The notes beneath the pieces are model-generated. The model saw only the letters and a program-made list of their open reading frames with translations, searched no databases and was not told where the DNA came from. From Bacillota bacterium (GTDB lineage: Bacteria > Bacillota > Desulfotomaculia > Desulfotomaculales > Desulfohalotomaculaceae): 32,000 bases of DNA. Shown piece after piece: positions 1 to 32,000 of this stretch; the first letter of the stretch is position 1, and the number at the start of each line of letters is the position of its first letter. The position numbers and the translations under genes are program-made. The stretch lies in assembly GCA_009711615.1 (NCBI GenBank), contig VENI01000008.1:1-32000 (forward strand). The letters are read 5' to 3'.

Positions 1-39
1 CCGGGCTTCCCATTCTTTTCTTAGCTCTGCTCTTGTCAT
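1..39 (-). CDS. 5' end (13 codons, MTRAELRKEWEAR) of a gene running off the left edge. Its position just downstream of tldD suggests the PmbA/TldE partner, but the fragment is too short to assign.
   Basis: ATG at 39..37 with GAGGAGG (46..52) 6 nt upstream. The frame stays open to the window edge. Confidence 0.3.
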   Translation of the reverse strand, partial: MTRAELRKEWEAR

Positions 40-129
40 GTAAAACCTCCTCGCCGTTTAGTGTTTACGAGGAAGATTATCGCATAAACCAGGGCAAGAA
101 ACTAGGTGGGTACTATTTGACGTTTACTT

Positions 130-1590
130 TTATAGTCTCCTGATTTTATTTTTCTTAATTGGCTTATCCGATGTGTATCTTTTTATTTCTCCATTTGGTG
201 AAACAGGTTCAGCAGTACCGCCTACAAGGAGTTGTCTTATTGACATAGTGGGTTGGGCGTCTGCTACTGGTACTCCCTGGCCATCTTTACCGCAGGTTCC
301 GATGGCAAAGCCCAGGTCGTTTCCTACCATGTCTACAATATTTAATACTTCTGGGCCGTTTCCTGTTAATGTGGCACCCCGCACCAGTTCACCCACTTCT
401 CCATCTTTGATTAAGTAGCCTTCTGCCACATCAAAGACGAAGTCACCTGTGGTGGTGTTTACCTGGCCACCGCCCATTTTCTTAACCATAATACCTTCTT
501 TGGTTTCCCTAACTATTTCTTCCGGATTAGTTTCGCCGGAGGCTATATATGTATTGGCCATTCTGGGAATGGGTTTTTCTTGGTAAGACTGCCGTCTGCC
601 GTGTCCGTTTGGCTCCCGCCCTTCTTTAGTGGCAGTTAGACGGTCGTATAAAAAGTCGGTCAACATCCCATCTTTTATCAGTTCCACCGGGCGTGAACTA
701 ACTCCCTCATCGTCAAAGCGGTAAGAACCGTATTTATTGGGCAGGGTGGCATCATCTATTACAGTTACTACATCCGAAGCAACTTTTTGTCCTTTTTTAT
801 CGGCATAAACTGATAATTCCCGCTGTACTAAATCTGCTTCCAGCCCATGGCCACAGGCCTCATGCACCATGGTTCCACCTGCTTCTGCAGCCATTACACA
901 AGGCATGTTTCCGGTGGGGGCAGGTTTAGCATCCAGCATTTCAACTGCCCTGTTGGCAGCTTTACTGGCAAATTCCTCCGGATCATTGTGGTCAAACAGC
1001 TCAAACCCGCACATACTACCCAATGCATCATACCCGGTTTGTATGTTATCACCATCAGATGCCACTGCATTCACCATTAGCCTGGTTCTTACCCTTTCAT
1101 CTTCCACGTAATTTCCATTACTATTGGCTATGGTAATCTGCTGCACACTGTCACCATAACCGGCGATCACCTGCTTAATCTTCTGGTTGTCCACCGAGCG
1201 GGCAGCCTTTTCTGCTTTTTTAACCACTTCCACTTTGTCACTGGTGGCTATATCTTCCGGGCGCTTTTTAAATTCAAAATCCACCACTGGTTTTAACTTT
1301 GTAAGGTCTAGATTATATTCTTTTTTACCACTCTGGGCAGCATGGCTAACCAGTTTGGCCGCCTCCACAAGTCCCTTCTTGCTTAAATCGTTAGTATAAC
1401 CGTATGATGTGTTTTCCCCGGTAACAACCCTGATGCCGGCACCAACTTCGTAACCAGATTGAACCCGCTCAATACGACCTGCCTCCATACCAATACCGGT
1501 GACTTTTTTCTTTTCCACAAAAACATCTGCGAAATCGCCACCGTTGGCCAGTGCAGCATCCAATACTTCCTGCAGTAATTTCTTATCCAT
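130..1590 (-). CDS. tldD: TldD-family metalloprotease (peptidase U62, TldD/PmbA)
   Basis: 486-aa ORF containing HEACGHGLE (HExxxH in the TldD context). Length and overall pattern fit TldD. AGGAG lies about 10 nt upstream of the ATG. Confidence 0.88.
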   Translation of the reverse strand: MDKKLLQEVLDAALANGGDFADVFVEKKKVTGIGMEAGRIERVQSGYEVGAGIRVVTGENTSYGYTNDLSKKGLVEAAKLVSHAAQSGKKEYNLDLTKLKPVVDFEFKKRPEDIATSDKVEVVKKAEKAARSVDNQKIKQVIAGYGDSVQQITIANSNGNYVEDERVRTRLMVNAVASDGDNIQTGYDALGSMCGFELFDHNDPEEFASKAANRAVEMLDAKPAPTGNMPCVMAAEAGGTMVHEACGHGLEADLVQRELSVYADKKGQKVASDVVTVIDDATLPNKYGSYRFDDEGVSSRPVELIKDGMLTDFLYDRLTATKEGREPNGHGRRQSYQEKPIPRMANTYIASGETNPEEIVRETKEGIMVKKMGGGQVNTTTGDFVFDVAEGYLIKDGEVGELVRGATLTGNGPEVLNIVDMVGNDLGFAIGTCGKDGQGVPVADAQPTMSIRQLLVGGTAEPVSPNGEIKRYTSDKPIKKNKIRRL

Positions 1591-1645
1591 CTTTTATACA
1601 CTCCTACATATTTAGATACTATTTCTATATTATTTGATTACTGGT

Positions 1646-2314
1646 TTATTGTCCACCGTTTGGCCGATTATTATGCAAATTTTGGTACTCTAATGAAGGA
1701 GCCAAGTTCATCTTTAAGCTTTTTCTGGGTGATAAGTTGGAATAAAAAACTAGGTGTAAATTGGCCTGCACCAAATCATTGATATCTTCAGTATCTATTT
1801 TTGCCGGTTCTATTACAAACTGTGTTAACTCGCTATAAGTGGCCCAATTTGCAGTACTACCCAACCATTGCAAATATGACAACACCCCATTATAAGTTCC
1901 CACTACGGTAATATCTAGAGGCTGTTCCCTGTAAAATTCCTTTACAACTGTAGTCAACGAGGAGATCTTCGTGATAGTTACCTTACTCTCATTAGCAGCG
2001 TCGTCTAATTTAACAAATAACCTGCCGTCATTTACGTCTCTGGCCAGCATTTGCTCCATTTCCGCCAGGCTAATTTCCGTTACTTTTATGGCTTTATTCT
2101 CTATTACCAATTGACCCGATGCTGTTTGAGCCTGCTTAATCTTTTGGGAAGTATCTTGTATTTGCTTCCTTAGACTTTCATATTCTGTTAGTTGCGGCTC
2201 CAACAGATAATTATATGTTAGATTACATACTACAATAACCACCAGTACCAAAATTAATATTTTTTCCCGAGCAGTTAATTTATTCAATATCGTCACCCTC
2301 TGGCAGTACTGCAT
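1646..2314 (-). CDS. pilO: PilO-like pilus assembly protein (cluster 1)
   Basis: One TM helix (ILILVLVVIVV), a coiled-coil stretch and a C-terminal YREQPLDITVVGTYNGVLSYLQWL block typical of PilO. It follows pilN. An alternative TTG start at 2287 has an AGAGGGTGA SD and would shorten the overlap with pilN. Confidence 0.65.
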   Translation of the reverse strand: MQYCQRVTILNKLTAREKILILVLVVIVVCNLTYNYLLEPQLTEYESLRKQIQDTSQKIKQAQTASGQLVIENKAIKVTEISLAEMEQMLARDVNDGRLFVKLDDAANESKVTITKISSLTTVVKEFYREQPLDITVVGTYNGVLSYLQWLGSTANWATYSELTQFVIEPAKIDTEDINDLVQANLHLVFYSNLSPRKSLKMNLAPSLEYQNLHNNRPNGGQ

Positions 2315-2942
2315 TAATGCTAAACATCATTTCAGATGGTTCAGTTTCCATATCCCAGGCTTTTTCCAAGTTCACTTCTTGAAAATATGATAGTTGCTGC
2401 AGATTGTAGGTGAACACCCCCACTGCAGACAATGATTTACTACCCCCAGTTATAGTTAACACTCGCTTGTAGCTATTGCTTGGTACGTTCTCACTATTTT
2501 TGGGCTTCGAGCCGTACCCTACCATTTCGTCAATACTAAACCCCTGTCCCCTATCCTCTTTGGAAACTTCATATTTTTCTCGAACAAGCTGAATCTTGGT
2601 TAGCCAGGTATCCTTAGGGACACTATTGTTAACATCCTGCAATAAGTTAAACCAGTGGACATTATTCTTTAGTAAGCTTTGTAGCTTAATTATTTTTTGA
2701 TGATTTACGGTTTTTGTATTTCGTGCAGTATCTAATTTTTCTGCTGAAGGGGTTAATAACATCAGTTCAAGCTCTAAAGATTTCAATTTTTCCTTTTGCA
2801 GGTGCACGTTAAAGAGAAAAGCTCCGTAACCAACTAAAATTATTCCAACCATTAACGAAACAAAAGCCGACCGCAGCATTTTTCTGTTCTGATAGAATGG
2901 CTTTGATTGCAGTTCCCGGGGTATTAAATTTACCTTATACAT
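2280..2942 (-). CDS. pilN: PilN-like fimbrial assembly protein (cluster 1)
   Basis: N-terminal VNLIPRE motif followed by a single TM helix (AFVSLMVGIILVGYGAFLF). It overlaps pilM by 8 nt. Confidence 0.72.
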   Translation of the reverse strand: MYKVNLIPRELQSKPFYQNRKMLRSAFVSLMVGIILVGYGAFLFNVHLQKEKLKSLELELMLLTPSAEKLDTARNTKTVNHQKIIKLQSLLKNNVHWFNLLQDVNNSVPKDTWLTKIQLVREKYEVSKEDRGQGFSIDEMVGYGSKPKNSENVPSNSYKRVLTITGGSKSLSAVGVFTYNLQQLSYFQEVNLEKAWDMETEPSEMMFSINAVLPEGDDIE

Positions 2943-3804
2943 TTAAATGCCACCCCAAAGCCAACCCCATTGCCGTAGAGTATTCTAATTGATGCTGTTT
3001 CTCTGATTCTTGCTGAAAGAAATCCCCAGTTATTATTCCCTTTTTAACTGGCAAATCCAAATCTATATTTAAATTACTGTGTTTTTGCGTTAATTCCCCG
3101 GTAATAAATAACTGCTGCACAGGAAATGGAGATTGAAAGTTATAAAGTTCTAACGATCTACCTAAATCTCTGGCAATGTCATCGGTATCGGCAGCCAATA
3201 TTCGGGCAAATTTAATATATCCGTTGTTTACTACTATTAACTGACCGCTTTTGTCATCAACGTTTAACATTGCGGTGCAAGAGGTAGTATCACGCCATAG
3301 TTTTGAGACCCTCCACAATGCAAAGGGCTGAATGTCAATGCCGTGCAACTTAATTCCCAATATCTTAAAAGCTTCGTAAATTAGTAAAGTTAATTGCCTG
3401 GGAGCAGCCACCAATAGTACCACTGCACCTTCTGCTCCGTTAAATAAGGGTATGTGCCTAATCACCCATTGATCAGTTTCCCCAGACACCATGGCCTCTC
3501 CCTCAAAGCACATCGCTGTTTCCAACTCTTCCTTGTCCATAACGGGTACTGGTACCAGTTTTAGAATTAGTTCTTCTGCCGGCAGCGATGCTGTGATAAT
3601 TCCGTTCTTGTAATTAATCCCAGTTAGTAATTCTTTTAATGCTGCCGCCAGTTCGTCAACCCCCATACTGCTTAGGGGAGTATTAAGTACTTTTTGGGCC
3701 AGTTGCTGAATAATCGGAGTGCTTTTATTCATCTTTAATTGGGCTACTTTAACCTTTGCTGCACTGATATCCACACCGACAAATTTATTTTTCCACAGTT
3801 TCAT
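2935..3804 (-). CDS. pilM: PilM-like actin-fold ATPase (cluster 1; 289 aa, shorter than the cluster 2 copy)
   Basis: N-terminal FVGVDISAAKVKVAQL, typical of PilM/FtsA-like proteins. It sits directly upstream of pilN. Confidence 0.72.
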   Translation of the reverse strand: MKLWKNKFVGVDISAAKVKVAQLKMNKSTPIIQQLAQKVLNTPLSSMGVDELAAALKELLTGINYKNGIITASLPAEELILKLVPVPVMDKEELETAMCFEGEAMVSGETDQWVIRHIPLFNGAEGAVVLLVAAPRQLTLLIYEAFKILGIKLHGIDIQPFALWRVSKLWRDTTSCTAMLNVDDKSGQLIVVNNGYIKFARILAADTDDIARDLGRSLELYNFQSPFPVQQLFITGELTQKHSNLNIDLDLPVKKGIITGDFFQQESEKQHQLEYSTAMGLALGWHLNV

Positions 3805-3821
3805 ATCTCCACAACCTTAAC

Positions 3822-4259
3822 TTAAAATACCCCATATAATTCTTTCCAGCTAATAATATTTGTGGTTACATTATTCTCTTCATCTCTTTGTAGTTTTGCT
3901 TTAACTTTTAAGCTCTTTTTAAAATACTTATATCGTCCAACGCTAGTTATTTCCACCGTCAGTTCATCCTCTGTTTTACGAATGGTTCTTACACGTTCTA
4001 TTTCGAGTTCTCCCCCAGCGAAGCTTATGGTACTGCTAAATTCTTGTTGCCACTCTTGCCAATTAAAATCTTCTTTCAGCCTGGCCAGCACCATTTCCAC
4101 ACCGGCTTCGGCTATGTAATATACCTGTATTTGATCTCGGTTCATGGTTGTTCTAGCCTTGGTGTTTTTAGTAATGGTTAGTATGGCGCTACCAAGTATT
4201 AGAACCACAGTAATCACTACCATGGCCAGCAACAATATATTTCCGCGCTGATTGTTCAC
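3822..4259 (-). CDS. PilX/ComGG-like pilus protein: hydrophobic N-terminus with no G|FTLxE cleavage motif
   Basis: QRGNILLLAMVVITVVLILGSAIL followed by YYIAEAGVEMVLARL. The same Y-Y-x-A-x-x-G-V-E-M motif occurs in the 11194..12687 protein. The gene occupies the GspK position in the operon. Start is GTG. Confidence 0.5.
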   Translation of the reverse strand: MNNQRGNILLLAMVVITVVLILGSAILTITKNTKARTTMNRDQIQVYYIAEAGVEMVLARLKEDFNWQEWQQEFSSTISFAGGELEIERVRTIRKTEDELTVEITSVGRYKYFKKSLKVKAKLQRDEENNVTTNIISWKELYGVF

Positions 4260-4276
4260 CCCAATAATTTCACACC

Positions 4277-4798
4277 TTATTGTGCGCTGCGAACAGCCAC
4301 CAAAGTTACTAACGTTAAATCCTTAATTCCTTCCATTCCTCCAGTAAGCATTATTTTTATCAATACCACCTCACTGGCAGGAGTTCCCGGAGATATTTGG
4401 TTACCGCTACTGTTGTAATACTTTAGTTTGAGTTCTTCTACATGACTGGCCACCGGTAACCCAATGCTGGTAAATTCTCGACTTAATTCATTCTCATGAT
4501 CTACATAATAGCGGACAGTTCTGAACCCTTCTCTAAAACGAAGTTCGTTGCTATCTGGTTCAGATTGAAAAGCATTGTTTTTAAATGACAGTCCAGTGCA
4601 GGTTCGGGCTTCGCGGGAGATTTTATCCATTGCCACTTGTAAACTTTCCTGCAGTTCAATCTCCTGTTTACTTTTCCACCACAGCAAATGGCAGTGTAGT
4701 TGATAAGATAATAAGCCAGTTAGTGTTAGTACTGTAATCATCAGCACCACCATAACTTCTAGCAATGTAAAGCCCCGTTGGCCTTTTAGCACCACCAT
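4277..4798 (-). CDS. Minor pilin with prepilin-type N-terminal cleavage/methylation signal (PilW/GspJ position)
   Basis: Leader MVVLKGQRG | FTLLEVMVVLMITVLTL with Glu at +5. Confidence 0.75.
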   Translation of the reverse strand: MVVLKGQRGFTLLEVMVVLMITVLTLTGLLSYQLHCHLLWWKSKQEIELQESLQVAMDKISREARTCTGLSFKNNAFQSEPDSNELRFREGFRTVRYYVDHENELSREFTSIGLPVASHVEELKLKYYNSSGNQISPGTPASEVVLIKIMLTGGMEGIKDLTLVTLVAVRSAQ

Positions 4799-4800
4799 TT

Positions 4801-5175
4801 TTACCGCTGCCCTTTCAATATGGTAAAGGAAACTTCCTTTTCTACGCCTTGTTCCGAATACCGCAGTTTTACTGTTATTGTTTTTAGATGATGGCTTTCC
4901 TCTACCACTGTTACTTTATAGTTCCAATCCCATTTAGCAGTAGGATTTTCCACCTGCTGCCAACCGCTAGATTGAACACTATTGTAATTTTCAACCTTTT
5001 GCGTTTCAACAATTCCCTGAACCATATTTATCGCTTGAATAGTATGCCAGTTAGAAGTAGTATTGCGTTTACCTTGAATATACATTTTACTTAGGGGAAT
5101 CACAGCCAGTGCAATTATACTGACGGCCACCATCACTTCCATTAAAGTAAAGCCCTTTTGTCTTTGGTTCTTCAT
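4801..5175 (-). CDS. Minor pilin with prepilin-type signal (PilV/GspI position)
   Basis: MKNQRQKG | FTLMEVMVAVSIIALAV. The ATG at 5175 forms an ATGA overlap with the stop of the upstream gene. The ORF-track start at 5190 is a GTG five codons further upstream. Confidence 0.75.
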   Translation of the reverse strand: MKNQRQKGFTLMEVMVAVSIIALAVIPLSKMYIQGKRNTTSNWHTIQAINMVQGIVETQKVENYNSVQSSGWQQVENPTAKWDWNYKVTVVEESHHLKTITVKLRYSEQGVEKEVSFTILKGQR

Positions 5176-5729
5176 TGTACATAACCCCACGGCTTTATAG
5201 GCCCGTTTTCACTTACCCGTACCCTTCCGGTAATGGTGGCCACTATAACCTGCTTGGATATTCTGTTATGTTCATCATGCAGGTAGACTGTACCACCGAT
5301 ACCATCTTCAGGCATTCCCTTTGCGTTAATATTCAGTAAATTTTCATCAAAACTGGTACTGCTTATTTTTACTCCCGGCGGCATATATACCAATTTAATT
5401 TTATTTATTCCTTTATGTATATAATATTTATTACCAGTTTTATTTCTGTTAGGTAAGTAAAAGGTAATGCCATAGCTAACCGATTCTTCTGTTAACGCAA
5501 GCTGCTGCAGATGACGGATATCACTGGCCAGTTCCATCGCAGTGGCATCAAGTCGCTGCTCTAGTAAATAACCACGGAAACTGGGTAGCGTCATCAATAC
5601 CACCACAGTTAATATGGCAATAACCACCATTAGTTCTATTAAAGTAAAACCTTTGTGAGTTATGTAATAAAACTGGCTACGAGGTAGTTTTGGAAACACT
5701 TTCATTAGCCAAACCACTGGACACATCAC
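5172..5729 (-). CDS. GspH/FimT-like minor pilin
   Basis: HKG | FTLIELMVVIAILTVVVL followed by LPSFRGYLLEQRLDATAMELASDIRHLQ, a GspH/FimT-like pattern. The true start is probably internal (ATG at 5705) and still overlaps the 3' end of the pilin gene. Confidence 0.65.
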   Translation of the reverse strand: MMCPVVWLMKVFPKLPRSQFYYITHKGFTLIELMVVIAILTVVVLMTLPSFRGYLLEQRLDATAMELASDIRHLQQLALTEESVSYGITFYLPNRNKTGNKYYIHKGINKIKLVYMPPGVKISSTSFDENLLNINAKGMPEDGIGGTVYLHDEHNRISKQVIVATITGRVRVSENGPIKPWGYVQ

Positions 5730-6147
5730 TGTCCGAATCCCCTTCCATTATCGGATCATCATCTTCGTGGGTGAAAATAATATCGTCTCCACTGTCTCCC
5801 GAAGCCCCTTCGGACCACAATGCATACTCACTGGGACTAGTATCATTTACTTGATAATGATACGCATTACCCCATGGATCACCTTTCCCCTCTGTTGTTC
5901 CCCAATCATCAAACCCATTGGCTTTAACTATATCTTCAAAATCCCCGGTGGTTGGATATTCTTCATTTTCAATATTATAAAGTTCAATCATATTCTTAAT
6001 GGTTTTCATTTCGGCCATCGCCCGGGCTTCTTTAGACTTTTGATATTCATAGGTGAATTTTGGTAAAGCAAAACCAGCTAACACGCAAATGATTAATACC
6101 ACCACCATCAGCTCCAGCATGGTAAAACCTTTATTCTGCCGTAGCAT
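5677..6147 (-). CDS. GspG-type (T2SS-G fold) major pilin/pseudopilin of cluster 1, with an acidic Ser/Asp-rich C-terminal tail
   Basis: MLRQNKG | FTMLELMVVVLIICVLAGFALP. IELYNIENEEYPTT and DPWGNAYHY match the PulG/GspG pattern (YPTT, DPWG..Y.Y). It is the first pilin gene after pilC. Confidence 0.82.
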   Translation of the reverse strand: MLRQNKGFTMLELMVVVLIICVLAGFALPKFTYEYQKSKEARAMAEMKTIKNMIELYNIENEEYPTTGDFEDIVKANGFDDWGTTEGKGDPWGNAYHYQVNDTSPSEYALWSEGASGDSGDDIIFTHEDDDPIMEGDSDSDVSSGLANESVSKTTS

Positions 6148-6170
6148 TAAACAACACCATCCTCATACAT

Positions 6171-7394
6171 CTAATACATATAATTAGCTGACCCTACTAA
6201 TTCGAACATGGGCATTATCATAGCCAGAACAATGATAGCAACAAACCCACCAGTAATTAGTATTAAAGCTGGTTCTAGCATTGTGGATAGCCTAGATAAG
6301 CTGACTTCCACATCCCGTTCGTAAAAATCCGCAGTTTTTTCCAATACCTGATCAAGTTTACCACTCTCTTCGCCCACTACCAGCATCTGCGCTGCCGCAG
6401 ATGGAAAAAGGCTACTATTCTGCAATGCTCTTGCCATTGACCTGCCTTGCTGAACATTATTTCTGGCAACTCTAATTGCTTTTTTAAAAACACTGTTGCG
6501 AATTACCTTTTCTGAGATTTCTAGAGATTGTAACAACGGCACCCCAGTCCGTACCAGATCGGAAAGGGCCCTTGTAAAACGTGTGATCATAATTTTTTTC
6601 ATCAAACCACCCACCACTGGTAGTTTTAAAATCAACTGGTGTACTATTCTTTTAAAGCGCAAGTTTTTACGCAGCAAAGTTATACCAGCAAGGCCTAAAG
6701 TCATCATTACTATCGGAGAATACCAAAATTGCCCTGCTACTGTACCAATACTCATCAGCAGTCTAGTTGAAACAGGCAATGCTACATCAAATTCTTCAAG
6801 TACCGTTGTATACTCTGGCAATATAAAAAAGATTAAAACCATTGTCATAACAAGTGAGAATAGTAGTAATATAACCGGATAAATCATTGCCGTAACTACT
6901 TTTTCTTTCATGGCCTGCTCTTTTTCAAAGTAATTGGCTAACTGCAAAAAAGTATTATCTAACTGGCCGCTTTTCTCTCCCACTTCCAACATGCTAATCA
7001 TTATTTGGGGAAAGGAGCCAGAATCATTTTTCATGGAATCAGCTACACCTTGCCCGGCCTCTAGTTTAATTATTACTGTTGATATTGCTTGTTTTAGTTT
7101 TTTGTTGCCAGTGTTATTAAGTAATATTTTTAATGCTCCCAGCATAGATACACCAGCGTCCAACAATGTGGAGAGATTCCGACAAAATGTGGCCAATTCA
7201 TGGGAATTTATTTTCCTCAGTGGGCTTTGTTTTTTAGCTTTTGCTTTATCTCTTCTTAAAAGTTCGAAACTTGTTATAAATAAATTTTGCTCACGCAACT
7301 GGTTCACTGCTGTTCTTTTGTCATTGGCACAAACAGTTCCTGTAACCACTTTTCCATAGCCAGTTTTAGCACGATAAATAAATTCCTGCGGCAA
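6171..7394 (-). CDS. pilC: PilC/GspF-family inner-membrane platform protein (cluster 1)
   Basis: 407 aa with a duplicated GspF-type architecture and three TM segments. Start is TTG with a weak GGTGA SD. Confidence 0.88.
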   Translation of the reverse strand: MPQEFIYRAKTGYGKVVTGTVCANDKRTAVNQLREQNLFITSFELLRRDKAKAKKQSPLRKINSHELATFCRNLSTLLDAGVSMLGALKILLNNTGNKKLKQAISTVIIKLEAGQGVADSMKNDSGSFPQIMISMLEVGEKSGQLDNTFLQLANYFEKEQAMKEKVVTAMIYPVILLLFSLVMTMVLIFFILPEYTTVLEEFDVALPVSTRLLMSIGTVAGQFWYSPIVMMTLGLAGITLLRKNLRFKRIVHQLILKLPVVGGLMKKIMITRFTRALSDLVRTGVPLLQSLEISEKVIRNSVFKKAIRVARNNVQQGRSMARALQNSSLFPSAAAQMLVVGEESGKLDQVLEKTADFYERDVEVSLSRLSTMLEPALILITGGFVAIIVLAMIMPMFELVGSANYMY

Positions 7395-7511
7395 ATTTGA
7401 TCACCAATTTTCAAAAAGTTATTAATTTTTCAAACATTCTACTGTTAAAGTCCAAATCCTGCTTCAAAAACCAAATTTATGTAATTATTAACAAAACATT
7501 CCTTGATTTTA

Positions 7512-7546
7512 TTCTGATTTCTGACTCCTGACTTCTTAATTCTTCT
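7512..7546 (-). repeat. Heptamer array, copy A: TTCTGAT TTCTGAC TCCTGAC TTCTTAA TTCTTCT (plus-strand reading)
   Basis: Five tandem 7-nt units in the 175-nt pilB1-pilC1 gap. Related arrays lie at 25809..25850 and 26422..26456 in the same orientation. Confidence 0.6.
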
Positions 7547-7569
7547 TCTCATAAAATAAACCCCCACCA

Positions 7570-9231
7570 TTAGGTAGGGTTATTATCAACAGAGTATGTC
7601 GCTTTAGAAATTTCTTCTATTGTGGTTAAACCAGTTACTGCCTTCTTAACGCCGTCCTGTTTCAAGGTAATCATCCCATTTTCTATAGCTATTTTGCTAA
7701 TTATATCTGTGGAAGCATTCTTATGTATGAGTTCTTTAATATCTTTATTAGCAATTAATATCTCATGAATTCCCATCCGCCCGGAGTAACCCGTTTGGCC
7801 GCAGTTGATACAGCCCTTACCCTGGTATAAAGGAGTACCCTTGTTCAGCTTAAATTCAGCCATCTCTGACTGGAGATCGTAAGTCTTCCGGCAGTCGGGG
7901 CATAAATTGCGCACCAACCTTTGGGATACCACCCCAATCAACACACTGGCCACCAAGTAAGACGGAATGCCCATATCCACCAGTCTGGTTACTGCACTGG
8001 CAGAGTCGTTGGTATGCATGGTACATAATACCAATTGCCCGGTGTTGGCGGATCTTGCTGCTATTTGGGCCGTTTCCGAATCCCTGATTTCCCCCACCAT
8101 AATTATATCCGGATCTTGCCGAAGGATTGACCGTAGTCCTGTGGCAAAATCAAGGCCGGTTCTATTATTCACTTGGATCTGATTAATGCCTTTAATGGTG
8201 TATTCCACTGGATCTTCAATGGTGACGATGTTCTTCTCAGGTGAATTTAATTGATTAAGCATGGCATATAAGGTGGTTGTTTTGCCACTACTGGTGGGGC
8301 CGGTAAGCAGTACCATTCCATGGCTTGATTTAATCAGTTTCTTAAGGGCTTCTATGTTGCTATCACTAAAGCCCAACTTGTTAATATCCATCAGGGCTGG
8401 TTTCTTCTGTAGAATGCGTATTACAACCTTTTCACCATAAACTGTAGGCATAGTAGAAATTCTTAAGTCTATTTGGTCTTGATAGATAAACCGGCCATCC
8501 TGAGGCAATCTTTTTTCAGCGATGTCTAAATTGGCCAGTATTTTAATGCGGGATACAATCAAACTGTGGGTGGTTTGGTGTAAAGTCATTAATTCTCTTA
8601 AAATACCATCTACCCGTTCCCGGACCATAACACAATCTTCTCGGGGTTCTATGTGGACGTCACTGGCCAGGTTAAAAACAGCTTGATCTAATATGGTGTT
8701 AACTAACCGGGCAACGGTGGAGTTATCTTCCTCACCGCCAATGTTATACGTGCTATTATTACCTTCATACAGCCTTGATTCATTTTCAAGCTGCCTGGCT
8801 TCAAAGTATCTGGCAATGGCGGTATCTATTTGCTGCACTGGTGCCAGCAGTGGGTTAACCTTGCATTTGGTAACCTGTTGTAGTTCATCAATAACCACCA
8901 TGTTTAGGGGGTCGACCATGGCCACCATCAATATATCTTCGTCTTTACCTATGGGAAAAACTTTATGGCGGCGCACTATGTGTTCTGGTATTATCTGCAG
9001 CAATTCTGTAGGTAGGTTTTTGGGAACCTCCGCTCGTTTTATATTAAAATGCCGCTCCAGAATATTTTTAATATCATGTTCTGATACCAACTTCCACCTT
9101 ACCAAAACGTGGCCCAGCTTTTCCTTGGTTTGTTTTTGTTCATCTAAAGCCTGGTTTAACTGTTCTACAGTGAGCAAGTTGTTGTCTATCAGCAGTTGAC
9201 CCAACTTTTTGGTATAACTGATATTAACCAT
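7570..9231 (-). CDS. pilB: PilB/GspE-family assembly ATPase with an MshEN-like N-terminal domain (cluster 1)
   Basis: Walker A GPTSSGKTTT, Asp/His boxes and a CPDC...CINC tetracysteine motif. The N-terminus has two 24-residue LGxxL(I/V)-type motifs. GGAGG lies 7 nt upstream of the ATG. Confidence 0.92.
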   Translation of the reverse strand: MVNISYTKKLGQLLIDNNLLTVEQLNQALDEQKQTKEKLGHVLVRWKLVSEHDIKNILERHFNIKRAEVPKNLPTELLQIIPEHIVRRHKVFPIGKDEDILMVAMVDPLNMVVIDELQQVTKCKVNPLLAPVQQIDTAIARYFEARQLENESRLYEGNNSTYNIGGEEDNSTVARLVNTILDQAVFNLASDVHIEPREDCVMVRERVDGILRELMTLHQTTHSLIVSRIKILANLDIAEKRLPQDGRFIYQDQIDLRISTMPTVYGEKVVIRILQKKPALMDINKLGFSDSNIEALKKLIKSSHGMVLLTGPTSSGKTTTLYAMLNQLNSPEKNIVTIEDPVEYTIKGINQIQVNNRTGLDFATGLRSILRQDPDIIMVGEIRDSETAQIAARSANTGQLVLCTMHTNDSASAVTRLVDMGIPSYLVASVLIGVVSQRLVRNLCPDCRKTYDLQSEMAEFKLNKGTPLYQGKGCINCGQTGYSGRMGIHEILIANKDIKELIHKNASTDIISKIAIENGMITLKQDGVKKAVTGLTTIEEISKATYSVDNNPT

Positions 9232-9250
9232 CTTCTAACCTCCGTAACAT

Positions 9251-10006
9251 TTACAACCCGCTTATATTTAAGTACCATTTAATGAGCTGGTTTCCGTAAA
9301 AAGCAGATATTAACCCGCCCAGCGCTAAGTATGGGCCAAAGGGCACTGCATCTTTTCTGCCTTTAAGTTTAGTTACTAAAAGAAAGATACCGATCAAACC
9401 ACCCGCTAGAAAGGAAATAAATAATGCCAGTAAAGCGTTCTGCCAACCCAAAAACAAACCTATTACAGCTGCCAATTTAATATCGCCGCCACCCATACCA
9501 CCTTTAGATACCACCGCAATTACCAGCAATATTAGCCCAGCAACAAAGAAACCGATAATTCCACTAATGAATTGGTTAAAAGAAGATAATATTATAAAGG
9601 GTAGACCTATCAAAGAACCCACCAATAGTATTTTATCGGGGATAATTTGATGGTAGATATCAATTACCGTTACAGCTATCAGAATGGAAACAAAAGACCA
9701 CATAGAAACCGTCTGCCACTGCCAGCCCCAGTGTAGATAGGTAGCAAGAAACAGTACTGCAGTGAGTAGTTCCACCAGGGGGTATTGAATCGAAATTTTT
9801 TCATCACAGCTACGGCAGCGACCTTTTAGGAATATATAGCTAAAAATAGGTATTAAATCCATTGCCCCTAGTTTTTTTTCACACTGGGGGCAGTGTGAAG
9901 GCTTGTACACCACTGATTCCTGATATGGTATCCGGCAGATACAGACATTTAAAAAACTACCCATACAAGCACCCAATAAGGTAACTATTATCTCAACCAT
10001 AAACAA
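9251..10006 (-). CDS. pilD: Prepilin peptidase / N-methyltransferase (peptidase A24), the only copy in the window
   Basis: CxxC...CxxC N-terminal zinc motif (CRIPYQ..CPQC..CRSC), multiple TM helices and a GGGDIKL active-site motif. The ORF-track start is TTG; an ATG two codons downstream (10000) is an alternative. Confidence 0.9.
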   Translation of the reverse strand: MFMVEIIVTLLGACMGSFLNVCICRIPYQESVVYKPSHCPQCEKKLGAMDLIPIFSYIFLKGRCRSCDEKISIQYPLVELLTAVLFLATYLHWGWQWQTVSMWSFVSILIAVTVIDIYHQIIPDKILLVGSLIGLPFIILSSFNQFISGIIGFFVAGLILLVIAVVSKGGMGGGDIKLAAVIGLFLGWQNALLALFISFLAGGLIGIFLLVTKLKGRKDAVPFGPYLALGGLISAFYGNQLIKWYLNISGL

Positions 10007-10151
10007 ATTGCCTCCGCTATTTCATATTTTTCTTTGAGCTATATTTCTACACTTATACTCATTTTTCCTATACCACAAAACAAGATTATAAATTAAGTTA
10101 AATAGCATTCTTAAATAACTATCAATCATACTATATGACTTTACATAATAT

Positions 10152-10183
10152 AAAAAGAGCGCTCAGCTAAAATCTGAGTGCCC
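10152..10183 (-). terminator. Rho-independent terminator ending cluster 2
   Basis: Minus-strand RNA GGGCACUCAG-AUUUUAG-CUGAGCGCUC followed by UUUUUA (one A.C mismatch and one G.U pair). It lies 19 nt past the stop at 10202. Confidence 0.6.
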
Positions 10184-10201
10184 TTATTAATAGAATATGG
10201 T

Positions 10202-10732
10202 TTAATTTGTAATGATAATAACTTTTGCCTTATCTGCTTCTATGTCTCCACCTTCAATTTCATCACCATCATCTATGTTTATATTTAATATTTGCAATTC
10301 CTTACTAATTTCGAAAGTTTGGCCGTCTTTTTCAGCCTGTATTGTATACTCTAAAAAATTCTTGTCTGTTTTAACAAATTTTATATCATAAGTTATATCA
10401 CTAGAACTAAATCCTAAAAGATTAGTAGCTGACCCATCCTTATAATGCATTAATTTGTCAGTATTTATATAGATAGCTTCATCAGAAATAGTATCAGGAA
10501 CATTTTCCATAATCTCCACATAACTGGCGTAGCGAACAATACTCTCAATACGTTCACTGGCACTGCGGACGTTAAACTGCAATTCTGACTGTCCGGATGC
10601 AACATCGAATGATTTGTTCACATAAAAATGGAAAGAGAACCCAACAGCCAGTACCATACTAACAATGGCAAGGGCAAGTAACATTTCAATTAAAGTGATT
10701 CCCTTTTCTTCTTTAACTAATAGAGAAAACAG
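10202..10732 (-). CDS. Minor pilin whose class III signal peptide lies upstream of the first ATG; proposed CTG start at 10732
   Basis: The frame is open from the TAA at 10738..10736 and encodes (L)FSLLVKEEKG | ITLIEMLLALAIVSMVLAVG. GGGGGAG lies 6 nt upstream of the CTG. The ORF track starts at the ATG at 10684, inside the hydrophobic helix. Confidence 0.6.
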   Translation of the reverse strand: MFSLLVKEEKGITLIEMLLALAIVSMVLAVGFSFHFYVNKSFDVASGQSELQFNVRSASERIESIVRYASYVEIMENVPDTISDEAIYINTDKLMHYKDGSATNLLGFSSSDITYDIKFVKTDKNFLEYTIQAEKDGQTFEISKELQILNINIDDGDEIEGGDIEADKAKVIIITN

Positions 10733-10735
10733 TTG

Positions 10736-11119
10736 TTACTCCCCCTCTATAAATGAAGATAAGGTAACATGACGTTCTCCGTCCTGGTAAAAGACCACCA
10801 CCGTTACGTTGTAACCATCTACCCCCTCAACATTTGCTTCCTCCACAGAAAAATTCATATCTCGATTTTGATATGTCTCTACATTTTCAGGATTACTTAC
10901 ATATTCCGAGTCACTATCATAACCGTCCATGGAAAAGTACAGCTTTTCCAGCTTTTTTTCCGCCTCAGCAACAGCTTTACTTTTTTGGCCGTCCTCAAAT
11001 ATGCTTGTAATACTCCACCCAAAAAAAGTTGTAAAGGAAATTGTAAGTATAGTCAATACTGCTATAGCCACCAATAGTTCTACCAGTGTAAACCCCTTTT
11101 GCGAGAAATATTCTTTCAT
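10736..11119 (-). CDS. Minor pilin with prepilin-type signal
   Basis: MKEYFSQKG | FTLVELLVAIAVLTILTISF. Confidence 0.8.
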   Translation of the reverse strand: MKEYFSQKGFTLVELLVAIAVLTILTISFTTFFGWSITSIFEDGQKSKAVAEAEKKLEKLYFSMDGYDSDSEYVSNPENVETYQNRDMNFSVEEANVEGVDGYNVTVVVFYQDGERHVTLSSFIEGE

Positions 11120-11193
11120 AACTTACATCCCCTTACTCTGGTTTAGTCACCACTCATTTTTTCCCTTATCAGCATCGTTTTCCGACTAAATAA

Positions 11194-12687
11194 TTATATT
11201 TTTATCCAGGTGCCTTTTCCGCGCCAACTGGAGCTAGTTTCCTCCTGTTCTTGCTCAGGTTTAAAAAGTGATGGGGGGCCACTTTCACCCCAGTCCAGTG
11301 AGTTAAAGAATGTAGTATCTATTGAATTATCTGCTTTTATCCGAGAGTTACCAGTTAAAGTGCCCTCTTTAACTACAGCAGTACCTCTAATAATTCCGCT
11401 TCCTGTAACCTTAAGATCTGCATTTGGTGCATACATAAGCAAAGGATAACCATCCGCATTTCCAGATACAGAAACCTTAGACCCACCTGTAATAATATTT
11501 CCATCAATATTATTACTTCCAGATAAAGATACATTTGCACTTTGTGCAAAAATAGAACCTACGAATGCTGTGTTTCCAGCAAATTTAAGCTTTTGCTTAC
11601 CTTTCTTGTCACCTTTGTAGTAAATATCTAAAGAATTATTATTTCCACCGTTATTTACTTTACTACCTCCACCAATACTAAAGTCGTTTTCAACGTATAT
11701 CTTAAGCTTTCCCTCTCCCTGTAATACGATTTTACCTTGTTTTATATCTAGATTTTTTACACGCAACACTCTATCTTCACCATCTAGCTTAATGACAAGA
11801 GTACGATTACCCCTAACAGTAATTGAACCGTAACTACCAAACTGGTAATAGCCATCGTCAGTACTTTCATTATCACTTATTTCATAATACTCTCCTGAAA
11901 TCCACTTTGTATCTAAATCTCCTCTATATTCTAAGTTCTTGGGAAATTGCGGAAAAGCAGGCAGAGGATAACTACGGGTTGAAGATAGATTAAGAATTTC
12001 TCCATCAGGTATATTGGTTGCTGGACTCTTTTTAAATTTGACCACTTCATTCCAATCAGCATCGGGACCAATATAAAGATTGCCGTTTTTAATAAAAGTG
12101 GAAGAAGCAAAATCTACACTATTTCGTTCTACCGAGTTAGTTAGCACATCACCGTTTATACCAGCACTACCCTTAAAAGTTAAACCTTCATCTGAAAACA
12201 ATGCTATAGATGAACCAGTACCTCCAGTACCGCCACCGCTACCTCCAGTACCGCCATTATTAATATCTCCTCGGGCAATGGCAAACTTTAAGTCGCTTTC
12301 TGCAGCCGTAGCCCCAGTTGCCTCACCTTTTCTTACAATACCAAGGGACTCAATAATAAAATTATCACTTTCATCTAATAAAACTCCAAATTTAATATTG
12401 TAATCATCTGTTTCTTCTTGGCCAATATCATCTAGTTTCCCATAAAATTGTTTTTTCTCGTTTATGGATAGGTCATCAAAATAACCATCTTTAATAAGAC
12501 CTACAGCCATTTCTACACCTGACCGTGCAAAGTAATAGGCCTGGGTTTGATTTTCATCCGTTTCAGAAGATAAAGTTTCTTGGGCACTGGCCTGCCACAC
12601 TGTAGCACCTAATAGAGATGTAACAGTAAGAATAACGAGGACTGAAACCAGAGCTATACCTTTTTCATTTTTAATATACCTAAACAT
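11194..12687 (-). CDS. Large pilus-associated protein: PilX_N-like anchor, Gly-rich linker and a predicted beta-helix/repeat domain (candidate tip adhesin)
   Basis: The start is moved to the ATG at 12687, which has AAGGAGGGTGG 5 nt upstream. Sequence elements: MFRYIKNEKGIALVSVLVILTVTSLLGA, YYFARSGVEMAVGLI, GGTGGSGGGTGGTGSS, then repetitive G/N/S-rich strands (SGSNNIDGNIITGGSKVSVSGNADG). Confidence 0.55.
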   Translation of the reverse strand: MFRYIKNEKGIALVSVLVILTVTSLLGATVWQASAQETLSSETDENQTQAYYFARSGVEMAVGLIKDGYFDDLSINEKKQFYGKLDDIGQEETDDYNIKFGVLLDESDNFIIESLGIVRKGEATGATAAESDLKFAIARGDINNGGTGGSGGGTGGTGSSIALFSDEGLTFKGSAGINGDVLTNSVERNSVDFASSTFIKNGNLYIGPDADWNEVVKFKKSPATNIPDGEILNLSSTRSYPLPAFPQFPKNLEYRGDLDTKWISGEYYEISDNESTDDGYYQFGSYGSITVRGNRTLVIKLDGEDRVLRVKNLDIKQGKIVLQGEGKLKIYVENDFSIGGGSKVNNGGNNNSLDIYYKGDKKGKQKLKFAGNTAFVGSIFAQSANVSLSGSNNIDGNIITGGSKVSVSGNADGYPLLMYAPNADLKVTGSGIIRGTAVVKEGTLTGNSRIKADNSIDTTFFNSLDWGESGPPSLFKPEQEQEETSSSWRGKGTWIKI

Positions 12688-12993
12688 AACAACCACCCTC
12701 CTTACGAAGGTACAATAATACAAATTTCCAACGGGTGCCTAAGTAAATTAACTTCTAACATTCCCTCGCAAACACCACCAGATTCATTATTGCTTATTAT
12801 AATATCACAATTTTTGGTTTTCTCAGTATTTTTTCTAAATTTTCTTTATTTTATATTAATTACCAATTAACTTACTACATAAAAAATATTTTCTATAAAG
12901 TATAATAAAACCCCTTCTACAAGATGAAAATACTCTTAAAATTTGCTTTTGAGTCAGTTGTTTGATGAGTATTAAAAGATTTTTAATTTATTG

Positions 12994-13305
12994 TTAATTC
13001 CATTTATGTAATATAATCCATCTAAAGTGTAACACCATCACCCCAATTTTTGCATACAGCAAATAATTTAACACTGATTGCAGCCATGACACTTTGTTTC
13101 TCGCCCAATATAAAAACAAACAAGCTGCAGCCATATATAATACAACTAAGCAAACGGTCAATAAGCTGTTTGTTTCAAATAAACTGGCCAAAAAGGGGTT
13201 GGCTTCTTGTATTGCTTTAAGGGACAAACCGTAATAAGTAAAAAGAATATCGGCAATTGTTAATAAAAATATTAATAGTAGGATATGCAAAACAATAACT
13301 CCCAT
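12994..13305 (-). CDS. Small (about 100 aa) three-TM membrane protein; resembles the DUF5658 family (tentative)
   Basis: Hydrophobic ORF with ADILFTYYGLSL...QEANPF, which I recall as D..T...G..E.NP in DUF5658. The ATG at 13305 has no SD. A TTG at 13290 has GGGAG 8 nt upstream. Confidence 0.45.
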   Translation of the reverse strand: MGVIVLHILLLIFLLTIADILFTYYGLSLKAIQEANPFLASLFETNSLLTVCLVVLYMAAACLFLYWARNKVSWLQSVLNYLLYAKIGVMVLHFRWIILHKWN

Positions 13306-13314
13306 TTTTATTTA

Positions 13315-13335
13315 TAACTTAACCATGTTAAGTTA
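13315..13335. repeat. Perfect 9-3-9 palindrome TAACTTAAC-cat-GTTAAGTTA
   Basis: Read directly. It lies 10 nt upstream of the small membrane-protein ORF and downstream of the pilA terminator. Candidate operator or RNA hairpin. Confidence 0.5.
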
Positions 13336-13384
13336 ATTGAATACACCACTTAAAATAAGCGGCTGGAAGCTGTTTTGCGAAGCT

Positions 13385-13422
13385 AAAAAACGAGGGAAGC
13401 ACATTAAATGTACTTCCCTTCG
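13385..13422 (-). terminator. Strong Rho-independent terminator after the major pilin gene
   Basis: Minus-strand RNA CGAAGGGAAGUAC-AUUUAAU-GUGCUUCCCUCG (12 bp, one bulged A) followed by UUUUUU. Confidence 0.78.
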
Positions 13423-13472
13423 TGATAATTCAATAAGTTAAAAAGTTTGGTAACTAGCATCTAACCTCTTGT

Positions 13473-13871
13473 TTAAGGTTTAGTTACTACTACTGTCCCA
13501 TCAGTGTTAATAGTTACAGTATATGTTGTTCCAGAGGTTGCATCCTCGGGTACAGCCGGAAATGGTGCCTGCACCCAATTTTGCCATGCGTAAACGGAAT
13601 CATCATCAGTATTAGTTGCACCACCACTTGTATCACCTGTCCAAACAAATGTATCGGAAGGTCTACCATGGGTTGCAACTGCTGTATTTGCTGCTCCTTG
13701 TAAGATTCTTTGGTTTGCGGCATCTGCATTATTTGCTGCATTTGTTTGTACTGAATTATACACCGGAACCGCAATTCCAGCTAAAATACCAATAATAACT
13801 ACAACTACCATCAGTTCCACCAAGGTGAAACCTTTATTATTTTTCAGTGAACGAGATATTTTGTTTAACAT
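13473..13871 (-). CDS. pilA: Major type IV pilin of cluster 2
   Basis: MLNKISRSLKNNKG | FTLVELMVVVVIIGILAGIAVP. The ATG at 13871 has GGGGGTGA 5 nt upstream; the ORF-track start at 13904 would overlap the preceding gene. It is followed by a strong terminator. The mature protein is about 118 aa with no Cys. Confidence 0.85.
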   Translation of the reverse strand: MLNKISRSLKNNKGFTLVELMVVVVIIGILAGIAVPVYNSVQTNAANNADAANQRILQGAANTAVATHGRPSDTFVWTGDTSGGATNTDDDSVYAWQNWVQAPFPAVPEDATSGTTYTVTINTDGTVVVTKP

Positions 13872-13896
13872 ATCTTTCACCCCCTTCCTCATAAAA

Positions 13897-15003
13897 TTAT
13901 TCACCTATTTCACCAATTAAATCCTTAATCAACTGAATCTTATCTGGTGATTCTTCCACCCATAGTACATATTTTCGATTATCATTGGTGCCTAAGTTGT
14001 TTGATATATGCATGTCACTTAATGAGACATCTGTTAATTCCTTTAGCAGTAGACGTATTCTATTAAGCCTGTTATGTGCATTTTCACCTGTTATCGTCAT
14101 CACTGGGGCTTTTATTTTGTCTCTTTGTGCATCCAGTTTTAGTAATGCATTTCTTACCGCGTTCTCTAAATAACCGGGACATGTCACCATTATTTCTTGA
14201 CCAAATTCATTATTATTAAATGACATTATTTTAACTTCAGCACCAAAGTCAAAGTTCTGTAACCTTTCCTGGGCATCCTTTGCCACAATATTCTTCAGCT
14301 TAAATATAAATGTTCTGTTTTCATAATAATTTGTCTGAGGCTCGATATCCACATTTGCTATTAATTCCTGCACTTTATTTAATGCCTGGGGTGTGCCCTG
14401 AACCCAGATAATGTTTTGGTGATCATCTGAAATAATGCTTTTTATTCTGCTGTCAATTCCCAGTTCACCAATCATATTTTTTAATTTTTCTGCTTCTATA
14501 TGCTCTGTATCAAATCTGGTTAAAAACATTTCGTCAAAGTACTCTTCATGTAATGCATTCGGTTGGCCAACTATGATAGTGTCTCCGTTTTGGATGTAGG
14601 TGAGCCCTTTGGTGTGTATAACTATTTCCATGGCCTGTCTAGGGGTTACATTATCGGCTTTGAAAGTAACCGTTAATGGTTCTGTCTCCAACAAAATAAT
14701 ATTAACACCCATTTTAATTGCCAAAGCAGATAATAGATCCTGCATGTCCACTCCCTGCATATTTAAAGTTATTCTAGGAGAATTTTCATCAAAGGCAGCA
14801 CTGGTATAACTATTTACAGAGTCATTATATATATAGGATTCATCACTTGAAGGTATCCACTCATTATTTGCAGAAGCCACTTCATTACCTTGTCCCCCGG
14901 GTAGAAAGCCAAAAATAAGGGGTAAGCTTAATGAGAACACAATGATAGCATGACTTAATTTCGGGGGAATATTTTTTGTGTAACTAGTTCTTTTGTTATT
15001 CAT
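13897..15003 (-). CDS. PilQ-like protein made only of secretin N-terminal domains (N0/STN-like plus three secretin-N-like repeats); no secretin barrel
   Basis: Signal/anchor helix, then ITLNMQGVDMQDLLSALAIKMGVNIILLETEPLTVTFKADNVTPRQAMEIVIHTKGLTYIQNGDTIIVG. Three repeats of about 65 aa follow (for example FLTRFDTEHIEAEKLKNMIGELG...IIWVQGTPQALNKVQELIANVD). The ORF ends 26 nt before pilA. Confidence 0.6.
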   Translation of the reverse strand: MNNKRTSYTKNIPPKLSHAIIVFSLSLPLIFGFLPGGQGNEVASANNEWIPSSDESYIYNDSVNSYTSAAFDENSPRITLNMQGVDMQDLLSALAIKMGVNIILLETEPLTVTFKADNVTPRQAMEIVIHTKGLTYIQNGDTIIVGQPNALHEEYFDEMFLTRFDTEHIEAEKLKNMIGELGIDSRIKSIISDDHQNIIWVQGTPQALNKVQELIANVDIEPQTNYYENRTFIFKLKNIVAKDAQERLQNFDFGAEVKIMSFNNNEFGQEIMVTCPGYLENAVRNALLKLDAQRDKIKAPVMTITGENAHNRLNRIRLLLKELTDVSLSDMHISNNLGTNDNRKYVLWVEESPDKIQLIKDLIGEIGE

Positions 15004-15592
15004 TGTTATCTCCAGTCCCCTCAGCTTTTGTAGGTTTGGTTTCTAACTGTTCGGACTTGATGCCGCCATCCAATTGTAAAGTTATTTTTTCATCCGCCGA
15101 TTTCAATACAGCCGTGCTGTCGGTTACTGTTTCCACCCTCAAATTGCCTGCAAATTCATCCCCTTCACCAACCACATAAGAGTTACTGCCCGACATAATG
15201 ATGGCTATGTTTTTACCGCCACCCTTAGTCACAACACCTTTTAGCACCATAGTTCCAGCAAAGGGATCTCTCAAAGCAGAATAATCTTCTATTACTCTTT
15301 TAGTTTTCGGCAAATATGTATACTTTTTAGGTTCGGAGTCACTTTCATTAACTTCGTCGGTTTCTTTAACGGGGGTAGTAGTAGAAAACTGGTTTACTGT
15401 GTTTTCTTCATTGGTTTCACTGGTTAGTTTAGGCAGAAATATTATCCCGGCCACTACCAAAAGTAGTACCACCGTTAAAATACCAACGATTTTCTTATTA
15501 TTTTTTAGATAGTTTATTATATCTTTTGCCTTAATTTCCTTATTTAATAACTCTTTAAGTTTACTTTGATTGTTATTTTGTCCCTTAGTCAT
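14996..15592 (-). CDS. PilP-like protein (one TM helix plus a C-terminal beta-sandwich-like block)
   Basis: TM helix IVGILTVVLLLVVAGIIFL. C-terminal RDPFAGTMVLKGVVTKGGGKNIAIIMSGSNSYVVGEGDEFAGNLRVETVTDSTAVL fits the PilP pattern. It sits between pilO and the pilQ-like gene and overlaps the latter by 8 nt. Confidence 0.55.
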   Translation of the reverse strand: MTKGQNNNQSKLKELLNKEIKAKDIINYLKNNKKIVGILTVVLLLVVAGIIFLPKLTSETNEENTVNQFSTTTPVKETDEVNESDSEPKKYTYLPKTKRVIEDYSALRDPFAGTMVLKGVVTKGGGKNIAIIMSGSNSYVVGEGDEFAGNLRVETVTDSTAVLKSADEKITLQLDGGIKSEQLETKPTKAEGTGDNNE

Positions 15593-15622
15593 GCCCCGCT
15601 GTCCTCCCAGGTGCTAAATTAT

Positions 15623-16150
15623 CTACTTGCTAACATAATAGGAAGAACCTGATATGTCAGCCCGAATATTTGAGCCTACTTGACCTTCTTTGACAACCTG
15701 TACTTCATCAATACTCACCAAACGAGCTCCATTTTGCAAGTTAACCAAAAACTCTACTACTTCGCTATACCTTCCGTTAAGATTAACTTGAAAGGGCATT
15801 TCCACATAATCTTCCTTTGGCAGGTATTCCCCAAAACTAATTTCAAAAAGATCTATATATGATTTATCAGCACTACTTTTAATATATTTTATTAATTCAT
15901 CTTCACTAGGTTCAGTAGGTAACTTTTGTTGCATTATGTCTAACTGACGTTTTATATTATCTGCTTCATTCTCTAAAGCTTTTAAGTTTTGTAGCCTCAA
16001 TTGAACATTAGCAATGGCTTGCTGCTCTTGTGCCATTGCATCCCGTGCAGCAGACAGGGAAGTACTTTGTTTGTAAATCATAAATAGCATTAGTACCACT
16101 ACCAGTACTCCTATTATAAAGGGCACCCGAGAGGAATTATTAAAGAGCAT
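15623..16150 (-). CDS. pilO: PilO (cluster 2)
   Basis: TM helix, coiled coil, and YVEMPFQVNLNGRYSEVVEFLVNLQ, a PilO-type C-terminal motif. Confidence 0.72.
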   Translation of the reverse strand: MLFNNSSRVPFIIGVLVVVLMLFMIYKQSTSLSAARDAMAQEQQAIANVQLRLQNLKALENEADNIKRQLDIMQQKLPTEPSEDELIKYIKSSADKSYIDLFEISFGEYLPKEDYVEMPFQVNLNGRYSEVVEFLVNLQNGARLVSIDEVQVVKEGQVGSNIRADISGSSYYVSK

Positions 16151-16152
16151 TG

Positions 16153-16758
16153 CTACTTACCTTCCTTTTCTGTCACAGTATCTTCTGGTTTAATGGTGGC
16201 CAGTTTTGCCTTGATTTCATAGTACACTTCCTGGCCACTGTCATTTTCTTGGGAGGAAAACTTGTAGCGAATATCTTCTATGCCTGGTATCTCACGCATA
16301 TTCTCCAGCCAGTATGATACATAAACATGACTGTATGCCACCCCCCGCAGCGTAATTTCATTATCAGTTACGTCTTGACTATCGCCAACATGATAACTGG
16401 CTTGCAAGTCAGTTATCCACACAGAAGGCGGAATTTGTTGGCCAATATTATACATTAGCTGCACCCAATCCGGGGAAGAGCCTGTACATTGTTCCAACAA
16501 CTCTTCCATTTTATTTGCTCTGGCCTGCAATTCAGTATAGGGTGCATAGACGGCAACTTTTTCTTTCCATAACTGCATTTCTTCCTGCAGGCGGGTAGTC
16601 TGCTCTTTTGTCTTCATTGTAGCAATGAATAAAGAACTATAGATACCAAAAAACACCAGCAAAACTGAGCAAGTGACCATTATCATTAACCGCTGTTTGC
16701 GTTTTTTCTCAACTTCAGCTGTTAGTTCAGGTGGCAGCAAGTTAATTCTTATTTGCAT
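16153..16758 (-). CDS. pilN: PilN (cluster 2)
   Basis: MQIRINLLPPE followed by a TM helix. Its start overlaps the pilM stop by 1 nt. Confidence 0.8.
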   Translation of the reverse strand: MQIRINLLPPELTAEVEKKRKQRLMIMVTCSVLLVFFGIYSSLFIATMKTKEQTTRLQEEMQLWKEKVAVYAPYTELQARANKMEELLEQCTGSSPDWVQLMYNIGQQIPPSVWITDLQASYHVGDSQDVTDNEITLRGVAYSHVYVSYWLENMREIPGIEDIRYKFSSQENDSGQEVYYEIKAKLATIKPEDTVTEKEGK

Positions 16759-17813
16759 TAGCTATGGGCCTCCAATCCTCGCAACGCCAAACCAACAGTA
16801 ACTGCGAAATCTGTCCCTTCCTGCTCAATATTAATGCCCGGCACACCTGATATTTTGCTAAGCTTAGCAAAGGGGTCAACTACGTTAACTGGTACTTCCA
16901 GCTCTTCCTGAATTAATTCAGGCAACCCTTCAAGTCTAGCCCCTTGACCGCTGATAAATATTTTATCTACAGAACCAGTCCTGGTTTGAGTTATATAATA
17001 GCTTATTGAGGCTCGTACATCATTAGCCAGTGCTGTTCCCCAGTGGAATAGCGTGTCCCCATCACCTTTATTTTCATTGGGTTCCCTACCTTCTGCGGCA
17101 GCAGCCACACTGGCCATTGCCAAGGGTGAATCCATCTGAGGTAACCCTTTTTCCTCACTATAACTTTTCATGGAATGGGGAAGCACCCTGGAAAAACGAG
17201 GAACACCATCGTTAATCAAAAGCAGTGAACTTAACCCATTGGAAATATCCAGCAGGACTACGTTGCCTGAAAATTGATCTTCAGCTAGTGTATGCATAGT
17301 CGCCAAATTTGAAGGCTCGATAATTAACGGGGATATGCTACCAAAACTCAAGGCTTTAAGGCTTTTATTCAATATTTCCCGCCTGGCGGCCACCAGTAGC
17401 AGTTCCATTTCACTGCCGTTATTGCTTTTAGTTTCACCTATAAAAGAATAGTCCAGCACCATTTCAGCAACTGGGATGGGGAAGTATTCTTCAGCTTGAA
17501 AGCGGATGGCTTTACTTAGTTTTTTCTCCGGAATTTTTGGTAGCTTGGCCATCCGCATTAACACACCTTGGTTTAACACACCCAAAATAACATCTCTTTT
17601 TCTTATACCAGCCTTGGCCCATAATTCTTCCAGTGCAAGCCCCACTGCACTGCCGTCATTGACAGTTCCCTCGGTGACAGCGTTTTCTGGTATCTGAATT
17701 TGGTCTATGGCGGTAAGAACAGTATTCTTAGGTGTACCTTTTAATTCCACAACCCTGATTATTTCGGTATCTATCTCTAGACCTATTGCAGTGGATTGCT
17801 TAAATAGTGCCAT
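16758..17813 (-). CDS. pilM: PilM actin-like ATPase (cluster 2)
   Basis: 351 aa with IGLEIDTEIIRVVELK at the N-terminus and FISGQGARLEGL near the C-terminus. Typical PilM length and pattern. Confidence 0.85.
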   Translation of the reverse strand: MALFKQSTAIGLEIDTEIIRVVELKGTPKNTVLTAIDQIQIPENAVTEGTVNDGSAVGLALEELWAKAGIRKRDVILGVLNQGVLMRMAKLPKIPEKKLSKAIRFQAEEYFPIPVAEMVLDYSFIGETKSNNGSEMELLLVAARREILNKSLKALSFGSISPLIIEPSNLATMHTLAEDQFSGNVVLLDISNGLSSLLLINDGVPRFSRVLPHSMKSYSEEKGLPQMDSPLAMASVAAAAEGREPNENKGDGDTLFHWGTALANDVRASISYYITQTRTGSVDKIFISGQGARLEGLPELIQEELEVPVNVVDPFAKLSKISGVPGINIEQEGTDFAVTVGLALRGLEAHS

Positions 17814-17836
17814 GAATGACTTCTCATCCCTTCTAA

Positions 17837-19045
17837 TTAGCCTCCAATAGAGGTAACAGCATTAAATATCGGTAAGTAGATCGCAATAACAATGCCGCCA
17901 ATTGTACAACCAATAACTATTAATAACAAAGGTTCCAACAGTGCTGTTAAGCCTTTAGTCATAGTTGCAACCTCTTCTTCATAAAAGTCTGCCACTTGAG
18001 CCAACATTGGTGAAAGTTCACCGGTCTCTTCCCCCACCGCTACCATATTAGTGAGCATGGGCGGAAAAAAGTCACTTTTCTCTAATGGTTCAACTATGCT
18101 CTGCCCTCCGTGAATATCAGCACCGGCTTCTTTAACTAGTTCGTTCAATTCCGCACTGCCGGATGTTGGGCCAGCGGTTTCTAGAGCTTGTATTACCGGT
18201 ATACCACCGGCTAGTAGAGTGGCCATTATCCTACAAAAACGGGCAATGGTTACTTTTTTAAACAATTCTCCAAAAACCGGTAATTTAAACTTTATTCTTT
18301 CCCATGTCATACGCCCAGCCTCACTGGCTGCAAATATGCGTATTATCAATATGAACAGAATTAGTCCTATTAGGTGAATGTACCAGTAAGTCCTAAGAGA
18401 CTCACTTATCCCCATAATTACACTGGTAATTATGGGCATTTCAACCCCTGGTGGAAAAAAGTTGCTAAAAATCGGTATTACAAACAACATCATTAATAAA
18501 ACAACCAAAAAGGCAAAGAGCAGTACAATTGCCGGGTAAAATGTAGCTGAACGAATATTGTCCCGCAAACTTTTATCCCGCTCAAGTTGCTGTGAAAGGC
18601 GTAGCAACATTTCATCCATCGCCCCGCCTATTTCCCCTGCTTTCACCATTTCTACGTATATTGTGGAAAATACGTTGGGGTAAGAACACAATGCTTCATA
18701 AAAACTGATCCCGCCTTCCACATTGCGGGCCATCTCACCAAGTATATTAGACAAGGTTGGGTTTTTTGTCTGCTCGCTCAGAGCAAAAAGAGTCCGTGTT
18801 AGCGGTATTCCCGCTTTAAGCATAGCCGCAAGTTGGCGTGTGAAAAAACACAGATCACTTATAGTAACCTTCTTCTGCCTACTGAAAATCTGCCTGGATG
18901 AAGAGGCCTTTTGTTCTTCTATTTCCAGAACTGTGTAACCCATTTTTTGTAAACGTGAGGCAGCGGCCATTTCATGTTCGGCTTCCAGTTTCCCTGTGAT
19001 TTCACTGCCTGCTTTATCCATAACCTGATAACTGAATAAAGGCAT
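17837..19045 (-). CDS. pilC: PilC/GspF platform protein (cluster 2)
   Basis: 402 aa with a duplicated GspF-type domain and three TM segments. Confidence 0.9.
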   Translation of the reverse strand: MPLFSYQVMDKAGSEITGKLEAEHEMAAASRLQKMGYTVLEIEEQKASSSRQIFSRQKKVTISDLCFFTRQLAAMLKAGIPLTRTLFALSEQTKNPTLSNILGEMARNVEGGISFYEALCSYPNVFSTIYVEMVKAGEIGGAMDEMLLRLSQQLERDKSLRDNIRSATFYPAIVLLFAFLVVLLMMLFVIPIFSNFFPPGVEMPIITSVIMGISESLRTYWYIHLIGLILFILIIRIFAASEAGRMTWERIKFKLPVFGELFKKVTIARFCRIMATLLAGGIPVIQALETAGPTSGSAELNELVKEAGADIHGGQSIVEPLEKSDFFPPMLTNMVAVGEETGELSPMLAQVADFYEEEVATMTKGLTALLEPLLLIVIGCTIGGIVIAIYLPIFNAVTSIGG

Positions 19046-19076
19046 TACTACCCATCCTCACTATATGACTAAATGA

Positions 19077-20156
19077 CTAAAATTGCCTGCGTAGCGAACG
19101 ATCCAGTTCGGCTCGATCAATGCAGCGCATTAATGCCATTTCTTTGGTTATCAAACCTTTTATCGTTAACTCGGCCAAGGTCTGGTCTAATGTCTGCATC
19201 CCGGTGTTGCGCCCTGTTTGCATCACTGTGTATAATTGGTGTTCTTTACCTTCTCGAATTATATTTCTTACCGCTGGGGTACTAAGCAGCAGTTCCACTG
19301 CAGCCACCCGACCTTTTCCATCAGCCTTGGGTAACAGTTGTTGTGCTATTACTGCCTGCAGTGAATCACCCAACTGTTGTCGTATTTGTTCCCGCATACC
19401 CTCGGGAAACACATCCACTATCCGATGAACTGCCAGCGATGCAGTTTGGGTATGCAGCGTGGAGAATACCAAATGCCCTGTTTCAGCAGCGGTTAAGGCT
19501 ATGCTAATACTTTCCATGTCCCGCATCTCTCCAACCAGAATCACATCCGGGTCGTGACGCAACACATGCCGTAGGGCATTGGCAAAGGAGTGGGTATCAG
19601 ACCCCACTTCCCGCTGCTTAATAATTGATTTTTTGTGACTGTGCAAATATTCAATGGGATTTTCAATGGTTACAATGTTTAGGTGGCGATGCTGATTAAT
19701 TAAATCAATCATGGCAGCCAATGTGGTGGATTTGCCACTACCTGTTGGCCCGGTAACCAGCACCAACCCCCGGGGTAGATTGCATAAATCCTTAATTGCC
19801 GTAGGCAGACCAAGGTCATCTAATTTAGGGATATCAATGGCCACCACTCGAAAGTTTACGCCCAGCGTTCCTCGCTGCCACATTATATTACCCCTAAAAC
19901 GGCTAACACCGGGAACAGAGTAAGAAAAGTCCAGTTCCAAATTTTCATCAAGCTTGTCCCGAAATTGGGGATCAAGAATAGGAAAAATTATATCTTCAAT
20001 ATCCTGGGGTGTTAACCGGGGCAAGTCATCCATATGTACTAGTTTACCATATAGCCGTACCACCGGGGGCAGCCCTGTGGCTAAATGTAAGTCCGAACCA
20101 TCCATTTGCAACGTGCGTTTAAGAATTTCATTGAGATCTGGCAAGCTATTTGTCAT
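19077..20156 (-). CDS. pilT: PilT retraction ATPase, the only copy in the window
   Basis: 359 aa with GPTGSGKSTTLAAMID and HLVFSTLHT, and PilT-type length with no N-terminal GspE extension. ATGA overlap with the pilB stop. Confidence 0.92.
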   Translation of the reverse strand: MTNSLPDLNEILKRTLQMDGSDLHLATGLPPVVRLYGKLVHMDDLPRLTPQDIEDIIFPILDPQFRDKLDENLELDFSYSVPGVSRFRGNIMWQRGTLGVNFRVVAIDIPKLDDLGLPTAIKDLCNLPRGLVLVTGPTGSGKSTTLAAMIDLINQHRHLNIVTIENPIEYLHSHKKSIIKQREVGSDTHSFANALRHVLRHDPDVILVGEMRDMESISIALTAAETGHLVFSTLHTQTASLAVHRIVDVFPEGMREQIRQQLGDSLQAVIAQQLLPKADGKGRVAAVELLLSTPAVRNIIREGKEHQLYTVMQTGRNTGMQTLDQTLAELTIKGLITKEMALMRCIDRAELDRSLRRQF

Positions 20157-21850
20157 ACGACCACCCTCATAACTTCTTCCAATGAAGTAATTCCTTGTTT
20201 TACTTTATTAAGTCCATCATGAAGCAGTGTAGTCATTCCCTCTTCCACCGCTACCGTTCTAATTTCTTTTGATGATCTTTTTTCCAAAATCATTTTCTGG
20301 ATCTTCTCAGATACCTTTAACAGTTCATAGATACCAACCCGGCCTTTATAGCCTGTGTTGCTGCAGCGTATGCAGCCCTTGGGGCGGTATACTGTCACTG
20401 AAGTCTCCCCATTTTCAAATGGAAAATCTTTTATATTCTCCAGTTCCCTGCCTGATAATTCATAGGGCTCTTTACACTTGGGACAAAGCACCCTGGCCAA
20501 CCTCTGTGCCAACACACAGGCCAGGGAAGATGTGATAAGAAATGGCTCAATTCCCATTTCAGTTAACCGGGTTACTGTACTGGCAGCATCGTTGGTGTGT
20601 AGGGTTGAGAAAACCAAGTGACCTGTCATGGCTGATTCCACAGCTATTTTGGCTGTTTCTTTATCTCTTATCTCACCAACCATCACAATATCGGGGTCGT
20701 TCCTCAGAATAGAGCGCAGGCCTGAAGCAAAGGTAAGGCCTGCCCTGGAGTTAATTTGCACTTGATTTATTTGATCAATCCGATATTCCACCGGGTCTTC
20801 TACTGTAATTACGTTTTTCTCAACTTTATCTAGAGCCGCCAAACTGGCATACAATGTAGTACTCTTACCGCTCCCTGTGGGGCCGGTCACCAGTATAAAA
20901 CCATAGGGCAGGTCAACTGCCTGGCGGTAATTTTTCAGCATATCCGGTGCCACACCCAGTTGTTCCAAATTAATCACTTCATTTGAACGATCTAAAAGGC
21001 GTAGCGTCAACCGCTCACCATAGCTAGTGGGTAAAGAAGCTATCCTAAGATCTATGGTTCTTCCTTCCATTTTCACTGAAGTACGACCATCTTGCGGAAC
21101 CCTTCGATCAGCAATATCCATATTGGCCATTACTTTAATCCGAGAAACGAGGGAGGCATGTAGGCGCTTTGGTGGTTCCATCATGTCATGTAGCACTCCG
21201 TCGATTCTAAAACGAACCCGAGTATTTTTTTCATAGGGCTCAATATGAACATCACTGGCCCTGGCATTAACAGCCTGACTGATAATCATATTGGCCAGTT
21301 GCACAGCGGGACTTTCTTCGGAATCTTCCAAGCCGGCTATTGTTTGCTCCTGCTGCTTTTCATCCTCTTGTTCTGCTTCATCATCAACCTGCTGAAAATC
21401 TATATTACCAAGACTATATTTTTCAATGGCTGCATCCAGCTCACTATCGGTAGCAAAGACAGCTTTTATATCATAACCCGTGAGAATGCGCAAATCGTCA
21501 ATGGCCATAATGTCAGTTGGTTGCTGCATGGCCATCACCAGTTTGCCATCTTTAAAATCAATGGGTAAAGCTTTGTATCGTTTGATAACTTCAGGTGTGA
21601 GTAACGCCAGTGCTGATCTGTCCACCAGATATTTCTCCAAAGATACAAAAGGCACCCCAGCCCGTTTGGCAATAATGCGAGCAATATCTTCTTCCGTGCA
21701 ATACCCCATTTGAACTAGATTCTTGCCCAGCATACCCTTTCCGCCACTTTTGTCAGCTTGATAATTGAGGGCTTCCTGAAGTTGGTCGTCCGTTACAATC
21801 TTCTCTTTTACCAACCAGTTACCTAAAAAGTTCTTTTTATAGTCCTGCAT
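20153..21850 (-). CDS. pilB: PilB/GspE assembly ATPase with an MshEN-like N-terminus (cluster 2)
   Basis: Walker A GPTGSGKSTT, a CPKC...CIRC tetracysteine motif and N-terminal tandem LGxxLV motifs. GAGGAG lies 5 nt upstream of the ATG. Confidence 0.92.
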   Translation of the reverse strand: MQDYKKNFLGNWLVKEKIVTDDQLQEALNYQADKSGGKGMLGKNLVQMGYCTEEDIARIIAKRAGVPFVSLEKYLVDRSALALLTPEVIKRYKALPIDFKDGKLVMAMQQPTDIMAIDDLRILTGYDIKAVFATDSELDAAIEKYSLGNIDFQQVDDEAEQEDEKQQEQTIAGLEDSEESPAVQLANMIISQAVNARASDVHIEPYEKNTRVRFRIDGVLHDMMEPPKRLHASLVSRIKVMANMDIADRRVPQDGRTSVKMEGRTIDLRIASLPTSYGERLTLRLLDRSNEVINLEQLGVAPDMLKNYRQAVDLPYGFILVTGPTGSGKSTTLYASLAALDKVEKNVITVEDPVEYRIDQINQVQINSRAGLTFASGLRSILRNDPDIVMVGEIRDKETAKIAVESAMTGHLVFSTLHTNDAASTVTRLTEMGIEPFLITSSLACVLAQRLARVLCPKCKEPYELSGRELENIKDFPFENGETSVTVYRPKGCIRCSNTGYKGRVGIYELLKVSEKIQKMILEKRSSKEIRTVAVEEGMTTLLHDGLNKVKQGITSLEEVMRVVV

Positions 21851-21957
21851 AAGAGCTCCTCAAAATATATATTCTTATTCCAAATACCTTTTGTTAAGCC
21901 ACATTATATCAATATTCTGTTAATTTGTCATTTAATCAATTTATTATGATATTAAAC

Positions 21958-21995
21958 AAAAAAATTCCAAAACTCTAATACTTAGGTTTTGGAAT
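21958..21995 (-). terminator. Intrinsic terminator forming the expression platform of the c-di-GMP riboswitch
   Basis: Minus-strand RNA AUUCCAAAAC-[CUAAGUAUUAGA]-GUUUUGGAAU followed by UUUUUU. It starts 6 nt after the aptamer and lies about 105 nt upstream of the pilB ATG. Confidence 0.72.
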
Positions 21996-22000
21996 CATCT

Positions 22001-22085
22001 ATCCTAAGGCAACCCGGCTTCCATGGGCTACTGCCCTTAGGCCCGTGGCTTTGCGTCCTTATCTTTCGACAAGTTTGCCCTTAAA
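22001..22085 (-). promoter_or_regulatory. c-di-GMP-I (GEMM-I) riboswitch aptamer
   Basis: Minus-strand RNA UUUAAGGGCAAACUUGUCGAAAGAUAAGGACGCAAAGCCACGGGCCUAAGGGCAGUAGCCCAUGGAAGCCGGGUUGCCUUAGGAU. It carries the conserved GGGCAAAC, a GAAA-capped hairpin, GGACGCAAAGCC, a CCUAAG...AUGG tetraloop-receptor-like element, AGCCGGGUUGCC and a closing UAAGG/CCUUA P1 stem. It is close to the Vibrio cholerae Vc2 sequence as I recall it. Confidence 0.85.
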
Positions 22086-22111
22086 ATCATTTAATTAACT
22101 TATTTATAGAT

Positions 22112-22140
22112 ATTATATCTGCACAAATACACAATATCAA
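22112..22140 (-). promoter_or_regulatory. Sigma-A-type promoter for the riboswitch/pilB operon
   Basis: Minus strand TTGATA (22140..22135), 17-nt spacer, TATAAT (22117..22112). It lies immediately downstream of the aroB stop and about 25 nt upstream of the aptamer. Confidence 0.65.
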
Positions 22141-22149
22141 TACTTTTCT

Positions 22150-23229
22150 TTAATTAAACATAACCCTGATTCCTTCTTCTGGCACATTGTTTTTTATCAC
22201 TGCATTACCTATTTCTTTTATTAGCGCAAAGGTCAGTGCCCCACCCACAGTTTTCTTGTCTTTATACATGGAAGCAATAATATCATCCTGATGCATACCA
22301 GTAGGAATTTCGGTGGGAAGGCCGGCTTTTTTAATAAAAGATTCTATTCTCCTTACTACTTCTATATCTATTAAATCTAATTCCTGGGCAAGATAGGCCT
22401 CTACTACCATGCCAATGGCCACTGCCTCACCATGGCGATAATTACCATAGCCATTTAGGGTTTCAACAGCATGGCCAATGGTATGTCCATAGTTTAGAAT
22501 AGCCCTCTGCCCCTGCTCGGTTTCATCTTCTTCAACTACCTTTACTTTAATGCCACATGATTTCTCTATTATAAATGCCAGTGAATCCGGTTTCAATTCC
22601 AGCACTTGGTTTATATTTTCTTCCAACCAGCTGAAAAATTTGGCATCTTTAATAATAGCTGCTTTGATCACTTCCGCCAAACCAGATAAAACATCTCGTT
22701 TATCAAGTGTATTAAGGGTATTGGTATCGGCCAACACCAGTTTGGGCTGATAGAAGGCACCAATGATGTTTTTCCCCTGGGGGTGATTAACGGCAACTTT
22801 TCCTCCCACACTGCTATCCACCTGGGAAAGCAACGTAGTGGGGATTTGGATAAAGGGTACACCTCGCATGTAGGTGGCAGCAACAAAGCCAGCCAGGTCA
22901 CCAACCACTCCGCCACCCAGGGCTATCACAGGGCTTTGGCGGTCTAGCCCCGCATCAAACATCACATCATACAATTTTTCCGCTTGCAGCAGTGATTTAG
23001 CTTCTTCCCCGTCGGGCACTTCGGCCGCTGTCACCTTGAAACCAGCCTCCCGAAGCGACCGCTGTACCGTTTCACCGTACAGGTTCATTACGGTGGGGTT
23101 TGATACCAACAGGACTTTCTTGCCCAATTTTAGTTCCTGTACATACTGCCCCGTTTTCTCAATTAAACCACCGCTAATAACAATATCATAACTTCTGCCA
23201 CTCAGGTTTACCGGCAGGACATTTTTCAA
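22150..23229 (-). CDS. aroB: 3-dehydroquinate synthase
   Basis: 359 aa. GGGVVGDLAGFVAATYMRGVPFIQIPTTLL and HGEAVAIGM are typical AroB motifs. Confidence 0.92.
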   Translation of the reverse strand: MKNVLPVNLSGRSYDIVISGGLIEKTGQYVQELKLGKKVLLVSNPTVMNLYGETVQRSLREAGFKVTAAEVPDGEEAKSLLQAEKLYDVMFDAGLDRQSPVIALGGGVVGDLAGFVAATYMRGVPFIQIPTTLLSQVDSSVGGKVAVNHPQGKNIIGAFYQPKLVLADTNTLNTLDKRDVLSGLAEVIKAAIIKDAKFFSWLEENINQVLELKPDSLAFIIEKSCGIKVKVVEEDETEQGQRAILNYGHTIGHAVETLNGYGNYRHGEAVAIGMVVEAYLAQELDLIDIEVVRRIESFIKKAGLPTEIPTGMHQDDIIASMYKDKKTVGGALTFALIKEIGNAVIKNNVPEEGIRVMFN

Positions 23230-23744
23230 GATAGATACTTCCCTTCTTTTAAGAAGTTAATTATTTCTTTAACAACTTCTTCTACATTGTAATCTCCTGT
23301 ATCAATGGCCAGGTCTGCCACGTCATATGCCCCTGTTCTTTCCTCCAACAGTTCGTTAATCCGTTGTTTTAAATTACCCCGGTTTAAAAGGGGGCGATTG
23401 CGCCTACCCTTTACTCTTTTATGTATAACTTCCGGTGATGCGAATAGATGAATAAGCACCCCGTCCTTTTGCAGCAGTTCCACATTTTCTTCATCCAGTA
23501 CTATGCCGCCGCCAGTAGAAATAACCAAGTTTTGCTTACCCGCTAACTTTTTTAACAGGATTTTCTCCTCCGATCGAAAACGAAAGGGGCCGTCCTTGGC
23601 AAAGATTTGCTCCACCGTCCTATTGGTAACCTTTTCTATTTCAGAGTCAGTATCAATATGTTTTAGCTTGAGTTTCGAGGCCAGCCTCCTGCCCACTGCA
23701 CTTTTGCCACATCCCATAAAACCTATCAGTACAATATTACGCAT
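23226..23744 (-). CDS. aroK: Shikimate kinase
   Basis: 172 aa with P-loop GFMGCGKSAVGRRLA, plus DTD and STGGG motifs. Confidence 0.9.
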   Translation of the reverse strand: MRNIVLIGFMGCGKSAVGRRLASKLKLKHIDTDSEIEKVTNRTVEQIFAKDGPFRFRSEEKILLKKLAGKQNLVISTGGGIVLDEENVELLQKDGVLIHLFASPEVIHKRVKGRRNRPLLNRGNLKQRINELLEERTGAYDVADLAIDTGDYNVEEVVKEIINFLKEGKYLS

Positions 23745-23746
23745 AA

Positions 23747-24901
23747 CTACACCTGCCTAACATATTCGCGGTAACGCTCCACTGCATGTTGCAGTTCTTG
23801 CATATTGTCACTGGGGAACTTCTCCAGCAAAGCTGTGGCCAGTTCCCAAGCCACCACTGCTTCACCTACCACAGTTGCTGCCGGCACGGCACAAACATCG
23901 GAACGTTCCACAGAAGCCTCAAACGGCTGCTTGGTATGTAGGTCTACACTTTTTAACGGTTTATATAAGGTAGGAATTGGCTTCATGGCCGCCCGGACAA
24001 TTAACGGTTGCCCATTGGTCATACCGCCCTCAATACCTCCGGCACCGTTAGTTTGGCGATAAAAACCATGGTCTTTGTGGTGGAGTATTTCATCGTGCAC
24101 CTGAGAGCCGTAGGATTTTGCAGCATCAAAGCCCGCACCCACTTCTACGCCTTTCATTGCCTGAATACTCATTAGCGCCCCGGCAAGCCTACCATCCAGC
24201 TTTCGGTGGTAATGAACATGACTGCCTAAGCCCACCGGCAGGTTATAAGCACGGATTTCAAAAATCCCCCCCAATGAATCTCCTTCTTGTTTGCAGCGAT
24301 CAATCTCCTTAATCATCCGCTCTTCTGCCTCAGGGTCGGGGCACTGCAGTTGGGATTGCTCTAATCTTTGCTCCACTTCATTTAACTGATATTCTTTTTT
24401 TATTTCCACAGATCCAATCTGCTTAACAAACCCTATTATCTTTACATCAATTTGTTCCAACAATTGCCGGGCAATAGTTCCCACCGCCACTCGGGTTGCG
24501 GTCTCTCTAGCACTGGCCCGCTCCAGCACATTGCGCATGTCATGATGTCGGTACTTAATGGCACCGATTAAGTCTGCATGCCCTGGCCTGGGGCGGGTTA
24601 CCATCTTCTTTGATAATTCTGCTTCTACACCGGGAGACATAACTTCTTCCCAATTGGCATAATCTTTGTTCTCAATCATTAATGATACAGGGCTACCCAA
24701 TGTAAGCCCACCTCGGATACCCCCCAAAAACTGCACTTTATCTTTTTCTATTTTCATACGGCCACCCCGACCATAGCCTCCTTGGCGTCTAACCAGTTGT
24801 TGGTTTATGTAATCCTCTGTTATTGGCAGTCCTGAAGGCAGACCTTCCACAATGGCCGTTAAGGCCGGGCCGTGTGACTCTCCTGCAGTTAAATATCTCA
24901 C
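23747..24901 (-). CDS. aroC: Chorismate synthase
   Basis: [20 protein letters not shown] and [11 protein letters not shown] motifs; 384 aa. Confidence 0.95.
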
Positions 24902-25764
24902 TGTTTATCTCCTCTCATCTGGTTCATTAGTACCTCTCGCATAATCTGAACTGGGGCATCGCTGCCAGTCCACTGTTCAAAGGCCAGTACCCCCTGGTAA
25001 AGAAGCATGCCCAAGCCATTTGCCGTCACTGCCCCATTGGCCCGGGCCATTTTTAAAAACTTTGTCTCCACAGGGTTATAGACTAAATCGCAAACCACCT
25101 GCCCCGGGGAAAAAGCATCCGGGGATACAGGTAAACATTTCTCTGTGTCCGGGTACATACCAACATTGGTTGCCTGCACCACCAAATCTGAATTGGCAAT
25201 GATATCAACTAGATTATCTTCCCAATTGCATACGGCATGATTAACTCCCAACCTTCCCGCTTTTTGAGCAATATCCTGGGCCCGGTCATTGGTACGGTTA
25301 ATTACTTTAATTTCCATTAACCCTTCTAATGCCAGTTGCACCGCCACCGCCTTGGCAGCCCCACCGGCACCTAAAATTACTGCCTTTTTCCCTTGGACAG
25401 TAAAACCCGGTTCCTGCTGCAGCGCTTTGGTGAATCCTTGGCCATCTGTATTATCACCAATTAGCTTGCCATTATTGTTAGAGATAACATTTACCGCTCC
25501 AATCATCTCAGCGGCAGTGGTTAGTTCGTCTAAATAAGGAAGCACTGCTTCTTTGTGGGGAACAGTAACGTTTACCCCGGCCAAATCAAGTGCCCTTATG
25601 GAATTAACTGCCACTGATAAATTATCCGGTTTAACCGCAAATGGCAGATAAGCCCAGTCTAATCCTAATTCCCTAAAAGCAGCATTATGCATCATTGGAG
25701 AGAAAGAATGCTCCACCGGAAAACCAAATAAACCACACAGTGTGGTTCTACCCGTTATATTCAT
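24898..25764 (-). CDS. aroE: Shikimate 5-dehydrogenase
   Basis: [19 protein letters not shown] and GAGGAAKAV motifs; 288 aa; 4-nt overlap with aroC. Confidence 0.9.
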
Positions 25765-25802
25765 AACCTACACTCCAAAAACTATGTTTTTATGGTTTTT
25801 TA

Positions 25803-26342
25803 TTATCTTTTTGACTCCTGGCTCCTGACTCTTAATTCCTGATTTCCAATCAACCTGTGCTTAATTTGGCGTAGTACCATTTTTTCTAACTGACGGTTTA
25901 TCCTAGTGCCAAAAAATTCTTTCTTGCTTATGGGCACCACTAAAATGGTATACATACCCAACCGTTTGGCGCCTAAAACATCGGTAAAAACTTGGTCACC
26001 TACCATGGCCATTTCTTCTGGTCTTACATCTAAAAGCCGCATGGCCTTAATGAAAGCCCGGCGGCGTGGTTTTGACGCCTTATGTATTCCCGGTATGGAA
26101 AGCAGTCCACTTAATTCCGAAACCCGCTCTTCGGTGTTATTGCTGACAATACAGGTTTTAAAACCCTCTTTCTGTAGTTTTGCAAACCACCCTAACATTT
26201 CGTCTTCCAGCTTGCTACAGCCCCAAGGAACAATGGTATTATCCAAATCAAAAACAATAGCTTTAATGCCAGATTTTTTAAGTTTACCGGTATCTATGTT
26301 AAACAAATTACTTACATACATATCCGGGTGTAAAAAACGCAT
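25803..26342 (-). CDS. yqeG: YqeG-family HAD phosphatase
   Basis: FDLDNTIVPW, IVSNN and GDQVFTDVLGAKRLGMYTILV resemble B. subtilis YqeG. yqeG-aroE adjacency is conserved in Firmicutes. AGGAGG SD. Confidence 0.8.
   Translation of the reverse strand: MRFLHPDMYVSNLFNIDTGKLKKSGIKAIVFDLDNTIVPWGCSKLEDEMLGWFAKLQKEGFKTCIVSNNTEERVSELSGLLSIPGIHKASKPRRRAFIKAMRLLDVRPEEMAMVGDQVFTDVLGAKRLGMYTILVVPISKKEFFGTRINRQLEKMVLRQIKHRLIGNQELRVRSQESKR
25809..25850 (-). repeat. Heptamer array, copy B: TTTTGAC TCCTGGC TCCTGAC TCTTAAT TCCTGAT TTCCAAT (plus-strand reading)
   Basis: Six tandem 7-nt units covering the last roughly 16 codons of the yqeG-like ORF, about 45 nt upstream of the aroE start. Confidence 0.6.
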
Positions 26343-26418
26343 TTAATTATGCCTCCTAGTGTCTGTCTATTAATTTTTGTCACTATACTCAGAAGACTTC
26401 TGAGACGATAAATTTCCT

Positions 26419-27033
26419 TTATTCTGAATCCTGACTACTGACTTCTGACTCCTTAAAAATTCTTTTTGCCATGGCCAGTTCTTTGGGAGTATTAACGTTA
26501 TAAAACACCCGTTCCAAGTCTGCCACTTGACTAATCTCTTCTTCTTTTACATATTTTACCTTCACCGATGAAAAAAAGTCAATTATCCGCAATTTTTTCT
26601 TTTCCATACAGCGTTCAATATGTTTAATACAGGACTTAGAGTAAACTGCAAAAAGTGGTTCAAAATAGCCTTCCACCACTGGTATGGCTACATCATAATC
26701 CTTCACTGACTCTATCAAGTAGCGGGCCAAATTTGCCTCTACAAAAGGCATATCACAGGCTACTGCCAACAGTCTGTTGTTTTCAGCATGGGTTAGTGCA
26801 GCGTGAATACCGGAAAGAGGCCCAAACCCAGGATAAATATCCCCAGCCACCCGCACACTAAACCTATGGTATTCGGTGGGGGTGTTGGTAATGATTAAGA
26901 TGTCATTACTGACCTGTTTTAGTTCATCCAATGCGTGATCAATTATACGGCAGTTACGAACTTCCAAGAAGGCTTTGTTAGTACCCATGCGTGAGCTTTT
27001 CCCACCGGCCAGTATGGCTGCAGAAACTGTCAT
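26419..27033 (-). CDS. mobA: Molybdenum cofactor guanylyltransferase
   Basis: AAILAGGKSSRMGTNKAF and the LAVACDMPF motif; 204 aa. Confidence 0.85.
   Translation of the reverse strand: MTVSAAILAGGKSSRMGTNKAFLEVRNCRIIDHALDELKQVSNDILIITNTPTEYHRFSVRVAGDIYPGFGPLSGIHAALTHAENNRLLAVACDMPFVEANLARYLIESVKDYDVAIPVVEGYFEPLFAVYSKSCIKHIERCMEKKKLRIIDFFSSVKVKYVKEEEISQVADLERVFYNVNTPKELAMAKRIFKESEVSSQDSE
26422..26456 (-). repeat. Heptamer array, copy C: TTCTGAA TCCTGAC TACTGAC TTCTGAC TCCTTAA (plus-strand reading)
   Basis: Five tandem 7-nt units covering the last 12 codons of mobA. The element's AATAA supplies the stop codon. An inverted pair CTCAGAA-gac-TTCTGAG lies at 26388..26404. Confidence 0.6.
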
Positions 27034-27134
27034 GATTTTTACCCTCCCAAGACTATTGACATGAGGTAATTACAATACTAATTTTCATCTTTTATAATGG
27101 TTTATCCTGCCGCCCGAAAGTTATTTTCATATAA

Positions 27135-27162
27135 TTACAAAATTTATTCTTTCTGATAGAAT
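27135..27162 (+). promoter_or_regulatory. Candidate sigma-A promoter for the alcohol dehydrogenase gene
   Basis: TTACAA, 16-nt spacer, TAGAAT with an extended -10 TG (TGATAGAAT). Confidence 0.35.
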
Positions 27163-27252
27163 GGGGTAAGATAATTTTGGCACATTTTGCTATTATAGGC
27201 TGTTTAAGAAATGTGTTCCATCTTGAACAGTAATTTTAAGGAGGTTATAAAA

Positions 27253-28359
27253 TTGCATTTTAATTTTCGTTGCCCCACCAGATTATTCTTTGGTATTAAC
27301 TGTATTGTAGAAAACAGTTCTGAACTAGCTGCCCTTGGTAATAAAGGCTTGGTTGTCACCGGCAAAACCTCTTCCAAAAAAAATGGATCCCTTAGGGATA
27401 TAGTTGCCGCTTTTTCTAAAGAAAATATTCAGTACAACATATTTGATGAAGTTGAAGAAAATCCCAGTTTGACTACTGTTTACAACGCTGCGGTAATGGC
27501 TAAAAGAATGGAGGCAGATTTTATTGTTGGCATCGGTGGGGGCTCTCCACTGGATGCAGCCAAGGCAGTGGCGGTTCTTGTCAATAATGATATCAGTGAA
27601 GAAGAATTAATGGCTCGCCGGTGGACAAACACTCCACTGCCCATTGCCGCAATACCCACCACAGCAGGCACCGGCAGCGAGGTTACCCCTTACTCTATCC
27701 TCACTGTGGACGAGGAGGAAACTAAAAAATCCATTGCGGGGGAAGATTTGTTTCCCAAAGTGGCCTTTTTAAACGCCCGCTATACCAGGCACCTGCCTTG
27801 GGATATCACCGTTAACACTGCCGTGGATGCCCTATCCCACAGTATAGAGGCTTATGTTAATAACCAAGCTTCGGTATTTTCTGACTTACTGGCATTAGAG
27901 AGTATTTCTATCATTGGCCGCTTATTGAAAAACTTGGACGAAGATGATATTACCATGGAACAACGGTGGGAACTACTTTATGCCTCCATGCTGGGCGGTG
28001 TTGTCATTGCCCAAACAGCCACCGGTGTGGTTCATGCCCTGGGATACCCGCTAACCTATTTTAAGGGTTTGCCCCACGGCCTTGCTAACGGTGTAATCAC
28101 TAAAGCAAGTTTAGAATTCCTGGCCCAAGGAGATGCCGAAAGAGTAGAAAAAGTAGTTCAGGCTATGGGCTGCAGTAGCTTGGATGAGGTAGGACAGTTG
28201 CTTGAACAGATGTTACCTGCGGTTGATATAAAATTAACTGCAGAGGAACAGGAAATATTTGTAGAAAAAACAATGACCGCAAAGAACATTAATAACTGCC
28301 CCCACAAACCCAAGAAAAAAGACATCTATCAAATTTTAAAAAATAGTAACTTGGTTTAA
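27253..28359 (+). CDS. Iron-containing (group III) alcohol dehydrogenase
   Basis: GIGGGSPLDAAKA and conserved His motifs. The start is moved to the TTG at 27253, which has AAGGAGG 8 nt upstream. The ORF-track ATG at 27211 has no SD. Confidence 0.85.
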   Translation: MHFNFRCPTRLFFGINCIVENSSELAALGNKGLVVTGKTSSKKNGSLRDIVAAFSKENIQYNIFDEVEENPSLTTVYNAAVMAKRMEADFIVGIGGGSPLDAAKAVAVLVNNDISEEELMARRWTNTPLPIAAIPTTAGTGSEVTPYSILTVDEEETKKSIAGEDLFPKVAFLNARYTRHLPWDITVNTAVDALSHSIEAYVNNQASVFSDLLALESISIIGRLLKNLDEDDITMEQRWELLYASMLGGVVIAQTATGVVHALGYPLTYFKGLPHGLANGVITKASLEFLAQGDAERVEKVVQAMGCSSLDEVGQLLEQMLPAVDIKLTAEEQEIFVEKTMTAKNINNCPHKPKKKDIYQILKNSNLV

Positions 28360-28369
28360 GATATTAACA

Positions 28370-28391
28370 AAGCAGCTCTTTAGAGCTGCTT
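28370..28391 (+). terminator. Hairpin after the adh gene; weak or partial terminator
   Basis: AAGCAGCUC-UUUA-GAGCUGCUU, a perfect 9-bp stem, but the trailing AAUUAAA has no U-tract. Confidence 0.35.
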
Positions 28392-28415
28392 AATTAAACC
28401 GCAGGAGTGAAGGCA

Positions 28416-29096
28416 GTGAAAAAGATTCTTGTTGTTGATGATGAACCGGCCATTCGTGATTTGGTGGAAATGGTTTTAACCAGAGAAGGTTACCAGGTTG
28501 CTGTGGCCATGGACGGAGAGAGTGCTATAAGCATAGCAAAATCTTTCAACCCAGATCTAATCATACTGGACTTAATGCTTCCAGATATTAGTGGTCATGA
28601 GGTGTGCAAAAAAGTTAACGCTAATAAAACCACACCGATCATTATGCTCACTGCCAAAAACGACGTGGTGGACAAAGTGTTGGGGTTGGAACTGGGGGCT
28701 GATGACTATATCACTAAGCCCTTTGATGCTCGGGAACTTCTAGCCCGCATCAAGGCTTTATCCCGGCGATTGGGCAGTAAAAAAAGTACCGATGAAAATG
28801 TTATCCGTCGTCAAGAATTGGAGATAAATACCACTAACAAAACTGTCACTAAGAATAATCAGGCACTTAATTTAACTCCCCGGGAATTTCAGTTGCTTGA
28901 AGTATTGGCCAGAAATCCCCGGCGGGTATTTAGTCGGGATGACTTAATGTCTTTGGCGTGGGGTTATGAATATGCCGGCGACAGTCGGTCGGTGGACATT
29001 CATATTACCCGGTTACGTAAAAAAATTGAGGATGACACCACCAACCCCAAACACATTGTCACTGTATACGGGTTTGGCTACCGATTTGGAGGTTAG
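28416..29096 (+). CDS. OmpR/PhoB-family response regulator
   Basis: ILVVDDEP...DLIILDLMLPD...TAK receiver domain plus a winged-helix domain (LTPREFQLLEVL...YGFGYRF). The GTG at 28416 has AGGAG 8 nt upstream. The ORF-track GTG at 28407 overlaps the SD itself. Confidence 0.9.
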   Translation: MKKILVVDDEPAIRDLVEMVLTREGYQVAVAMDGESAISIAKSFNPDLIILDLMLPDISGHEVCKKVNANKTTPIIMLTAKNDVVDKVLGLELGADDYITKPFDARELLARIKALSRRLGSKKSTDENVIRRQELEINTTNKTVTKNNQALNLTPREFQLLEVLARNPRRVFSRDDLMSLAWGYEYAGDSRSVDIHITRLRKKIEDDTTNPKHIVTVYGFGYRFGG

Positions 29097-29099
29097 TAA

Positions 29100-30488
29100 A
29101 TGAAGTTTGGCACCCGGTTAATAGTATATTATTTAACTGCTGCCCTGCTTTCCATGCTACTGGTGGGGTTGGCCGTCATTAATGGCATTGAATATTACGG
29201 CATGCAGACAGTGGAACAACAGTTAATAAAACAAAGCGAGTCTGCCACTGTATATGTCACTCAAACTCTACTACTGGAAAAATCCGAGGCCCAAGGCTTA
29301 AAACAAAATGCTGGAGAAATAACTAATAACCTCAGTGCCGGTAATCGTATTGTTAGAATTTATGACCAGAACATAAAGCTTATTAGTGGATCAGTGGATG
29401 GTATTGAACAAACCAAATCTCAAATAACAGGGCCCAAAGATGCCCTTTTTGAAGCTATAAAAGGTAATTACGCCTATGTAGTTAACAGTAATAATGTTTA
29501 TTTTGCCGCTCCCATTGAACTAAAAGAGGTAAATATTGGGGTTCTAGAATTTGTATATTCCCTTGACTTCTTAAGTCAAATACAGCAGGTAACCACCCGA
29601 ATAATAACTGCTGGGGCAACAGCCTTTGGGCTGCTGATTACTTTATTAAGTATATATATTTCACGGGTGATGGTAAAACCTATTAAAAAACTAGTAACAG
29701 CAACCACCAGATTTGCCAGGCAAGACTTCACCCCAATCAAAATAAATCGTTCTGACGAACTTGGTCAGTTAAGTGTAGGTTTTAATCAGATGGGAGCCCA
29801 ATTGCAAGATTACATTCAAAGACAAAGACAATTCGTATCTAACGTTTCCCATGAATTACGAACCCCACTAACGGCCATCAAAGGATATTCTGAGTACTTA
29901 ATTGATGAGGTAGAAAATCGACCTGATTTACAAAAGGCGGTTTATCATTTAAACAATGAATCTGCCCGCCTCACAAAATTGGTTAACGAGTTACTGCTGT
30001 TATCTAGTCTTGATGCTCAACGGGAAGAGTTTGTGTTTACTAAAATAAATTTAACAGAATTAACAGCAGAATCAATAGCTAAAATGCAAATACAAGCAGA
30101 TAAATATGAAGTAGTAGTAAATAAAGATTTACAGCCAAATATTCATATACAAGGTGACAGTGAAAAATTAACACAGGCATTTATTAATCTACTGGGTAAT
30201 GCCATAAAATATTCCCCTGCAGGTGGTCTAGTAAAAGTAGCATTAACTAAACATGAACAGCAAGCACTAATCACTATAACAGATCAGGGGCCAGGTATTC
30301 CAGCCGAAGATATCAATAAAGTGTTTGACCGCTTTTACCGGGCCAAAAACGCTAAGGCTGTAGGTGGCACAGGTCTGGGGTTAGCGATTACAAAAGAAAT
30401 TGTAACAAAACACAAAGGTAGCATACAACTATCACCCCAAAACGAGGTGGGGACTGTAGTAAAAGTGCTGCTGCCCCTCTTAGAGTAA
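29100..30488 (+). CDS. Sensor histidine kinase (two TM helices, HAMP, HisKA, HATPase_c)
   Basis: H-box SHELRTPLTAIKGY, N-box LGNAIKYSP and G-boxes DQGPGI / GGTGLGLAI. Confidence 0.9.
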   Translation: MKFGTRLIVYYLTAALLSMLLVGLAVINGIEYYGMQTVEQQLIKQSESATVYVTQTLLLEKSEAQGLKQNAGEITNNLSAGNRIVRIYDQNIKLISGSVDGIEQTKSQITGPKDALFEAIKGNYAYVVNSNNVYFAAPIELKEVNIGVLEFVYSLDFLSQIQQVTTRIITAGATAFGLLITLLSIYISRVMVKPIKKLVTATTRFARQDFTPIKINRSDELGQLSVGFNQMGAQLQDYIQRQRQFVSNVSHELRTPLTAIKGYSEYLIDEVENRPDLQKAVYHLNNESARLTKLVNELLLLSSLDAQREEFVFTKINLTELTAESIAKMQIQADKYEVVVNKDLQPNIHIQGDSEKLTQAFINLLGNAIKYSPAGGLVKVALTKHEQQALITITDQGPGIPAEDINKVFDRFYRAKNAKAVGGTGLGLAITKEIVTKHKGSIQLSPQNEVGTVVKVLLPLLE

Positions 30489-30497
30489 GTGTAACAA

Positions 30498-30529
30498 CTT
30501 TGAAACATTACTGCAGTAGCTTTGAAACA
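30498..30529 (+). promoter_or_regulatory. Two exact 10-bp direct repeats CTTTGAAACA spaced 22 bp apart; candidate response-regulator binding site
   Basis: Repeats at 30498..30507 and 30520..30529. A TACAAT -10-like hexamer lies at 30539..30544, with a poor -35 overlapped by the second repeat. Confidence 0.35.
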
Positions 30530-30582
30530 GCTCCTTGTTACAATCTTATTAAGGGTAAACCAAAAACAACAAGGAGGTAATT

Positions 30583-31698
30583 ATGATGAAAAAAATACTA
30601 ACCCTCATCTTAGTCGTTATGTTAATGGCGGCATTAACCGCCTGTGGCACGGAAAAGACGGATGACGATGTAAAAGTTTTACCAAAGGAAAAGGACAATG
30701 AATTAAAAGTACTAGAGGTCGATGAACTGCACAATGGTAGGGCCAATGATATTAGTAGCGACGGTAAAAAAATATTATTTTCCTGGGATGAAGATAAAGA
30801 GGACCCAGAACCGCGGGATGAAATGGGACCACCTAGTCACCTTTACACCTTAAATTTAGATGACCTTTCATTAACTAAGATGAGTAATGCAGAGTATTTC
30901 CAAAGCTTTGCCAATTACTCGCCTGATGGTGAAAAAATAGTCTTTTTAGAAGGTGTTGAAGGTATTTTCACACCATATATTATGGACAACAAACCCAATG
31001 CGGAAAAGAAAAGCATTTTACAAAAGGATCACCCCTTTGCAAGCCCAAATATTTCTTGGTCTCCTGATGGTAATTTGTTTGCCCTGATAACTTGGGGAGG
31101 AGCGAACCAAATAATAGGGCTATACGATCAACAAGGTAATTTACAGAAATCTATTAAATCTGAAAAGAATCAATCTTTAATGAATGTTACTTTTTATGAT
31201 AATGAAAACATAATATATTTTGTCGGTGATGTTACGGGGAAAACTCCAAACCACATTGCAGTAAAAAACATTAATGATAAAGAACCAGCCCAAAAAATTG
31301 TTAATGCACTGGGAACCTATGCCATATCCCCTGACAAACAGCGGTTGGCTTACATCCAGAATTCTGATCCTAATAGTGATGCTCCAAACATCCTCAAAAT
31401 AGATGCCTTAGGGACAGACTTTAATACCGGTTCTACATTAACAGAAGTTGAGGTGGGACACACTGTAAAAATGGCTTGGTCCCCAAATAGTAAATACTTG
31501 GTATATTCCGATAATGATAAAATCTGGGCTCTTAACCCGGAAACCAATGACAAGAAACAATTGATTTCAAATATGTATGTTATCACCAACGTAATGTGGC
31601 TTAATAATGAAGAAGTAATTTTTAACGGCATCCCCAACGAAGATAAAAAGGGAGATTTTTCAGAAACAATAAAAATGTACCGCATCAAACTTAAATAA
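30583..31698 (+). CDS. Lipoprotein with TolB-like (PD40/WD40-like) beta-propeller repeats
   Basis: Lipobox MLMAALTAC|G. Recurring YSPDGEKIVF, WSPDGNLFA, ISPDKQRLAY and WSPNSKYLVY repeats. AAGGAGG SD. Confidence 0.65.
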   Translation: MMKKILTLILVVMLMAALTACGTEKTDDDVKVLPKEKDNELKVLEVDELHNGRANDISSDGKKILFSWDEDKEDPEPRDEMGPPSHLYTLNLDDLSLTKMSNAEYFQSFANYSPDGEKIVFLEGVEGIFTPYIMDNKPNAEKKSILQKDHPFASPNISWSPDGNLFALITWGGANQIIGLYDQQGNLQKSIKSEKNQSLMNVTFYDNENIIYFVGDVTGKTPNHIAVKNINDKEPAQKIVNALGTYAISPDKQRLAYIQNSDPNSDAPNILKIDALGTDFNTGSTLTEVEVGHTVKMAWSPNSKYLVYSDNDKIWALNPETNDKKQLISNMYVITNVMWLNNEEVIFNGIPNEDKKGDFSETIKMYRIKLK

Positions 31699-31730
31699 GC
31701 ATAACAATAACCTTTCACGTTTTACCTAAT

Positions 31731-31770
31731 ACCTCCATAAATTGTAGTACCAACAACTATTTATGGAGGT
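31731..31770 (+). terminator. Perfect 12-bp hairpin: terminator-like for the lipoprotein gene, and it sequesters the sigK SD
   Basis: ACCUCCAUAAAU-(16 nt)-AUUUAUGGAGGU. The right arm contains the GGAGG located 7 nt upstream of the sigK ATG. It is followed by AUUUAUAU. Confidence 0.5.
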
Positions 31771-31776
31771 ATTTAT

Positions 31777-32000
31777 ATGCCTGTTGGTTTACTGGAAATA
31801 ACCATAGCATCTGTTATAAATGGTATCTTGCTATTGGCATCATTTATTGCATCCTATGCCTTTCCCCAGTCACTGGGCACAGAAGAAGAACTGCATTATT
31901 TGGAACAGGCACAGCTTGGCGACGAAAGAGCCCTTAGCATTCTGGTGGAACGCAACCTACGTTTGGTGGCTGAAGCAGAAAAAAGTCATAAACATCTACA
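31777..32000 (+). CDS. sigK: Pro-sigma-K N-terminal part (partial at the window edge; homology is lost after region 2.1)
   Basis: MPVGLLEITIASVINGILLLASFIASYAFPQSLGTEEELHYLEQAQLGDERALSILVERNLRLVA parallels B. subtilis pro-sigma-K (...[45 protein letters not shown]...). The last 9 codons (EAEKSHKHL) do not match the expected HI(V/A)KK(F/Y). Confidence 0.65.
   Translation, partial: MPVGLLEITIASVINGILLLASFIASYAFPQSLGTEEELHYLEQAQLGDERALSILVERNLRLVAEAEKSHKHL

Follow-up and report, generated by a model that had tools for sequence, protein, structure and literature searches.

A class I c-di-GMP riboswitch and intrinsic terminator in the leader of a type IV pilus operon from a Desulfotomaculia-like bacterium: comparative evidence for a probable OFF switch

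Introduction

What governs the transcription of the type IV pilus genes that follow aroB in this uncultured Desulfotomaculia-like bacterium? An initial annotation, made from the letters of the DNA alone, read the stretch between aroB and pilB as a promoter, a c-di-GMP-I riboswitch and a terminator, and this reading raises the questions of whether the RNA belongs to that family, which ligand it would bind, in which direction it would switch and how far it controls the pilus operon. Here we address these questions with covariance models, RNA folding and comparison with the orthologous leaders of related bacteria. The window means the whole 32-kb stretch of DNA analysed.

Results

The leader and the operon

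The genes 5' of the leader are aroE, aroC, aroK and aroB. The aroB gene (23229-22150, minus strand) ends with its stop codon at 22150, and the TTGATA-17-TATAAT promoter that had been reported just after it is indeed present, beginning 10 nt further on, with no terminator in between and with a predicted transcription start at about 22105. Only four sites in the window, counting both strands, match 11 of the 12 consensus promoter positions; two of them are this upstream promoter and a site between the terminator and pilB that we call P2, and the other two lie within the coding sequences of aroB and pilT. Because the aro genes have no terminator of their own, read-through from aroE-aroC-aroK-aroB would also be subject to the switch. 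The positions and motifs in the initial annotation all proved correct, and the elements of the leader are as follows.

22140-22112, minus strand: upstream promoter (promoter P1), TTGATA-17-TATAAT, sigma-A-type, 11/12 consensus positions
22001..22089, minus strand: c-di-GMP-I (GEMM-I) aptamer including the P1 helix, from the RF01051 match and the minimum-free-energy fold
21958..21995, minus strand: predicted intrinsic terminator, from fold, z-score and covariation
21931-21903, minus strand: promoter-like site P2, ATGACA-17-TATAAT with an extended -10 TG, 11/12 consensus plus TG, between terminator and pilB
21861-21856, minus strand: GAGGAG, pilB Shine-Dalgarno sequence, some 95 nt downstream of the terminator

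Downstream of these elements lies a tight run of nine genes that overlap or are at most 31 nt apart, closed by a strong terminator after the pilin gene, in agreement with the earlier assignment of the leader to a pilB-pilT-pilC...pilA operon. From this spacing it is reasonable to regard the run from pilB to the pilin gene as one transcription unit.

13473..21850, minus strand: nine-gene operon
21850-20153, minus strand: pilB, with MshEN and T2SSE domains
20156-19077, minus strand: pilT
19045-17837, minus strand: pilC
17813-16758, minus strand: pilM
16758-16153, minus strand: pilN
16150-15623, minus strand: pilO
15592-14996, minus strand: open reading frame of 198 aa, no family assigned
15003-13897, minus strand: 368-aa protein with Secretin_N and STN domains, without the secretin C-terminal domain
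13904-13473, minus strand: prepilin of the GFTLVE type
13419-13393, minus strand: operon-end terminator, 12-bp stem with 5 G-C pairs and a T-rich tail

The PilB protein matches the MshE-type c-di-GMP domain family NCBIfam NF053729 with 50.9 bits (cutoff 38), and in its MshEN motif, read by eye, both key arginines are replaced. A second set of pilus genes, with minor pilins, pilD, a second pilB and a second pilC, is found further downstream.

A class I aptamer

The Rfam model of the class I c-di-GMP riboswitch (RF01051) matches the minus strand at 22089-22005 over its full length, positions 1-87 of 87, with 81.3 bits (gathering score 35) and an E-value of 1e-14, and a search of the 400-nt region alone gives the same result. 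No other Rfam family is found in the 32-kb window, and the class II model (RF01786), which had been proposed as a negative control, gives no match even at E<=10 in a permissive scan of the 400-nt region. All of the GEMM-I hallmarks that had been recognized by eye, together with the UAAGG/CCUUA closing stem, are present, with GGGCAAAC, the GAAA-capped hairpin, GGACGCAAAGCC, CCUAAG...CAUGG and GCCGGGUUGCC each falling on conserved consensus positions of RF01051. The RNA thus has the two-hairpin architecture of the family, with a GAAA tetraloop on one hairpin and its CCUAAG...CAUGG receptor on the other.

Folding agrees with the model match. The minimum-free-energy structure of 22105-21955 reproduces the aptamer together with the terminator hairpin, and it includes a P1 closing helix of up to 9 bp between AUUUUAAGG (22087-22079) and CCUUAGGAU (22009-22001). 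For the whole leader the folding energy is -47.1 kcal/mol (z = -4.5), a stability that none of 200 shuffled sequences equals. The aptamer also occupies a 5' regulatory position with an expression platform, having a promoter upstream and a covarying terminator downstream, followed by pilB. On the evidence of its sequence, this RNA is a genuine class I c-di-GMP riboswitch and an ordinary member of a well-known family.

Conservation among relatives

A PilB protein identical to that of the window occurs in a Firmicutes metagenome-assembled genome, and the nearest relative with a name is that of Desulforadius tongensis (78% identity), followed at 65-69% by PilB proteins of Desulfotomaculum, Desulfallas, Desulfoscipio and Pelotomaculum. 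Our comparison set consisted of the loci of the 11 nearest PilB relatives, all Desulfotomaculia. A GEMM-I aptamer lies 67-161 nt upstream of pilB in 10 of these 11, and it keeps this position whichever gene lies further upstream, be it aroB, tldD/pmbA or pilD; the eleventh relative (L170) retains only a degenerate remnant. As a negative background we used PilB loci of other phyla, 40-54% identical, from a scan of genome contigs, and a covariance model built from the relatives' aptamers detects no aptamer upstream of pilB in any of these 160 distant loci. A scan of metagenome contigs with the PilB alignment likewise returned, among the matches listed, PilB proteins of other phyla. Because 10 of 11 relatives carry the aptamer and none of the 160 distant loci does, the comparison indicates that it is a conserved, lineage-specific pilB leader and no chance match.

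Five of the relatives (L081, L082, L084, L088 and L172) have leaders of the window type and were aligned with it (n = 6). In these six leaders the structure of aptamer plus terminator is 88% paired and 12 pairs show compensatory changes, distributed over the first, GAAA-capped hairpin (5 of 6 pairs), the second hairpin (2 of 7) and the terminator stem (5 of 15); covariation as strong as this arises in 0 of 500 shuffles. The P1 helix is only 76% paired in the alignment, its inner pairs being conserved and its outer pairs variable.

The expected ligand

Position 11 of the RF01051 model, a conserved unpaired G that lies just 5' of a paired GC, is G in the window, at 22079, and in carrying Vc2 numbering over to model positions we take it to correspond to Vc2 G20. 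The nucleotides equivalent to the ligand contacts G20, A47 and C92 of Vc2 are all kept, in that the position-11 G, GACGCAAAG and UUGCC are intact. In Vc2, one guanine of c-di-GMP is recognized by G20, and the second forms a pair with C92 (PMC6140456, PMC5888326). In the GEMM-Ib RNAs that sense cGAMP, A replaces G20 (PMC6140456); the window has G instead, which bears out the earlier argument that a retained G favours c-di-GMP over cGAMP. Within the clan the best model for the window is RF01051 and not that of the c-di-GMP-I-GGC variant (RF03167): the window reads GGACGC, whereas the relative L083, which scores best with RF03167, reads GGGCGC. Because the position-11 G is present and both GACGCAAAG and UUGCC are canonical, the ligand is expected to be c-di-GMP. 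The idea that the aptamer senses another dinucleotide, 3'3'-cGAMP or other, draws on the close relatives, where the pocket of the leader at the same locus varies: model position 11 is A in L087 (Desulfoscipio gibsoniae) and in L171, a natural G20A substitution, and L083 has the GGC variant, suggesting that specificity is labile in this lineage. For the window itself we consider it highly improbable, given the G at position 11, the canonical GGACGCAAAGCC and UUGCC and a best clan member that is no variant model; moreover, wild-type Vc2 with G20 binds c-di-GMP with picomolar affinity, whereas its KD for cGAMP is only about 10 uM (PMC6140456).

The terminator and a competing pairing

The 10-bp hairpin with a U6 tract that had been described downstream of the aptamer is found at 21995-21958. 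Its A/U-rich stem is formed by AUUCCAAAAC (21995-21986) and GUUUUGGAAU (21973-21964), an apical extension adds 4 bp (CUAA/UUAG), and the U6 tract occupies 21963-21958. The folding energy of this platform by itself is -16.4 kcal/mol (z = -4.4). It does not overlap P1, from which it is separated by a 5-nt spacer, and both helices stand in one minimum-free-energy structure.

The initial annotation had also noticed that the 3' strand of P1 might pair with CCUAAG at the terminator, and this is upheld by the comparison: CUUAGG (22008-22003) is the exact complement of CCUAAG (21986-21981), and the pairing is kept in all six leaders.

22003..22008, minus strand: CUUAGG, part of the P1 3' strand, pairs with the P1 5' strand or the terminator apex; invariant in 6/6 leaders
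21981..21986, minus strand: CCUAAG, terminator apex, proposed anti-P1 or antiterminator partner; pairable in 6/6 leaders

Five pairs of this helix are invariant across the six leaders and one changes from G-C to G-U, so that the helix is conserved without compensatory double changes among these six sequences. The alignment contains two invariant blocks, GGUUGCCUUAGG and AAA(C/U)CUAAGU, and what surrounds them, namely the spacer, the loop, the P1 5' strand and the inner terminator helix, is variable. As far as the aligned leaders indicate, there is no other obvious reason for the terminator apex to be invariant. When shortened, the platform folds into the CUUAGG:CCUAAG hairpin at -5.2 kcal/mol; this helix has only 6 bp, is worth about -5 kcal/mol and shares a single nucleotide with the main terminator stem. 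The energies of the two states, computed on nascent-length transcripts that end just after CCUAAGU, are given below (P1 state / alternative state).

Window: -32.9 / -31.6 kcal/mol (difference 1.3)
L082: -26.9 / -26.7 kcal/mol
L081: -28.3 / -33.9 kcal/mol
L084: -29.4 / -34.8 kcal/mol
L172: -26.4 / -21.2 kcal/mol

In such transcripts the gap between the pairings is usually a few kcal/mol, which the binding of a ligand could plausibly tip. The remaining aptamer is kept in the alternative fold of the window, L082 and L084, partly refolded in that of L081 and largely refolded in that of L172.

Several other pairings were considered. A longer antiterminator, UGGAA:UUCCA, can form in the window and is not conserved in the relatives. 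The terminator apex does not qualify as a second GAAA-tetraloop receptor, as the opposite strand is without the UAUGG half. For translational control, we found no conserved pairing to the Shine-Dalgarno sequence of pilB, and the distance of about 95 nt from the terminator to that sequence speaks against the aptamer controlling translation directly. A second register, GGGUU:AACCU, is possible in 6/6 leaders; it has only 4-5 bp, would break the aptamer and would act in the same OFF direction.

Direction of the switch

We propose that the CUUAGG segment of P1 can pair either with the P1 5' strand or with the CCUAAG of the terminator apex, each pairing excluding the other, and that without ligand these two pairings would be close in energy. 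The CUUAGG:CCUAAG helix would lock the nucleation end of the terminator and enclose its 5' arm in a 16-nt loop, allowing read-through into pilB. With c-di-GMP bound, P1 would be clamped and the apex freed, so that the full 14-bp terminator could form and transcription would stop at 21958. The element is therefore probably a transcriptional OFF switch in which high c-di-GMP leads to termination, because the terminator can form beside the ligand-bound aptamer: with a 5-nt spacer and no overlap between terminator and P1, the bound aptamer cannot prevent the terminator, and since the only conserved competitor takes the P1 3' strand away from the aptamer, the competing state should exist only without ligand. 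In C. difficile, all seven functional class I switches (7/7) are OFF switches of the terminator type (PMC6366702). The initial annotation stated that ON and OFF could not be told apart from sequence; the comparative data and the geometry go beyond this in favouring OFF, a direction which is nevertheless a deduction.

The antiterminator power of the CUUAGG:CCUAAG helix is uncertain, as the terminator stem could form around it as an H-type pseudoknot, a structure outside the energy model used for folding. Because the full leader at equilibrium folds as aptamer plus terminator, any read-through must be kinetic. An OFF switch would also oppose both the MshE-type domain of PilB and the usual effect of c-di-GMP elsewhere, which is to promote pili.

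The domain and this usual effect belong to the case for the opposite sign, in which the same aptamer and terminator would form an ON switch, with c-di-GMP lowering termination and inducing the pilus operon as the class II element does at pilA1. Such a switch would fit the observation that c-di-GMP promotes type IV pili in most studied systems (PMC6366702) and would be coherent with activation at the protein level through the MshE-type domain of PilB, which scores above the NCBIfam cutoff; class I ON switches are also known, for example Bc2 (PMC6366702). In the orthologous leaders L083, L087 and L171, moreover, the 5' arm of the terminator overlaps with the 3' strand of P1, as is classical for an ON switch, and this counts against an OFF reading. 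In the window-type leaders, however, the spacer parts the terminator from P1 and the two coexist in the minimum-free-energy fold, nothing that the ligand-bound aptamer frees or sequesters can oppose the terminator, and the sole conserved competing pairing strips P1 and weakens the terminator, which points to read-through without ligand. We therefore regard the ON reading of the window as distinctly unlikely.

A second promoter-like site

No other site in the window matches the promoter consensus as well as P2 (11/12 plus TG), which went unnoticed in the initial annotation. In 20000 dinucleotide shuffles of the 110-nt spacer the chance of an 11/12 match is 0.0105, and with the TG it is 0.00055. 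The site appears to be unique to this genome, as no relative has even a 10/12 site between the aptamer and the ATG. Compared with the relatives, the window has about 75 additional nucleotides between the U tract and the Shine-Dalgarno sequence of pilB, and P2 falls within them; the distance from the end of the aptamer to the ATG is 155 nt in the window versus 67-93 nt in 8 of 10 relatives. Judged by these figures, P2 has a better than even chance of being active, and it would then probably provide basal pil expression that is independent of the riboswitch, in this genome only. If P2 is active, the switch would modulate only transcripts from the upstream promoter and aro read-through, and little of the pil expression in this organism would depend on the switch if P2 were the main promoter. 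The claim that the aptamer gates the operon thus stands as far as its place as the leader is concerned, and may hold only for transcripts from the upstream promoter or aroB read-through.

Taken further, this would mean that riboswitch and terminator are largely uncoupled from the pil genes, with P2 driving pil and the module serving as a conditional terminator or insulator of the aro genes or as a short stand-alone RNA that binds c-di-GMP. The match of P2 to the consensus, with its extended -10 TG and a chance of about 0.0006 in shuffles, its location in about 75 nt found in no relative, the lack of a terminator between aroB and the leader, and the prediction that the terminator forms at equilibrium would all suit such an arrangement. 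A consensus match is not the same as activity, however, as the two other 11/12 matches, inside the coding sequences of aroB and pilT, illustrate. The aptamer and platform are intact and as conserved as in relatives without P2, as would be expected if selection still maintained them as a regulator of pil, and read-through from the upstream promoter would still feed pil expression. Uncoupling is thus unlikely in our view, and we retain the reading in which the leader regulates the pil operon, at least for transcripts that start upstream of it.

Discussion

The value of this finding is one of annotation: it identifies where a type IV pilus operon of 8.4 kb begins in an uncultured Desulfotomaculia-like bacterium and which regulatory input it receives, and predicts that transcription of the pilus machinery responds to c-di-GMP. 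GEMM riboswitches beside pilus genes have been known since 2007, the RNA in the window can be found by standard Rfam annotation, and current understanding is not overturned. The association of GEMM with pilus genes was reported with the description of the family by Weinberg et al. in 2007, for pili assembly genes in Geobacter and for pilM, pilO, pilQ and pulF (PMC1950547). Many of the Geobacter RNAs have since been recognized as cGAMP sensors of the GEMM-Ib type, with A at position 20 (PMC6140456, PMC5888326), whereas the window has G; it differs from the cases of Weinberg et al. also in its lineage, the Desulfotomaculia, and in the location of the aptamer directly before pilB. A literature search for a pilB leader in Desulfotomaculum found nothing specific.

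In its architecture the RNA resembles Vc2 of V. cholerae, the structural reference for RF01051. Both have the hairpin with the GAAA tetraloop, the second hairpin that bears the receptor (CCUAAG/CAUGG), the AAA linker, the GACGCAAAGCC core and the P1 closing helix, and both have G and C at the equivalents of G20 and C92. The platforms differ, as Vc2 acts without a transcription terminator (PMC6366702) and that of the window is an intrinsic terminator. In this respect the window resembles Cd1 of C. difficile (Cdi-1-3, in the flgB leader), which also combines a class I aptamer with an intrinsic terminator in front of a long operon for a motility organelle in a Firmicute. In Cd1, c-di-GMP raises termination (PMC6366702), the behaviour that we infer for the window. 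The genes behind Cd1 are flagellar, whereas those of the window are pilus genes, and the direction given here for the window is a proposal. The competitor of P1 in the window would be the apex of the terminator hairpin and not, in contrast to Cd1, a classical helix that sequesters the 5' arm of the terminator.

The more interesting leads from this study are comparative, namely the P1/apex toggle, the pocket variants with ON-type platforms and the bypass promoter. The comparative set yields a testable platform model for this sub-family, in which the 3' strand of P1 switches its pairing to the terminator apex. The set also flags a lineage in which ligand pockets and platform designs vary at the same leader, with a possible bypass promoter specific to one genome. 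We raise tentatively, as a possibility that is more doubtful than not, that within one Desulfotomaculia clade the orthologous pilB leader has diversified in both ligand and logic (G20 with OFF in the window-type leaders, versus cGAMP-like G20A or GGC pockets with ON in sister genera), in front of a PilB with an MshE-type domain. Were this so, neighbouring lineages would couple a single pilus operon to different second messengers and with opposite sign, in RNA as well as in protein, and the genome of the window would have added its bypass promoter as a further layer.

The control of type IV pilus genes by a c-di-GMP riboswitch acting through a terminator is also seen in Cdi-2-4 of C. difficile, at pilA1 (PMC6366702). 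Cdi-2-4 is a class II element and an ON switch, whereas the window carries a class I aptamer, RF01786 giving no match, for which we propose the opposite direction. The two differ also in their target, Cdi-2-4 preceding a pilin gene and the aptamer of the window the motor gene pilB. Among the 160 distant PilB loci, a few have a GEMM-I RNA elsewhere in the pilus cluster, as in one Omnitrophota genome, where it directly precedes a pilin gene.

Divergent leaders and additional RNAs at other pilB loci

Variation in the riboswitch is found among the pilB leaders of the sister genera. Three orthologous leaders carry variant ligand pockets:

L087:1760-1870, pilB leader of Desulfoscipio gibsoniae, with A at Rfam model position 11
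L171:1808-1907, pilB leader of a close relative, with A at Rfam model position 11
L083:1757-1839, pilB leader of a close relative, scoring best with the c-di-GMP-I-GGC variant (RF03167)

The A shared by the first two, a natural G20A, is also the one that is found in cGAMP riboswitches. In all three leaders the 5' arm of the terminator overlaps the 3' strand of P1, the closing helix of the aptamer, and this arrangement gives their expression platforms an ON-type design, differing from that of the window. Two further RNAs lie near the pilB genes of close relatives:

L170:1716-2000, degenerate half-aptamer GGGCGCAAAAGCC...CCUAUAG... upstream of pilB (P0012 locus)
L084:1508-1661, TwoAYGGAY RNA (RF01731) of Desulfotomaculum varum, 49.1 bits against a gathering score of 43

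Model search of the half-aptamer region gave no match, so the riboswitch at this locus has apparently decayed, and the TwoAYGGAY RNA is located about 170 nt upstream of the D. varum pilB riboswitch. At some distant PilB loci, from Omnitrophota, Planctomycetales and one metagenome contig, GEMM-I-like elements occur downstream rather than upstream of pilB:

L080:7752-7835, immediately preceding a pilin gene
L066:7103-7187, downstream of pilB
L061:7099-7192, downstream of pilB
L090:3238-3342 and 4561-4648, two copies, either side of an unassigned 372-aa ORF

Transcription and folding of the window's leader

Two sites next to the riboswitch bear on how transcripts may reach pilB:

22141-22150, minus strand, gap between aroB and the pil leader, without a terminator
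21903-21931, minus strand, promoter-like site ATGACA-17-TGaTATAAT, a strong match, between the riboswitch terminator and pilB

No terminator was found at 22141-22150, between the aroE-aroC-aroK-aroB genes and the pil leader; the first one downstream of the aro genes is that of the riboswitch itself, and aro read-through transcripts would enter the riboswitch. The predicted promoter at 21903-21931 could allow it to be bypassed, and the stretch of about 75 nt that holds this site is absent from every relative compared. Within the aptamer, CCUUAGG of the P1 3' strand (22003-22009, minus strand) is perfectly complementary to CCUAAGG of the tetraloop-receptor strand (22034-22040, minus strand), which allows a possible 7-bp misfold; together with the apex of the terminator, these two strands would constitute a three-way set of related motifs.

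Proteins and end of the pil operon

21664-21826, minus strand, PilB N-terminus (residues 9-62), NCBIfam NF053729 match
13897-15003, minus strand, 368-aa protein with Secretin_N and STN domains
13393-13419, minus strand, strong intrinsic terminator, 12-bp stem, directly 3' of the prepilin gene
12723-6171, second pilus gene set, after this terminator

The PilB N-terminus matches the "cyclic di-GMP-binding domain, MshE-related" family with 50.9 bits (cutoff 38), yet it has other residues (F8, M40) in place of the two arginines found in the published 24-residue motifs. If this domain binds c-di-GMP, the nucleotide would act on the pil operon through both RNA and protein. The 368-aa protein shows weak PilQ/GspD N-terminal similarity and lacks the secretin C-terminal pore domain, an odd protein for a Desulfotomaculia-type Firmicute. 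The nine-gene operon probably ends at the terminator at 13393-13419, and the second set comprises a PilX-like gene, minor pilins, pilD, a second pilB and a second pilC.
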